Source: Limnohabitans sp. (GTDB taxonomy: Bacteria; Pseudomonadota; Gammaproteobacteria; Burkholderiales; Burkholderiaceae_C). From it: DNA of 64,000 nt. Location of the stretch: the NCBI RefSeq assembly GCF_030158565.1, contig NZ_JAOASQ010000017.1, positions 1,930 through 65,929 on the forward strand. The letters are read 5' to 3'. The position numbers and the translations under genes are program-made. Position 1 is the first letter of the stretch; every line of letters starts with the position of its first letter. The notes below the pieces were generated by a model. It had not been told where the DNA came from. It did not search any database and saw nothing but the letters and a program-made list of their open reading frames with translations. Below are positions 1 through 64,000 of the stretch, piece after piece.

Positions 1-140
1 GGCTTGGCGTGCTTTTTGACGAGGTTCACACCTTCAATCACGAGGTGCGAATCGCTGGCGCGCAGTGACACGGTGCCACGCTTGCCTTTGTCACGACCTG
101 TGATGACGATGATTTCGTCGCCTTTGCGAATCTTGTTCAT
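1..140 (-). CDS. rplX: 50S ribosomal protein L24, N-terminal part (gene runs off the window start)
   Basis: Reverse-strand ATG at 140-138 translates to [46 protein letters not shown], a typical L24 KOW N-terminus. It lies 9 nt downstream of rplN, as in spc operons. Confidence 0.9.
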
Positions 141-149
141 GGCGCGTCC

Positions 150-518
150 TTACAGTACTTCAGGAGCCAAGGACACGATCTTCATGAACTTCTCGGTACG
201 CAGTTCACGCGTCACGGGGCCGAAGATGCGGGTGCCGATAGGCTCCAACTTTGCGTTCAGCAACACTGCAGCGTTGCCATCAAACTTAACGAGCGAGCCA
301 TCGCCACGGCGGATGCCCTTGGCTGTACGAACCACCACTGCACTGTAAACCTCGCCTTTTTTGACGCGGCCACGTGGAGCGGCTTCTTTGATGCTCACCT
401 TGATGATGTCGCCAACACTTGCATAGCGACGCTTGGACCCGCCGAGCACCTTGATGCACAGCACGGACTTGGCGCCGGTGTTGTCGGCCACATCCAACCG
501 AGTTTCTGTCTGGATCAT
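150..518 (-). CDS. rplN: 50S ribosomal protein L14
   Basis: 122-aa [36 protein letters not shown]...LAPEVL, essentially the canonical L14 sequence. Confidence 0.97.
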
Positions 519-663
519 TTCTTTATTCCCAACTTGTATCCCTCACTCAGCAGCCAAAGCCACCAAACAGGAATCAGTCTTGGACCCGTCATCCACACCG
601 CAAACCACTCGCAGCACTTCAGATTGGGCAGATACTTACGCTTTTTGCAAAGCGAAGCCCACG

Positions 664-692
664 ATTCTGTCAGAAAAAAATCGGGGCGTCAA
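664..692 (-). promoter_or_regulatory. Candidate sigma70 promoter for rplN-rplX (spc operon start)
   Basis: Minus strand reads TTGACG (692-687), a 17-nt spacer, then CAGAAT (669-664), with an AT-rich tract upstream. It lies about 145 nt upstream of the rplN ATG. Motif match only. Confidence 0.45.
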
Positions 693-787
693 CAACTTTC
701 ACAAAGAATTTTGGATTGAACCTCATTTAAGTGACTCATTGCGCCTGGAAGGAGCCCTACTTTATTGAATTGAGCGCCATGAATCAC

Positions 788-2287
788 TCAAACCGCCCAT
801 TTTTTGGCGCGGTTCACCGCCTGACGCCATCGCGCCTGACGCTCACTGCGCTGCGAGGCCGTCCATTGCGGTTCAAACCGCCGCTCTTCTTGCCACTGCG
901 CAGAAATTTCGTCGGCACCCGACCAAAAACCAGTGGCCAGTCCTGCCAAATAAGCAGCGCCCAAAGCCGTGGTTTCACTGACCTGGCTGCGCACCACCGA
1001 CACACCCAGCACATCGGCCTGTATTTGCATCAACAAATTGTTCCTGCAGGCGCCACCATCCACCCGCAACTCCTGCAGCAGCAAATCGCTGTCGGCACTC
1101 ATGGCTTGAAAAACATCGGCAGTCTGCAAGGCAATGGCCTCCAGCGCTGCGCGAGCAATGTGGGCACGGGTGGTGCCCCGCGTCATGCCCAGCAAGGTGC
1201 CGCGCGCCTGGCCATCCCAATCAGGGGCACCCAAACCTGCAAAAGCGGGCACCAGGAAGACATCCCCCGTGTCCGCCACACTGGCCGCCAAGGCCTCGAC
1301 CTCGGGCGCACTTTGGATCAGTTGCAAGCCATCGCGCAACCACTGCACCGTTGCGCCCGCCATGAACACCGATCCTTCCAGCGCATACGCTCTGGCATGT
1401 TCAGACGAAGCGGGCCCCTGCCAAGCCACCGTGCTGAGCAAGCGATGCCGGCTGACCACGGGCTTGCTGCCCGTGTTCATCAGCATGAAGCAGCCGGTGC
1501 CATAGGTGTTCTTGGCCATACCGGGCGCAAAACAAGCTTGGCCAAACAATGCGGCCTGCTGATCGCCCGCCCACCCCGCAATCGACACACTCACGCCCAG
1601 CAAAGCGGCCTCGGTTTCTGCCACCACGCCGCACGAGGGCAACACTTGAGGCAAGACCTCTTTCGGGATGCGGAGCATGGCCAGCAGCTCTGGATCCCAG
1701 GCGCCTTGTTTCAAATTGAACAACAAGGTCCGCGAAGCATTGCTGGGGTCCGTGGCATGGACGCGCCCCCCCGTGAGCTTCCAGACCAACCAGCTGTCCA
1801 CAGTGCCAAACGCCAGCTCACCGCGCTCAGCCCTTGCCCGGGCGCCCGGCACATGGTCCAGCAGCCAGGCCAGCTTGGTGCCGGAAAAATACGCATCCAG
1901 CACCAAACCCGTCTTGCGGGCGATTTTGTCGGCCAGCCCGGCTGCACGCAGAGCTTCGCAATGCGCCACAGTCCTGCGGTCTTGCCAAACGATGGCTGGT
2001 GCGACTGGCTCGCCTGTCTGGCGGTCCCAGAGCACCGTGGTTTCGCGCTGGTTGGTCAGGCCAATCGCACGCAACTGCTTGGCCGAGATGCCCGCCCAAA
2101 GCAAGGCTTCTTGCATCACGGCCAGCTGGGTTTGCCAGATCTCATGGGCATCGTGCTCCACCCAGCCGGGCTGCGGGAAATGCTGCGCAAACTCGCGCTG
2201 TGCGATCGCCACGGGCTGGCCAGCCCGGTCAAACACCACCGCACGTGAGCTGGTGGTTCCTTGGTCAATTGAAAGGATGTAGTCCAT
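788..2287 (-). CDS. glpK: Glycerol kinase
   Basis: ORF 788..2404 trimmed to the ATG at 2287 ([20 protein letters not shown]...). It has the FGGY kinase N-terminal motif DQGTTSSR and [11 protein letters not shown], and is about 499 aa. Confidence 0.95.
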
Positions 2288-2376
2288 GCCTGCAAGGCTA
2301 ACGCAAACGCCTTGGCACAAACAGCGACAATTCCCGCATTGCGTTTTCCAAGCAGACACCCTAGGGACACACCGAC

Positions 2377-3201
2377 ATGAGCACACCTTCACAACACATC
2401 GCATTCATCGGCGGCGGCAACATGGCCAGCGCCATCATCGGCGGCCTGATCCGCCAGGGCATGAAGCCAGCGCAAATCACCGTGGTGGAGCCCTTTGCAG
2501 AGACCGCCGCCAAACTGCTCAAGGACTTTGGCATCAGCGCACTGCCCTCGGCCAGCCCGGCACTGGCGCAGGCCGACCTGGTGGTCTGGGCGGTCAAACC
2601 GCAGATGTTCAGCGAAGCCGCAGCACCCGTCATGCCCCACACCGGCAAAGCCTTGCACCTGTCGGTGGCCGCTGGCATCCGCACCGACAGCATCAGCCGC
2701 TGGGTGGGCACCGAGCGCGTGGTGCGCTGCATGCCCAACACGCCAGCGCTGGTCGGCCAGGGCATCACCGGCCTCTTTCCCTGCCCCAGCGTCACAGCCG
2801 CTGACAAAGCACTGGTCGAGCAGGTGATTGGCACCACCGGGCAATACCTCTGGGTCGCGCAGGAGTCGCAACTGGACGCCGTGACCGCTCTCTCGGGCTC
2901 GGGCCCGGCTTACGTGTTTTATTTCCTCGAAGCCATGACCGAAGCCGGTGTGGGCATGGGCCTGTCGGCCGAACAGGCCTACCAACTGGCGGTGGCCACG
3001 TTCTCGGGGGCCTCCTCTTTGGCGGCGGCATCGACCGAATCGCCCGAAGTGCTGCGCCAGCGCGTCACCTCCAAAGGCGGCACCACCTATGCGGCCCTGA
3101 CTGCCATGGAGGCGGCTGGCATCAAACCCGCCTTTGTGAAAGCCATGCAAGCGGCCGAGCTGCGCGCCCGCGAGCTGGGCGACGAGTTCGGCAAAGCCTG
3201 A
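2377..3201 (+). CDS. proC: Pyrroline-5-carboxylate reductase
   Basis: 274 aa with a Rossmann N-terminus [17 protein letters not shown] and the C-terminal VTSKGGTT motif typical of ProC. Confidence 0.93.
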
Positions 3202-4053
3202 TCAAAGATCGCGGAGAACCACGCCCACAAACACGCTGAAGCCCAGCCAGTGGTTCAGCCGAAAGGCCTGGAAACAGCCCTCGCGGCTGCGCTGGCGGAT
3301 CAAGAGGTAGTGCCACACCACCTGAGCTGCTGACACGGCCCAAGCCAGCCAGAAGCCCACGCCTTGCTGCGGGGCATTGAGCAGCCATGCCCAGATCAAC
3401 AGGTAAGCCACATAAAAACCCATGATGGCGGGCACATCCTGGTCGCCCAAGGTGATGGCCGAGGTTTTCATGCCGATCTTCAAATCATCGTCCCGGTCCA
3501 CCATGGCGTATTCGGTGTCATAGGCCAGCACCCAAAACAGGTTGCCCAACAACAAAGCCCAGGCCAGCAGCGGCACCTGGCCCTGCACCGCGGCGAAAGC
3601 CATCGGGATGCCAAAACTGAACGCCACGCCCAGCACCGCCTGCGGCATCGATACGTAGCGCTTGGCATAGGGATACAGCAAGGTCACCGCCAAAGCGGCA
3701 AATGACCACTGGATGGTGGCAGCATTCGTCGTCAGGACCAGGCCAAACGCACCCAGCGCCAGCACAGCGCCCACCAGCAAAGCTTCCTTGGTGCCAATGC
3801 GCCCGCTCGTCACCGGGCGGTTGGCCGTGCGCTTGACGTGCTTGTCGAAGTCACGGTCGGCCACATCGTTGATGCAACACCCTGCACTGCGCATGAGGAT
3901 GGTGCCCAGGGTGAAGACCGCGATCAGGTGCCAACCCGGAAAGCCGTCCGCAGCCACCCACAAAGCCGCCAGCGAAGGCCAGAGCAACAACAACCAGCCT
4001 GCGGGCCGGTTCCATCGGATCAAATCGAGGTACAGCTTGAGTTTGTCGGTCAT
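3202..4053 (-). CDS. ubiA: 4-hydroxybenzoate polyprenyltransferase
   Basis: ORF 3202..4254 trimmed to the ATG at 4053 ([26 protein letters not shown]...). It has the UbiA prenyltransferase Asp-rich motif NDVADRDFD and is polytopic. Confidence 0.9.
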
Positions 4054-4130
4054 GGGGGAAATTATCTGCGTGAATGCCTTCAGACAGAGACTCACGCCTG
4101 GACGCAGCACCCATCTGAAACTCGGCAGAC

Positions 4131-5153
4131 TCACACCACCAAAGACGCTTCCTGCATCTGCTCGATCTGCTCTTGCAGCATCTGCACCTGGCCGCGCCAG
4201 TAATCGGGCGTGCCAAACCATGGGAAGTTGACCGGAAAGATCGGGTCTTCCCAACGGCGGGCCAGCCAGGCGCTGTAATGGATCAGGCGCAAAGTGCGCA
4301 GCGGCTCGATCAGCTGCAGCTCTGACCGGTCCAAGTCGCGCACCTGTTCGTAGCCCTCGACCAGCGCTGACAACTGTGCGGTGCGTTGACGGCGGTCACC
4401 CGACAAAAGCATCCACAGGTCTTGCACCGCTGGGCCCATGCGGGCATCGTCCAGGTCCACAAAGTGCGGGCCACCACCGGGCAAATCGGTCGGCGTCCAC
4501 AAGATGTTGCCGGGATGGCAGTCGCCATGCAGGCGCAACAGTCGGCGGTGTGCCGCACCTTGCGCCATCTTGTCCTGGATGATGTCCACGGCCTGTGCCA
4601 GTGCGGTCTGCCATTCACGCTCGACTTCCAGCGGGATCATCTGGTGGGTTTGCAGCCACTCGGCCGGCTCCAGCGCAAAGGTCTGCACATCCAACGTGGG
4701 ACGATGCACAAAAGGTCGCGCAGCGCCCACGGTATGGATACGCGCCAGAAAGCGGCCAATCCACTCCAGCACTTCAAAGTCGTCCAGCTCGGGTGTGCGG
4801 CCGCCGCGCAAGGGGCTGACCGAAAAGTCGAACCCGGCGCTGTGGTGCAAGGTCTGGCCACCGATGGTCAGGGGCGCGACCATCGGCACTTCACCCGCCA
4901 CCAGCTCGGCGGCAAAATCATGCTCTTCCTGAATCTGTTCACGGCTCCATCGCCCTGGGCGGTAGAACTTGAGCACCACCGCCTGGTGGCCTTGCTCGGG
5001 CTCGTCCAGGTGCACGCGGTACACGCGGTTTTCGTAAGAGCTGAGTGCCAGCAAACGCCCGTCGGGCCACATGCCCAAATCGGTCAAGGCGTCCATCACC
5101 CGGTCGGGAGTCAGTTCGGCATAGGGGTGCGGTGCGGCGTTGGTGTCGATCAT
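4131..5153 (-). CDS. srkA: Stress-response Ser/Thr kinase SrkA (YihE family)
   Basis: 340 aa. Blocks [25 protein letters not shown] and [20 protein letters not shown] match E. coli YihE as I remember it. Confidence 0.88.
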
Positions 5154-5215
5154 GCGTCGATTGTGGCGCAGTGGCAGACGACGCTCTCAGGCGGGGTGCC
5201 ATCCTGACCTGCGTC

Positions 5216-5680
5216 ATGAAATCACCCGATCAAATGGGGGAAAATTCATGCATGCGCCAAAACCCACGCCGACTTCACCGCATCATCCAGCAAGGCCTGA
5301 TTTACTCACTGCTCTTGGCCGTGGCCATTTTGGGGCTGGGGGGTGTGGGCTTTTGGATGATTGACCCCCACATCCACACCCTGTCTGACGGTCTGTGGCT
5401 GGCTTTCACCACAGCAGCCACGGTGGGTTTTGGCGATGTGGTGCCCTCCACCCATGCATCGCGGGCTTTCTCGGTGATTGTGGTGCTCTTGGGGCTGGCG
5501 GTGCTGTCGCTGGTCACCGCCTCCCTGTCGGCCATCTTTGTCGAAAAAGAAGTTGAAGCCGAAGAGCGGCAAATTGAAAAAGACCTGATGCACGAAATCC
5601 GTCACCTGCGCCACGAGGTGGCGGATCTGCGACGCGACATTCAAGCGCTGTCGTCAAGCGACCCGACCAGCACTCACTGA
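5216..5680 (+). CDS. Small two-TM potassium channel protein (Ion_trans_2)
   Basis: Selectivity-filter signature TVGFGD lies between two hydrophobic helices, followed by a charged coiled-coil tail. The start is ambiguous: in-frame ATGs at 5216, 5234 and 5252, and the last has a GGGGGA upstream. Confidence 0.8.
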   Translation: MKSPDQMGENSCMRQNPRRLHRIIQQGLIYSLLLAVAILGLGGVGFWMIDPHIHTLSDGLWLAFTTAATVGFGDVVPSTHASRAFSVIVVLLGLAVLSLVTASLSAIFVEKEVEAEERQIEKDLMHEIRHLRHEVADLRRDIQALSSSDPTSTH

Positions 5681-6480
5681 CCGGTAAAACGGGCCGGTCT
5701 TTTCTCGACAAACGAACGCACGCCTTCTGCGGCGTCCTCGCTGTTGGACAGCGTTCTTTGCACCGGAATGAAATCGTGCATCGCCACCAGCGGGCCGTGC
5801 TCCACCGCCTTGAGCACGTTCTGCCGCGTGGCCACCACCGCCAGCGGCGCTTGCGCGGCGATCTGCCCGGCAATGCGCATGGCCTCAGGCAAAAGGTCCG
5901 CCGCTGGCACCACCTTTTGCACAAAGTTCAGGCGCAGGGCTTCGGCGCTGTCAAACACATCGGCCGTGAGCAAGTGCAAGAGCGCGTTGCCCATGCCCGC
6001 CCGCTCGGCCATGCGCAGCGTGGCGCCGCCGGTGGCCATGATGCCGCGCTGCACCTCCAGTTGTGAAAACCGGCAGTCATCCGCCGCCACCACAATGTCG
6101 GCGGCCAGCATCAGCTCGATGCCCAAGGTGTAAGTGATGCCCTGCACCGCCGCGATCATGGGTTTGGTGCGTCGGCGGTAGCCTTCCATGCCCAGGTTGA
6201 GCGGGTCCACCAGGCCCAGCGGCACCGCCTTTTCGCCGCGCTGCATGAGCGGCGCGATGGTGGGCAAGTCCAGCCCGGCCGTGAAATGGTCGCCTGCGGC
6301 GCACAGCACGCCCACGCGCAAGGCAGGATCGTCGTCGAGCCGGGTGTAGGCCTCGCCCAGCTCACGGTACATCTTGGGCGTGAAGCCGTTGCGCTTGGCA
6401 GGGCGGTTGATGCTGATCTGAAGGACTGCACCGTGTACGGTGCAGTCGATCTGGCCTTCGGGGTGGGATGTGGTGCTCAT
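5674..6480 (-). CDS. Enoyl-CoA hydratase/isomerase (crotonase) family protein
   Basis: 268 aa. The pattern INRPAKRNGF...AAGDHFTAGLDL...AAVQGITYTLGIELMLAADIVVAA is the crotonase fold pattern. Confidence 0.85.
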   Translation of the reverse strand: MSTTSHPEGQIDCTVHGAVLQISINRPAKRNGFTPKMYRELGEAYTRLDDDPALRVGVLCAAGDHFTAGLDLPTIAPLMQRGEKAVPLGLVDPLNLGMEGYRRRTKPMIAAVQGITYTLGIELMLAADIVVAADDCRFSQLEVQRGIMATGGATLRMAERAGMGNALLHLLTADVFDSAEALRLNFVQKVVPAADLLPEAMRIAGQIAAQAPLAVVATRQNVLKAVEHGPLVAMHDFIPVQRTLSNSEDAAEGVRSFVEKRPARFTGQ

Positions 6481-6534
6481 GGGCGCATGTTAGGCCCAGA
6501 GCCAATGCCCGAGATACACCGAAGTGACATATCT

Positions 6535-6611
6535 TTGTAGGAGCCCCGCCCTCGGGGCGATGGCTCGTGGTCTGCGAGCGCCCCATCGCGGCGGGGGCGC
6601 CGCTCCCACAA
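6535..6611. repeat. REPIN-like inverted doublet of a 29-nt REP unit (TTGTRGGAGC-hairpin-GATGG)
   Basis: Unit 6535-6563 (TTGTAGGAGCCCCGCCCTCGGGGCGATGG) and the reverse complement of 6583-6611 (TTGTGGGAGCGGCGCCCCCGCCGCGATGG) match at 23/29 positions. Each unit holds its own 6-bp GC hairpin. The 19-nt spacer is also self-complementary. The doublet lies between two minus-strand genes. Confidence 0.6.
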
Positions 6612-6620
6612 CCAGGCAGT

Positions 6621-7475
6621 TCAGTATTTGTAAACGCCCTGTCCGGTCTTGCGGCCCAGACGACCGGCCGCCACCATTTCTTTGAGCAGTGGGCAAGGAC
6701 GGTATTTGCTGTCGCCGAACTCCTTGAGGTAGACCTCCATCACGGCCAGGCACACGTCCAGGCCGATCATGTCAGCCAGCGCCAGCGGGCCGATTGGCTG
6801 GTTGCAACCGAGCTTCATGCCCGCGTCGATGTCTTCGGGCGTGGCCAGGCCTTCGGACAGCACAAACAGCGCTTCGTTGATCATGGGCACCAGGATGCGG
6901 TTGACCACAAAGCCGGGCGCGTTTTTCACGGTGATCGGGGTCTTGCCGAGCGCCGTGGCCAAGGCGTGCACCGCGTCGTGCGTGGCATCGCTGGTTTGCA
7001 GGCCACGGATGATTTCCACCAGCGCCATCATGGGCACGGGGTTGAAAAAATGCATGCCGATGAAGCGGTCGGCGCGCTGCGTGGCGGCGGCCAACTGGGT
7101 GATCGAGATCGACGAGGTGTTGGACGCAATGATCACGTCGGCAGGCAGCATGCCGTCGAGCTGCTTCAAGATCTTGACCTTGAGGTCCTGGTTTTCGGTG
7201 GCGGCTTCAATCACCAACTGGGTGGCCTTGAGGTCTTCATAAGAAGTGCTGCCCTTGATCAGCGCCAAAGCCTTTGCCTTGTCGGCTTCGCTGATTTTTT
7301 CTTTCTTGACCAAACGGTCCAGGCTGCCCGAGACGGTGGCAATGCCTTTGGCCACGGCCGCTTCCGAAATATCAACCATCACCACCGGGATGCCCGACAC
7401 CGCGCACGCCTGTGCGATGCCATTGCCCATGGTGCCTGCGCCAATGATGCCTACGGTCTGGATGCTCATGCTCAA
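6621..7475 (-). CDS. 3-hydroxybutyryl-CoA / 3-hydroxyacyl-CoA dehydrogenase
   Basis: 284 aa with NAD-binding GIIGAGTMGNGIAQ and a C-terminal 3HCDH pattern (GFVVNRILVPMINEA). Confidence 0.9.
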   Translation of the reverse strand: MSMSIQTVGIIGAGTMGNGIAQACAVSGIPVVMVDISEAAVAKGIATVSGSLDRLVKKEKISEADKAKALALIKGSTSYEDLKATQLVIEAATENQDLKVKILKQLDGMLPADVIIASNTSSISITQLAAATQRADRFIGMHFFNPVPMMALVEIIRGLQTSDATHDAVHALATALGKTPITVKNAPGFVVNRILVPMINEALFVLSEGLATPEDIDAGMKLGCNQPIGPLALADMIGLDVCLAVMEVYLKEFGDSKYRPCPLLKEMVAAGRLGRKTGQGVYKY

Positions 7476-7569
7476 TCCTTGAAAGTGTGTGATGGAAATA
7501 AAAGAACGATCTTAGCGGGTGGATGGGGGCGAATTGCTGACACATGCCCCCACAGTGGAGGATGAGGTT

Positions 7570-8382
7570 TCAGCTTCTGAACCGCTTGCGCGTCAGCGCC
7601 AAAGCAATCCAGAACGACACCCCCGCAAACAGCGCCAGCACCAGCACATGGCGCAGTGGCTGGTCTGGCCAGCGGTCCATGAACAGCGGGCGCACCAAAT
7701 CCACCGCCACCGACAGCGGCAGCCAGTCGGCTATCACGCGCACGAACGCGGGCAGTTGATCACGCGGGAAGAAGATGCCCGAGAGGAACATCATGGGCGT
7801 GAGGAACAGGGTGAAGTAGTAGGTGAAGAAGTCGTAGCCCTTTGCCAGCGCGTTGAAGATGAGCGCCATGCAGCTGAAGGTGATGCCCACACCCAGCAGC
7901 ACGGGCCAGGCCACCAGCAGCTTCCAGCTGTGGCTGATGCCTAGGGCGAGCATCACGCCCAAAATGGCCGTCACGGTGAACAACGCTTTGAAGGCGGCCC
8001 AGAGCATTTCGGCCAGCACCACGTCGTCCAGCCGCACCGGGGCGTTCATGATGCCGTCCCAGGTTTTTTGCACATGCATGCGCGAAAACGCAGAATACAG
8101 CGCTTCAAAGGTGGCCGCGTTCATGGCGCTCATGCAGATGCTGCCGCTGGCCAGGTACAGGATGTAAGGCACCTTCTCGCCGCCGAGTTCGATCTGCCCA
8201 ACCAGCGAGCCGAGCCCGTAGCCAAAGGCCACCAGCCACATGAGTGGCTCGGCGATGTTGCCCACCAGGCTGGGGATGGCCAGCTTTTTCCAAACCAGCC
8301 AGTTGCGCTGGAACACGGGCCACCAGCGCATGGACAGGCGGGGCACGGCCCAGATGTTGTTTTGAATTTGGCTCATGTTCAA
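7570..8382 (-). CDS. ABC-2 type exporter permease (NodJ-like)
   Basis: 270-aa polytopic protein that overlaps the upstream ATPase gene by 4 nt. N-terminus WAVPRLSMRWWPVFQRNWLVWKK is typical of the ABC-2/NodJ family. Confidence 0.85.
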   Translation of the reverse strand: MNMSQIQNNIWAVPRLSMRWWPVFQRNWLVWKKLAIPSLVGNIAEPLMWLVAFGYGLGSLVGQIELGGEKVPYILYLASGSICMSAMNAATFEALYSAFSRMHVQKTWDGIMNAPVRLDDVVLAEMLWAAFKALFTVTAILGVMLALGISHSWKLLVAWPVLLGVGITFSCMALIFNALAKGYDFFTYYFTLFLTPMMFLSGIFFPRDQLPAFVRVIADWLPLSVAVDLVRPLFMDRWPDQPLRHVLVLALFAGVSFWIALALTRKRFRS

Positions 8383-9308
8383 CCTTCCTCGCGGATCTGG
8401 CGTCCGGTCAATTTCAGGAACAGGTCTTCCAGGTTGGAAGGTCGGTGCAGCGTGCGCAGGGCAGGCCAGGCTTGCAAGGCCGCCATGAGAGCGCGGCTGT
8501 CGTGGGTGTAGAAGAAAACGGTTTCGCCGCTGACCTCGACACGCCCAGCCAGCGCCTTGAGGCTGCCCTCTTGCGCCAGCGCTACAGCACCTTGACCAAA
8601 CACCTCGACCACTTCGGGCTCCAGGTGCTGGGCGATCAGGTCACGCGGCGTGCCTTCAGCGATCTTACGGCCTTGGTCCAGCACCAGCAGGCGCGAGCAC
8701 AGGCGCTCGGCTTCGTCCATGAAATGGGTGGTGAGCAAGATGGACTTGCCCTCTTGCAGCAGCACCTGCAGCCGCTCCCACATCAGGTGGCGCGCCTGTG
8801 GGTCCAGCCCCGTGGTGGGCTCGTCCAGCATCAAGAGTTGCGGGTGGTTGATGAGGGCGCGGGACAAGCTCAGGCGCCGCTTCATGCCACCCGACAACTC
8901 ACCGGGCTTTGATTTGGCTTTGTGGCTGAGGGCGCCAAACTCCAGCAGTTGCGGAATGCGCTCGCGAATGACCGCGTCGGGCAGACCGAAGTAGCGGCCA
9001 AAGACCAAGAGGTTTTCTTCGGCGGTGAAGTCCGGGTCCAGCGTGTCCATCTGCGCCACTACGCCCAAGCGGGCCTTGATGCTCAGCGCGTCACGCGGCA
9101 TTTGAAGGCCGTCAAAGTAGGCGATGCTGCCACTGTCCGGCTCGGACAAACCCAGGCACATGCGCAGCGTGGTGGTTTTGCCCGCGCCGTTGGGGCCGAT
9201 CACACCCAAGCATTCGCCGGGCTCAATGTGGAAAGACAGGTCATTGACCACCGTAGCGTCGCCGTAGCGTTTGACCAGGTGTTCGACCGAAAGCAATGGG
9301 GTTTTCAT
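8379..9308 (-). CDS. ABC transporter ATP-binding protein (NodI-like)
   Basis: ORF trimmed to the ATG at 9308 (MKTPLLSVEHLVKRYG...). It has Walker A GPNGAGKTT, signature LSGGMKRRL and Walker B LLMLDEPT. Confidence 0.9.
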   Translation of the reverse strand: MKTPLLSVEHLVKRYGDATVVNDLSFHIEPGECLGVIGPNGAGKTTTLRMCLGLSEPDSGSIAYFDGLQMPRDALSIKARLGVVAQMDTLDPDFTAEENLLVFGRYFGLPDAVIRERIPQLLEFGALSHKAKSKPGELSGGMKRRLSLSRALINHPQLLMLDEPTTGLDPQARHLMWERLQVLLQEGKSILLTTHFMDEAERLCSRLLVLDQGRKIAEGTPRDLIAQHLEPEVVEVFGQGAVALAQEGSLKALAGRVEVSGETVFFYTHDSRALMAALQAWPALRTLHRPSNLEDLFLKLTGRQIREEG

Positions 9309-9390
9309 GGCTGGATTGTGCCTGTGCCAGCAACGTCGGGCTGCCCGATAAAATCGGTGCCTTCTTCTGAACCGCCTCAGCGGCCACCAC

Positions 9391-10269
9391 ATGTCCCCTT
9401 CCATTTCTGACCGTCTGGCGGTTTTGCCGCAGTACCTGATTCCCAAACAAGCCCTGACCGCCTTTGCGGGTTGGGTGGCGGGCAGCCAGTGGGGCGGTGT
9501 GACCACCGGCATCATCGACCGCTTTGTGCGTCGCTACAACGTCAATATGGCTGAAGCGGCCAACCCGGACACGGCCAGCTACAAGAGCTTCAACGAGTTT
9601 TTCACCCGCCCGCTCAAGGCCAGCGCACGGCCACTGGCCGATGCGGCTTATGTGAGCCCGGTGGACGGGGCCATCAGCCAGTGCGGCCCAATTGCGGGCG
9701 ATCAGGTGTTTCAGGCCAAGGGCCACAGCTACAGCACACGCGCTTTGGTGGGCGGCGACGCGGCGCTGGCGGCGCAGTTTCAGGACGGTGAATTTGCCAC
9801 GCTCTACCTGAGCCCGCGCGACTACCACCGCATCCACATGCCTTGCGCGGGACGCCTGACGCGCATGATTTACGTGCCGGGGGATCTGTTTTCGGTCAAC
9901 CCGACCACGGCACGCGGTGTGCCCGGCCTGTTTGCGCGCAACGAGCGGGTGGTCTGCGTGTTTGAAGGCGAGCACGGCCCCTTTGTGATGGTACTGGTGG
10001 GCGCGACGATTGTGGGCAGCATGGCCACCGTGTGGCACGGCGTGGTCAACCCACCGCGCCCCGGCCAAGTGCGCGAATGGGCCTACGAGATGGGCAACAT
10101 CAGCTTGGCACAGGGCGAAGAGATGGGCCGCTTTTTGCTCGGCTCGACCGTGGTGATGCTGTTCCCCCAAGGCGTGATTCAATTCAACGCCGACTGGACA
10201 CCCACGCGGCCCATTTGCATGGGCGAGGCGATGGGAGCGTTGAAACAATTGGGATCTGACCCCAATTGA
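9391..10269 (+). CDS. psd: Phosphatidylserine decarboxylase proenzyme
   Basis: 292 aa with the conserved FxLGSTVV self-cleavage motif (FLLGSTVVMLF) and a YHRIHMP block. Confidence 0.93.
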   Translation: MSPSISDRLAVLPQYLIPKQALTAFAGWVAGSQWGGVTTGIIDRFVRRYNVNMAEAANPDTASYKSFNEFFTRPLKASARPLADAAYVSPVDGAISQCGPIAGDQVFQAKGHSYSTRALVGGDAALAAQFQDGEFATLYLSPRDYHRIHMPCAGRLTRMIYVPGDLFSVNPTTARGVPGLFARNERVVCVFEGEHGPFVMVLVGATIVGSMATVWHGVVNPPRPGQVREWAYEMGNISLAQGEEMGRFLLGSTVVMLFPQGVIQFNADWTPTRPICMGEAMGALKQLGSDPN

Positions 10270-10274
10270 TTCAC

Positions 10275-10346
10275 GTCACCCCGCACGCGATGCGGGGTCC
10301 ATGCAGCTCAAGCCCATGGATGCCGGACCCAGTCTGGCATGGCACA
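10275..10346. repeat. REP-like inverted doublet (family TGTCAYSCCG...CGGSRTCCA) filling the psd/kup convergent gap
   Basis: GTCACCCCGCACGCGATGCGGGGTCCATG (10275-10303) is paired with the inverted unit GATGCCGGACCCAGTCTGGCATGGCACA (10319-10346). The two-hairpin architecture is the same as at 51.9, 56.0 and 62.5 kb. Confidence 0.6.
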
Positions 10347-10348
10347 GA

Positions 10349-12235
10349 TCAGATCTCGATCTTCGAGCCCAGCTCGACCACCGCGTTGGTGGGCAGGTTC
10401 AGGAACTCGGCCGCTGCACTGGCGTTGTGGTGCATCTGGGCAAAGAGCTTTTCGCGCCAGGTGGCCATGCCGCCGCCAATCGTCGGGATCACGATATCGC
10501 GTGACAGGAAGTAGCTGGTCATCATCGGATCGAGTTTGTAGCCATCGTCTTCAATGGTGGCCAGTGCCGATGGCAAGTCGGGGTTGTCCTTGAAGCCGTA
10601 GTTGACGATGACCTGCCAGCAATCATGCCCCAAGGGCGTGACATCCAGACGCTGGCTCGCGGCCACGCGCGGCAGCTCGTGGCTGCGCACGGTGACAAAC
10701 AGATTGCGCTCGTGCAAAACCTTGTTGTGCTTGAGGTTGTGCAACAAGGCATTGGGCACGGCCCCTGTCTCGGCCGTCAGGAACACGGCCGTGCCCTCCA
10801 CCCGCGTGGGCGCAGAGATGAAAACCGCCTCCAGAAAATCCGTCAACTGCAGGGCATCTGTACGCAAGGACTCGTTGAGCAGGCGTCGGCCATCGTGCCA
10901 GGTCAGCATGAGGGTGAACACGGCTGCGCCGATCATGAGCGGGAACCAGCCGCCGTCAAACAGCTTGAGCAGGTTGGAGGCCCAGAACGCCAGATCGACC
11001 ACAAAGAAGAAACCGGTGGCCCCAATGCACAGCGCCAGCGGCAGCTTCCAGGCGTAACGGATCACAAAGAAGGTGAGCACCGTGGTGATCAGCATGTCGG
11101 TGCACACCGCAATGCCATAAGCGGCGGCCAAGTTGCTCGACGACTTGAACATGACCACCGCCATCACGATGGCCACAAACAAACCCCAGTTCACAAATGG
11201 CATGTAGATCTGCCCAGTGTCGGTCTCGCTGGTGTGCAGCACTTGCAGGCGCGGCAGGTAGCCCAGCTGGATCACCTGTTTGGTCACGCTGAAGGCCCCG
11301 GAGATCAGCGCCTGCGAAGCGATCACGGTGGCCATGGTGGCCAGGCCCACCAAAGGCAGCAAGGCCCAGTCGGGCGCCATCATGAAAAACGGATTTTTGA
11401 CCGCTTCGGGCTCAGACAACAAGAGCGCGCCTTGGCCAAAATAGTTCAGCACCAAGCAAGGCATGACCACGCTGAACCAAGCCAGACGAATGGGCTTTTT
11501 GCCAAAGTGCCCCATGTCCGCATACAGCGCTTCACCGCCTGTGACGCACAACACGACCGCGCCCAAAATGATGAAGGTGGTGCCCGGCTCGTTCCACATG
11601 AAGCTCAAGGCGTAATGCGGACTGATGGCCAACAAGATCTCTGGGCGCTGAACGATGTGCGACACCCCCAGCACAGCGATGGCGGCAAACCAGACCAAGG
11701 TGATCGGGCCAAAGAACTTGCCAATGCCCGCCGTGCCGCGCTTTTGCACCCAAAACAAGCCAAACAAAATCACCAGGGTGAGCGGAATGACCGATTTTTT
11801 GAAGGTGGGCGAAATGACTTCAAGGCCCTCGACGGCCGACAGCACCGAAATCGCGGGGGTGATGACGCCGTCGCCATAAAAAAGACAGGTGCCAAAGATG
11901 CCAACCACCAGCAAAACTTTGCGCAGTTGGGGTTTGTCTTTGACCGATTGCGAAGCGAGCGCCAACATGGCCACCAAGCCACCTTCGCCATGGTTGTCGG
12001 CACGCAACACCAGGACCACGTACTTGACCGACACGATGGTGGTCAAGGTCCAGAAGAAGATGGAAAGGATGCCGTAAACGTTCTCGGGCGTGAAAGGCAC
12101 ATGGCCTGAGCCAAAGACCTCTTTCATGGCATACAGCACGCTGGTGCCGATGTCGCCGTAAACCACGCCAATGGCGCCCAAGGTCAGGGCGGCGAGTGAG
12201 GATTTTGTAGAAGACACAAAAAATGGCCTGACCAT
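10349..12235 (-). CDS. kup: KUP/HAK/KT potassium uptake transporter
   Basis: 628 aa with N-terminal [19 protein letters not shown] and 12 hydrophobic segments plus a cytoplasmic C-domain. Confidence 0.95.
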
Positions 12236-12329
12236 GGGTCAGGCTTTGAAACTTGAAGTTCGCTATTTTGCGCCCGTTCAAGCGGGCATGTCACCGACTT
12301 TGGCGACAATTTGTTGCAGTGCAGCAACT

Positions 12330-13625
12330 TCAGTCGTAGACCTCGGCCTCGGGGTCGGTCGCTTCCAGCTCGTAACTGGCCGCCAGCATGGCCAGGCGGC
12401 CAATCACACCGTACATGTAAAAACGATTGGGCACGCTGGCACCGGGTTTGATGCCTGGCTGGGGCAGGTGCGGTGTGTCAGCGAAGGCCAAAGGCACAAA
12501 GCTGGCACCCGGCGCGTTCAGGTTCTCGTCCACACCGCGCTCGGCGTGCACGCGGTAGAAACCACCCACCACATAACGGTCCATCATGTAGACCACGGGC
12601 TCGGCCACCGCATCGTTGATGCGCTCGTTGGTCAACACGCCTTCCTGGATGATCACGTCGTTGACGGTCTGACCGTCCTTGATGACGTTCATCTTGTTGC
12701 GGGTCTTGCGGTTCAGGGCGTCCAGATCGGACACGTCGCGCACCGTCATGATGCCCATGCCGTAAGTGCCGTTGTCGGCCTTGACGACCACAAACGGCTT
12801 TTCGTTGATGCCGTATTCCTTGTACTTGCGCTTGATCTTGGTCAGCAGCGCATCCACATTGCTGCGCAGGCACTCCATGCCCGTGCCTTCGGCAAAGTTC
12901 ACATCGCCGCACTGGCTGAACATGGGGTTGATCAGCCAGGGGTCGATGCCCAGCAGCTTGCCAAAGCGCTTGGCGACTTCTTCGTAGCTCTGGAAATGCT
13001 TGGTCTTGCGGCGCACGCTCCAGCCGGCGTGCAGGGGCGGCAGCAAAAACTGCTCATGCAGTTCTTCCAGGATGCCCGGGGCACCGGCCGACAGGTCGTT
13101 GTTGAGCAAGATGGTGCAGGGGTCGAAATCTTTCAGGCCCAGGCGGTGCTTGCTGCGCACCACCGGCTCCAGGGTCACGCTCTCGCCATTGGGCAGCTCG
13201 ATGGTGGTCGGCTCCTTGATGTCGGGGTTGATCGAGCCAATGCGCACATTCAGACCTGCCATGTGAAAAATGCGCTGCAGCTGCAGCACGTTCGTCAAAT
13301 AGAAGGTGTTGCGCGTGTGGTTCTCAGGAATGATCAGCAGGTTCTTGGCCTCGGGGCAGATCTTCTCGATGGCCGCCTGCGCCGCCTGCACCGCCAAAGG
13401 CAGCATCTCGGGCGTCAGGTTGTTCCAGCCACCGGGGTAGAGGTTGGTGTCGACCGGGGCCAACTTGAAGCCCGCGTTGCGGATGTCCACCGAGGTGTAG
13501 AACGGTGGCGTGTGCTCCATCCATTCCAGGCGGAACCAGCGTTCAATGGCGGGCATCGAGTCCAAGATGCGCTGTTCCAGCTCATTGATGGGGCCATTGA
13601 GGGCGGTGACGAGATGGGGAACCAT
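12330..13625 (-). CDS. gshA: Glutamate--cysteine ligase (betaproteobacterial GshA type)
   Basis: ORF trimmed to the ATG at 13625 (MVPHLVTALNGPINELEQRILD...). The FYTSVDIRNAGFKLAPVDTNLYPGGWNNL block is what I recall for this roughly 430-aa GshA family. Confidence 0.8.
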   Translation of the reverse strand: MVPHLVTALNGPINELEQRILDSMPAIERWFRLEWMEHTPPFYTSVDIRNAGFKLAPVDTNLYPGGWNNLTPEMLPLAVQAAQAAIEKICPEAKNLLIIPENHTRNTFYLTNVLQLQRIFHMAGLNVRIGSINPDIKEPTTIELPNGESVTLEPVVRSKHRLGLKDFDPCTILLNNDLSAGAPGILEELHEQFLLPPLHAGWSVRRKTKHFQSYEEVAKRFGKLLGIDPWLINPMFSQCGDVNFAEGTGMECLRSNVDALLTKIKRKYKEYGINEKPFVVVKADNGTYGMGIMTVRDVSDLDALNRKTRNKMNVIKDGQTVNDVIIQEGVLTNERINDAVAEPVVYMMDRYVVGGFYRVHAERGVDENLNAPGASFVPLAFADTPHLPQPGIKPGASVPNRFYMYGVIGRLAMLAASYELEATDPEAEVYD

Positions 13626-13723
13626 GGGTGGGCCTTCGGTGAACGGAAAACTGAGAAATGATATGGGGCCGGTCGGTGCCAATACAAGCACCTACCGGAC
13701 ATGGCCGCACAAACTGCGTGCGC

Positions 13724-14995
13724 TCAGGTACGGACTTCGCCTTCGCCCAACACCACGTACTTGAGCGAGGTCAGGCCTTCGATGCCCACCGGGCCACGCG
13801 CGTGGAACTTGTCGGTCGAGATGCCGATCTCGGCACCGAGTCCGTACTCAAAACCGTCTGCAAAGCGGGTGCTGGCGTTGACCATGACGCTGGACGAGTC
13901 CACCTCGCGCAAAAAGCGCTGGGCGTGCATGTGGTCACGCGTCAGGATGGCTTCGGTGTGGTGGCTGCTGTAGTGGTTGATGTGGGCAATCGCCTCATCC
14001 AGCCCATCCACCACTTTGACGCTGATGATGGGCGCGAGGTATTCCTCGGACCAGTCCTGCTCGGTGGCGTCTTGCAGCTGGGCCCCGCTGACCTGGCTCA
14101 AAATGGTCTTGGACTTGGGGCAGCAGCGCATTTCCACACCCTTGGCCGCATAAATGGCGCCAATCTTGGGCAAGAACTCGGCCGCCACGCCCTTGGCCAC
14201 CAGCAGACTCTCGCTGGCATTGCAGGGGCTGTACTTCTGCGTTTTGGCGTTGTCGGCCACCCGGACCGCCATGTCGATGTCGCATGGCTCGTCCACATAG
14301 GTGTGGCAATTGCCGTCCAGGTGCTTGATGACCGGCACCTTGGCCTCGGCGCTGATGCGCTCGATCAGGCCTTTGCCACCGCGGGGGATGACCACGTCCA
14401 CAAACTGCGGCATGGTGATCAGCTGGCCTACAGCGGCGCGGTCGGTGGTTTGCACCAATTGCACCGCATCGACCGGCAAACCGCTGTCGGCCAAGGCTTG
14501 CTGCACCAGCTTGGCCAAGGCCTTGTTGGAGTCGATCGCCTCGGAGCCACCGCGCAAGATGCAGGCATTGCCGCTTTTGATCGACAAGCTGGCCGCTTCA
14601 ATGGTCACATTGGGGCGGCTCTCGAAAATCATGCCGAACACGCCAATGGGCACCCGCATCTGGCCCACGCGGATGCCGCTGGGTTGCTGCTTCATGCCCA
14701 AAATTTCGCCGATCACATCGGGCATGGCGGCCAATTGCTCGCAGCCTTGGGCACAGGTTTCCAGCACTTTGGGCGTGAGCTTGAGGCGGTCCACCATGGG
14801 CTCGGACAGGCCGGTGGCTTGGGCGCGGGCCAAATCCTTGGCATTGTCCAGTTGCAGGGCTTCGGTGTTTTCGCGCAGCAAAGCGGCCAATCGGCGCAGG
14901 GCCTGGTTCTTGACGGCGGCAGAGGCCTTGGCCATCAAGGCCGAGGCTTTTTTGGCCTGTTGCCCGAGGGTTTGGACGTGTTCAACGGTGTTCAT
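13724..14995 (-). CDS. proA: Gamma-glutamyl phosphate reductase
   Basis: ORF trimmed to the ATG at 14995 ([18 protein letters not shown]...). It has aldehyde dehydrogenase-like blocks and a catalytic Cys context ([13 protein letters not shown]). Confidence 0.93.
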
Positions 14996-15040
14996 GGGGC
15001 CCATTTTCGCAGATGCCAAGGGGATGGCGCAGCGCTGGAA

Positions 15041-16093
15041 TCAACGCACCATGCACATGCGCGAAAACCGCATGGCCAGGCGACCCAAGGCTTGCCAGGG
15101 GTCGGTCGGCCAATCGGGCACCTTCAGGCCTTTGACGATGCCGTCCACTTGGTGGGCCGATTGCAGCAAGCCGTTCAGGCGGGCTTCGGACAAACGGGGC
15201 AACACGCGCTCAAACAAACGCTCACGCGGGCCCCAGACACGCTGCTCCCGCAGGGCCATGGGCAAGGGCTTGCCTGCAGCCATGGCGTCTTTGACGCGCT
15301 TGAGGGCCCGGATGTCTTCGGCCAGGGTGTAGTGCACCAGCACAGCGGCTTCGCCCTCGGCCTGCAGGCCGTCCAGCATGCGCTGCACACGCGAGACCTG
15401 CCCGGACAAGACCGACTCGGACAGCTTGAACACGTCGTAACGCGCGACATTGAGCACCGCCGCTTCGACCTGGTCCTGGCTGAGTTCGCCCGCGGGGTGG
15501 AGCAAACCGAGTTTCTGGATCTCTTGGTGCGCTGCCAGCAGGTTGCCTTCCACGCGGTCGGCAAAAAACTGCAAAGTGCGCTGCCCTTCTTCGCCTGCGG
15601 CCACGCTTTGGCCCTGACGCTGCAAGCGCTGGGCGATCCACTGCGGCAAAGCGTTGCGGTCCACCGGATCGATCTGGAGGGTCACGCCCGCGCCTTCCAG
15701 CGCACCAAACCAGGCCCCTTTGCGGGTGGCCGCGTCCAGTCGGGGCAACAAGAACAAGGTCAGCGTGCTGTCGTTGCCCTGCGCCGATTCGGCCAATTGC
15801 TGGATGGCCGGGCTGCCCTCTTTGCCGGGCTTGCCCGAGGGGATGCGCACTTCCACAATTTGTTTGTCGGCAAACAAGCTCATGGAGCCGCCTGCGGCCA
15901 GCACTTCGCTCCAGTCAAAGTGTGCACCCGCCACGGTGTGCACCGTGCGTTCGGTGTAGCCCTGCGCACGGGCCGCCGCACGGATGGCATCGGCGGCCTC
16001 CTGGATGAGCAGGGCTTCGTCACCGTGCAAGGTGTAGAGACTGCGCAAGCCTTTTTGCAGGTGCGCAGCAAGCTGAGGTAAGGCCAGTTGCAT
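15041..16093 (-). CDS. holA: DNA polymerase III subunit delta
   Basis: 350 aa starting MQLALPQLAAHLQKGLRSLYTLHGDEALL, in the conserved leuS-lptE-holA order. Confidence 0.85.
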   Translation of the reverse strand: MQLALPQLAAHLQKGLRSLYTLHGDEALLIQEAADAIRAAARAQGYTERTVHTVAGAHFDWSEVLAAGGSMSLFADKQIVEVRIPSGKPGKEGSPAIQQLAESAQGNDSTLTLFLLPRLDAATRKGAWFGALEGAGVTLQIDPVDRNALPQWIAQRLQRQGQSVAAGEEGQRTLQFFADRVEGNLLAAHQEIQKLGLLHPAGELSQDQVEAAVLNVARYDVFKLSESVLSGQVSRVQRMLDGLQAEGEAAVLVHYTLAEDIRALKRVKDAMAAGKPLPMALREQRVWGPRERLFERVLPRLSEARLNGLLQSAHQVDGIVKGLKVPDWPTDPWQALGRLAMRFSRMCMVR

Positions 16094-16103
16094 TGCTCAG
16101 GCG

Positions 16104-16646
16104 TCAGGGTTTGGCCGGCGCTGCAGGCATGATTTTTCGGGGCTTGACAAGTGACAAGCGGCGCATGATCTGCTGCACGATGTCTGTTTGCATGTCACGG
16201 TACATCATGCCCATCTCGATTTCCTTGGACAAGGCCGCCGTTTCCGTGAAACTCAAGTCGCGCTGTTGGTAGAGCTCCACCGGCTCAATCCACTCCTCGC
16301 CTTGCGGCGTGCGCAGCCGGAAGCTCACACGCAAGCGCAACTGCATTTCGCGCACCTGACCGGAGGCATTCATGCCCACCACCACCTGCTGGCGCACTTC
16401 GCTCAGGATGTCGAGGATGGCATCGGTGTCCGGCATTTTCTTGGGGTCGGTCACCAAGTCGATGCGCCCCGAACCCAGCAAGTTGCGGCGCAGCTCCACG
16501 CCCAGGGGAGAGCTTTCCGAGAAGTTGCCGTACAGGGTCTTGAACGGGAAATCCTGCGTCTGGCGCAGCGCAAAGCCACAAGCCGTCAGGGCCACCGCCG
16601 GAGCAATGGCCAAAGCAGTCAAGATGCGGCGGCGCGAAGCGTTCAT
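16104..16646 (-). CDS. lptE: LPS-assembly lipoprotein LptE
   Basis: 180 aa with signal peptide plus lipobox (VALTAC), immediately downstream of leuS as in most Proteobacteria. Confidence 0.8.
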   Translation of the reverse strand: MNASRRRILTALAIAPAVALTACGFALRQTQDFPFKTLYGNFSESSPLGVELRRNLLGSGRIDLVTDPKKMPDTDAILDILSEVRQQVVVGMNASGQVREMQLRLRVSFRLRTPQGEEWIEPVELYQQRDLSFTETAALSKEIEMGMMYRDMQTDIVQQIMRRLSLVKPRKIMPAAPAKP

Positions 16647-16654
16647 GCGGACTC

Positions 16655-19444
16655 TCAGACGACGATGTTGACCAGGCGGCCAGGCACCACGATGACCTTC
16701 TTGGGCGCAGCGCCAGCGGCCTGCTTGACAAAGGCCTCGTTGGCCAAGGCAGCGGCCTCAATCTGCGCTTTGTCGGCCGACGCAGGCACCAGGATGGACC
16801 CGCGCAGCTTGCCGTTGATTTGCAGCATCAGCTCGATCTGGTCGCGCTCCAAAGCCGACTCGTCCACGGTGGGCCAAGGCGCATCGAGCAACTCGCCTGC
16901 AGCTTGGGCAAAACCCAGTTGCTGCCAAACTTCGTCGGTGATGTGCGGGCAGGCGGGGTAAAGCATGCGCATCAAGAGGGAGACGCCTTCGCACAGGGCG
17001 GCGGTATCGCCTGCACTGCCATCGGGCTTGAAATCTTCCAACGCGTTGAGCAGCTTCATGCAGCCGGACACCACGGTGTTGTACTGCATGCGCTCGTAGT
17101 CGTAACCGACTTGCTTGAGCACCAGGTGCATCTCGCGGCGCAAGGCTTTGGCCGCATCGCCCAAGGCGGCTTGGCTCAGGTCTTGGCTTGTGGCCGAACG
17201 CAGCAATTCGTTGTGCTTGAAAGCGAAGTTCCAAACGCGGCGCAAAAAGCGGTAGCTGCCTTCCACGGCAGAGTCGTTCCACTCCAGCGTCACCTCAGGC
17301 GGTGCGGTGAACATGGTGTACAGGCGCGCCGTGTCGGCACCGTAGCGCTCGATCAGGTCTTGCGGGTCCACGCCGTTGTTCTTGGACTTGGACATGGTGC
17401 CCACGCCCTCGTAGTCGATGGCGGTGCCCACGGGCAAGCGGCCATCGCCGCTGTCGGCTTCGTTCTTGAGCTTGGCGCCGATCACCTTGCCGGTCTCGTC
17501 GAGCACATGCTCCACGTCGTGCGGCCAGAAGTAGTCCTTGCCGCCCTTGGCGGTGCGGCGCGAATAGATGTGGTTGAGCACCATGCCCTGCGTGAGCAGC
17601 TTGCTGAAGGGCTCATCGACCTTGACCAGGCCCAAGTCGCGCATGACCTTGGTCCAGAAGCGGGCGTAGAGCAAATGCAGGATGGCGTGCTCGATGCCGC
17701 CGATGTATTGGTCCATGCCGCTGCCGCCAGTGGCGTTGTTCTGGTCCCGCATCCAATAGTCCGCACCCTCTGCCACCATCTTCTCGGTGTTGGTCGGGTC
17801 GCAATAGCGCATGAAGTACCAGGACGAATCCACAAAGGTGTCCATGGTGTCGGTCTCGCGGCGCGCGGGTTTGCCACACACCGGGCAAGTCACGCCCGCG
17901 TGGAAACCTTCGTGCTTGTGCAGCGGGTTGCCCGAACCGTCAGGGATGCAGTCTTGCGGCAACACCACAGGCAGGTCTTTTTCGGGCACGGGCACGGCGC
18001 CGTGTTCATCGCAATGGATGATCGGGATCGGTGTGCCCCAGTAGCGCTGGCGGCTCACGCCCCAGTCGCGCAGACGCCAGGTGGTTTTCTTCTCGCCCAG
18101 GCCTTTGGCAGCCAGCAGTTCGGCCACTTTGGTGACGGCGGCTTTGAAGCCCAAGCCATCGAGTTCGCCGGAGTTGACGCACACGCCATCTTTGGTGCCG
18201 TACCACTCTGACCAAGTTGTCACATCAAAAGAGGCCTTGGCGTTGCCTGCGACGGGCAACGATGTGGAGCCTGCGTCTGAGGCGCCCGGCGCAGGCGACG
18301 ACAAAGCCGCCCCACGCTGAGCCACGACTTGCTTGATCGGCAAGGCGTATTTCAAAGCAAATGCAAAGTCGCGCTCGTCGTGCGCAGGCACGCCCATCAC
18401 GGCGCCATCGCCGTAGCTCATGAGCACGTAATTGCCCACCCAGACCTCGACTTGCACGCCCGTCAAGGGATGCGTGACGAACAGGCCGGTAGCCATGCCC
18501 TTCTTTTCTTGCGTGGCCAACTCGGCTTCGGTCGTGCCGCCGCTCTTGCACTCTTCCAGGAAAGCGGCCAAGGCAGGATTGGAAGCCGCAGCGTGCAGCG
18601 CCAGCGGGTGCTCAGCAGCCACCGCGCAAAAAGTCACACCCATGATGGTGTCGGCACGGGTGGTGAAGACGTACATCTTGCCGTCGCCGATCAGAGCGCC
18701 GTCCGCACCTGCAATGCTGTGCGGGAAGGCGAAGCGCACGCCCTCAGACTTGCCGATCCAGTTTTCCTGCATCAGGCGCACTTTGTCAGGCCAGCCGTTG
18801 AGCGTGGCCTTGTCGTTGCCCAGCTGCACGTGGTCGAGCAACTCTTGCGCGTACTGCGTGATGTTCAGGTAATAGCCAGGGATCTCGCGCTTTTCGACCA
18901 ATGCGCCGGTGCGCCAGCCGCGACCGTCAATCACCTGCTCGTTGGCCAGCACGGTCTGGTCCACCGGATCCCAGTTGACGATCTGGGTCTTGCGGTAGGC
19001 GATGCCTTTTTCCAGCATCTTGAGAAACAGCCATTGGTTCCACTTGTAATAAGTGGGGTCGCAGGTGGCGACTTCGCGCGACCAGTCGATGGCCAAGCCC
19101 ATCGCCTGCATCTGCTTTTTCATGTAAGCGATGTTTTCGTAGGTCCACTTGGCCGGTGGCACACCGTTTTTGAGCGCGGCGTTTTCAGCGGGCAGACCGA
19201 AGGCGTCCCAGCCCATGGGCATGAGGACGTTGTAGCCCTTCATGCGCAGGCTGCGCGTGAGCATGTCGTTGATGGTGTAGTTGCGCACATGGCCCATGTG
19301 CAGCTTGCCGCTGGGGTAGGGCAGCATGGAGCAGGCGTAGAACTTCTTTTTGCTGGCGTCTTCGGTGACGCGGTAGGCATCGCGGGCCGTCCAGCGGGCC
19401 TGGGCTGCGGGTTCGACTTCGAGGTGGTTGTACTTGTCTTGCAT
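16655..19444 (-). CDS. leuS: Leucine--tRNA ligase
   Basis: 929 aa with the class I HIGH-type motif ([13 protein letters not shown]), KMSKS ([10 protein letters not shown]) and the CP1 editing domain. It contains an extra 20-codon palindromic insertion (see findings). Confidence 0.97.
18241..18300. repeat. 60-nt hairpin element (conserved 26-nt centre) embedded in-frame in leuS
   Basis: Arms 18241-18257 and 18284-18300 pair at 15 Watson-Crick positions plus 1 G:T, out of 17. The centre 18258-18283 is the reverse complement of the 19526-19551 centre with 1 mismatch. Confidence 0.8.
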
Positions 19445-19501
19445 AGGGGTCGATTGTAGAGGGCGCTGGGTCTGGGGATCGCTGGTTGGAGGTGCGTTGG
19501 G

Positions 19502-19575
19502 GCCCGCAGGGAGGCAGGCCCGGGCGCCTCAGACGCAGGCTCAACATCGTTGCCCGGGCCTGCCTCCCTTCGGGC
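19502..19575. repeat. Long GC hairpin element with conserved 26-nt centre (intergenic copy, exbD/leuS gap)
   Basis: Perfect 17-bp arms GGGAGGCAGGCCCGGGC (19509-19525) and GCCCGGGCCTGCCTCCC (19552-19568), extendable by 6/7 more pairs. Centre is GCCTCAGACGCAGGCTCAACATCGTT. Confidence 0.8.
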
Positions 19576-19626
19576 TCATGCGCTCAAGGTATTCACGCCC
19601 AGCTTTGCACTTGGGCAGGAGATGGC

Positions 19627-20055
19627 TCAGCGCTTGGGGGTAGAGGGGGTCTGGGCGACGAAGCCGATGCGGGACAGGCCCGCTTTTTGGGCCAGGCCCA
19701 TGGTTTCGACCACGCGGCCGTAGGGCACGGACTCGTCGGCACGCAGTTCCAGCTCGGTGTTGGGGTTGCGTTTCGCGGCTTCGGCCAAGCGCAGGCGCAA
19801 AGCTTCGGGCGTGATGGGCTTGTCGGCCAAGTAAACGGTGCCTTGGGCGTCCACCACCAAGGAGACCGCCTGGGGGGAGGCACCGGGCTCGCCGCCCTCA
19901 GACTGGGGCAGGTCCAAGCGGATGGCGCTGGTCATCAGGGGAGCGGTGAGGATGAAGATCACCAGCAAGACCAGCATCACGTCCACCATGGGCGTGACGT
20001 TGATCTCGCTCATGGGCGCATCGGCTTTGGAGGACGCCAGGCGACCGAAGGCCAT
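19627..20055 (-). CDS. exbD: Biopolymer transport protein ExbD/TolR family
   Basis: 142 aa. The N-terminal MSEINVTPMVDVMLVLLVIFILTAP is the ExbD/TolR signature. Confidence 0.85.
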   Translation of the reverse strand: MAFGRLASSKADAPMSEINVTPMVDVMLVLLVIFILTAPLMTSAIRLDLPQSEGGEPGASPQAVSLVVDAQGTVYLADKPITPEALRLRLAEAAKRNPNTELELRADESVPYGRVVETMGLAQKAGLSRIGFVAQTPSTPKR

Positions 20056-20058
20056 GGT

Positions 20059-20703
20059 TCAGTCCTGCGGATCGGCCAGCAGGCCGCGCACATCGTGGGC
20101 AAAGCCTTCAAGTTCGGCTTCGATCCAGGCGATCCGGCGCCCCAGCAGGTTGTAGCCCAGCACGGCCGGAATGGCCACGGCCAGACCGGCGGCGGTCATG
20201 ACCAAGGCTTCGCCCACGGGCCCTGCGACCTTGTCGATGGTCAGTTGCCCCGCCTCAGCCATGCCGGTCAGGGCATTGAAAATGCCCCAGACGGTGCCGA
20301 GCAATCCCACAAAGGGCGAGATCGAACCAGCCGTGGCCAGCAGCAATTGGCCCCATTGCAAACGGCGCACCACGCCCTGCAAGGCGTCGCGCAAAACACG
20401 GGTCAACTGGTTCTGGCGGTCACCGGCCGAGGCCAAGGTGCCGCCCACGGGCAACAAGGTCGCGTCCAGCAAGGGCGCAACGCAGGCATCTCGATCAAAC
20501 TGGGCCACGCCTTGTCGGGCAGCGTCAAATCCAGGGGCCTGCCAGAATGCGGCCACACTGCGGCGCACGTCGCGCTGAACACGGGCCAACAAACGCCATT
20601 TCCAGACAATCACCACCCAGCTGCTGACCGACAAGGCCAACAGCAAGACCGCCAGCACACGGCTGACAAGATCGCTGTGGAGCAAAAAGTCACTCAAACT
20701 CAT
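20059..20703 (-). CDS. exbB: MotA/TolQ/ExbB proton-channel family protein
   Basis: 214 aa with the conserved C-terminal half (SPFVGLLGTVWGIFNAL...ALVMTAAGLAVAIPAV). Confidence 0.85.
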   Translation of the reverse strand: MSLSDFLLHSDLVSRVLAVLLLALSVSSWVVIVWKWRLLARVQRDVRRSVAAFWQAPGFDAARQGVAQFDRDACVAPLLDATLLPVGGTLASAGDRQNQLTRVLRDALQGVVRRLQWGQLLLATAGSISPFVGLLGTVWGIFNALTGMAEAGQLTIDKVAGPVGEALVMTAAGLAVAIPAVLGYNLLGRRIAWIEAELEGFAHDVRGLLADPQD

Positions 20704-20718
20704 GGTGACCGCTCAGGC

Positions 20719-21534
20719 TCAGCGCAAATTCAACACATCGAACATGTCGAACAAGCCGCGCTGCTGGCCGGCCAGGTAGCGCACCGCACGCAGGCTGCCT
20801 TGCGCATAAGTCGAGCGGCTGGAGGACTTGTGGGTCACTTCGATGCGCTCACCAATGCCCGCAAACAGCACGGTGTGGTCGCCCACGATGTCGCCGCCGC
20901 GGATGGTCGAAAAACCGATGGTCGAGGGATCGCGTTCGCCGGTGTGCCCATAACGTTCGTACACGGCGCACTCTTTCAAATCGCGGCCAATGGCGTCGGC
21001 GATCACTTCGCCCATCTTGAGCGCGGTGCCCGAGGGCGCATCCACCTTGTGACGGTGATGGGCTTCGATGATTTCGATGTCGTACCCGGTGGACAGGGCT
21101 TGCGCCGCCATTTGCAGCAGCTTCAACGTCACATTCACGCCCACGCTCATGTTGGGCGCCATGACGATGGCGATGTCTTTGGCGATCTCGGCGATCTCGG
21201 CTTTTTGTTCTTCGGTGAACCCGGTCGTGCCGATCACGGCTTTGACGCCCAGCTCACGGCAAACCTTCAGATGGGCCAAAGTGCCTTCGGGACGGGTGAA
21301 GTCGATCAGGAAGCCCGAATCCTTCAAACCGGCTTTCACATCTGACTGCACCGCAACGCCGCTGGCCTGGCCCAAAAAGGCGGAGGCGTCCTGGCCCAGT
21401 GCGGGACTGGAGGCGATATCCAAAGCGCCGGACAAGCGGCAATCATCGGTAGCCAAAATGGCTTCAATCAGCATGTTTCCCATGCGGCCAGTGGCGCCGG
21501 CCACGGCAATGGGCAAAGTGTTCGAGGAGGTCAT
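20719..21534 (-). CDS. dapB: 4-hydroxy-tetrahydrodipicolinate reductase
   Basis: 271 aa with [15 protein letters not shown] and [15 protein letters not shown] motifs. Confidence 0.95.
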
Positions 21535-21579
21535 GGGATTTTCAGGGCTGGTGAAGGGGGCACGTGGCCCCTTTCTGGT

Positions 21580-22119
21580 TCAACGGGCCGCAGGCTCCAG
21601 TGGAGGGTAGCTGCTGGGCAAAGGGGCCAAGGCCGGCCGAGGTGCTTCGGCCTCCTGCGGCTTTTTCGCAGTGAAACGTTTCAAATCTTCCTCTGTGGCT
21701 TCCAGTTTCGGGGGCTGACCTGTCGCACGTGGGCGCACCAAGCGTCCTGCAAACTCGGACTCGCTGGGCAAGAGGTCACTTTCGATTTGATCGAGCACAT
21801 CCCCCTTGAAAACGACCATGAGACGGAAACTCTGTGCAGGCACCCCTTGGCGCTTGATGCTGAAGACATAGTCCCACCGATCGGCATGGAACAAGCTGGA
21901 GACCAGGGGTGTGCCCAAGATGTCGCGCACCTGCGCTTTGACCATGCCCGGACGAAGCGCCTGACGCTGTTCCTTCGAGACAAAGTTGCCCTGCACCACT
22001 TCAGGAACGTAGGGCTTGAAAGTGTCCTGGTGGACACTGCCGCAGCCCGCCAGGCCAGCGCTCAAAACGAGACCAACAAGCCAGGCGCTCGGGAAGCGGA
22101 AAATCAGGGAAGCTGTCAT
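21580..22119 (-). CDS. bamE: Outer membrane protein assembly factor BamE (SmpA/OmlA)
   Basis: ORF trimmed to the ATG at 22119 (MTASLIFRFPSAWLVGLVLSAGLAGCGS, lipobox). It has the SmpA/OmlA core (GMVKAQVRDILGTPL...DRWDYVF) and is divergent from fur. Confidence 0.8.
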   Translation of the reverse strand: MTASLIFRFPSAWLVGLVLSAGLAGCGSVHQDTFKPYVPEVVQGNFVSKEQRQALRPGMVKAQVRDILGTPLVSSLFHADRWDYVFSIKRQGVPAQSFRLMVVFKGDVLDQIESDLLPSESEFAGRLVRPRATGQPPKLEATEEDLKRFTAKKPQEAEAPRPALAPLPSSYPPLEPAAR

Positions 22120-22202
22120 GTTTGAAGAGGGCCGATATGATCGGGGCATTGTAGCGGCTGTAAGCAATTTTGTTCCGTCTGCCTTACCTCTGAGCAAACC
22201 CC

Positions 22203-22631
22203 ATGAGTCAAATCGACGAACTGAAAAACAACGGCCTCAAAGCCACCTTGCCCCGACTGAAAATCCTGGAGGTTTTTCAAAGTGGCGCACAACGGCACAT
22301 GACGGCCGAAGACGTTTTTCGTCACCTGCTGCTTGAGAACACCGACATCGGTCTGGCCACGGTTTACCGGGTGTTGACCCAGTTCGAGCAAGCGGGGATT
22401 TTGAGCCGAAACCATTTTGAAAGTGGCAAAGCGGTTTATGAGCTCAATGAAGGCCAGCACCACGACCATGTGGTGTGCCTGGACTGCGGTCGGGTGGAAG
22501 AGTTCTACGATCCTGAAATCGAGTCTCGGCAACAGGCCGTTGCACAGGCCAAGGGCTTTGTGATCGCCGACCATGCCCTGAGCTTGTACGCACACTGCAC
22601 GCGCACCCCCTGCCCTCACCGCCAGCGCTGA
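22203..22631 (+). CDS. fur: Ferric uptake regulator
   Basis: 142 aa with [29 protein letters not shown] and the [16 protein letters not shown] metal site. Confidence 0.95.
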
Positions 22632-22645
22632 GCGCGCAGCGGCCC

Positions 22646-23587
22646 TTATTCCATGGCGCGGCGCTGGCGCTCGATGAAGTCCTGGTAGGTGTCGATGCCC
22701 CGCATCTGCAAGATGGTGTTGCGCACGGCCGCCTCCACCAACACCGAGATGTTGCGCCCGGCCACCACCTGGATCACCACCTTGCGCACCGGGATGCCCA
22801 GCACGTCTTGCGTGAGCGGCTCCGAAGGCATGCGTTCGTAATCGCGGTCAAAAGTTTCGCGGCGCACCAGGTGCACGATCAACTTCAGGCGCATCTTGCG
22901 GCGCACCGCTGTCTCGCCAAAAATGGCCCGGATATCGAGCAAGCCAATACCGCGCACTTCGAGCAGGTTCTGCAGCAAATCGGGGCAACGCCCCTCGATG
23001 GTGGTCTGGTTGATGCGGTACAGGTCCACGGCATCGTCGGCCACCAGACCGTTGCCACGGGAAATCAGCTCCAGCCCCAACTCGCTTTTGCCCAAACCCG
23101 ATTCGCCGGTGATCAGTACACCCATGCCCAGAATGTCCATGAAGACCCCGTGCATGGTGGTGCGGTCGGCAAAGTGTTTGGACAGATAGGCCCGCAACAC
23201 GTCGATCACGAAAGCCGAAGATTGCTCGGTGGCAAACATCGGGATTTGTGCCCGCTCACACATGGACAGCAAGGCGTCCGGAGCCACTTGACCATCGGCC
23301 AGCACCAACACGGGCGGCTCCAGGGTCACGATGCGCGCAATGCGACGGGCACAGTCTTCTGGCGTGGAATTGCTCAGGTAGGCCACTTCGCGAGGCCCCA
23401 GAATCTGAACACGGTAGGGATGGATGTAGTTGAGATAGCCGACCAGATCGGCGCCTGAGCGGGCTTCGCGCACGGCGACTTCATCGAACCGGCGCTCAGA
23501 AGCGCCAAGGCCCGCCACCCACTGCCACTTGAGCTTGCCGCGGTGGTCCTCAAACAGGACGTCGGCACTGATCACGGAAGGCTTCAT
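22646..23587 (-). CDS. hprK: HPr kinase/phosphorylase
   Basis: 313 aa with the P-loop GESGLGKSE and the downstream LVADD / EVRGIG blocks. Confidence 0.92.
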
Positions 23588-23613
23588 CGCAGCAGCTCAG
23601 GACGGGTCTGTGC

Positions 23614-24081
23614 TCAGACCGTTTGGGCGGACTGCCATTGGGCAATCAGTTGGTGCAAGCCCTCTTGGCTGTCACTGCCCTTGATGTTTTCCCGCAATTG
23701 GCTATCGCTCAGCAACTCGGCGATTTCCGACAAGATTTCCAGGTGCTTTTGGGTCGCCGCTTCGGGCACCAGCAAGAAAATCAGCAAATTGACCGGCTGC
23801 TCATCCGGCGCATCAAAACCAATCGGCTGCGCCAACTGGAAAACGGCGGCCATTGGCGCTTTCAGGCCCTTGATGCGGCCATGCGGAATCGCGACGCCGT
23901 GCCCCAAGCCTGTAGAACCCAAGCGCTCACGGGCGAAGAGACTGTCCGTGACCAACGCACGCGATAAGCCATGCAGATTCTCAAAGAGAAGTCCGGCTTC
24001 TTCAAATGCACGTTTCTTGCTGGTGGCTTCCACCCCGACAAGAACTTGGGCAACAGGCAATATGGATGAGAGACGATTCAT
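23614..24081 (-). CDS. ptsN: PTS EIIA-Ntr nitrogen regulatory protein
   Basis: 155 aa with the EIIA(Ntr) phosphorylation region GLGHGVAIPHGR, downstream of hpf. Confidence 0.9.
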   Translation of the reverse strand: MNRLSSILPVAQVLVGVEATSKKRAFEEAGLLFENLHGLSRALVTDSLFARERLGSTGLGHGVAIPHGRIKGLKAPMAAVFQLAQPIGFDAPDEQPVNLLIFLLVPEAATQKHLEILSEIAELLSDSQLRENIKGSDSQEGLHQLIAQWQSAQTV

Positions 24082-24186
24082 GTTCGAGGCGGATTATGCA
24101 CCTGTCGCAGCCCGAACGTTCGGCAGCGGCTGTCGCACCAGGAACTGCCCTGCAGCCCTAGGGGCAGCGTGGCCCTTTTGCCGGAA

Positions 24187-24212
24187 TGAAAAAGGGCCGC
24201 TGCGAGCGGCCC
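24187..24212 (-). terminator. Candidate intrinsic terminator after hpf
   Basis: Minus strand forms the stem GGGCCGCT/AGCGGCCC (24194-24212) followed by TTTTT (plus-strand A-run 24189-24193), about 26 nt past the hpf stop. Confidence 0.6.
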
Positions 24213-24237
24213 TGACTTGCAGTGATCGCGCAGAGGA

Positions 24238-24567
24238 TCACATCATGCGTTTAGGCGCACTGTGATGGTGGTCCGTGATGCGGTCCTTGTGCTTGACCAC
24301 CTGCCGGTCCAGTTTGTCGACCAAGTCGTCCACAGCAGCATACAAGTCCTCATGCGCGCTCTCGGCGAACATGTCGTTGCCTTTGACATGGATGTTGCAT
24401 TCAGCGCGTTGGCGTTTTTCCTTTTCCTTCTGCTTTTCCACGGTCAGCAGCACTTTCACATCGACCACCTGATCGAAATGTCGGGTAATGCGGTCCAGTT
24501 TGCCCGTCACATACTCGCGCAAGGCAGGGGTAACTTCCAGATGGTGTCCGCTGATTGTCAAATTCAT
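24238..24567 (-). CDS. hpf: Ribosome hibernation promoting factor (sigma54 modulation protein family)
   Basis: ORF trimmed to the ATG at 24567 with a GGAGG RBS ([32 protein letters not shown]...), 109 aa. Confidence 0.9.
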
Positions 24568-24594
24568 AAGCTTGGCCTCCATAGATTCCGGGTA

Positions 24595-24617
24595 GGAAAA
24601 GCCCCTCAGAAGGGGGC
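24595..24617 (-). terminator. Possible terminator or 5'UTR hairpin between the MFS gene and hpf
   Basis: Minus strand reads GCCCCCTTCTGAGGGGC followed by TTTTCC. It is only about 30 nt upstream of the hpf start, so it may instead be a leader structure. Confidence 0.4.
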
Positions 24618-24775
24618 AACAAACCACTTTGGGGTGTGGTTCGCCCCCACTATGCGCCCGCCTTTTGGGAAAAGCAATGCGGCCTATGGAATGCACCTAG
24701 ACACCCGGGAAATTGGGCCCGAAGGGCCATTTCGGTGTTATCGTGCTGGATGAATCGGTGAGGCCCAAACGCGCT

Positions 24776-25990
24776 TTACGCCTGCGGTGCCCCATGCAAG
24801 CGCACCCGCCCAGCCAGCCAGACCGACACCAAGCTGGCCGCCACACCGATCACCCCTGCCACCCAGTAATTCGTCAATTGCCCATGGGCATCACGGCCAA
24901 TGATGGCCCCTCCCACCATGGCTGCCAGCCCCATGGCTGCAGACTGCACGGCCGAATTGAGGGTCATGAAAGTGCCGCGCAAACGCGGCTCCACCGCAGA
25001 TGAAATCAGGGCCATGCCAGGAATCATGCGACCACTCATCATGGTGAAAAATGCCGTCGAGATCAGCAGCAAGCCCGCCAAAGGCAAGCCTGCCGACAAA
25101 GTGGTGGCCATCAAAGGCAGCGCGACAGCCACCGCCAGGCGCTTGAAAATTTTGACTTTGCCTACACGGTCAGTCAGCCGACCAAACAAGCGCGCCGTCA
25201 GCAAGGTGGCCGTGCCGCCGAGCAAATACACCCAAGGCACCTGCTCGGGCTGCATGCCCGCATTCGACTGCAAATAGATGGTGATGTAAGGGATGACCGT
25301 GAAGCCCGCAAACATCATCGCGGCCGACAAGGCAAAAGCTTTCAGATGGTTGGCCTCGATCAGGACTTGGCCAATGCTGCGCCAGACGCTGGCGCGATCG
25401 GGGTGGTGCAAATGGGCATCCAACCGCGGCAAGGTTTGCCAAGCGCCGATCACCAGCACGCCCACCATGGCCGCAATGGCCATGAAGGGCGCGTGCCAGC
25501 TCAAGTGCGCAGCCAAAAACAGGCCCAGCGGCACGCCCGCCACAGTAGAGACTGAAAACGAGGTCATGACCACCCCCATGGCCCTGCCGCGCCGCTCGAA
25601 CGGAATCACATCGGCCACGATGGTCTGCGACAAAGCCGACAAGACACCACCAAACACACCGGCAGCCACTCGGGCGACCATCAACCAGCCATAGGTCGGC
25701 GCCAACCCGCACGCCAGCGTTGCCAAACCAAAGAGGGTGTACATGGTCAGCAGCAAGCGCTTGCGGCTGAACCGGTCCACATAGGTGGCCGCCAGCAAAC
25801 CCGATGCGCCGGCCGACAAGGTGTAGGCCGAGACCAGCACGCCGAATTCAGCGTTGCTGATGTCAAACAAGCGGGTGAACTGAGGCCCCAAGGGCATCAT
25901 GATCATGAAGTCGAGAATATGGGTGAACTGGATGCCTGCAAGCGTCAGCAGCAGCCAGCGTTCTCTTCGAGGGGACAAGGAAGCGGTCAT
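24776..25990 (-). CDS. MFS transporter
   Basis: 404 aa with 12 hydrophobic segments and the MFS loop motif (DRFSRKRLLL). Confidence 0.85.
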   Translation of the reverse strand: MTASLSPRRERWLLLTLAGIQFTHILDFMIMMPLGPQFTRLFDISNAEFGVLVSAYTLSAGASGLLAATYVDRFSRKRLLLTMYTLFGLATLACGLAPTYGWLMVARVAAGVFGGVLSALSQTIVADVIPFERRGRAMGVVMTSFSVSTVAGVPLGLFLAAHLSWHAPFMAIAAMVGVLVIGAWQTLPRLDAHLHHPDRASVWRSIGQVLIEANHLKAFALSAAMMFAGFTVIPYITIYLQSNAGMQPEQVPWVYLLGGTATLLTARLFGRLTDRVGKVKIFKRLAVAVALPLMATTLSAGLPLAGLLLISTAFFTMMSGRMIPGMALISSAVEPRLRGTFMTLNSAVQSAAMGLAAMVGGAIIGRDAHGQLTNYWVAGVIGVAASLVSVWLAGRVRLHGAPQA

Positions 25991-26251
25991 GAAGGGGTCA
26001 GAGTGAATCCATTGAATCTAACACCCCGGCCTCGGCCGCTTATTTCACAGCGCGAATTCACAGCAGTGACACACAAACGCTCAGGGCCAATGCGATAATC
26101 CGCCCATTCATTTTTTGGAGTCACTGTCGTGGACGCTACCCCGAGTCGGTAGCTTTCGGACGCCTTGAGCATTGCGCCCATCGTTCGAAAGCTGCATCCC
26201 CCTTCGCCGCCCCTTTGAACTTTTGGCAACTGGCCTTTTTTTGGATTCGCC

Positions 26252-27238
26252 ATGCTCAACATCTTCACCCTTGCCAACGGCCGTCTCTTTCAAGAAGAGA
26301 TCGAGTCACTGGAAGAACTCTCTCGCTTTCAACCCATTTGGGTTGACCTGGAATCACCCACGGTCGACGAAAAGCGCTGGATCAAACAGTATTACGGCCT
26401 GTCCATCCCTGAAGACGCGATGGACGAGGACATCGAGGAATCCGCCCGCTTCTACGAAGAAGACAATGGCGAGTTGCACATCCGCTCAGACTTTTTGATC
26501 GCCGACGAGGACGAGCCACGCACCGTGCGTTGCGCCTTCATCCTGAACCAGCACAATGCCGACCTGAAGAGCCGTGGCGTGCTGTTTTCAATCCACGACG
26601 AAGACGTACCGGTGTTCCGCTTGCTGCGCCTGCGTGCGCGCCGCGCACCGGGCCTGCTGGAAGATGCCAAGGAAGTGCTGCTCAAGCTCTTTGATGCCGA
26701 CGCCGAATACTCCGCCGACACGCTGGAAGGCATTTACGACAAGCTCGAAACCGCTGGCAAAAAGGTTTTGTCAGGCGACGTGACCGATGCCATGGCCGGT
26801 GAAGTGCTGGGCGCGATTGCCCGCCAGGAAGACTTGAATGGGCGCATCCGCCGCAACGTGATGGACACCCGCCGCGCCGTGAGCTTCATGATGCGCTCGA
26901 AGATGCTCAACGCCGAGCAGTTTGAAGAAGCGCGCCAGATCCTGCGCGACATCGACTCGCTGGACTCGCACACGGCGTTTTTGTTCGACAAGATCAACTT
27001 CTTGATGGACGCCACCGTGGGTTTCATCAACATCAACCAGAACAAGATCATCAAGATTTTCTCGGTGGCCAGCGTCGCCTTGCTGCCCCCCACACTGATT
27101 GCCAGCCTGTACGGCATGAACTTTCAGTACATGCCCGAGCTGTCACAAAAGTGGGGCTACCCGTATGCACTGGCCTTGATGGCCGCCAGCGCCGTGGTGC
27201 CCATGTGGTACTTCCGTCGTCGGGGCTGGTTGAAGTAA
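26252..27238 (+). CDS. corA: Magnesium/cobalt transporter CorA
   Basis: 328 aa with two C-terminal TM helices and the YGMNF signature (LYGMNFQYMPEL). Confidence 0.93.
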   Translation: MLNIFTLANGRLFQEEIESLEELSRFQPIWVDLESPTVDEKRWIKQYYGLSIPEDAMDEDIEESARFYEEDNGELHIRSDFLIADEDEPRTVRCAFILNQHNADLKSRGVLFSIHDEDVPVFRLLRLRARRAPGLLEDAKEVLLKLFDADAEYSADTLEGIYDKLETAGKKVLSGDVTDAMAGEVLGAIARQEDLNGRIRRNVMDTRRAVSFMMRSKMLNAEQFEEARQILRDIDSLDSHTAFLFDKINFLMDATVGFININQNKIIKIFSVASVALLPPTLIASLYGMNFQYMPELSQKWGYPYALALMAASAVVPMWYFRRRGWLK

Positions 27239-27257
27239 GACGCCTTCGGTGGGGGCG

Positions 27258-27337
27258 TTTGTTGCAGCAGTCTGGGGGCGGGCTCCTCAGACGCAAGCTC
27301 AACGTCGTCGCCCGCCCCCAGACTGCTGCAACAAACT
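27258..27337. repeat. Long perfect hairpin element with conserved 26-nt centre (intergenic copy, corA/nucleosidase convergent gap)
   Basis: Perfect 27-bp arms GTTTGTTGCAGCAGTCTGGGGGCGGGC (27258-27284) and their exact reverse complement (27311-27337). The centre TCCTCAGACGCAAGCTCAACGTCGTC is 22/26 identical to the centre at 19526-19551. Confidence 0.8.
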
Positions 27338-27389
27338 TTAGGCTGATCTGACGTTTTGAATGCGTCCCCGAATGCACGCTTTTCTGGCT

Positions 27390-28142
27390 TTACCTGTGCA
27401 TCAACCACTGCGACAAGATGGCCAAGCTGTAGCGGCTGGCCACGTCGCGTATGAAGCGGTTGAAGTCAATGTGTGCATCGTCGTCTGCGCGGTCTGAAAC
27501 CGTGCGGACCGCCGCAAACGGCATGCCGTAGTCCAGACACACTTGTGCCACTGCGGCCCCCTCCATCTCAACCGCCAAAGCCTCGGGCAAACTGCGCCGC
27601 AAAACCTGACTTTCGGCTGTGGTCGACACAAAGCGGTCACCACTGACGATCAGGCCCTGGTGCACCCGTGGCGCGTGCAGATGGAAATCGGCGATGGCTT
27701 GTGCGCCCAGATGTCGCGCAGGGTCTGACAACACCTGCGCGGCCGCTGCCGCCAAAGCGTGTGACAAGGCGGGGTCGGTGTCAAAGCGCGACCGTCCATA
27801 CAAAGGCACCTCGTGCTTGGGGAACAAGGGCGAAGCATCCATGTCGTGTTGCAAAAAGCCACTGGCCACAACCACATCACCCACTTGTGCCTCAGCGGAC
27901 AATCCGCCGGCGGCACCGGTGAACACCAGCGCATCCATCTTGAAGCGCTCCAGCAAGACCGTCGCCGTGGTGGCAGCCGCCACTTTGCCAATCCGTGACA
28001 ACACCGCCACCACCTCGTGACCCTGCCAGTGGCCCACCCAGAAATCGCGGCCTGCCACGCGCACGCATTGCTCATCAGGCATGACCGCCAGCACAGCAGC
28101 CAACTCCTCGTGCATGGCGCTCATGATGCCGATCACTGCCAT
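27390..28142 (-). CDS. Nucleoside phosphorylase family 1 protein, MTA/SAH nucleosidase-like
   Basis: ORF trimmed to the ATG at 28142 (MAVIGIMSAMHEELAAV...). It has the PNP_UDP_1 pattern (VFTGAAGGL...EMEGAAVAQVC). Confidence 0.8.
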   Translation of the reverse strand: MAVIGIMSAMHEELAAVLAVMPDEQCVRVAGRDFWVGHWQGHEVVAVLSRIGKVAAATTATVLLERFKMDALVFTGAAGGLSAEAQVGDVVVASGFLQHDMDASPLFPKHEVPLYGRSRFDTDPALSHALAAAAAQVLSDPARHLGAQAIADFHLHAPRVHQGLIVSGDRFVSTTAESQVLRRSLPEALAVEMEGAAVAQVCLDYGMPFAAVRTVSDRADDDAHIDFNRFIRDVASRYSLAILSQWLMHR

Positions 28143-28173
28143 GGGTTCTCCATTGTCAAAATTCAAATCGCAT

Positions 28174-28202
28174 GAAAAAAGCGGCCCATCTTGAGCCGCT
28201 TT
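28174..28202 (-). terminator. Candidate intrinsic terminator after fadD
   Basis: Minus strand forms AAGCGGC-loop-GCCGCTT followed by TTTTTT (plus-strand A-run 28175-28180), about 30 nt past the fadD stop. Confidence 0.55.
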
Positions 28203-28232
28203 CCAGTGTACCGGTGCTGACGCACCGCCCAT

Positions 28233-29918
28233 TCAAGTTGACGGGCTGCGCAGCTCGCGGCGCAATATCTTGCCCACGGGTGTTTTGGGCAACTCGTCGC
28301 GGAACTCAACGATGCGAGGCTGCTTGTAGGCGGTCATGTTGGCGCGGCAATAAGCCAGAACCTGCGCCTCGGTCAACGAGGGGTCTTTGCGAACCACCAC
28401 CAACTTGACAGCTTCGCCGGTTTTTTCGTCGGCCACACCAATGGCCGCGCACTCCAAAACGCCGGGGCAAGCCGATGCGACTTCCTCCACCTCATTGGGA
28501 TAAACGTTGAAGCCACTGACCAAAATCATGTCTTTTTTGCGGTCCACGATTTTGAAAAAACCCCGAGCATCCACAATGCCCACATCACCCGATTTGAAAT
28601 ACCCATCGGCCATCATCACCTTGGCCGTCTCATCGGGCCGCTGCCAATAACCCGCCATGACTTGCGGGCCTTTGATCGCGATCTCGCCGGGCTTGCCCAC
28701 CTCGGTCACATCTTGCCCCTCGTCATCAACGAGCTTCATCCAAGTGCTGGGAATCGGCACACCGATGGTGCCTGTGAATTCGGTGCTGGAGGGCGGATTG
28801 CAACTGGCCGACGGACTGGTTTCGGACAAGCCGTAGCCTTCGCAAATCGGGCAACCGGTTTTCTCCAGCCAAAGTTTGGCCACATTGGGCGTCACCGCCA
28901 TGCCCCCGCCCACCGAAACCTTGAGGTTCGACCAGTTGACTTTGTTGAAATCAGGATGGTTGGCCAAACCATTGAACAAGGTGTTCACCGCAGGGAAACT
29001 GTGAAAGGTGTGCTTGGACAGCTCTTTGAGCACGGCAGGCAAATCGCGGGGATTGGGGATCAAAATGGTTTTGCCCCCGGTCCGCATGGACAACATCATG
29101 TTCACCGTGAACGCGAAGATGTGGTACAGCGGCAAAGCACACACCGAAGTGGGCTGCTCGCTCGCCGGTACACGTTTCATGACTGGGTCGTTCCAGGCCT
29201 CGGACTGCAAGACATTGGCGATCACATTGCGATGCAGAAGAACCGCCCCTTTGGACACACCGGTGGTGCCGCCGGTGTACTGCAACACGGCAATGTCATC
29301 GGGCCCAATTTCGGGCTTGCGCCAAGGCATCTTGCGCCCCTGCGAGAGGGCCTGATTGAAAGCAACCGCTTGGGGCAAGGCAAACTCAGGCACCAGCTTT
29401 TTGACTTTGCGCACCACGTGGTTGACCAGCGCGCCTTTGATCAAACCCAGGCGATCCCCCATCGAGGCCAACACCACATGCTGCACAGGCGTTTGGGCAA
29501 TGCACTTTTCAAGGGTCGACGCGAAATTTTCAATGATGAAGATCGCGCGCGCACCCGAGTCCTTCAGTTGATGCTCCAACTCCCGTGGGGTGTACAGCGG
29601 GTTCACGTTCACGACCACAAAACCCGCACGCAAAATCGCTGCGACAGCAACGGGGTATTGCGGCACATTGGGCATCATGATGGCGACACGGTCACCTTTG
29701 TCCAGCCCCAGCGATTGCAGGTAAGCGGCCAGCGCTTGGCTTTCTGTATCGGTCTGGGCGTAGCCGATGCTCTTGCCCATGAAGCTGTAAGCCGTGCGAT
29801 CGGCGTAGCGTGAAAAGCTCTCCTCCATCAGCCCCACCAGGGAGCTGTATTGGCTGGGGTCAATGTCTGAAGGAACGCCTTCGGGATAACTGCTCAACCA
29901 AATGCGGTCAGTGGTCAT
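28233..29918 (-). CDS. fadD: Long-chain fatty acid--CoA ligase
   Basis: 561 aa with the AMP-binding motif LQYTGGTTGVSKGA and the FadD-type C-terminus (GKILRRELR). Confidence 0.9.
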   Translation of the reverse strand: MTTDRIWLSSYPEGVPSDIDPSQYSSLVGLMEESFSRYADRTAYSFMGKSIGYAQTDTESQALAAYLQSLGLDKGDRVAIMMPNVPQYPVAVAAILRAGFVVVNVNPLYTPRELEHQLKDSGARAIFIIENFASTLEKCIAQTPVQHVVLASMGDRLGLIKGALVNHVVRKVKKLVPEFALPQAVAFNQALSQGRKMPWRKPEIGPDDIAVLQYTGGTTGVSKGAVLLHRNVIANVLQSEAWNDPVMKRVPASEQPTSVCALPLYHIFAFTVNMMLSMRTGGKTILIPNPRDLPAVLKELSKHTFHSFPAVNTLFNGLANHPDFNKVNWSNLKVSVGGGMAVTPNVAKLWLEKTGCPICEGYGLSETSPSASCNPPSSTEFTGTIGVPIPSTWMKLVDDEGQDVTEVGKPGEIAIKGPQVMAGYWQRPDETAKVMMADGYFKSGDVGIVDARGFFKIVDRKKDMILVSGFNVYPNEVEEVASACPGVLECAAIGVADEKTGEAVKLVVVRKDPSLTEAQVLAYCRANMTAYKQPRIVEFRDELPKTPVGKILRRELRSPST

Positions 29919-29998
29919 TTTTGCTTCTCCTTGAAGGGTCAGTCTATCTCACAACTGACAGCAAACTGACTCACAAAACTACTGGATTTCCCGAAGGC

Positions 29999-31417
29999 TC
30001 AAGCCTTCAAGGCCCCCAACACCTCGTCCAGCATTTTCTTGGCATCGCCAAACAACATGCGGTTGTTGTCTTTGTAGAAGAGCGGGTTGTCCACACCAGC
30101 GTAGCCACTGGCCATGGAACGCTTCATGACGATGCTGGTGCGGGCCTTCCAGACTTCGAGCACCGGCATGCCGGCGATCGGGCTGGTCGGATCGTCTTGC
30201 GCGGCCGGGTTCACGATGTCGTTGGCACCGATCACGATGGCCACGTCCGTGTCCGGGAAGTCGTCGTTGAGCTCGTCCATCTCGAACACGATGTCGTAGG
30301 GCACTTTGGCCTCGGCCAACAAAACGTTCATGTGGCCCGGCATGCGACCCGCCACGGGGTGAATGCCAAAGCGCACGTTCACGCCTTTGTCGCGCAGTGT
30401 CTTGGTGATTTCAAACACCGTGTGCTGGGCCTGCGCCACAGCCATGCCGTAGCCAGGCACGATGATCACGTTCTTGGCGTCGCGCAACATTTCTGCGGTC
30501 TCGGCAGCCAAGATGGGGCTGACTTCACCTTGCGGCTCGGCCGCTTCGCCCGTGGGCTTGGGCGCTGCTGCCGTGGTGCCAAAGCCACCGGCAATCACGC
30601 TGATGAAGCTGCGGTTCATGGCGTTGCACATGATGTACGACAAAATCGCGCCACTGGAGCCAACCAAGGCACCGATCACGATCAACAAGTCATTGGAGAG
30701 CATGAAGCCCGTGGCCGCTGCGGCCCAACCGGAATAGCTGTTGAGCATAGACACCACCACAGGCATGTCCGCACCACCAATGGCCATGACCATGTGGATG
30801 CCGAACAGCAAGGCGATGGCGGTCATGATGAACAAGGGCACCATGCCCTCTTCCACCGTCTGGGCGTTCATGAACTCACGACCGAAGTAAATCACCGCGA
30901 TCAAACCCACCAGGTTGAGCCAGTGGCGAGCGGGCAGCAACAAGGGGCTGCCGCCGATGCGACCGGACAGCTTGCCAAACGCCGCCACAGAGCCTGAGAA
31001 AGTCACGGCACCGATGAAGATACCGATGTAGATTTCACCCGCGTGGATGGCGTGCGCTGCGCCTTCCAAATTCTTGGAAGCTTCGGGGTCCACGTAAGTG
31101 GCATAACCCACCAGCGCCGCAGCCATGCCGACCATGCTGTGCATGAGCGCCACCAACTCGGGCATTTGCGTCATCTGCACTTTGCGCGCTGCGTACAAAC
31201 CGATGAGCGCGCCCACCAACACCGAGCCCACGATCATGGGGATGCCCTCGGCCGTGACTTGCGGGCCAAAGATGGTGGCCAACACGGCCAGGCTCATGCC
31301 GATCATGCCGTAGAGGTTGCCGCGCCGGGCGGTTTCCTGGTTGGACAAACCGCCCAGGCTGAGGATGAAGAGAATGGTTGCGCCGATGTAGGCGACCGTG
31401 GATAAGCTTGCGGACAT
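29999..31417 (-). CDS. pntB: NAD(P) transhydrogenase subunit beta
   Basis: 472 aa with an N-terminal polytopic domain and a C-terminal dIII ([16 protein letters not shown]...[10 protein letters not shown]). Confidence 0.95.
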
Positions 31418-31434
31418 TCAGGGTCTCCTTGTTC

Positions 31435-33006
31435 TTATTTTCGGAACATCGCCAGCATGCGCTGGGTGACGGCAAAGCCGCCAAACATGTTGATGGCCGT
31501 CAGCACCAAGGCCAAAGCTGCCAAGATGCCGATCAGCGTGTTGGGGCGTCCGGCTGCGGCCATGGGCGAAATCTGCACCAGCGCACCGATGGCGATGATG
31601 GAGCTGATCGCGTTGGTCACGCTCATGAGCGGGGTGTGCAAAGCGGGCTTGACGTTCCAGACCACCATGTAGCCCACAAAACAGGCCAACACAAACACCG
31701 TGAAGTGCGACAGGAACGCGGCCGGCGCATAGGTCCCGACCAGCACCAGCAGCACAGCAGCGACCGCCGACACGATGAGCAACTGGCCGACCGGCATGGG
31801 GCCGGATGGCTCGCCGTGGCCGTGGCCTTTTTTGGCGGCAGGCGCTGCGGCGGGTTTGGGTGCGGGCTTGGGGGCCACCACCAAAGGCGGTGCAGGCCAG
31901 GTGATTTCGCCGTCCTTGATGACCGTGAGGCCCCGAATGGCGTCGTCTTGCATGTTGACGTTGATCACGCCGTCCTTGGTCTTGCACAGCTCTTCGGTCA
32001 AGCGGAACAAGTTGGTGCCATACAGCGTGGACGACTGGCGCGCCATGCGCGAAGCCAGGTCGGTGTAGCCGACGATGGTCACACCGTGCTTGACCACCGC
32101 CTTGCCGGGTTCGGTCAGTTCGCAGTTGCCGCCTTGCTCAGCGGCCATGTCCACGATCACGCTGCCAGGCTTCATGCTTTGCACCATCTCGGCGGTGATC
32201 AGCTTGGGCGCGGGTTTGCCGGGGATCAACGCGGTGGTGATGATGATGTCGCACTCTTGGGCTTGCTTGGCGTACATCTCGCGCTGCGCGGCCTGGAAGC
32301 CTTCGCTCATGACCTTGGCATATCCGCCGCCGCCCGAGCCTTCTTCTTCGTAGTCCACCTTGACGAACTCACCGCCCAGCGAGACCACCTGGTCGGCCAC
32401 TTCGGCGCGGGTGTCGTTGGCACGCACGATGGCGCCCAAGCTGGCGGCTGCGCCAATGGCGGCCAAACCGGCCACACCGGCACCGGCGATGAACACCTTG
32501 GCGGGGGGCACTTTGCCCGCGGCCGTGATTTGGCCGTTGAAGAAGCGACCAAAGGCGTTGGCAGCTTCGACCACGGCGCGGTAGCCACTGACGCCAGCCA
32601 TGGAGGTCAACGCGTCCATCTTCTGGGCGCGGCTCAATGTGCGGGGCAAGGCGTCGATCGACAGCGCCGTGACCTTTTTGGCCGCGAGCTGCTGCATCAA
32701 ATCGGGGTTTTGGGCGGGCCACAAGAAGCCAATCAGCGTCTGGCCTTCGTGCATCAGCGCGACCTCGTCGTGGGTGGGGGCACGCACCTTGAAGACGATG
32801 TCGCTGCCGCTCCACAGCGCCGCAGCGTTGGGGGCAATCGTGGCACCGGCATCGACGTAAGCCGCATCTGACAAGTCTGCCAACTCGCCCGCACCCTGCT
32901 CCACAACCACCTCAAAGCCGAGTTTGACCAGCTTGGTCACCACATCGGGGACGGTGGCCACCCGTTTTTCACCGGGATATATCTCTTTGGGCACGCCTAT
33001 GCGCAT
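31435..33006 (-). CDS. pntA: NAD(P) transhydrogenase subunit alpha (full-length, dI plus membrane part)
   Basis: 523 aa starting [17 protein letters not shown], with NAD site [13 protein letters not shown] and a C-terminal 4-TM segment. Confidence 0.95.
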
Positions 33007-33149
33007 GGTTGTTCTCCAAATATTTGTGAAATCGTGGGACTGGGGGCTTGCCGCGCCAATCGATGCTTGAATATAAACTGTAACTTACATACCCTTGATC
33101 GGGTTTATCCCCCCGTACGACGTGGCACGGCCCCGCCGATAATGAGCGC

Positions 33150-33644
33150 ATGGATACACGCTGGAAACCCAATGTCACCGTGGCCGCCATCATCGAGAAA
33201 GATGGCCGCTACCTTTTGGTGGAAGAACAGACGCGCGATGGCTTGCGCTTGAACAACCCCGCCGGTCACCTCGACCCTTGCGAATCGCCTGCCGAGGGCT
33301 GCGCCCGAGAAGCGCTCGAAGAAACGGCCCACCCCTTCAAACCCACCGCCTTGGTCGGCGTGTATTTGTCCCGGTTTCAGCGCCCCGCCACGCAAGAAGA
33401 CATCACTTATTTGCGCATGGCGTTTTGCGGCGAGATCGGTGAGCCGCAAGCAGACCGGTCTTTGGACGAAGGGATTGTGCGCACGGTCTGGATGACGCTC
33501 GACGAAGTGCGCGCCAGCGCAGAGCGTCACCGCAGCCCACTGGTTCTGCGCTGCATCGAAGACCACCTGGCCGGGCAACGCTTTCCGCTGAACATGATTT
33601 ACACCGACGCCGCTGTGGCCTCTTTGCCCCCCCTCGCGGCGTGA
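33150..33644 (+). CDS. NUDIX hydrolase
   Basis: 164 aa with the Nudix box GHLDPCESPAEGCAREALEETAH. Confidence 0.85.
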   Translation: MDTRWKPNVTVAAIIEKDGRYLLVEEQTRDGLRLNNPAGHLDPCESPAEGCAREALEETAHPFKPTALVGVYLSRFQRPATQEDITYLRMAFCGEIGEPQADRSLDEGIVRTVWMTLDEVRASAERHRSPLVLRCIEDHLAGQRFPLNMIYTDAAVASLPPLAA

Positions 33645-34387
33645 TGGACGGTGTGTGGCTTGTCACAGGCGCCGCCGCCTTTGGCGCGGGGGTCCTGAAC
33701 GCCATTGCAGGGGGCGGCAGCTTTTTGACTTTTCCGGCGCTGGTTTTTGCAGGTGCCCCCCCCTTGGCGGCCAACGCCACCAGCGCTGCGGCAGTCAGCC
33801 CGGGCTATTTAGGCAGCACCTTGGGCTTCAAGGCCGAACTCCAAGCCATCCCGGGCACCACCCTGCAACGCGAGGTGGTCATCGCGGCTGTCGGCGGTCT
33901 GATCGGCGCCACCTTGTTGCTGGTCACGCCGGCCCGCTTGTTTTCGGGGCTGGTGCCTTGGCTTTTGTTGCTGGCCACAGCGCTGTTTGCACTCGGGCCG
34001 GTGATCGCGTCGCGCGGTGCGGGCCTGGGCCATCCGCGGTGGCGTTTGCCAGGGCTCCTGCTGGTGGCCATTTACGGCGGGTACTTCAACGGCGGCCTGG
34101 GCATTTTGCTGATGGCGCTGTACACCTTGACGGGTGAGTCACGCCTGAACACGGTCAACGCCCTGAAGAACCTCAATTCATTTGTATTGTCCTGGCTGTC
34201 GGTAGCCGCTTTCGCTTGGGCGGGTGCCATTGTCTGGGATCAAGCCTTGTGGATGATGGCCTTGGCCACCGCTGGGGGCTGGTCAGGTGCGCGGCTGGCC
34301 AAGCGCCTGCCTGCACGCTGGGTGCGCTGGCTGGTGATCACCACCGGACTGGTGATGAGTGCGGTTTTTTTCAGCCGTTTGGGCTGA
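33641..34387 (+). CDS. TauE/SafE (DUF81) family membrane anion exporter
   Basis: 248-aa polytopic protein with the N-terminal GAGVLNAIAGGGSFLTFPAL motif. The start (GTG 33641 or ATG 33644) overlaps the NUDIX stop. Confidence 0.8.
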   Translation: MMDGVWLVTGAAAFGAGVLNAIAGGGSFLTFPALVFAGAPPLAANATSAAAVSPGYLGSTLGFKAELQAIPGTTLQREVVIAAVGGLIGATLLLVTPARLFSGLVPWLLLLATALFALGPVIASRGAGLGHPRWRLPGLLLVAIYGGYFNGGLGILLMALYTLTGESRLNTVNALKNLNSFVLSWLSVAAFAWAGAIVWDQALWMMALATAGGWSGARLAKRLPARWVRWLVITTGLVMSAVFFSRLG

Positions 34388-34399
34388 GCTGACCCGACT

Positions 34400-35128
34400 T
34401 CACTGGAAGGGCACGCGCTCCCCAGCAGCCACCTGTTCGAGCCGAGCCTGCTCGGTACGGACTTTGGCAACGTACCCACCCTCTTCAAACACGGCATCAC
34501 CACCCAGATAAAACTTCAAACCATCCTCGACCGAACCACCCTTGAGCTTGATGGCGTCGGCCAAAACAGCTACGCCCACACGCATGTTGGTGAGCGGATC
34601 AAATGCCGTCAGGTTGCCACCATAGGCTTGGTACCGTTTGGTGTGGATGCCGGTCATGACCTGCATCAACCCCTGTGCGCCCACCTGGCTTTGAATATAT
34701 GGGTGGAAGTTCGACTCGATGGCCATGACACCCAAAATCAGGTAAGGGGCCAGTTTGTACTGCCGCCCCAGAACCTGCGCTTCCGCCACCAAGGCGGCCA
34801 CAGGCTCTGGCGCGACTTTGTATTTTCGGGACAACCAACTGGCCACAGCCGCTTGGCTGGCCGGCAAATCCCGCAAGTTCATAGCGGTGGCGCGCTCGGC
34901 CGCATTTTCTGGCAACCAGGACACCAGCACCTGCCTCTCCCGCAGCCAGTTGAACAGCTTTTCTTCCGATGCCTGGAGCCACTCGGTGTTCAGCCACAAA
35001 GCCATCACACATGCAGCCACGCCCAAACCCACCATGGCCAAACCACTGTGAGTGACAAGGAACAGTCCTTGGGCAATATCGCCCAGGACGGCTCGAAGGA
35101 TGGCGCACCAGGCGCAGGGTTTGGACAT
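34400..35128 (-). CDS. Lytic transglycosylase (SLT domain) with N-terminal membrane anchor
   Basis: 242 aa with SLT catalytic region ESNFHPYIQSQVGAQGLMQV. Confidence 0.8.
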   Translation of the reverse strand: MSKPCAWCAILRAVLGDIAQGLFLVTHSGLAMVGLGVAACVMALWLNTEWLQASEEKLFNWLRERQVLVSWLPENAAERATAMNLRDLPASQAAVASWLSRKYKVAPEPVAALVAEAQVLGRQYKLAPYLILGVMAIESNFHPYIQSQVGAQGLMQVMTGIHTKRYQAYGGNLTAFDPLTNMRVGVAVLADAIKLKGGSVEDGLKFYLGGDAVFEEGGYVAKVRTEQARLEQVAAGERVPFQ

Positions 35129-35190
35129 CGGATAAATGAAGAAAAAGGATTATAAATTTCCCGTCACCGCAGGCGCGGGATAATCCAAGC

Positions 35191-36327
35191 ATGTCACAAC
35201 TTCCTCGTGTGGTCGTCGGTTTGTCCGGCGGCGTCGATTCAGCCGTCAGCGCCTACCTGCTCAAACAGCAGGGGTACGAAGTCATCGGTATCTTCATGAA
35301 AAATTGGGAAGATGACGATGACAGCGCGTATTGCTCATCCAACATCGACTTCGTCGATGCCGCCGCCGTGGCCGATGTGCTGGGCATCGAGATCGAGCAC
35401 GTCAATTTTGCAGCCGAGTACAAAGACCGGGTGTTTTCCGAGTTTTTGCGCGAATACCAGGCCGGGCGCACCCCCAACCCCGACATCCTGTGCAACGCCG
35501 AAATCAAGTTCAAATCCTTTCTGGACCACGCCATGCGCCTGGGCGCCGAGAAGATCGCCACCGGCCACTACTGCCGCGTGCGCTTGAATGAACACACGGG
35601 CCGCCACGAACTGCTCAAAGGCCTGGACCCGTCCAAGGACCAAAGCTACTTTTTGCACCGCCTGAACCAGTCCCAGCTGTCCAAAACCTTGTTCCCGGTG
35701 GGCGAGCTGCACAAGACCGAGGTGCGCCGCATCGCCGAAGAAATCGGCCTGCCCAACGCCAAGAAGAAAGACTCCACGGGCATCTGCTTCATCGGCGAGC
35801 GACCCTTCCGCGAGTTCCTCAACCGCTACATCAGCAAAGAGCCCGGCCCCATCAAAGACCCGACAGGTCGCACCATCGGCCAGCACGTGGGTCTGAGCTT
35901 TTACACTCTGGGTCAACGCCAGGGCCTGGGCATTGGCGGCATCAAGGCCAAAGGCGCGCAACGTGGTGGGGGCGAACACACGCCCTGGTTTGTGGCGCGC
36001 AAAGACATCGAAAAAAACACCCTGTGGGTGGTGCAAGGCCACGACCACCCCTGGCTGCTGTCCGAAGGCCTGACGGCCACAGACGCCAGCTGGTGTGCCG
36101 ATCGACCTCCAACGCCTGGCCAGTACGCTGCCAAGACGCGCTATCGCCAGGCCGATGCGCCTTGCGAACTGCACGCAGCCGCCAACGGCGCCACAGCGCC
36201 GGCATTCGAGATGCATTTCCCGCAAGCCCAATGGGCCGTCACGCCCGGTCAAAGCGCTGTGTTGTACGACGGCGATGTCTGCCTGGGTGGCGGCGTGATC
36301 GATGCGGCAACAACGGCCCGAGGCTGA
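35191..36327 (+). CDS. mnmA: tRNA 2-thiouridine(34) synthase
   Basis: 378 aa with the PP-loop [16 protein letters not shown] and conserved Cys contexts ([18 protein letters not shown]). Confidence 0.95.
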
Positions 36328-36335
36328 TCAACCCA

Positions 36336-37667
36336 TCAAAGCGTGGCGTGTAATTTGGCATGGATGCGGCGCGTGACCGTCCAAACCAGCCAAAGCACCA
36401 AGGGGATCATCAAGCCTGCAGCCAACTCAGGCTGAATGGGCACACCCGCCAATTTGAGTGCCTTGGCAAGGTACAACAACAAACTCACCACGTAATACGA
36501 GATCGCGGCGATCGACAAGCCCTCAACCGTCGATTGCAGCTTCAGTTGCAAACCCTGCCCCCGGGTGAGTTTTTCAAGCAACTGCTGGTTCTGGGTCTCA
36601 GTGGCGATGTCAACCCGCGTGCGCAACAAGGCACTGGTGCGGGAAATCCGCTCTGACAAAGCCGCCAACCGTTGTGCCGTGGCCGCGACCGTGGCCATGG
36701 CTGGCGACAAACGCCGCTGCATGAACTCGCCCACGGTCTGTGTGCCGTGCAACGGTCGTTCGCGCAACTCGGCAATGCGCTCGCGCACCAGGACGTCATA
36801 AGCGCGGGTGGCCGAGAATCTGTACCCGTGCTCAGCGGTCGCGCGCTCCACTTTGGCGGCCAAGCTCACCAACGCGTCCAGCAAATCCTGATCGGCAGTT
36901 TCCTTGCGCTCCAAACGGGCGGTGATGTCGGCCAATTGCGCTTCGGCTTGCGCCAGCACAGGCGACAGCTGCTTGGCCACCGGCAAACCACGCAGCGCCA
37001 TCAGGCGATAGGTTTCGAGTTCAAGCACACGCTGGGAAATTCGACCTGCTCGACCTTCAGGCGTGTCAGCGGGGGCCAGCACCAACATGCGCTCAAAACC
37101 GTCGTTGCCAATGCGCCAATGTGTGAGCAAGCACGAATGCGATTGCCCATCCGAGGTATTGCCCATGCGCGAGCCAATGATGGTGCCTTCCCCCAACCAG
37201 GCTTGCGCCTTGGGCAGCCAATCGGCCGCATCCATGCCCTCGGGCAACATGGCCAAATGGATCGCCGCCACCGTCCGGCCCGGAATGCCGCGCAACCAAT
37301 CCACACCGGTGGCCACATGGGGTGCCAAATCAGGCAAGACATGCCCCCACGAGGCTTGCTCAGGCAACGGCTGCACGATCGAATAGCGGGTGAACTCGGT
37401 GTGCCGCTCCCATTTGACGGTGAAGCCATCACAGCGCAAACGCAGAAAATTGCCGTTCAGCTGCTCGGGCTCCAGGTCCGCGTGCCCAGGCAAGCTGCGC
37501 AGGTGCGCCCATTCCTCCTCCCGGGTGATGCCTGCGTTGAGCACCGCCACATAAACGATCAGGGCCGGCAAGCGCACGCGAGCCGATGGGCGGGCATGGA
37601 CCTCGTTGTGCAGCTGCCTACGCTGCGCATCGTCCACAGGCAAATAACGCGAATTGATTTCGTTCAT
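36336..37667 (-). CDS. DUF3422-like membrane-anchored protein of unknown function
   Basis: 443 aa starting MNEINSRYLPVDDAQRRQLHNEVHARP, with a coiled-coil middle and two C-terminal TM helices. The family assignment is from memory of the DUF3422 N-terminal pattern. Confidence 0.65.
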   Translation of the reverse strand: MNEINSRYLPVDDAQRRQLHNEVHARPSARVRLPALIVYVAVLNAGITREEEWAHLRSLPGHADLEPEQLNGNFLRLRCDGFTVKWERHTEFTRYSIVQPLPEQASWGHVLPDLAPHVATGVDWLRGIPGRTVAAIHLAMLPEGMDAADWLPKAQAWLGEGTIIGSRMGNTSDGQSHSCLLTHWRIGNDGFERMLVLAPADTPEGRAGRISQRVLELETYRLMALRGLPVAKQLSPVLAQAEAQLADITARLERKETADQDLLDALVSLAAKVERATAEHGYRFSATRAYDVLVRERIAELRERPLHGTQTVGEFMQRRLSPAMATVAATAQRLAALSERISRTSALLRTRVDIATETQNQQLLEKLTRGQGLQLKLQSTVEGLSIAAISYYVVSLLLYLAKALKLAGVPIQPELAAGLMIPLVLWLVWTVTRRIHAKLHATL

Positions 37668-37775
37668 GGCCCTATTTTGATCTGCGGCAAAGATGGGCGG
37701 TCAATCCAGATCAAACGAAACAGTTTCAACCCACACCAACATAAACCAGCGCACGCTTGGGCGCAGCCCGTGCAC

Positions 37776-38774
37776 TCAAGCAGAGGGTGACGGTGCCGCG
37801 CCGGGCTCAGGCAGCAGCAAGCGGCCTTGCAGCAGCCCCCAGGCGGTGGCCAGCAACAAGCCTGCAATCACCGCCGTGGCCCAAGCCAGCCAGGCGAGTG
37901 CCAACAGCTGCGCGACGCCATGCGCAGGTGCCAAGTGCAAAGACAAGGCAGCCGAAGCTGCTAAAGGAAAAGACATGCCCCAAAACGACATGCCAAAGGG
38001 CTGCGACAGGCTGCGCTTGAACACCGTCATGGACACCCCCGTGAACAACAAGGCCACGCCCCAGAGCATGTGCACCAGCACATCGGGTGCCCCCAGCTGC
38101 GCCCCGGACAAGGCCAGCACCTACGGCGGCGCGATGGTGATGAAGGTGGCGGGCAGCATGCGTTGCGGCCACAGCCCCACTTTGCCAATGCGCACCAGCA
38201 CCAAAGTCAGCGCCACAGGCCAGAGCACAGCGGCAATGCCGTACTGCGCGGCCGCCCATACCGGGTGACCCAAGCCCACACCGGCCAAAGCGGGCAACAC
38301 ATTGCCCACCACCGGGATGAACAAGGCCGGCGTCATGGCGGGCCAAAACTGTGCGGCCACCAGGCCAGGCTGAAACCAGCGCTGCACCACGCCCGTGGTC
38401 ACCAGCAACAAGGCGGCCGAGCCCAGCATCCACGCCGCGTCCGTCCAAAAGCCGTCAGACCCATGCACGAAGGCCACCGTCGCGATCAAAACCAAGGACG
38501 ATGGCAAGGCGGCCACAAACACCTGCCGCAGAGGATCACGCACATCGGCCAGCACCGCCGCCGGATGCCGAAGCACCCGCCACACCGTGGCCAACAGCAA
38601 GGCCAGCAACAACCAGGCCGCCAGCACCCCGACCCCCATGGAAACCTGCGCTGCGCCCGCCCAATGGGGCACGGCCCGCATCCAGGCCAAGGACAGACCA
38701 CACAGCCCCATGACCATCGCAAACCAGGCGAAGTTCAGATGTTCGATCGATGAAACAGGGCACATGTCAGTCAT
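37776..38774 (-). pseudogene. TDT/TehA-family (C4-dicarboxylate/tellurite-resistance type) transporter gene interrupted by an in-frame TAG
   Basis: Track ORFs 38121..38834 and 37776..38120 are in the same frame and are separated only by TAG at 38123-38121 (...FITIAPP-TAG-VLALSGAQLG...). Joined, they give about 332 aa and 10 TM segments, the normal size for this family. Confidence 0.75.
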
Positions 38775-38799
38775 GGTCAGCGGCTGTCCTGAGAGGGCA

Positions 38800-38831
38800 T
38801 AAAAAAACCCGTGGGACTGGCCACGGGTTTT
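38800..38831 (-). terminator. Intrinsic terminator after ssb (bidirectional shape)
   Basis: Stem CCCGTGG/CCACGGG (38808-38827) is flanked by A7 on one side and T4 on the other. On the minus strand the stem is followed by TTTTTTT, 18 nt past the ssb stop. Confidence 0.7.
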
Positions 38832-38848
38832 CATCCAGATCCACCCGA

Positions 38849-39337
38849 TCAGAAGGGGATGTCGTCGTCCATGTCGTCGAAGCTGCTGGGCGCGGGCTTG
38901 GCCGCAGGTGCAGGACGAGCAGCAGGAGCTGCTGCTGGACGGGCAGCCGGTGCTTGACGGGGGGCGTAGCCGCCGCCGTCGTCCGATGGGCCGCCCATGC
39001 CTTGGCGACCACCCAGCATTTGCATGGTTTCACCACGGATTTCGGTGGCAAATTTCTCGATGCCATCTTTGTCGGTGTACTTGCGGGTGCGCAGGCTGCC
39101 TTCGACATAGACTTGCGAGCCTTTTTTCAGGTACTGCCCAGCGATCTCGGCCAATTTGCCAAAAAAGCTGATGCGGTGCCACTCGGTGGCTTCCTTCATT
39201 TCGCCGGTCGCTTTGTCTTTGTAGCGGTCGGTGGTGGCCACGTTGATGTTGCTCACAGCGTCGCCAGAAGGCAGATAGCGGGTTTCGGGATCGCGGCCCA
39301 AATTGCCGACGATGATGACTTTGTTGACGGATGCCAT
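38849..39337 (-). CDS. ssb: Single-stranded DNA-binding protein
   Basis: 162 aa with the OB-fold N-terminus [18 protein letters not shown], a Gly/Pro/Ala-rich linker and the acidic tip DDDIPF. Confidence 0.95.
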
Positions 39338-39373
39338 GAAAAACTCCTCGAATAGGTGTGAATTATGCGGCCA

Positions 39374-40561
39374 TTAAGCGGTCTGGCGAACAGGCGCTGA
39401 GCGCGCCGGTGCCTGCATGGGCAAGGCCACCAGCCACCACACCAGCATGGCGCCCGCACAGCTGAGGAAAAGCGCCTGACTGCCCCAGGTCTTGACCAGG
39501 TAACCGCCCAGCCAACCGCCCACAAAAAAGCCCAGCGACTGCAAGGTGTTGTACACCCCCATGGCCGTGCCGCGCACCGCGCTGGGGGCCAGGCGCGAGG
39601 CCAGGCTGGGCTGCGTGGCTTCCAGCACGTTGAAGCCGCAGAAAAACACGAACAGCAAACCCGCCAGCGTGCCCAGACGCGGCGTGCCCGAGGCCTGCAG
39701 CAAAAAGCCCAGCTGCACCACCGTGATCAAGGCAATGGCCACCAGAAACACTTTCTTGAGGTGCCCGCGCCGCTCCATGGCAAAGGTGCCGCCCATCACG
39801 ACAAATGAGCCCAACACCGCCGGCAGGTAAACCTGCCAATGGTGGTCCTTGCTCAGGCCCGCCTGCACCAGCAAGGCCGGCACCGCCACCCACATGGCCA
39901 GCTGCACCGCATGCAGCACAAACACGCCCAGGTTCAGGCGCAACAAACCGGCGTGGCTCAAAACATCTTTCAAGCGCCCACGCGCAGGCCCGGCCACCAT
40001 GGGCGGCGCAGGGGGCGCACCCCAGACCACCACCGTCACGCCCAGCAAAGCCAGCAGGCCGGTCACCACAAACAGGCCCGACAAGCCAATGGCCGACGCC
40101 ATCAAAGGCGCCAGAACCAAAGACAGTGCGAACATCAAACCGATGCTGGCGCCCACCAAGGCCATGGCTTTGGTGCGCACTTCGTCACGAGTCAGGTCGG
40201 CCAGCAAGGCGGTCACGGCAGCCGACACGGCGCCTGCCCCCTGAATGCTGCGACCGATCAAAAGACCGGTCAGATCGGTGGCCGCGGCCGCCCAGAAACT
40301 GCCCAGCGCAAAAATCAGCAAGCCCAGCACAATCACGCGCTTGCGGCCAAAGCGGTCCGACGCCATGCCAAACGGCAGCTGCAGCAAGCCCTGCGTCAGG
40401 CCATAAATGCCCATGGCCAGGCCCAGCAAGGCCGGGTCGTCACCGCCGGGGTACTTGCGCGCTTCCAGCGCAAACACCGGCAGCACCAGAAACAAGCCCA
40501 GCATGCGCAGGGCAAAGATCGAAGCCAGCGATGCACTGGCACGACGCTCCAGGGGCGTCAT
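39374..40561 (-). CDS. MFS transporter (upstream partner of ssb)
   Basis: ORF trimmed to the ATG at 40561 (MTPLERRASASLASIFALRMLG...). It has 12 TM segments and the MFS motif GMASDRFGRKRV. Confidence 0.85.
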   Translation of the reverse strand: MTPLERRASASLASIFALRMLGLFLVLPVFALEARKYPGGDDPALLGLAMGIYGLTQGLLQLPFGMASDRFGRKRVIVLGLLIFALGSFWAAAATDLTGLLIGRSIQGAGAVSAAVTALLADLTRDEVRTKAMALVGASIGLMFALSLVLAPLMASAIGLSGLFVVTGLLALLGVTVVVWGAPPAPPMVAGPARGRLKDVLSHAGLLRLNLGVFVLHAVQLAMWVAVPALLVQAGLSKDHHWQVYLPAVLGSFVVMGGTFAMERRGHLKKVFLVAIALITVVQLGFLLQASGTPRLGTLAGLLFVFFCGFNVLEATQPSLASRLAPSAVRGTAMGVYNTLQSLGFFVGGWLGGYLVKTWGSQALFLSCAGAMLVWWLVALPMQAPARSAPVRQTA

Positions 40562-40763
40562 GGCCGTAGCGGCCAGCGGGGCCGCATCAGAAGCAGGATT
40601 GGAAAGGGTCACGCGAACAAGCCAAGCGGGTCGAAAAATGCCATTGTCCCTGATTAAGGCCGCCTTGCTGCCCACACGGGGTGGCCGCTGCGCCACTGGG
40701 CAACAAAAGACACATCACAGAAGACCTAAAATACACATTTTAAAAATTCCGAGAATCCTAACG

Positions 40764-41648
40764 ATGTCACGAATTGGGTCATACACCGTTGCTGCCGGGG
40801 CATTGCTCCTGGGACTGCTGGGTTGCGGCGGCGGGGGCTGGAGCGGTGGCGACCCGATCACGGGCATCACCGCGACGAATTTCAAATACGGTCAATTGGC
40901 CACGCTGACGCTGACGGGCAATGCCCTGGACAACATCATCAAACTGTCCAGCGACAAATGCCTCTCGGTCACATTGGGCGCCATCGAGTCCTCATCCGTG
41001 CGGCATGCCACCTGCATCGTGGCCGCCACCGGCCCGATTGAATTCACCGTCAAAAGCAATGCGGATTACACGGTTTACAGCACATCGCTGACCGCCCCCG
41101 AGCCGGTTACGGGCATCAGCGCCAGCAATTTGAAATACGGCCAAACAGCCGTTCTCACGTTATCGGGCGATCCTCAAAACGGCTCGATCAAAGTGTCTTC
41201 CGACAAATGCACAGGCATGACACTGGATGCGGTCAGCTCGACGGCCACCCGCACGGCGCGCTGCACCGTGCCAGGCACAGGCGACATGAAACTCACGGTC
41301 ACCAACACCTCGGGGATCAGCACTTTTTACACACAAACCATCTCAGTGCTCGAGCACCAAGTGACTTTGGTCACGACACTGGGCACCGTAGTGATGGAGC
41401 TGAACCCGACGGCCGCACCGATCACGGTCAAGAACTTATTGAGCTATGTGAATCAGAGTACATCGTTTTACAACGGGACCATATTCCACCGGGTTCTCAC
41501 TGGATCTGTCGCACAAGGAGGTGGTTACGCTGTTTTCGGCAAAGTCATCTCGGGCTTGAATTTGATCATTCAAATCAGCAACCTTACCGCGACGTCAGAG
41601 AAACCCAATACAGAGGTCGTCATCACCTCCGCCACACAAACCCAGTAA
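40764..41648 (+). CDS. Lipoprotein with two ~83-aa tandem repeats and an internally truncated cyclophilin-type PPIase domain
   Basis: ATG at 40764. Signal peptide plus lipobox LLGLLGC. Repeats span aa 30-112 and 113-197 (each ...ITGI(T/S)A(T/S)N(F/L)KYGQ...SSDKC...C...). The C-terminus [30 protein letters not shown]...[21 protein letters not shown] matches cyclophilin, but the segment between QGGG and GYAVFGKV is missing. Confidence 0.75.
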
Positions 41649-41685
41649 ACCCCAAGCCCATCGGGCCCAGGCAAGCCATACACAA

Positions 41686-41720
41686 CCCACCATCCTTGAT
41701 AATGGTGGGTTTTGTTTTTG
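41686..41720 (+). terminator. Intrinsic terminator after the lipoprotein gene
   Basis: Stem CCCACCAT/ATGGTGGG (41686-41709) with an 8-nt loop, followed by TTTTGTTTTTG. Confidence 0.7.
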
Positions 41721-41730
41721 TGGCTCCACC

Positions 41731-44631
41731 TTGAACTCTGATCGCCAAGACACCTATCTGGCTGCGGCCTTGCGGCAAACGCACATCAGTGTGCGGGGTG
41801 CGCGCACGCACAACCTGAAGAACATCGACCTCGACATCCCGCGCAACCAGCTGGTGGTGATCACCGGGCTGTCGGGCTCGGGCAAGTCGAGTCTGGCCTT
41901 TGACACGCTGTACGCCGAAGGCCAGCGCCGCTATGTGGAAAGCCTGTCGGCCTATGCGCGGCAGTTTTTGCAGCTGATGGACAAGCCCGATGTGGACCTG
42001 ATCGAGGGCCTGTCGCCCGCCATCAGCATCGAGCAAAAAGCCACCAGCCACAACCCACGCTCCACTGTGGGCACGGTCACCGAGATCCACGACTACCTGC
42101 GCCTGCTGTACGCACGCGCTGGCACGCCCTACTGCCCCGACCACAACTTGCCCCTGCAGGCGCAGACCGTGAGCCAGATGGTGGACGCCGTGCTGGCCCT
42201 GCCCGAAGACACCAAGCTGATGATCCTCGCGCCGATTGCGCGTGAGAAAAAAGGCGAGTTCGAGAAGGTGTTTGAGCAAATGCAGGCGCTGGGCTATGTG
42301 CGCTTTCGCATCAATGGCCAGACCTTCGAGGTGGAAGACCTGCCCACGCTCAAGAAGACCGAAAAGCACAACATCGACGTGGTGGTGGACCGGCTGAAGG
42401 TGCGGTCCGAGGCGGATGCCAAAGCCCGCGACGCCCTGCGCCAGCGCCTGGCCGAGAGCTTTGAGGCCGCGCTGCAACTGGCCGAGCACCGCGCCGTGGC
42501 GCTGGAGATGGACACGGGGAAAGAACACCTGTTCAACGCCAAATTCTCCTGCCCGGTGTGCAGCTATTCCATCAGCGAGCTGGAGCCGAGGTTGTTCTCG
42601 TTCAACTCGCCCATGGGCGCCTGCCCCACTTGCGACGGCATTGGCACCATGGCGTTTTTCGATCCCGAGCGGGTGGTGGCCTTTCCGTCGCTCAGCCTGG
42701 CCAGTGGGGCCATCAAGGGCTGGGACCGGCGCAACGGTTTTTACTTCAGCATGCTCGAAAGCCTGGCCAAGCATTACCAGTTCGACATCGAAACCCCGTT
42801 TGAAAAGCTGCCCGCCAGTGCACAACAAGTGCTGTTACACGGCTCAGGCGAGGAAGAAATCAAGTTCAGCTATGTGATGGAATCCGGTGCCTCGCAGGGC
42901 AAGAAGGTCAGCAAGAAGCACCCGTTTGAAGGCATCATCCCCAACATGACGCGGCGCTACCGCGAGACCGACTCGGCGGTGGTGCGCGAAGACCTGGCGC
43001 GTTACCGCAACACGCAGGCCTGCACCGATTGCCAAGGCACGCGCTTCCGGCGCGAAGCCCGCCATGTGCGCATTGGCGAAGGCGATCAGGCCCGCGCCAT
43101 TTACGAGATCAGCCACATCACGCTGGGCGAGTCGCAGCAGTATTTTCAGGGCCTGACCATGCACGGGGCCAAGGCCGAGATTGCCGACAAGGTGGTGCGC
43201 GAGATCGCGCTGCGTTTGAAGTTCTTGAACGACGTGGGCCTGAATTACTTGAGCCTGGACCGCAGCGCCGACACGCTGTCGGGCGGTGAATCGCAGCGCA
43301 TCCGCCTGGCCAGCCAGATCGGCTCGGGACTGACAGGCGTGATGTATGTGCTGGATGAGCCCAGCATCGGCCTGCACCAGCGCGACAACGACCGCCTGAT
43401 CGGCACGCTGCAACACCTGCGCGACATCGGCAACAGCGTGCTGGTGGTCGAGCACGACGAAGACATGATCCGCGTGGCCGACCATGTGATCGACATGGGG
43501 CCGGGTGCAGGTGTGCACGGTGGGCGCGTGATGGCACAAGGCACTTGCGCCGACATCCTGGCCGCGCCCGACTCGGTCACCGGCCAGTACATGTCGGGCC
43601 GTAAAAAAATCGAAATCCCCAAACGCCACAAAGCGGGCAAGGACTTCATCGAGATCGTAGGCGCCAAAGGCAACAACCTGAAAAACGTGAACGTGAAGTT
43701 CCCCGTGGGCTTGCTCACCTGCGTGACGGGTGTCTCGGGCTCGGGCAAATCCACTTTGGTCAACGACACGCTGTACACCGCAGCCGCCCACCAGATCCAC
43801 CGGGCCCACGACGAAGCGGCCGCACACGAAGAGATCAAAGGACTGGAGCACTTCGACAAGGTCATCAACGTCGACCAGTCCCCCATTGGCCGCACGCCCC
43901 GCAGCAACCCCGCCACCTACACGGGCCTGTTCACCCACATCCGCGAGCTGATGGCCGAAGTACCCGCGGCCCGTGAGCGCGGCTACGGCCCCGGACGCTT
44001 CAGCTTCAACGTGACCGGTGGCCGCTGCGAAGCCTGCCAAGGCGACGGCATGGTCAAAGTGGAGATGCACTTTTTGCCCGATGTGTACGTGCCCTGCGAC
44101 GTGTGCCACGGCATGCGCTACAACCGCGAAACGCTCGAAGTGCAATACAAGGGCCAGAACATCGCGCAGATCCTGAACATGACGGTGGAAGCAGCGCACC
44201 AGTTCTTCAGCGCTGTGCCCAACATCGCACGCAAATTGCAAACCCTGCTCGACGTGGGCTTGACCTACATCCGCCTGGGCCAGAGTGCGACGACTCTTTC
44301 GGGCGGCGAAGCGCAACGCGTCAAGCTCGCGCTGGAGCTGTCCAAGCGCGACACGGGCCGCACGCTGTACATCCTGGACGAGCCCACCACGGGTCTGCAC
44401 TTTGCCGACATCGATTTGCTGCTCAAAGTGCTGCACCAGCTGCGCGACGCGGGCAACACCATCGTCATCATCGAACACAACCTCGACGTCATCAAAACCG
44501 CCGATTGGTTGATCGACATGGGGCCTGAGGGTGGTGCGGGCGGCGGCACGGTGCTGGGTGAGGGCACGCCCGAGCAGCTGGCCAAAAACAAGGCGAGCTT
44601 CACGGGCCACTATTTGGCGCGTTTGCTTTAA
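41731..44631 (+). CDS. uvrA: Excinuclease ABC subunit A
   Basis: 966-aa ORF with two ABC ATPase modules ([28 protein letters not shown]; [11 protein letters not shown]) and zinc-finger Cys clusters. There is no ATG near the start; the candidates are TTG 41731 (track) or TTG 41770 ([18 protein letters not shown], which resembles the E. coli N-terminus spacing). Confidence 0.95.
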
Positions 44632-44697
44632 ACGCGCTGCGCCCACGATATCTTCCTCTTCCTCTTCATTCATCTCATTTTGGAATTTCAAGCCTCC

Positions 44698-45096
44698 ATG
44701 AAAACCGTCATCCGTGCTTTCTTCCGAACCCTGCGCATCGTGCTGGGCCCCGTCATGCTGCTCAAGGAGCGACTGACCCAGCCCAAAGGCGTGCTGCGCG
44801 AAGCAGCGGCGCAAGCCAGCGTGGACCAGCAATGCCAAAGCCTGGCGCTGTACCAGTTCAGCACCTGCCCGTTTTGCATCAAGGTGCGCCAGGAAATGCG
44901 TCGCCTGTCGCTGCCCATTGAAAAGCGGGACGCGCAACACCACACCGCCAACCGCGACGCTTTGTTGCAAGGCACAGGCGCGACCCAAGTGCCGTGCCTG
45001 CGGATCACCGAAGCCGATGGTCAAACCCGTTGGCTGAAGGATTCGGCCGCCATCGTGGCTTATTTGCGCGAGCGTTTTGCAGCACCTGCCGCATAA
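44698..45096 (+). CDS. Glutaredoxin-family protein
   Basis: ATG at 44698 (MKTVIRAFFRTL...) with a CPFC active site (LYQFSTCPFCIKVRQ) and a thioredoxin-fold remainder (VPCL...). Confidence 0.8.
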   Translation: MKTVIRAFFRTLRIVLGPVMLLKERLTQPKGVLREAAAQASVDQQCQSLALYQFSTCPFCIKVRQEMRRLSLPIEKRDAQHHTANRDALLQGTGATQVPCLRITEADGQTRWLKDSAAIVAYLRERFAAPAA

Positions 45097-45248
45097 GGAA
45101 CGGCACCCCTTGTGCATGCGGACCAGCCACAGTGGCGGGTCTGGCGTCATCAGAAATACCATCACTTGATGCGCGTCAACAAACGCCCATGCGCACTTCG
45201 CTTGGCGTTCATATTTCCCTTGCACAATGGCGTTTTCAGGGAACAAAA

Positions 45249-45809
45249 ATGACCACGCCACGCACCCATTACGACGCTTTCAGCCGCACACTCCATTGGC
45301 TCACGGCGACTGCGGTCATCGCTGCCTTCGTGCTCGGGCCAGAACACTTTGGCCGCGAAATGCGCCAAGGTTTGGACCCGGCCACACGTTGGGACATCGT
45401 GATGCACGAATCGCTGGGCGTGTTGGTGATGACGCTGACCTTGCTGCGCCTGCTGTGGGTGGCGGTGCGCCCCACCCAACCCCAATTTGACATGCCCGGC
45501 TGGATGCACAAGACCGCAAAAGCCACGCACGGCTTGCTGTGGCTCATGCTGCTGGCCGTGCCGGTGAGCGCATTTCTGGCCTTGGGCAGCGCAGGCCATC
45601 CCCTGACCTTGTTGGGCGGTGTTCGCATCAGCGAATGGCCAGCAATGCTGCAATCGCAGCTTGTCCAATCGATCGACTGGGGTGACGTTCATGGCGCCTT
45701 GGGCGGCATGATCTTGTGGCTCTCAGGCCTGCACGCCGTGGCGGCCATTTACCACCACATCGTGCTCAAAGACGGTGTGCTGCGGTCCATGCTGCGTCCG
45801 AGCCGCTGA
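45249..45809 (+). CDS. Cytochrome b561 family protein
   Basis: ORF trimmed to the ATG at 45249 (MTTPRTHYDAFSRTLHWLTA...). It has four TM helices with conserved His residues (HW, HE, HG..., YHH), 186 aa. Confidence 0.85.
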   Translation: MTTPRTHYDAFSRTLHWLTATAVIAAFVLGPEHFGREMRQGLDPATRWDIVMHESLGVLVMTLTLLRLLWVAVRPTQPQFDMPGWMHKTAKATHGLLWLMLLAVPVSAFLALGSAGHPLTLLGGVRISEWPAMLQSQLVQSIDWGDVHGALGGMILWLSGLHAVAAIYHHIVLKDGVLRSMLRPSR

Positions 45810-45820
45810 GCCCAACCTCC

Positions 45821-46435
45821 ATGGAAACCGAACTCAAGCTCAGCCTTCAAGCCCAAGACCTGCCACGCCTGCTGGCCCATCCGCTGCTGTTGGCATCCGG
45901 CAGCAGGCAACGCCTGCTCAACACCTATTTCGACACGCCCGAGCTGGCCCTGCAACAAGCCCGCATGGCTGTGCGCGAGCGCCTGGCAGGCGCGCAATGG
46001 CTGCTGACCGTCAAGACCGCTGGACAAAGCACAGGCGGCTTGTCACGCCGCCAGGAATGGGAAGGCCCGACCACCCCCGGCGCGCTGCAGTTCGATCAGC
46101 TGCTGGATGACACAGCGCTCAGCCAAACGATGATGGCCTTGCGCCCCCGACTGCAAGCCATGTTCTGCACCGACTTTGAACGCCAGCGCTGGGTGATCGC
46201 CCATGGTGATGCGCAGATCGAAGTGGCGCTGGACCAAGGGCGCATCCATGTGCCTGGTACCGAGCGGAGCGAACCGATTTTGGAGTTGGAGCTTGAACTG
46301 CTCAGCGGCCCGGAATCGGCGCTGATGGCCCTGGCCGATGTGCTGTGCCAAACCCCGCAAGGTCCAGTTCAGCTCACGCCCAGCGATGCAAGCAAAGCGC
46401 AGCGGGGGCAGGCGCTATGGGCGCGCGGTCACTGA
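45821..46435 (+). CDS. CYTH domain protein (triphosphate tunnel metalloenzyme family)
   Basis: ATG at 45821. The N-terminal METELKLSL (ExExK) motif and alternating charged beta-strand pattern fit this family; 204 aa. Confidence 0.8.
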   Translation: METELKLSLQAQDLPRLLAHPLLLASGSRQRLLNTYFDTPELALQQARMAVRERLAGAQWLLTVKTAGQSTGGLSRRQEWEGPTTPGALQFDQLLDDTALSQTMMALRPRLQAMFCTDFERQRWVIAHGDAQIEVALDQGRIHVPGTERSEPILELELELLSGPESALMALADVLCQTPQGPVQLTPSDASKAQRGQALWARGH

Positions 46436-46459
46436 TAGGCCTTTGCCGCGCTGAACCGG

Positions 46460-46867
46460 TTACGCGGCGATCACCGTCAGCAAAGTCTGACCGTTGGCCA
46501 CCAGCTTTTCGCCTTCGGCATCCACCGCAAACAAATCACAGCTGGTGAACACCTGTGCTTTGCCGGGTTTAACCACCCGCGCACGGGCAATGAACTTTTG
46601 ACCCACGGCAGGACGCAGGCAGTTGACCGAAAAGTTGGCGGCCAACAAATTCGGCCCCGCCACGGTGCCAGCTGCAAATCCGCAGGCGGTGTCAATGAGT
46701 GTGCCGATCAAACCCGCATGCAAGTAGCCTGAATACTGCCCCACCTCTGGACGCCAGGGCATCTGGATTTCCACAAAGCCGGGTTCGGCCACCGTCACCT
46801 CAATGCCGCACCAGCGGTTGAACTCGGCCATGGCATTGATTTTTTTGAGCATGTCCAGTGGGCTCAT
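46460..46867 (-). CDS. PaaI-family hotdog thioesterase
   Basis: 135 aa with the pattern GYLHAGLIGTLIDTACGFAA typical of the PaaI/4HBT clade. It overlaps the upstream MerR gene by 4 nt. Confidence 0.8.
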   Translation of the reverse strand: MSPLDMLKKINAMAEFNRWCGIEVTVAEPGFVEIQMPWRPEVGQYSGYLHAGLIGTLIDTACGFAAGTVAGPNLLAANFSVNCLRPAVGQKFIARARVVKPGKAQVFTSCDLFAVDAEGEKLVANGQTLLTVIAA

Positions 46868-47223
46868 TTCGATTTCCTTTGCTTGGTTTCAAACCAACCG
46901 ATGTGGTCGATCAGCTTCTTGCGAAGTGCTTTGTGTTCAGCAATGACTTTGTCGATGTCGGCCACACGCTGGTGGATGGCTCCGATCATTTCGTAGGGCG
47001 ACAACTTGCCCGCTTTGAAGCGCGGCAAATACTCGGCAATGAAGGGCAGCGAAAAACCCATCTCCCGAGACATGGCGATGAAGATGACGTGCTTGACTGT
47101 TTTCTCGCCGTACTCGCGGTAGCCGTTGGGCAGTCGCTGGCTTTCAATGAGGCCGTCGGCCTCGTACCGCCGCAAGCGGTGTACCGACACACGGGTCTTG
47201 GCAGAGAGTTCTGAAATGCGCAT
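46864..47223 (-). CDS. MerR family transcriptional regulator
   Basis: 119 aa with N-terminal HTH MRISELSAKTRVSVHRLRRYEADGLI and a coiled-coil C-terminus. Confidence 0.88.
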   Translation of the reverse strand: MRISELSAKTRVSVHRLRRYEADGLIESQRLPNGYREYGEKTVKHVIFIAMSREMGFSLPFIAEYLPRFKAGKLSPYEMIGAIHQRVADIDKVIAEHKALRKKLIDHIGWFETKQRKSK

Positions 47224-47365
47224 AGATTCAGTCTAGCAACGCTCGCACTGCGCGAGGGTTATGGCCTTTGACGCATGGGCGACAAGCCAAAGCGACCGCT
47301 GCGCCGCAGGTGATACCCCATGCCCCAAGGCTGGTGTACAAAACACCCTTCAACCGGAGCCCCCG

Positions 47366-48541
47366 ATGACTGCACACAAAGCTTTGTCCCACGCCCAACC
47401 CACCGATGTGGGCCTGTGCCCCAAGCGCACGCAGCGCCTGATGGACGTGCTGCGCCGCGAAGTGGCCAGCGGCCGGTTGCCCGGTGCGGTGGCCATGGTC
47501 GCCCGGCGCGGTCAGATCGGCTTGTTCGAGGCTGTGGGCCAGCAAGACCCCGGCACGGGCGTGCCGATGAAGACCGACAGCATCTTCCGTATTTATTCGA
47601 TGACCAAGCCGGTGGTGTCGGTGGCGGTGATGATGCTGGTGGAACGTGGGCAGTTGCTCTTGAGCGACCCGGTCAGCCGCTGGTTGCCCGAATATGCGAA
47701 CCAGCAGGTGGCCACAGCCAATGGCCTGGAGCCGGTGCGGCAAGAAGCCACGGTGCAAGACCTGCTGCGCCACACGGCGGGGCTGACCTATGAATTTTTG
47801 GGCGACTCGGCCGTGCAGCGCCAATACGGGGCGGTGAAGATCGCCTCACGCGAGCGGACCAATGCCGAGTTCTCGCAAACGCTGGCGGGCGTGCCGTTGC
47901 AATTCCAACCCGGCACCGTGTGGGCCTACAGCCGCGCGACCGATGTGTTGGGGCGGCTGGTCGAGGTGGTCAGCGGGCAAGGTTTGGGCACATTTTTGCA
48001 GGCCGAAATCTTTCACCCGCTGGGCATGGTGGACACCGGCTTTGCCGTGCCGCCCGAGCAGCAGCACCGCATTGCCGAGCCCTTTGCGCACGACCCCGAT
48101 GGCGGTGTGCCGATGAAGGTGCTGGAGCCCCGCCAAGTGCCTGCCATGGAAGGCGGCGGCGGTGGCCTGATGTCCACCGCCATGGACTACACCCGCTTTT
48201 TGCAATGCCTGCGCAACCGGGGCGAGCTCCATGGTGTGCGCCTGCTCGGCCCCCACACGGTGGACTACATGACGGCCGACCACCTGGGCGGCATGCCGTC
48301 CAATGGCACCTTGCTGCCACCCGGCCACGGCTTTGGTCTGGGCTTTGCGGTCCGCACGCACCTCGGTGTATCGCCTGTGCCGGGATCGGTGGGCTTGTAT
48401 TACTGGGGCGGCATCGCGGGCACCACGTTTTTTGTGGACCCGGCACTGGACATGTACGCCATGCTGATGATCCAGGCACCCAACCAACGCGACTATTACA
48501 GACCGCTTTTCCGCGATCTGGTCTACGCGGCTTTGGTGTGA
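47366..48541 (+). CDS. Serine hydrolase (class C beta-lactamase/esterase family)
   Basis: ORF trimmed to the ATG at 47366. It has the SxxK nucleophile motif in IFRIYSMTKPV and a YSR (Y-x-N-like) element, 391 aa. Confidence 0.85.
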   Translation: MTAHKALSHAQPTDVGLCPKRTQRLMDVLRREVASGRLPGAVAMVARRGQIGLFEAVGQQDPGTGVPMKTDSIFRIYSMTKPVVSVAVMMLVERGQLLLSDPVSRWLPEYANQQVATANGLEPVRQEATVQDLLRHTAGLTYEFLGDSAVQRQYGAVKIASRERTNAEFSQTLAGVPLQFQPGTVWAYSRATDVLGRLVEVVSGQGLGTFLQAEIFHPLGMVDTGFAVPPEQQHRIAEPFAHDPDGGVPMKVLEPRQVPAMEGGGGGLMSTAMDYTRFLQCLRNRGELHGVRLLGPHTVDYMTADHLGGMPSNGTLLPPGHGFGLGFAVRTHLGVSPVPGSVGLYYWGGIAGTTFFVDPALDMYAMLMIQAPNQRDYYRPLFRDLVYAALV

Positions 48542-48575
48542 AGGTCTGGTAACAAAAAATCAAAGGAAGATTGGC

Positions 48576-50162
48576 ATGACCCATGAAGTGGACTACCTCG
48601 TCATCGGTGGAGGCTCGGGTGGCAGCGTGATAGCGGGCCGACTGAGCGAAGACGCCAATGTGCAGGTGATGCTGCTGGAGGCCGGCGGCCAAGGTGACAG
48701 CTGGCTGGTCAACACGCCCGCAGCGGCGGTGGCGATGCTGCCAACCCGCCTCAACAATTACGCATTTGAAACCGTCCCGCAAGCAGGTTTGAACGGCCGC
48801 AAGGGATACCAGCCGCGCGGCAAAGGTCTGGGGGGCTCATCCGCCATCAATGCCATGGTCTACACGCGCGGACACCGCGCTGACTACGACCACTGGTCTG
48901 ACTTGGGCAATGCGGGCTGGTCCTACGACGAGCTGTTGCCCTACTTCAAACGCAGCGAAAACAACCATCGCATCCACGACGGGTTTCATGGCAGCGATGG
49001 CCCCATGCATGTGTCTGACCTGCAGACCCACAACCCCTTCCAGCAGATCTACCTGAACGCCGCGCGTGAAGCGGCTTTCCCGATCAACGACGACTTCAAC
49101 GGCGCCACGCAAGAAGGCCTGGGCATCTACCAGGTGACGCAACGCAACGGTGAGCGCTGGAGCGCCGCGCGAGGCTACCTGCACCCACACATGGGCAAGC
49201 GTCAAAACTTGCATGTGGAGACCGGCGTTCAGGTCACCCGCATCGTGTTTGAAGGCCGACGCGCCGTGGGTGTCGAATGCCTGCAGTCGGGCAGCAAACG
49301 CGTGATCCGGGCACGCCGGGAAGTGATTTTGTGCGCGGGCGCCTTCCAGTCGCCGCAGTTGCTGATGGTCTCTGGCGTTGGGCCAGGGGCGCATTTGCAG
49401 CAACACGGCATCAAGGTGCTGCACGACTTGCCAGGCGTCGGCCAAAACCTGCAAGACCATCCGGACTTCATCTTTGGCTACGCCGCCAAGAGCCTGGATT
49501 TGATGGGCATCTCGCTGGGCGGCACAGTCCACATGGCCAAAGAGACATTGAAGTACATCCGCACACGGCAAGGCTTCATGGGCACCAACTACGCCGAAGC
49601 GGGCGGCTTCTTGAAAACAGACCCCTCGCTGGCGGCACCCGATGTGCAGCTGCATTTTGTGGTGGGGCTGGTGGAAAACCATGCACGCCAACTGCACGCA
49701 GCGCACGGCTATTCCTGCCACGTGTGTGTACTGCGCCCCAAGAGCCGTGGACAGGTCACACTGGCCCATGCCGATGCACGCCAAGCACCGCTGATTGATC
49801 CAGCCTTTCTGGCGCATGAAGACGATCTGGAAACCCTGCTCAAGGGCTACAAACTCACACAGCGATTGATGAACGCCCCCGCATTGGCCAGCGTTCGGCA
49901 CAAGGATGTATTCACTGCGGGCGTGCAAACGGATGACGAGATTCGCCAACTGTTGCGTGATCGATCAGACACCGTGTACCACCCAGTGGGCACCTGCAAA
50001 ATGGGCACCGATGCCATGGCGGTCGTTGACCCACAGCTCAAGGTCCACGGCCTCGAAAGCCTGCGTGTGGTGGACGCCTCTGTCATGCCCACGCTGATTG
50101 GCGCCAACACCAATGCCACCGTGATGGCGATCGCAGAAAAGGCCATCGATTTGATCCGCTGA
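48576..50162 (+). CDS. GMC family oxidoreductase (choline/alcohol dehydrogenase-like)
   Basis: 528 aa with FAD-binding DYLVIGGGSGGSV, a GGSSAINAM block and a C-terminal active-site His region (HPVGTCKMG). Confidence 0.9.
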   Translation: MTHEVDYLVIGGGSGGSVIAGRLSEDANVQVMLLEAGGQGDSWLVNTPAAAVAMLPTRLNNYAFETVPQAGLNGRKGYQPRGKGLGGSSAINAMVYTRGHRADYDHWSDLGNAGWSYDELLPYFKRSENNHRIHDGFHGSDGPMHVSDLQTHNPFQQIYLNAAREAAFPINDDFNGATQEGLGIYQVTQRNGERWSAARGYLHPHMGKRQNLHVETGVQVTRIVFEGRRAVGVECLQSGSKRVIRARREVILCAGAFQSPQLLMVSGVGPGAHLQQHGIKVLHDLPGVGQNLQDHPDFIFGYAAKSLDLMGISLGGTVHMAKETLKYIRTRQGFMGTNYAEAGGFLKTDPSLAAPDVQLHFVVGLVENHARQLHAAHGYSCHVCVLRPKSRGQVTLAHADARQAPLIDPAFLAHEDDLETLLKGYKLTQRLMNAPALASVRHKDVFTAGVQTDDEIRQLLRDRSDTVYHPVGTCKMGTDAMAVVDPQLKVHGLESLRVVDASVMPTLIGANTNATVMAIAEKAIDLIR

Positions 50163-50254
50163 ATTCACCCACCTCGGGTCGATATGATGGCGATCACGAT
50201 CTTGCTCCTTGCGGCAAACCAATCATCCACAACACCAGACAACGAGAGACAAAC

Positions 50255-51877
50255 ATGCCCACATCCGGCCTCATGATGAACCGCCCCCTGCTCATTTCGG
50301 GCATCCTCGAACACGGCGCTGCCCAATTCGGCGACCAGGAAATCGTCTCGCGCGAGACGCACGGCCCGCTGCACCGCACCACCTATGCCGAGACCGCCAA
50401 ACGCTCGCGCCAGCTGGCCAATGCCTTGGCCAAAATGGGCCTCAAGGCGGGCAGCGCGGTCGGCTCCATTGCATGGAACAACCACCGCCACCTGGAAGCC
50501 TATTACGCCGTCTCGGGCAGCGGCATGGTCATGCACACCTGCAACCCGCGCCTGCACCCGCAACAGCTGATCTATGTGATCAACCACGCCGAAGACGAGG
50601 TGGTGCTGTTTGACGCCACTTTTGCACCGCTGGTCAAAGGCATTGCCGCGCACTGCCCCAGGGTGCGTGCCTGGGTGTGCCTGGCCGATGCGGCCAACAC
50701 GCCCGCCATCGAAGGCGTGGCGAACGTGATGAATTACGAAGGCCTGATCACCGGGCACAGCGACAGCTTCGACTGGCCCGAGCTCGACGAACAAACCGGC
50801 GCAGCGCTGTGCTACACCTCGGGCACCACTGGCAACCCCAAAGGCGTGCTCTACACGCAACGCGCCATCGTGATGAACGCGACCACCGCCTGCCTGCCCG
50901 ATGTGCTGAGCCTGTCCACGCAAGAGACCATCTTGCCCGTGGTGCCCATGTTCCACATCAACGCCTGGTGCATCCCCTATGCCGCGCTGGTGGCGGGCAC
51001 CAAGCTGGTCTTGCCCGGCCCCAGGCTCGATGGCCCCAGTTTGTACGAATTGATGGACACCGAGCAGGTCACCATCAGCGCGGGCGTGCCGACCATCTGG
51101 ATGGGCTTGATCCAGCACGTGGAGCAAAACAATTTGCGCTTTGCCCACATGAAGCGCACTGCGGTTGGCGGCTCGGCCATGCCCATGGCGCTGATCGCCA
51201 AGTTCATGGACAACTACGGCGTGGAAGTGCGCCACGGCTGGGGCATGACAGAGACCACCGCGGTGGCCACCATGAGCAACCTGGGCCGCGCCGACCGCCT
51301 GCGCCCCGCTGCCGAGCAACACGCCATCGTGGCCAAGCAGGGCAAAACCGTCTCAGGCATCGAGATCAAGATCATCGATGAAAACGGGCACGATTTGCCC
51401 CGCGACGGCACTTCGCAAGGCGAGCTGATGGTGCGCGGCCAGTGGATCGTGGAGCGTTATTACAAGGCCGAAAAAACCGCATTGGTGGACGGCTGGTTCC
51501 CCACGGGCGACATCGCCACCATCGACGCGCAAGGCACCATGCAGATCCGCGACCGCACCAAGGACGTGATCAAAACCGGTGGCGAGTGGATCAGCTCCAT
51601 CGACCTGGAAAACGCCGCCATCGGCCACCCCGCCGTGGCCATGGCCGCCGTGATCGGCGTCAAGCACCCCAAGTGGGACGAGCGCCCATTGCTGTTCATC
51701 GTGCGCAAGCCGGGCCAAACGGTTGAGAAACAGGAGATCCTCGACTTCCTGGCCACGAAAGTGGCCAAGTGGTGGGTGCCCGACGATGTGGTCTTCCTCG
51801 AGTCGCTGCCCGTTGGCGGCACCGGCAAGGTTCAGAAGAACGACCTGCGCAAGGAATACGGCGGCGTGTTCAGCTGA
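50255..51877 (+). CDS. AMP-dependent acyl-CoA synthetase (fatty-acid--CoA ligase)
   Basis: 540 aa with the AMP-binding motif [14 protein letters not shown] and a C-terminal GKVQKNDLR. An alternative start is the MMN codon pair at 50273. Confidence 0.9.
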
Positions 51878-51914
51878 ACCTCCGCCTGCCGGAAACAGCG
51901 CCCAGCCTACCCAC

Positions 51915-52106
51915 TTGCCATGCCGGACCTGCTCCGGCATCCATCGTTCACGAGACCTGCCCTTGGCTTTGTCATGCCGGACCTGCTCCGGCATCCATGG
52001 TTGAACAGACATGGACCCCGGATCAAGTCCGGGGTGACAGATGGGGAACGCGGAGTGAGAGATAGGGAATGCTAGGTGACAAATGGGGACGTGCGGTGTG
52101 ACGCAT
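51915..52106. repeat. Composite REP-like block, copy 1 (two direct units, one inverted unit, 21-nt minisatellite)
   Basis: Units are TTGCCATGCCGGACCTGCTCCGGCATCCATCG, TTGTCATGCCGGACCTGCTCCGGCATCCATGG, and the inverted unit ACCCCGGATCAAGTCCGGGGTGACA, followed by the 21-nt repeats. Confidence 0.75.
52034..52105. repeat. 21-nt tandem repeat, about 3.4 units (GTGACAGATGGGGAACGCGGA-like)
   Basis: Units at 52034, 52055 and 52076 plus a partial unit at 52097. Each begins with the GTGACA right arm of the adjacent hairpin. Confidence 0.75.
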
Positions 52107-52312
52107 GACCTGCCCCTGGCTTTGTCATGCCGGACCTGATCCGGTATCCATCGTTCACGAGACTTGCACTTGACTTTGTCATGCCGGACTTGATCCGGCA
52201 TCCATGGTTAAACAGGCATGGGCCCCGGATCAAGTCCGGGGTGACAGATGGGGAACGCTGGGTGACAGATGAGGAACGCGAGGTGACAGATGGGGAATGC
52301 GGAGTGACAGCA
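52107..52312. repeat. Composite REP-like block, copy 2 (tandem duplicate of 51915-52106)
   Basis: The order of elements is the same as in copy 1, with point differences (for example CCGGACCTGATCCGGTATCC and CCGGACTTGATCCGGCATCC). It ends 5 nt before the GST stop codon. Confidence 0.75.
52241..52312. repeat. 21-nt tandem repeat, about 3.4 units
   Basis: Units are GTGACAGATGGGGAACGCTGG, GTGACAGATGAGGAACGCGAG, GTGACAGATGGGGAATGCGGA and the partial GTGACAGCA. Confidence 0.8.
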
Positions 52313-52317
52313 TTGCC

Positions 52318-52938
52318 TCAAGCCTTGGCGCTGGGCCGATCGTTCATGCGGTCGCGCCAAGCCTGCAAGGCGTGCATGCCCTCGTCACCGGGCACGAACT
52401 TCATCAGGCCGCGTGCAAACTCCATGGCGCAAAAGGCGGTGATGTCGGCAATCGTCAAGCGCTCGCCCGCGATCCAGGGCTGGCTTTGCAGGCTTTGGTC
52501 AAACCAGCGGGCGACGTCGCGCACCTTCTCGGCCTGCGAACGGCCAAACTCGGGGAACTGCGGTTTTTCCAGCGCGGCCAGGCCCGGGTGACTGTGGCGG
52601 ATCGCGTTGGCAATGCCGCCCAGCAAATACAGCTCCACGCGGCGGTCGGCCATCTCGATGAAACCCCGCTCGTCACCGTCCACACCCATCAAGTTCGGCT
52701 CAGGGTAACGCCCTTCCAGCAAGGTGCAAATCGCCCGCGTCTCGGTGATCACGCGGCCATCGTCCAGCTCCAGCGCGGGCACTTTGGCCAGCGGGCTTTT
52801 GGCCAAATATTCAGGCTGACGGTGCTCGCCGCCGTTCAGGTCCATGTTGACCATCTCGATGTTGGTGATGTTTTTCTCGACCAAAAACATCAGCACCCGG
52901 CGGGGGCTGGGGGCGCGGTGGGCGGTGTAAAGCTTCAT
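52318..52938 (-). CDS. Glutathione S-transferase
   Basis: 206 aa with an N-terminal thioredoxin-like GST domain ([24 protein letters not shown]) and a helical C-domain. Confidence 0.85.
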
Positions 52939-53645
52939 GGCTTGTCCTTATTGGCTTGACCCATCTCGACCATCTTGCGGGCCTCTTCAGAGAACTTCTT
53001 GGCGGCCTCATCACCGTCTTTGCTGAGGTTGATGCGCGACGGTGGCACTTCGATGCCGCGCAGCACTGCGGGGCGCTGGCGGATCGCATCAAGCCAGCGC
53101 TTGAGGTGCGACAAGTCATCCACCTCCACGCCCGACCAGCGGTGCGTCCGCACCCAAGCCCAGTTGGCGATGTCGGCAATCGAATAATCGCCCGCCAGGT
53201 ATTCGTGGTCTTTCAGGTGGCCATCGAGCACCTTGAACAGGCGGCGGCTCTCGCCCTGGTAGCGGTCAATTGCGGGCTGGATCTTTTCCGGAAAGTAGCG
53301 GAAGAACACATTGGCCTGCCCCATCATTGGCCCGATGCCGCCCATCTGGAACATCAGCCACTGCAGCACGCGCGAGCGGCCCTTGGCATCCGTGGGCATG
53401 AGCTGGCCGGTTTTTTCTGCCAGGTAAATCAGGCAAGCGCCCGACTCGAACACCGCAAAGTCATCGGCACTGCGGTCCACGATGGCAGGGATGCGGCCAT
53501 TGGGGCAGATCGCCAAAAAGTCAGGCTGCTTTTGCTCGCCCTTGGACAGGTCCAGCACCTTGAGCGTGTAGGGCAGCGCCAATTCTTCAAGCACGATGGA
53601 AACTTTGTGCCCGTTGGGCGTGGCGGCGGTGTAGAGGTCGATCAT
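52935..53645 (-). CDS. Glutathione S-transferase, YfcG/Nu-class-like
   Basis: 236 aa with [26 protein letters not shown]...NGRIPAIVD...[13 protein letters not shown]. It overlaps the downstream GST gene by 4 nt. Confidence 0.85.
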
Positions 53646-53786
53646 GGGCGCAGGCTATCAGCCGTGTGCAGGCGGGGCTGGCGCGCAGATGACAGCCAGT
53701 CTCGCGGCGGACAGCGCTGGGCCATCGCTGCCTTTCCAATAGAGACATGACAGACTGCTGCACCATTTTTCAAAGACACTCAGCCC

Positions 53787-54974
53787 ATGAACTTTGACAT
53801 CCCCCCAGAGATCGCGGCGCTGCGTGAGCGCACCCGCAAATTCATCGCCGAGCAAGTGATCCCCCTCGAAGGCGACCCACGCCATGGCCCGCACGGCCCC
53901 TCCGAGGACTTGCGCCAAGAGCTGATCGGCCGGGCACGCGCTGCGGGTTTGCTCACGCCCCACGCCTCGGTCGCGATGGGCGGACTGGGCCTGAGCCACA
54001 TCGCCAAAGCGGTGGTGTTTGAAGAAGCCGGTTACTCCAACCTGGGGCCGACCGCGCTCAACATCCACGCGCCCGACGAAGGCAACATCCACCTCATGGA
54101 AGAAGTGGCCACCCCGGCGCAAAAAGAGCGCTGGCTGCGGCCTCAAGTGGCGGGACTGACGCGCTCGTGCTTTGCCATGACCGAACCCGCGCCCGGCGCA
54201 GGGGCCGATCCGTCCATGCTGATGACCACCGCCGTGCGCGACGGCGACGATTACCTGATCAATGGCATGAAGTGGTTCATCACCGGGGCTGAAGGCGCGC
54301 ACTACGCCATCGTCATGGCGCGCATGGAAGATGGCACGGCCACCATGTTTTTGACCGACATGGACAAGCCCGGCATTCGGCTGGAGCGCAACATGGACGC
54401 GATGGACAACTGCTTCACCGGCGGCCACGGCGTGCTGCGCTTTGACAACTTGCGCGTGCCCGCCACCGATGTGCTGGGCGAAGTGGGCCAAGGCTTTCGA
54501 TACGCACAAGTGCGCTTGGCGCCTGCGCGGTTGACCCACTGCATGCGCTGGCTGGGCCAAGCCCGCCGGGCACACGACATTGCGTTGGACTACGCCAGCC
54601 GCCGCCAGGCCTTTGGCAAACCCCTGGCCGAACACGAAGGCGTGGGCTTCATGCTGGCCGACAACGACATCGACCTGCACACCGCCCGCCTGCACATCTG
54701 GCACACCGCCTGGCTGCTGGACCAAGGGCAAAAAGGCGGCTTTGAGTCGAGCCGCGCCAAAGTGGCCTGCTCAGAAGCAGAATGGCGCGTGGTGGACCGG
54801 TGTGTGCAGATTTTGGGCGGCCAAGGCGTGACAGCCGAAACGCCCGTGATGCGCATCTTCATGGACATGCGCGCCTTCAGGGTCTATGACGGCCCCAGCG
54901 AAGTCCACCGCTGGAGCATGGCGCGCAAGCTGGTTTACAAGGCGCAAAAGGGGCAACAAGCGGCGCAGGGGTGA
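53787..54974 (+). CDS. Acyl-CoA dehydrogenase
   Basis: 395 aa with ACAD blocks (CFAMTEPAPGAGADPS, KWFITGA, QILGGQGV). Confidence 0.9.
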   Translation: MNFDIPPEIAALRERTRKFIAEQVIPLEGDPRHGPHGPSEDLRQELIGRARAAGLLTPHASVAMGGLGLSHIAKAVVFEEAGYSNLGPTALNIHAPDEGNIHLMEEVATPAQKERWLRPQVAGLTRSCFAMTEPAPGAGADPSMLMTTAVRDGDDYLINGMKWFITGAEGAHYAIVMARMEDGTATMFLTDMDKPGIRLERNMDAMDNCFTGGHGVLRFDNLRVPATDVLGEVGQGFRYAQVRLAPARLTHCMRWLGQARRAHDIALDYASRRQAFGKPLAEHEGVGFMLADNDIDLHTARLHIWHTAWLLDQGQKGGFESSRAKVACSEAEWRVVDRCVQILGGQGVTAETPVMRIFMDMRAFRVYDGPSEVHRWSMARKLVYKAQKGQQAAQG

Positions 54975-55036
54975 TGCGCCGTGTCAACGTTCGAAAGATC
55001 ACCCTAGCACCCCAAAGCGACGGGCGCTGAAAGCCT

Positions 55037-55879
55037 TCAGCGCTTGGCCGCTTCCAGCGTGTCCCGCGTTTGCATGGCCACCTTGCGGGCAGCAGCAGCA
55101 AAGTCATCACCGCTCGATGCATAAAGCACCGCACGCGAGGAGTTGACGATGATGGGGCCTGCGCTGGAACCGTCGGCGTTGGCGCGCCAGCCGGCCTTGA
55201 CGGTGGCGACCGCGTCGCCGCCTTGTGCGCCCACACCGGGGATCAACAGGGGCACGGTGGGGGCCAATGCACGCACGCGCTCGATCTCGGCCGGGTAGGT
55301 CGCACCGACCACCAGACCCAGCTGGCCGTTCAGGTTCCAAGGGCCTTGGGCCAAACGGGCCACATGCTCGTACAAGAGCGGCTGCCCCTCGACCGAAGCC
55401 AGGCGCTGGTTTTGCAGATCATCCCCACCGGGGTTGGAGGTGCGGCACAACAAGAACGCGCCTTTGCCGTGGTACTTCAAATACGGGGCCACCGAGTCCC
55501 AGCCCATGAAGGGCGACAGGGTCACGGCATCGGCCCCGTAACGCTCAAACGCTTCGATGGCGTATTGCTCGGCGGTCGAGCCAATATCGCCACGCTTGGC
55601 GTCCAGAATGATCGGCACATGGGGCGCGACACGGCGCATGTGCTCCATCAAACGCTCCAGCTGGCCTTCGGCGCGGTGGGCGGCAAAGTAGGCAATTTGG
55701 GGTTTGAAACTGTTCACCAGATCGGCGGTGGCATCGACGATGGATGCGCAGAAATCGTAAATCTTGTTCGAGTCGCCCTTGATGCGGTCCGGGAACTTGG
55801 TGGGCTCAGGGTCCAGGCCCACACAAAGCATGGAGCCGTTTTGGCGCTCGGCGGTGCGCAACATGTCGAGGAAGGTCAT
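55037..55879 (-). CDS. pyrF: Orotidine 5'-phosphate decarboxylase (type 2, long form)
   Basis: 280 aa with [22 protein letters not shown] and PGVGAQGGD blocks. Confidence 0.92.
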
Positions 55880-55950
55880 AGGCCCATTTTAAAGACGGGG
55901 GCGATGGATCCGGCCCGGTGGGGTGAAATTTCAGCACAGCCCCTGTTTGT

Positions 55951-56094
55951 GTCGTCCCGGGCGAAGAAGCGGTATCCATTGCGCAGTGCGGCCCTTTGTT
56001 TTGTCATCCCGGGCGGAGACCCGGGATCCAGTGTGCAGCGCTGACCTTTGCAAATGCTGGTTGCGTGCAGTGGATCCCGGATCGAGTCCGGGAT
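55951..56094. repeat. Composite REP-like block (degenerate unit, direct unit, inverted unit)
   Basis: Units are GTCGTCCCGGGCGAAGAAGCGGTATCCATTG (degenerate), TTGTCATCCCGGGCGGAGACCCGGGATCCAGTG (56001-56033) and the inverted GATCCCGGATCGAGTCCGGGATGACA (56073-56098). The layout matches the 51.9-52.3 kb blocks. Confidence 0.75.
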
Positions 56095-56220
56095 GACAAA
56101 CTGAAAGTCCAGGACAAACTGAAAGTCCAGGACAAACTGAAAGTCCAGGACAAACTGAAAGTCCGGAACAAACTGAAAGTCCGGAACAAACTGAAAGTTC
56201 GAGACAAACTGAAGGTTCGG
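56095..56220. repeat. 18-nt tandem repeat x7 (GACAAACTGAAAGTCCAG)
   Basis: Seven contiguous 18-nt units. The first three are identical and later units drift (AACAAACTGAAAGTCCGG, GACAAACTGAAGGTTCGG). Two more degenerate units extend to about 56262. The array grows out of the right arm of the adjacent hairpin. Confidence 0.9.
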
Positions 56221-56293
56221 GATGACAGATTAAAGGCCCGGGATGACGGATGGGATCTGACATTTGCAGACTTCACGGGGTGTGATCTATAAG

Positions 56294-57193
56294 ATGCCGG
56301 TCATGCACAAACTCTCTCCCCGCCAATGGACCGTTCTGGTCCTGCTCACCCTCGTTTGGGGCTTCAACTGGCCGATCATGAAAATCGGCGTCACCGGATT
56401 TCCGCCACTGACCTTTCGCACCATTTGCATGTGGCTGGGCACGCCGGTGCTGGGCTTGGTGCTGTTGGCCCAAGGTGTGTCTTTTCGCATCGAGCGCAAA
56501 CATTGGCGCGAACTGCTGACGCTGGCCACCTTCAACATGGTTTTCTGGCACAGCCTGATCATCGTGGCCGTGCAGTCGCTGTCCAGCGGACGGGCTGCGA
56601 TTTTGAGCTACACCATGCCCATGTTTTCGGCAGCACTGGGGGCCTTGGTGTTCGGGGACCGGCTGGCCAAGCGGGCTTGGGGCGGAGTGGCGGTGGCATC
56701 GGTGGGTGTGGTCCTGCTGCTGTGGCACGAGATCTCCAACCTGAGCGGCAAGCCGGTCGGCGTATTCCTGGCCTTGGGGGCGGCCAGCACCTGGGCGCTG
56801 GGCACACAGCTGCTGCGCCGCACCAAGATGCCGGTGTCCACGCTGACGATTGCTTTCTGGATGGCGACCCTGACCACGGTGGTGATGAGCGTGCTGGCCG
56901 TGCTGCTGGAGCGCGATCAGTGGCATGCGCCATCTGAGGCCACCTGGGGGGCGATCGTCTTCAATGCCTTGCTGGTGTTTGGCTTTGCGCAGGCGGCCTG
57001 GTTCTATCTGGCCCGCAGCCTGCCACCCGTGGCCTCGACACTCAGCGTGATGCTGATCCCGGTGCTGGGTGTTTTCAGCGGCGCGGTGTTGCTGGGTGAG
57101 GTGTTGCACTGGCAAGACTGGGCCGCCGTAGGCTTGATGATGGTGTCGATCGTGGCGGTGCTCTGGCCCCAACGGGCAACCGCATCCCGCTGA
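56294..57193 (+). CDS. EamA/DMT family transporter
   Basis: ORF 56264.. trimmed to the ATG at 56294 (MPVMHKLSPRQWTVLVLLTLVWGFNWPIMK), with ATG 56303 as an alternative. It has 10 TM segments as two EamA repeats. Confidence 0.85.
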   Translation: MPVMHKLSPRQWTVLVLLTLVWGFNWPIMKIGVTGFPPLTFRTICMWLGTPVLGLVLLAQGVSFRIERKHWRELLTLATFNMVFWHSLIIVAVQSLSSGRAAILSYTMPMFSAALGALVFGDRLAKRAWGGVAVASVGVVLLLWHEISNLSGKPVGVFLALGAASTWALGTQLLRRTKMPVSTLTIAFWMATLTTVVMSVLAVLLERDQWHAPSEATWGAIVFNALLVFGFAQAAWFYLARSLPPVASTLSVMLIPVLGVFSGAVLLGEVLHWQDWAAVGLMMVSIVAVLWPQRATASR

Positions 57194-57242
57194 AACCCAA
57201 TGCTATAGTTTTCTCAAACATTTCAACAAACGGGGGATCACC

Positions 57243-57848
57243 ATGTTTCAAACTTCTTTGCGTCGCCTGCTGGGCGGCATGGCGCTGGTCAGCACACTGA
57301 GCCTGACGGGCTGTGGCTACAACGACTTCCAGCGCCTGGATGAGCAGTCGCTATCGGGCTGGTCGGAGGTGCTCAACCAGTACCAGCGCCGCGCAGACCT
57401 GATCCCCAACATCGTGGCCACCGTCAAGGGCGAGGCCAACTTCGAGCAGGAAACACTGACCAAGGTGGTCGAGGCCCGTGCCAAGGCGACCAGCATCCAG
57501 GTCACACCCGAGACCCTGAAAGACCCCGAGGCCATGAAGAAGTTCCAGGCCGCACAAGGCGAGCTGAGCAGCGCCTTGTCGCGCTTGCTGGTGGTGTCGG
57601 AGAACTACCCCAACCTCAAGGCCAACCAGGGCTTTGCCGATCTGCGCGTGCAGCTGGAAGGCACGGAAAACCGCATCACCGTGGCGCGCAACCGCTACAT
57701 CAAGACCGTGCAGGACTACAACGTGCTGGCGCGCAGCTTCCCGACCAACCTGACCGCCATGGTCATGGGCTACAAACCGAAAGCGAACTTCTCGGTGGCC
57801 AATGAGGCGGCCATCTCGGCACCACCCAAAGTGGACTTCGGCAAGTGA
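57243..57848 (+). CDS. lemA: LemA family protein
   Basis: 201 aa with an N-terminal lipobox-like LSLTGCGYN and the LemA core (NQYQRRADLIPNIV...ENRITVARNRYI). Confidence 0.9.
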   Translation: MFQTSLRRLLGGMALVSTLSLTGCGYNDFQRLDEQSLSGWSEVLNQYQRRADLIPNIVATVKGEANFEQETLTKVVEARAKATSIQVTPETLKDPEAMKKFQAAQGELSSALSRLLVVSENYPNLKANQGFADLRVQLEGTENRITVARNRYIKTVQDYNVLARSFPTNLTAMVMGYKPKANFSVANEAAISAPPKVDFGK

Positions 57849-58774
57849 TGTCCCGGCGCCTTGGGCGCTGGCTGAGCGCCCTACTGACCTGCTGCTGGCT
57901 GGTGCTGCCGTGCTGGGCTGCCGACACAGCAGGCCTGCAAACGGTGCCCGCCTTGCGGGCACACGTGATGGACGAAACGGGCACGCTGGCCGCCTCCGAT
58001 GCGGCTGCGCTCGAGCAGCAACTCACCGCTTTTGAACGCGAACGCGGCGCGCAAATCGTGGTCTTGCTGGTGAGCACCACGGCGCCTGAAGACATTGCCG
58101 ATTACAGCCAGCGTGTGGCCGAAGCCTGGAAGCTGGGCCGCGCAGGTGTGGGCGACGGCTTGCTGCTGGTCGCTGCGCTGCAAGACCGCCGCGTGCGGAT
58201 CGCACCCTACAAAACTCTGGAAGGGGCCATCCCCGATGTGGTGGCCAAACGCATCATTGACCAGCAGATCGTGCCGGCCTTTCGGCGCGGTGACTATGCC
58301 GGTGGCCTGCGCGATGCGCTGACGCAGCTGCAAGCCCGCATCATGGGCGAGGCGCTGCCCGAACCCACCGCACCGCCCCCTCGCCCGCAGATCGACGAGT
58401 TCGACATCGTGGAGGCGGCCATGCTGCTCTTGGTGGTGGCGCCGCTCATCACCGGTGTGCTGCGCCAAATGTTGGGGCAACGCATGGGCGCCCTGGTCGG
58501 TGCTGCCGCGGCGAGCTTTCTGGTCTGGCAAATCACACAACGCGCCTGGATGGCGGTGCTGGCGGGGTTGATCGGCTTTTTTGGCGGCCTGCTCAGCCGG
58601 GGCCTGCCGGTCACGGGCGCACGCCATGGCGGCGGCTGGGGCGGCCACTCAGGCGGCGCTTGGGGTGATAGAGGCGGCTTCGGTGGCGGTGGCAACGGCG
58701 GTTTCGGCGGTGGCGGCATGTCATCGGGGGGTGGCGGAGACGGTGGCGGCGGTGGCGCCTCGGGAGGCTGGTGA
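57845..58774 (+). CDS. TPM domain protein (YgcG-like) with TM segments and a Gly-rich tail
   Basis: 309 aa with the TPM phosphatase-like domain (HVMDETGTLAASDAAALEQQL...QIVVLLVSTT...DGLLLVAALQDRRVRI), two TM helices and a GGGxGG tail. It overlaps lemA by 4 nt. Confidence 0.85.
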   Translation: MMSRRLGRWLSALLTCCWLVLPCWAADTAGLQTVPALRAHVMDETGTLAASDAAALEQQLTAFERERGAQIVVLLVSTTAPEDIADYSQRVAEAWKLGRAGVGDGLLLVAALQDRRVRIAPYKTLEGAIPDVVAKRIIDQQIVPAFRRGDYAGGLRDALTQLQARIMGEALPEPTAPPPRPQIDEFDIVEAAMLLLVVAPLITGVLRQMLGQRMGALVGAAAASFLVWQITQRAWMAVLAGLIGFFGGLLSRGLPVTGARHGGGWGGHSGGAWGDRGGFGGGGNGGFGGGGMSSGGGGDGGGGGASGGW

Positions 58775-59322
58775 TGACTGAACGTGAATCCCTGTGGCCA
58801 TGGCTGCTGCGGCTTTGGCGCCACCTGTGGCAAAGCGAACGTGCCGCCTGGCAAGCCGTGCCCGACGACATGGTCGATCGCCTGACCCGGCGTGTGCGAG
58901 CCAGCGAGCAAAGGCATGCCGGTCAGGTGGTGGTGTGCATTGAAGGCGCATGGCCGCTGAGCTATGCGTGGCGTGCCGGTCGGCAGGCGCCCTTGTCTGC
59001 GGTCATGCGCCAACGCGCCATGGCCTGGTTTGGGCGGCTGCAGGTCTGGGACACCGAGCACAACAACGGCGTGCTGATTTACCTCTTGCTGGCCGAGCGC
59101 CGCATCGAGATCGTGGCCGACAGGGGCCTGATGCGGCACACCAGCGAAGCCCATTGGCAAGCGGTGTTGCAGGCTTTGCGCCAGCCCTTGCAGCAAGGTG
59201 ATTTCGAAGGCGGCCTGACGCAAGCCCTGGCAGCCGCGTCAGCGCTGTTGGTGGCGCATTGCCCTGTGGCGGAAGGTGCCCATAGCCCCAATGAATTGCC
59301 GGACCTCATCGTGAGGGCCTGA
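58771..59322 (+). CDS. TPM domain protein (third gene of the lemA operon)
   Basis: 183 aa containing SEQRHAGQVVVCIEG...NNGVLIYLLLAERRIEIVADRG. The start overlaps the previous stop (GTGATG). Confidence 0.8.
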   Translation: MMTERESLWPWLLRLWRHLWQSERAAWQAVPDDMVDRLTRRVRASEQRHAGQVVVCIEGAWPLSYAWRAGRQAPLSAVMRQRAMAWFGRLQVWDTEHNNGVLIYLLLAERRIEIVADRGLMRHTSEAHWQAVLQALRQPLQQGDFEGGLTQALAAASALLVAHCPVAEGAHSPNELPDLIVRA

Positions 59323-59350
59323 AGACAGGCACCCGAATGAGGCGCGGGCT

Positions 59351-60169
59351 TCAGCCCTGCGCCGTCTTGAGCGCCAGCACCAAATCGGCCCAGGCCTTGG
59401 CCTTGTCGGCGGGGTTGCGCAGCAAATAGGCGGGGTGGTAAGTGACCACCACCGGCACGCCCTGGTGGCTGTGCACCTGGCCGCGCAGCTTGCCGATGGG
59501 CTCGGTCGTTTGCAGCACCGATTGCACGGCAAAACGGCCCATGAGCAAGATGATTTTGGGCTGCACCAAAGCGACTTGCCGCGCCAGATAGGGCGCACAG
59601 GTGGCCAGCTCTTGCGGCGTGGGGTTGTGGTTGCCCGGGAGGCGGCACTTGATGGCGTTGGCAATGTAGACACCGCCTTCGCCCTGGGCCTTGCGGCTCA
59701 GGCCCACGGCCTTGAGCATGTTGTCGAGCAGTTGGCCCGACTGGCCCACAAAAGGTTCGCCCGCTTGGTCTTCTTCCTCGCCTGGCGCTTCGCCAATGAC
59801 CATCCATGGGGCCTGTGGGTCGCCCACGCCAAAGACAGATTTTTTGCGCTGCGCACACAGATCGCAGGCTTGGCACGCCGCCGCGGTTTCTTGCAGCGCG
59901 GCCCAATCCATGCGGTCCACACCTTCGGCCAGCGGCTTGATGGGCACTGCGGGCACCGGTGTTGCAAGCGCCGGGCGGGCAACAGGTGCTGGAGAAACAG
60001 GTGCTGGGACCACAGACGCCGAAGTGGCCACAGCGGCCACGGGCTCAGGCTGTGCCACAGGCGCGGCCTCGGTCGTCGCAGGGCTTTGCGGCCACCACAC
60101 GCGCACGCCCATCTCGGCCAGCATGGCGCGTTGGCGGTCGTCCAGGTCAAATCGGGTGGGGTCGCTCAT
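59351..60169 (-). CDS. Uracil-DNA glycosylase family 4 protein with Ala/Pro/Val-rich N-terminal extension
   Basis: It has a Cys cluster CQACDLCAQRK, motif A GEAPGEEED and motif B HPAYLLR. ATG at 60169 is chosen; GTG at 60184 is an alternative. Confidence 0.85.
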   Translation of the reverse strand: MSDPTRFDLDDRQRAMLAEMGVRVWWPQSPATTEAAPVAQPEPVAAVATSASVVPAPVSPAPVARPALATPVPAVPIKPLAEGVDRMDWAALQETAAACQACDLCAQRKKSVFGVGDPQAPWMVIGEAPGEEEDQAGEPFVGQSGQLLDNMLKAVGLSRKAQGEGGVYIANAIKCRLPGNHNPTPQELATCAPYLARQVALVQPKIILLMGRFAVQSVLQTTEPIGKLRGQVHSHQGVPVVVTYHPAYLLRNPADKAKAWADLVLALKTAQG

Positions 60170-60180
60170 CACAAATCCGT

Positions 60181-60678
60181 TCACAGCTTCAAACTCATCA
60201 CCACCGCGTGTTCACGCTGCTGGCGGTCTGCAGGATAGTAATCCTTGCGCAGGCCCACACGGACAAAACCGTAGCGCTCGTACACCTGCAAGGCGCGGGC
60301 GTTGCTCTGGCGCACCTCCAGCCACAGCGTTTGCGCGCCCACGTTGCGCGAGATCAGCGACAAGGCGTCCAGCATCATGTGGCCCCAGCCCTCGCCCTGG
60401 CGGGCGGGCGCCACGGTGATGTTGAGCAAATGCATTTCTTCCACGCCGTGCATGGCCAAAAAATAGCCCAGCAGTTCATCGCCCAGCCACAGGCATTGGG
60501 CATCGAACAACGGGTTCAATGAATCCCGGAAATTGCCGCGTGACCAAGGGTGGCTGTAGGCGGCCTGCTCGATGGCCATGACCGCATCGAGGTTCTCGGG
60601 CGTCATGGTCCGCAAGGTCACCGCGTTGCGGATGGCTTCGGTCGGTTGCTGACGGGCAGAAGGCATCACGGCACTCAT
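60181..60678 (-). CDS. rimI: Ribosomal-protein-alanine N-acetyltransferase
   Basis: ORF trimmed to the ATG at 60678. It has a GNAT fold with RQGEGWGHMML (Q/RxxGxG/A) and overlaps the tsaB stop by 4 nt. Confidence 0.85.
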   Translation of the reverse strand: MSAVMPSARQQPTEAIRNAVTLRTMTPENLDAVMAIEQAAYSHPWSRGNFRDSLNPLFDAQCLWLGDELLGYFLAMHGVEEMHLLNITVAPARQGEGWGHMMLDALSLISRNVGAQTLWLEVRQSNARALQVYERYGFVRVGLRKDYYPADRQQREHAVVMSLKL

Positions 60679-61427
60679 GGGTTTGAAGCCGCCTTGGCCG
60701 CAGCAGCCTGGGCTTTCATGGCTTCGCGCTCGGCGGTGGTGTTGGCCACTTTGTCGCGGATGTACAAGGGCATGGCCTGCTCGGCCGGCACAGCCAGGCC
60801 TTGCGCCCACAGGGCAGGGGCCAGGCGCAGCAAGGCCGCCGCTGTGGGCAAAGCCACGCAGCGCTCGCCTGGCATGTTCAAACGCGGGCCATAAGCTTCA
60901 AACACATTCCCCGCCAACACAGAGGCGCTGGACTGCACATTTTCAGGCGCACTGACCTGCAGGGCCGATACGCCTTGCCAGGACTGTCCGGCTGCAGACC
61001 ATTGGTAAGCCGCGCTGTAAACCTCGTCCATGCGGGCGTCCAGCAGGGCCAGCACCGACACATCGGCATTGGCTTCACCGCCTTGCACACGCTGCCAACG
61101 CGCCTCTTCTGCCACGGCCAGCAAAGTATCGACCGGCAGCACAGGAACGTCGGCGCCAAACGCCAAGCCTTGCGCCACAGCGCACGCGGTGCGCAAACCG
61201 GTGAAAGAGCCTGGTCCACGGCCAAACACGATGGCGTTGAGCGATGCCAAAGGCATGTCCGCCTCGGCCAGCATGCTCAGCACGGCGGGGATGAGCCCAC
61301 TGGACGACTGCGCGCCACCGGGCAAGGTCTGTGTACACACACGGTCGCCACGGGCGACGGCCAAGGACAAGACATCGGTGCTGGTGTCAAAGGCCAGCCA
61401 GCGCAACTCGGGCGTGGTCGGGCTCAT
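60675..61427 (-). CDS. tsaB: tRNA t6A37 biosynthesis protein TsaB (YeaZ)
   Basis: 250 aa with LAFDTSTDVLSLAV and GPGSFTGLRTACAVAQGLAFG blocks, in the conserved tsaB-rimI order. Confidence 0.9.
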   Translation of the reverse strand: MSPTTPELRWLAFDTSTDVLSLAVARGDRVCTQTLPGGAQSSSGLIPAVLSMLAEADMPLASLNAIVFGRGPGSFTGLRTACAVAQGLAFGADVPVLPVDTLLAVAEEARWQRVQGGEANADVSVLALLDARMDEVYSAAYQWSAAGQSWQGVSALQVSAPENVQSSASVLAGNVFEAYGPRLNMPGERCVALPTAAALLRLAPALWAQGLAVPAEQAMPLYIRDKVANTTAEREAMKAQAAAAKAASNP

Positions 61428-62401
61428 GCCTTGGCTCCCGCTGCAGCCACAGGCTTGGCCTGTCGCACCCCAAACAAAATGCCGCCGGTGACCAGCGCCA
61501 GCCCGGCAACCAGGTTCCAGTGCATGGGCTCACCCAAAAACCAAACGGCACCCAAAGCCGACAAGCCCGGCACCAGGGCCGTGATCATGGTCGAGCGCAC
61601 GGGACCAAAGTGACGCACCATCTGCGTGAAGGTGATGCCCGAAATCACCACTGAGCCGCCGCCCTGAAAGGCGGTCTGAAACAGGATCTCGGACCATGGC
61701 GCTTGAGGCAAATGCGTGGGCAAGGCACCCGTGATCGTCAACAGCGCATAGGTGGGTACAAAAAACACAAAAGCAAAAGCGGTGATGGCCATGGTGGCAC
61801 GCACCGCGTCCAGCCCATAACGGCGCACCGTGACGCTGTAAGCCGCCCAGCAGCAAGCCGCGCTCATGAACAGCACATCGCCCTTCCAGACATCACCGCC
61901 ATCGAAGGCGCGCAGCAAGCTCACGCCGCCGACCAACAAGTCACCCAACACAATGAAGCCCAGGCCCAGCACTCGGCTGTTGGGAATTTTTTCGCGCAAG
62001 ACCAACCAGGCCAGCAAGGTGGTCCACAGCGGCAGGCTGCCCGGCATCAGGACCGAGGCATGCGCTGCGGGCGCAAAAAAGAAGCCGCTGTAGGCCAACA
62101 CGGCGTAGAGCAAGCCGCCAAAGAAGCCGGCACGCACCGTCTGCCCCCAAGGCAGTGGCGACAAGCCAAACAATGAGCCCACCGCCTCGCCGCGTTGGCG
62201 GGCCGGACGCATGAGCCACCAGGCCCAGGGCAACAGCACCGCGCTGGCGCCCAAAATGCGGGCCAGCGCAATGTCCAGCGGCAACAAACCGCGCGAGGCC
62301 GAAGCCCGAGCAATGACGATGAAACCGGTCCAGATGAGCACCGTGATGACTGCCGAGGCCAAGCCCACGGTTCGTGAAGAAAATCGCATGGCGTCGATCA
62401 T
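61424..62401 (-). CDS. EamA/DMT family transporter
   Basis: Polytopic with 10 TM segments. The start is ambiguous (GTG 62410, ATG 62401, ATG 62389). The stop overlaps the tsaB start. Confidence 0.8.
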   Translation of the reverse strand: MIDAMRFSSRTVGLASAVITVLIWTGFIVIARASASRGLLPLDIALARILGASAVLLPWAWWLMRPARQRGEAVGSLFGLSPLPWGQTVRAGFFGGLLYAVLAYSGFFFAPAAHASVLMPGSLPLWTTLLAWLVLREKIPNSRVLGLGFIVLGDLLVGGVSLLRAFDGGDVWKGDVLFMSAACCWAAYSVTVRRYGLDAVRATMAITAFAFVFFVPTYALLTITGALPTHLPQAPWSEILFQTAFQGGGSVVISGITFTQMVRHFGPVRSTMITALVPGLSALGAVWFLGEPMHWNLVAGLALVTGGILFGVRQAKPVAAAGAKA

Positions 62402-62488
62402 ACGGCCCACCCGAAGCGAAACTGACCGTTAGACTCCACTTGATTGGCCCAGTGAAGTTTGAAAATGTCGAGGCGAATCTGTCATTTC

Positions 62489-62517
62489 TGTCATCCCGGA
62501 CTCGATCCGGGATGACA
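62489..62517. repeat. Perfect 29-nt palindrome of the REP-like family
   Basis: TGTCATCCCGGA-CTCGA-TCCGGGATGACA. Its first 25 nt are identical to the reverse complement of the inverted unit at 56073-56098. Confidence 0.8.
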
Positions 62518-62565
62518 AAACAGAGGCTGCTCTGACATTTCAACACCATCGGGCCAAATCAATTT

Positions 62566-64000
62566 ATGAAGCCTGATCAATCCATGAAGACCGAATACTC
62601 GGGTTTGCACCCTTTCTTGCGCGGCTGGATGGGCCTCGGTTTGGCCATCAGCGCCACCTTTGGCATGGCCGCCGACTTGCCGTCCGCCGCGCTGCAAGCG
62701 CTGCGCCAAGCCAATGTGCCACCCTCAGCCATCAGCATTCAAGTCACGCCCCTGAACAGCGCCACCCCACGCCTGGCGCACCGGGCGCAGGTCGCCACCA
62801 ACCCCGCCTCGGTGATGAAGCTGATCACCACCTACGCGGGCTTGTCCTTGCTGGGGCCGGACTTCACCTGGCGCAACCGTGTCTATGCCGATGGGCCGAT
62901 CAAGGACGGTGTGCTGCAAGGCAACCTGATCGTGCGGGGCAGCGGCGACCCCAAGCTGGTCATTGAGCGGCTGCAAGACCTGATGGCCCAGCTGAGCGCC
63001 TTGGGCCTGCGCGACATCCGGGGCGACATCGTGCTCGACCGCAGCGTGTTCGAAGTCACGCCGCGCACCGAAGCGTTTGACGACGAGCCCCTGCGCCCCT
63101 ACAACGTGAGCCCCGATGGGCTGCTGCTGAACTTCAAGGCGCTGATCTACACCTTCACACCCGATGCCGCCACGGGCCAAGTGAGCGTGCGGGTGGAGCC
63201 GCCTTTGGCCGGGTTCGATGCGCCTCGCAGCGTGCCCATGGGCCACGGCCCTTGCCAGGACTGGCGCAGCCAGCTGCGCGCCGACTTCAGCCAAGCCCAT
63301 CAGGTGCGCTTTGCAGGCACTTACCCGGCCAGCTGTGGCGAGCGGCCATGGCCTGTGGCTTACCCCGCACCCGAGGTGTATGGCGCCAAACTCATCCAGG
63401 CCGTGTGGCTGGCCACCGGCAACCGGCTGGGTGGCCAGGTGCGCTACGGCAACCTGCCCGCCAAAGCGCGCCTGCTGCTCGAAGCCCCCTCGCTGCCCTT
63501 GGGCGAGGTAATCGCCGACATCAACAAGTTCTCCAACAACGTGATGGCACAGCAATTGTTTTTGACCCTGTCGAGCGACATGGGTGCCCCTGGCCGGTTT
63601 GAGGCCTCGCGCCTGCGGGTCTTGCAGTGGTGGCACACGCAGTTTCCGGGACAAACCGAGCCTGTGCTGGACAACGGCTCGGGCCTGTCGCGCACTGAGC
63701 GCAGCAGCGCCCAGGCGCTGACGGCCTTGCTGCAAGCGGCCAGCAGCGGACCGCATGCGGCATCGTTTCAAAACTCCTTGTCGGTGGCCGGCATGGACGG
63801 CACCAGCGCCCGATTGCGCGAGCGCAACCCCAACTCGCCCGTGATCGGCCAGGCCTGGCTCAAGACCGGCTCCTTGCGCGATGTGGCCTCGGTGGCCGGC
63901 TATGTGCAAGGCCAAAGCGGTCAGCGTTACGCGCTGGTGGCCATCATCAACCACCCCAACGCCAACCAGGCCCGGCCCGCACTGGACCAACTGCTGGAAT
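62566..64000 (+). CDS. dacB: D-alanyl-D-alanine carboxypeptidase/endopeptidase (PBP4), 5' part (runs off the window end)
   Basis: My own translation from ATG 62566 (or 62584): MKPDQSMKTEYSGLHPFLRGWMGLGLAISATFGMA (signal peptide) ...NPASVMKLITTYAGL (SxxK)...VRGSGDPKL...FSNNVMAQQ (SxN)...LKTGSL (KTG). It is not in the ORF track because it has no stop in the window; the minus-strand ORF 62725..63990 is its shadow. Confidence 0.9.
   Translation, partial: MKPDQSMKTEYSGLHPFLRGWMGLGLAISATFGMAADLPSAALQALRQANVPPSAISIQVTPLNSATPRLAHRAQVATNPASVMKLITTYAGLSLLGPDFTWRNRVYADGPIKDGVLQGNLIVRGSGDPKLVIERLQDLMAQLSALGLRDIRGDIVLDRSVFEVTPRTEAFDDEPLRPYNVSPDGLLLNFKALIYTFTPDAATGQVSVRVEPPLAGFDAPRSVPMGHGPCQDWRSQLRADFSQAHQVRFAGTYPASCGERPWPVAYPAPEVYGAKLIQAVWLATGNRLGGQVRYGNLPAKARLLLEAPSLPLGEVIADINKFSNNVMAQQLFLTLSSDMGAPGRFEASRLRVLQWWHTQFPGQTEPVLDNGSGLSRTERSSAQALTALLQAASSGPHAASFQNSLSVAGMDGTSARLRERNPNSPVIGQAWLKTGSLRDVASVAGYVQGQSGQRYALVAIINHPNANQARPALDQLLE

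Follow-up and report, generated by a model that had tools for sequence, protein, structure and literature searches.

A palindromic repeat with a conserved loop and locus-specific arms, found in frame in leuS and at a few other sites in Limnohabitans and Rhodoferax

The leuS gene of a Limnohabitans species contains a palindrome whose centre is also present in intergenic DNA. This raises the questions of what kind of repeat it is, how it came to lie inside an essential gene, and why its parts are conserved so unequally. The DNA analyzed is a stretch of 64,000 nt, referred to here as the window. A first-pass annotation had described the leuS palindrome as a 60-nt unit, inserted in frame and resembling the Rickettsia palindromic elements (RPEs) in behavior. 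The host gene and the parts of its hairpin, which is designated copy T0, are as follows.

16655 to 19444, minus strand: leuS, the host gene, encoding a leucine--tRNA ligase of 929 aa (ORF and translation; full-length match to N. gonorrhoeae LeuRS 6Q89, E=0).
18230 to 18322, minus strand: variable segment of leuS, the full insertion footprint, 31 codons; empty alleles and Neisseria have 6 codons there.
18284 to 18308, minus strand: 5' arm of the hairpin on the sense strand, GGCTTTGTCGTCGCCTGCGCCGGGC; its pairing is kept across orthologues.
18258 to 18283, minus strand: conserved 26-nt apical loop of T0, GCCTCAGACGCAGGCTCCACATCGTT, with the translation A S D A G S T S L.
18233 to 18257, minus strand: 3' arm of the hairpin on the sense strand, GCCCGTCGCAGGCAACGCCAAGGCC; the outer part, GCCAAGGCC, is similar to GTCAAGGAC, which is native to empty alleles.

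The arms and centre of the 60-nt palindrome are as first described. Over 17 positions its inner arms, CGTTGCCTGCGACGGGC and GCCCGGCGCAGGCGACG, form 15 Watson-Crick pairs and one G:T, and translation confirms that the 60 nt make up 20 in-frame codons of leuS. The unit itself had been drawn too small: the quasi-palindrome is 76 nt long (18233 to 18308) and has 25-nt arms, with 21 of 25 positions forming Watson-Crick pairs.

At 81–94% identity, 120 homologues of the leuS product are annotated as leucine--tRNA ligase. Alignment with N. gonorrhoeae LeuRS 6Q89 leaves a 25-residue gap at the position of the segment, and relative to empty alleles 31 codons replace 6, a net gain of 25 codons. The segment is absent from Neisseria LeuRS, from most Comamonadaceae, and from many close Limnohabitans, a comparison that the first-pass annotation had proposed; on these alignments it is therefore an in-frame insertion, old and specific to its lineage, of about 25 codons, and the ancestral state is empty. 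The empty form, 'VV-SVKDQA-FD', is the one found in most Comamonadaceae and in many Limnohabitans with 85–92% identical LeuS, including L052, L038, L041, L046, L058, and L059. Among the orthologues compared, none has a homologous segment encoded by non-palindromic DNA, the finding that the first-pass annotation had named as counting against its reading. Deleting the 60 nt does not give back the ancestral gene.

At the insertion site, orthologues have unrelated stretches of 0 to about 80 residues, and the gene is essential and single-copy; this part of the editing (CP1) domain is indel-tolerant. All of more than 50 leuS alleles are in frame. Because this is so in a single-copy essential gene, we infer that the insert, including SSPASGASDASSTSLPNAGNAK, is translated as a Ser/Ala/Gly/Pro-rich loop that would be tolerated as a passenger. 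Lineages appear since to have differed in its fate: some lost the leuS copy, in others it decayed or was duplicated or flipped, and in others again it was exchanged by recombination. A HMMER search of the 30-aa insert against 1.84 billion representatives gave a single spurious match, to a repetitive adhesin-like protein (P0241). An AlphaFold2 model of the whole LeuRS, made from a low-diversity alignment of 45 sequences, has a mean pLDDT of 43.8, too low for a judgement on whether the insert lies at the surface.

When the window was searched for the 26-nt centre with up to 3 mismatches allowed, exactly three sites were found, T0 and two intergenic hairpins, T1 and T4; the expectation from 100 shuffles is 0.00.

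19502 to 19575, plus strand: T1 hairpin in the exbD|leuS spacer, with arms at 19502-19525 and 19552-19575 and the loop at 19526-19551.
27257 to 27336, plus strand: T4 hairpin with perfect 27-bp arms and the loop, variant TCCTCAGACGCAAGCTCAACGTCGTC, at 27284-27309.

Read on the leuS sense strand, the T0 loop is identical to that of T1 at 25 of 26 positions and to that of T4 at 21 of 26. The recurrence of the centre had thus been recognized correctly, with the third site placed one nucleotide off. T1 lies between the stop of exbD (19627; identified by an ExbD Pfam hit) and the start of leuS (19444), 43 nt upstream of a conserved TACAAT that itself is 11 nt before the ATG, and its loop is antisense to exbD and leuS transcription. 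Its 24-bp arms fold as RNA with -66.8 kcal/mol (z -7.3). T4 (-64.2 kcal/mol, z -8.0) is flanked by convergent genes, a corA-like gene at 26252-27238 on the plus strand and a PNP_UDP_1/MTA-nucleosidase-like gene at 27390-28232 on the minus strand. T0 is a far poorer hairpin than both intergenic copies (-45.5 kcal/mol, z -2.5). A scan for intrinsic terminators at T1 and T4 found none; the loop is 26 nt long and there is no T tail, and a terminator role was rejected for lack of a T tract.

The first-pass annotation had also proposed that further copies of the core be sought. Besides leuS, one other protein-coding gene and intergenic DNA contain them, always in translatable form. An exact core pattern, which diverged copies or a master element could escape, was scanned against 185,579 species genomes and found 50 loci, essentially all in Limnohabitans and Rhodoferax. 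These loci represent about seven site types in two neighborhoods, leuS ±9 kb and a uvrA-like gene: the leuS coding sequence, the exbD|leuS spacer, the corA|mtnN spacer, and four positions in one double-length UvrA ORF (1627+ aa), where the copies are in frame and lie at domain linkers. A search around a UvrA linker returned mostly fragments, and a close empty orthologue was not found. There are 1–3 exact-core copies per Limnohabitans genome, a count that can miss diverged copies; CP171842, a complete genome, contains two matches and no more, separated by 1.27 kb. The four forward coding copies are all read in one frame (GCC TCA GAC...), with two further forward frames also open, and reverse coding copies read DDVELASEE or DAIKLAPKE without stops. 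The genomic comparisons show the leuS segment to belong, as one copy, to a GC-rich palindromic repeat family that is very small and, as far as an exact pattern can tell, restricted to Limnohabitans and Rhodoferax.

The unit common to the sites is about 36 nt long, a 4–5-bp inner stem, (C)GGGC/GCCC(G), around a 26-nt non-palindromic spacer. Beyond it every site has its own arms of 20–25 bp. In samples picked without regard to the DNA of the loop, pairwise divergence in leuS is 6.2% for the loop, 25.7% for the arms, and 33% for flanking third codon positions, and in the non-coding copy it is 4.5% for the loop, 27% for the arms, and 31% for the flanks. The loop therefore changes 5–7 times more slowly than neutral flanks in coding and non-coding copies alike, between genera, and at synonymous sites too. 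It is kept even in genomes with one detected copy (for example L016 and L024). Among the loop variants, the A-type alone occurs at several loci; types B–E are confined to leuS, as decayed copies. The arms diverge and stay paired. In 62 unique copies they are 80–100% paired, with 3–4 pair types per position, and among leuS orthologues double-sided changes are found at 17 of 25 arm pairs, 84.7% of cells being paired as against 69.4% in shuffled and 28–46% in slid alignments. In these alignments, the core (apical loop plus the 4–5-bp inner stem) is nearly invariant, and the arms are locus-specific and paired via compensatory changes. Inversion of the element was rejected as the source of such changes, since an inverted perfect palindrome keeps the same arms.

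Comparison of filled and empty sites suggests where the arms come from. L060 and L117 have a 244-nt block that is missing in L139; it contains complements of both native flanks, and each of the two hairpins has native flank as its outer arm. No direct repeats were found at the junctions between L139 (empty) and L060/L117 (filled), the one alignable case, and inverted flank copies were found instead. The L139 state could alternatively be a complex deletion. The spacer of L060 occurs only in L060 and L117; the idea that it belongs to a larger, conserved composite was rejected on that ground. The leuS copy of L060 and an intergenic copy 1.3 kb away have a common inner stem, GTCGGGGG(A)CGCCGG, and a rare C17 loop variant. 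In L020, native sequence that is not paired matches the left arm of L025. Because one arm matches native flank at three sites, the arms may be rebuilt locally by inverted duplication. The arms of T4 do not fit a simple picture of an inner element and an outer flank; between the window and L117 the outer 9 bp are alike and the inner arm is different.

These features suggest, with the balance leaning only somewhat in its favor, that the repeat is a low-copy, RPE-like palindromic passenger whose copying is local; the probable means, template switching or snap-back, is proposed from three sequence comparisons. There is moderate support for new copies arising over short distances by copy-paste without a dedicated transposase. 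In the simplest version, replication would switch template to a core already present; the short inverted repeat just made would then snap back and prime on its own nascent strand, and the adjacent flank would be copied in inverted form, giving one arm of native DNA and another that is its inverted duplicate. Quasipalindrome template switching and short-patch conversion would subsequently keep the diverging arms complementary. Core copies are presumably turned over through recombination or short-patch replacement. Conversion alone cannot explain the conservation of the loop, and a neutral passenger should decay; our working assumption combines core-limited gene conversion with selection on whatever recognizes the loop. 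The invariant loop, the site-specific compensating stems, and the arms apparently built from flank suggest that short inverted repeats may seed and extend palindromes in bacterial genomes via template switching, with no transposase.

Several known systems resemble the family in part. RPEs are AT-rich and are conserved along their whole length. They are palindromic hairpin repeats of about 150 bp, in ten families with 44 insertions in R. conorii, that lie in frame in unrelated and often essential genes as well as in non-coding DNA, encode a tolerated peptide, and occupy the same site across species with sporadic presence and absence (PMC10969869). The leuS family likewise forms stable hairpins (arms of 24–27 bp, -45 to -67 kcal/mol, z -2.5 to -8), and lies in frame in LeuRS and, with four copies, in the double-length UvrA-like protein, in addition to two intergenic sites. 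It differs in being 60–80 nt long, GC-rich, and hosted by free-living Betaproteobacteria, which sets it apart from RPEs by description. Only the central ~36 nt are common to its sites, whereas RPEs share the whole element of ~100–150 bp, and its arms are locus-specific and partly flank. It has about seven sites in two neighborhoods, versus tens of dispersed copies per genome for RPEs. The likening to RPEs thus stands for an in-frame palindrome that is also intergenic; it fails in the number of sites, the extent of what is shared, and the lack of evident transposition machinery. The leuS repeat is RPE-like in behavior, yet by the features compared it is not an RPE-type or MITE-type element. On this reading the notion of a selfish palindrome translated in an essential protein, best known from Rickettsia, which are obligately intracellular, extends to Betaproteobacteria that live freely and in abundance in fresh water; a literature search for such elements in Limnohabitans found nothing.

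In REP elements the stem is the conserved, recognized part, and the elements are extragenic and number hundreds per genome. The leuS family resembles REPs, BIMEs, and REPINs as a GC-rich imperfect palindrome at gene 3' ends, and a REP-like family is present in the same spacers of relatives; BIMEs also have a conserved central motif between inverted units. In the leuS family, however, the stems vary and the loop is conserved, copies lie inside coding sequences, and there are about seven sites. Integron attC sites have short conserved boxes at the stem base (R''/R') and a variable centre. They too are hairpins recognized by structure in recombination, with sequences that differ between copies, but the leuS family shows the reverse pattern, an invariant centre and a variable base, and has no integron context. 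Conserved inverted repeats at the termini and target-site duplications are the defining marks of MITEs. Those of bacteria (Correia, ERIC, BOX, QMITE, and others) are small, non-autonomous repeats, which may sit inside ORFs and give rise to in-frame fusions (PMC10969869). The outer arms of the leuS family are unrelated between sites, and there is no target-site duplication in the single alignable case. Its conservation pattern is the reverse of that of REP or MITE elements. Quasipalindrome template switching is established in E. coli as a replication mechanism in which one arm of an imperfect inverted repeat serves as the template for the other (PMC7202029, PMC6357072). The arm changes to be expected from it are concerted and seemingly compensatory, and the palindrome should extend outward, in both cases without selection. 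It is a mutational mechanism and not an element family, and explains neither the spread of the core to new sites nor the conservation of the loop.

The conserved loop invites other readings. In one of them, which is less likely than the passenger, the repeat would be a hairpin element of a kind not described before, whose apical loop is the heritable recognized part, a putative binder of protein or RNA, with stems regenerated from flank by snap-back at each copying; in another version, a small host system acting on DNA or RNA hairpins would have its sites in these copies. If the loop were a recognition site, a new trans-acting hairpin-recognition system would be implied.

Rather unlikely, in our estimate, is a host-functional signal, in which a protein or RNA acting in trans would bind the loop on its stable stem, the copies would form a small regulon, and the leuS copy would be retained because it does something. 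Such a signal could act in DNA, as a hairpin/cruciform or duplex site like low-copy chromosome-organization sites, or in RNA, as a stability or processing signal or through sense-antisense loop-loop kissing. The slow change of the loop in coding and non-coding copies, between genera, and at synonymous sites agrees with it, as do the stems preserved via compensatory change, the few copies at positions conserved between species, the perfect complementarity of sense and antisense loops, and the placement of coding copies at domain linkers. Against these stands an inconsistent orientation relative to transcription: T0 is sense, T1 is antisense, the UvrA gene has both, and T4 occurs in both. Each site is also present or missing independently in close relatives, with no decayed intermediates of T1, and most relatives, including most Comamonadaceae, manage without copies. 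The host genes have no obvious theme, T1 is upstream of the likely leuS promoter, and leuS loops are decayed in some clades. Rfam 15 gave no family in the window at the gathering threshold (T1 had sub-threshold generic miRNA-hairpin hits only), there is no terminator tail, and no complementary partner sequence of at least 11 nt was found elsewhere in the window. If either the loop-recognition or the host-system reading were true, the strong, orientation-independent conservation of 26 nt of loop in two genera, in coding and non-coding copies, would be a functional signal and not a by-product.

Three narrower candidates of this kind were rejected. Long-range pairing of T1 and T0 in one leuS mRNA is opposed by the position of T1 upstream of the conserved TACAAT and by the independent occurrence of T0 and T1. 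Mimicry of tRNA-Leu or its anticodon for LeuRS autoregulation is opposed by the further copies in unrelated genes. The loop was also considered as an invertase site of the hix type (26 bp) and as an IHF site; by inspection it has neither dyad symmetry nor a consensus match.

Movement of a classical non-autonomous transposon (MITE, REP/REPIN, or IS200/IS605-derived PATE) in trans by a transposase or RAYT is improbable. Its enzyme would recognize the hairpin tip, and the variable arms would be fast-diverging element sequence. The repeat does form hairpins in both orientations with polymorphic presence, the exbD|leuS and corA|mtnN spacers have been occupied repeatedly and independently with different arms, which suggests recurrent insertion, and the REP-like family coexists in these spacers. 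The arms are nevertheless wholly different between sites, so that no conserved termini exist, and they include native flank sequence; target-site duplication is missing from the single alignable insertion, and the ~7 sites in two neighborhoods are not dispersed. No locus type has a transposase beside the core in the exact-pattern scan (loci of ≤21 kb), and searches for the core gave 0 hits in viral contigs and no match in plasmids. That there is no shared element, and that a hypervariable site which takes unrelated inserts and encodes a low-complexity linker resembles the other copies by coincidence, convergence, or assembly artifact, is effectively refuted by the 25/26-nt identity between copies against an expectation of 0, by conserved synonymous sites in the loop, and by the same core with independent arms at matching positions in dozens of isolate genomes and MAGs that were assembled independently.

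One LeuRS site occurs naturally as filled, empty, deleted, duplicated, and flipped alleles, a system for studying how proteins absorb inserts. In practice, inserts of this kind make proteins look more diverged than they are and can disrupt both the assembly of MAGs and the calling of genes.

Three hairpins in the window share a loop, and one of them lies inside leuS (16655-19444, minus strand), which encodes a leucine–tRNA ligase of 929 aa according to its ORF, its translation, its homologues and its match to 6Q89, the LeuRS of N. gonorrhoeae. The 26-nt centre of the leuS copy (18258-18283; GCCTCAGACGCAGGCTCCACATCGTT on the leuS sense strand) is seen again in intergenic DNA at 19526-19551 (25/26) and 27284-27309 (21/26); the first-pass annotation reported this recurrence, placing the second site one nucleotide further on. 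A search for it at ≤3 mismatches gives only these three sites in the window (expected 0.00). The sequence at 18241-18300 also reads as first given, with 15/17 Watson-Crick pairs and one G:T between the arms. It is a palindrome, but its extent is not 60 nt; the true arms are 25 nt each. The finding is real and its original interpretation is essentially right. All three centres are the loops of long hairpins whose arms are unlike from site to site.

Hairpins in the window
18233-18308, within leuS (T0): arms of 25 nt, 21/25 Watson-Crick
19502-19575, exbD–leuS spacer (T1): arms of 24 bp
27257-27336, corA–mtnN spacer (T4): perfect 27-bp arms

Compared with shuffled controls, folding is much stronger in the intergenic hairpins (z -7.3 and -8.0) and modestly stronger in the leuS copy (z -2.5). 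A terminator scan ruled out a terminator role. A conserved TACAAT precedes the leuS ATG by 11 nt, and T1 lies 43 nt upstream of that motif, which places it probably outside the leuS transcript. In all aligned leuS loci the ATG is preceded at 10-12 nt by CTACAAT (window 19455-19461, minus strand), suggestive of a -10 box and an almost leaderless leuS mRNA; a simple promoter scan did not report the motif.

As proposed at first pass, the leuS segment is an insertion, absent from the ancestral form. The alignment of 6Q89 with the window LeuRS is full-length but for a 25-residue gap precisely at the segment, and a short form, 'QQVV-SVKDQA-FD', is present in many of 120 LeuS homologues (81-94% identity) and was verified in DNA. 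Eighty metagenomic leuS loci were collected with only the N-terminal 366 residues of LeuS as query, so this sample is unbiased regarding the insert. Comamonadaceae in it are nearly all empty (lacking the segment), and filled alleles occur only in Limnohabitans/Rhodoferax-like lineages. Filled and empty alleles are interspersed in the LeuS tree, the flanking haplotype tracks the allele ('EWYATKD-GV' with filled, 'EWYGDKQNCV' with empty), and one filled/empty pair, L030 and L041, has upstream spacers that are 99-100% identical and leuS sequences around the site that are 81-91% identical. These patterns indicate that the filled state is an old allele class shuttled among lineages by homologous recombination. 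Other states occur at the same site.

Variants at the leuS site
Deletion derivatives: e.g. L057, minus 66 nt, leaving ...GCCTTG joined to GCCTCG...
Tandem duplication: L090 11198-11334, a diverged version of the element present twice in tandem
Reverse-oriented copy: L082
Other palindromic family: L121 ~11165-11310, two inverted copies with loop GTAAGGGTATGCCCCGT
Unrelated non-palindromic insert of ~37 residues (ARNDEVVVHEYKDNVSGHAHREL...): proteins P0009, P0010, P0108, P0111 and P0116; loci L011 and L136

Carriers of the ~37-residue insert are scattered across the LeuS tree, which suggests exchange of the segment through recombination. Every variant is in frame in a single-copy essential gene, so the segment is presumably translated and the site permissive. 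The AlphaFold model of LeuRS has a pLDDT of 44, too low to confirm the site structurally.

An exact-pattern scan of one genome for each of 185,579 species gave 50 loci of the core, both intergenic and within coding sequences. All are of Limnohabitans/Rhodoferax type except one stemless chance match and one mis-binned contig. L009 (CALQKH020000007.1), labelled an Akkermansia muciniphila MAG, carries a Limnohabitans-type leuS with the insert and is almost certainly mis-binned. Complete genomes have one or two exact-pattern matches each, all at leuS. Viral contigs and plasmids yielded no copies, and the element has no match in Rfam. Site types were defined by clustering of flanks; copies cluster in two neighbourhoods, and gain and loss are independent at each site.

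Site types
T0, in leuS: 20 loci, identical position in both genera
T1, exbD–leuS spacer: 13 loci
T4, corA–mtnN spacer: 7 loci
Double-length UvrA-like ORF (>1627 aa, several ABC modules; L036 3113-7996 and L027 3387-7988, both minus strand): four positions, three forward copies and one reverse

All four copies in the UvrA-like ORF are in frame, two of them in linkers directly preceding a Walker-A module. All four forward coding copies share the frame GCC TCA GAC... (ASDAGSTSL or SSDASSTSS), although two further forward frames are also open in coding copies; reverse copies translate as DDVELASEE or DAIKLAPKE. In L006 (2517-2542) a lone chimeric loop starts like the G..T variant and ends like the T..C variant; its left arm is that of one UvrA copy, its right arm that of the adjacent inverted copy, and the two do not pair. 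Either recombinational inversion between two inverted loops or MAG misassembly would account for it.

The element is a repeated core with site-specific compensating arms. Among 62 unique copies selected on loop sequence, the loop columns vary only at positions 1, 13 and 26, stem pairs 1-4 are almost fixed, and stem positions 6-24 show 80-100% pairing and three or four pair types apiece. Since these copies were picked by loop, the comparison was repeated on samples not chosen that way. Seven leuS copies found by protein or N-terminal similarity diverge by 6.2% in the loop, 25.7% in the arms and 33% at flanking third codon positions; nine non-coding T1 copies chosen through leuS diverge by 4.5%, 27% and, in the flanking spacer, 31%. 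The nine loop codons have 0-1 synonymous change where flanking leuS has ~35% synonymous codon differences. In leuS orthologues alone, 17/25 stem pairs have double-sided changes, with pairing at 84.7% compared with 69.4% after shuffling and 28-46% with the partner slid. The loop is mutable: diverged types B-E occupy the leuS site of other clades, and one diverged type differs from the canonical loop only by the symmetric pair G7>T / C20>A. The canonical loop is the only type present at more than one site.

Judging by three sequence comparisons, native flank supplies one arm and an inverted copy of it supplies the other. A 244-nt block in L060 and L117, missing from L139, is laid out as inner stem, loop and right arm, then a spacer, then left arm, loop and inner stem; the flanks common to L139 and L060/L117 form the outer arm of each of the two hairpins, and no direct target duplication was found at the block junctions. 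L025 has a hairpin in the corA–mtnN spacer whose left arm corresponds to sequence that is unpaired in L020, where the loop is in the opposite orientation and the arms are unrelated. In leuS, the outer right arm GCCAAGGCC is similar to the empty-site GTCAAGGAC. The leuS and spacer copies of L060, 1.3 kb apart, have in common their inner-stem sequence and a rare loop variant, and the window differs from L141 at 2.6% of flanking leuS positions (97.4% identical) and at 12/50 arm positions. These two cases point to copying over ~1 kb plus short-patch replacement. Together with the L030/L041 pair, the window–L141 comparison suggests that recombinational allele exchange and short-patch hairpin replacement both appear to be at work around the insert.

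Known systems match only in part. No MITE-like conserved termini are present, nor a target duplication at the one insertion that could be aligned, and, contrary to REP/REPIN sequences, the element is not confined to extragenic DNA and has a very low copy number. Conservation is distributed the other way round in REP elements and integron attC sites. The first-pass annotation likened it to the Rickettsia palindromic elements (RPE); its behaviour does match that summarised in PMC10969869, but it lacks full-length conservation and its copy number is very low, so it is not of RPE type. The open-access literature yielded no account of such an element for this lineage. In-frame insertion by itself is a modest surprise; what most deserves pursuit is how invariant the loop is, how the stems are rebuilt and how extremely local the copying is.

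We propose that the core, a short inverted repeat spaced by 26 nt, is copied locally through replication template switching, after which the nascent strand would snap back on the inverted repeat and copy the neighbouring flank. The outcome would be a locus-specific palindrome whose making needs no transposase and leaves neither terminal repeats nor target duplication. A process documented in bacteria, quasipalindrome template switching (PMC7202029, PMC6357072), together with short conversion tracts could then preserve arm complementarity. The element may persist in LeuRS and UvrA because the positions are permissive and the encoded Ser/Ala/Gly/Pro-rich loop is flexible. Conservation of the nucleotide loop extends across species and genera and holds for either orientation and either context; peptide selection, a strand-specific RNA role and concerted evolution each fall short of accounting for it alone. 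That leaves appreciable room for a trans-acting factor recognising the loop, for the element's propagation or for a host function, which we consider rather unlikely.

Other repeats were seen as well. A second, unrelated hairpin family with the motif GTCATsCCGGA (13 matches at ≤1 mismatch in the window, 2.8 expected) is located at 51917-52245, 56003-56247 and 62490-62516, and several of its copies form inverted pairs (I2, I9, I10). Among other Limnohabitans, the exbD–leuS spacer can hold a REP-like hairpin, GTGGGAGsGAGCCCCTGC...GCAGGGGCTCGCTCCCAC, that replaces the element or lies alongside it.

Loci with the REP-like hairpin
L016, ~260 nt upstream of the leuS start
L029
L052, 2850-2960
L058, 9850-9960

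L016 additionally has ~5 tandem 18-nt units, GGGGATGGCTCCCACAAG.
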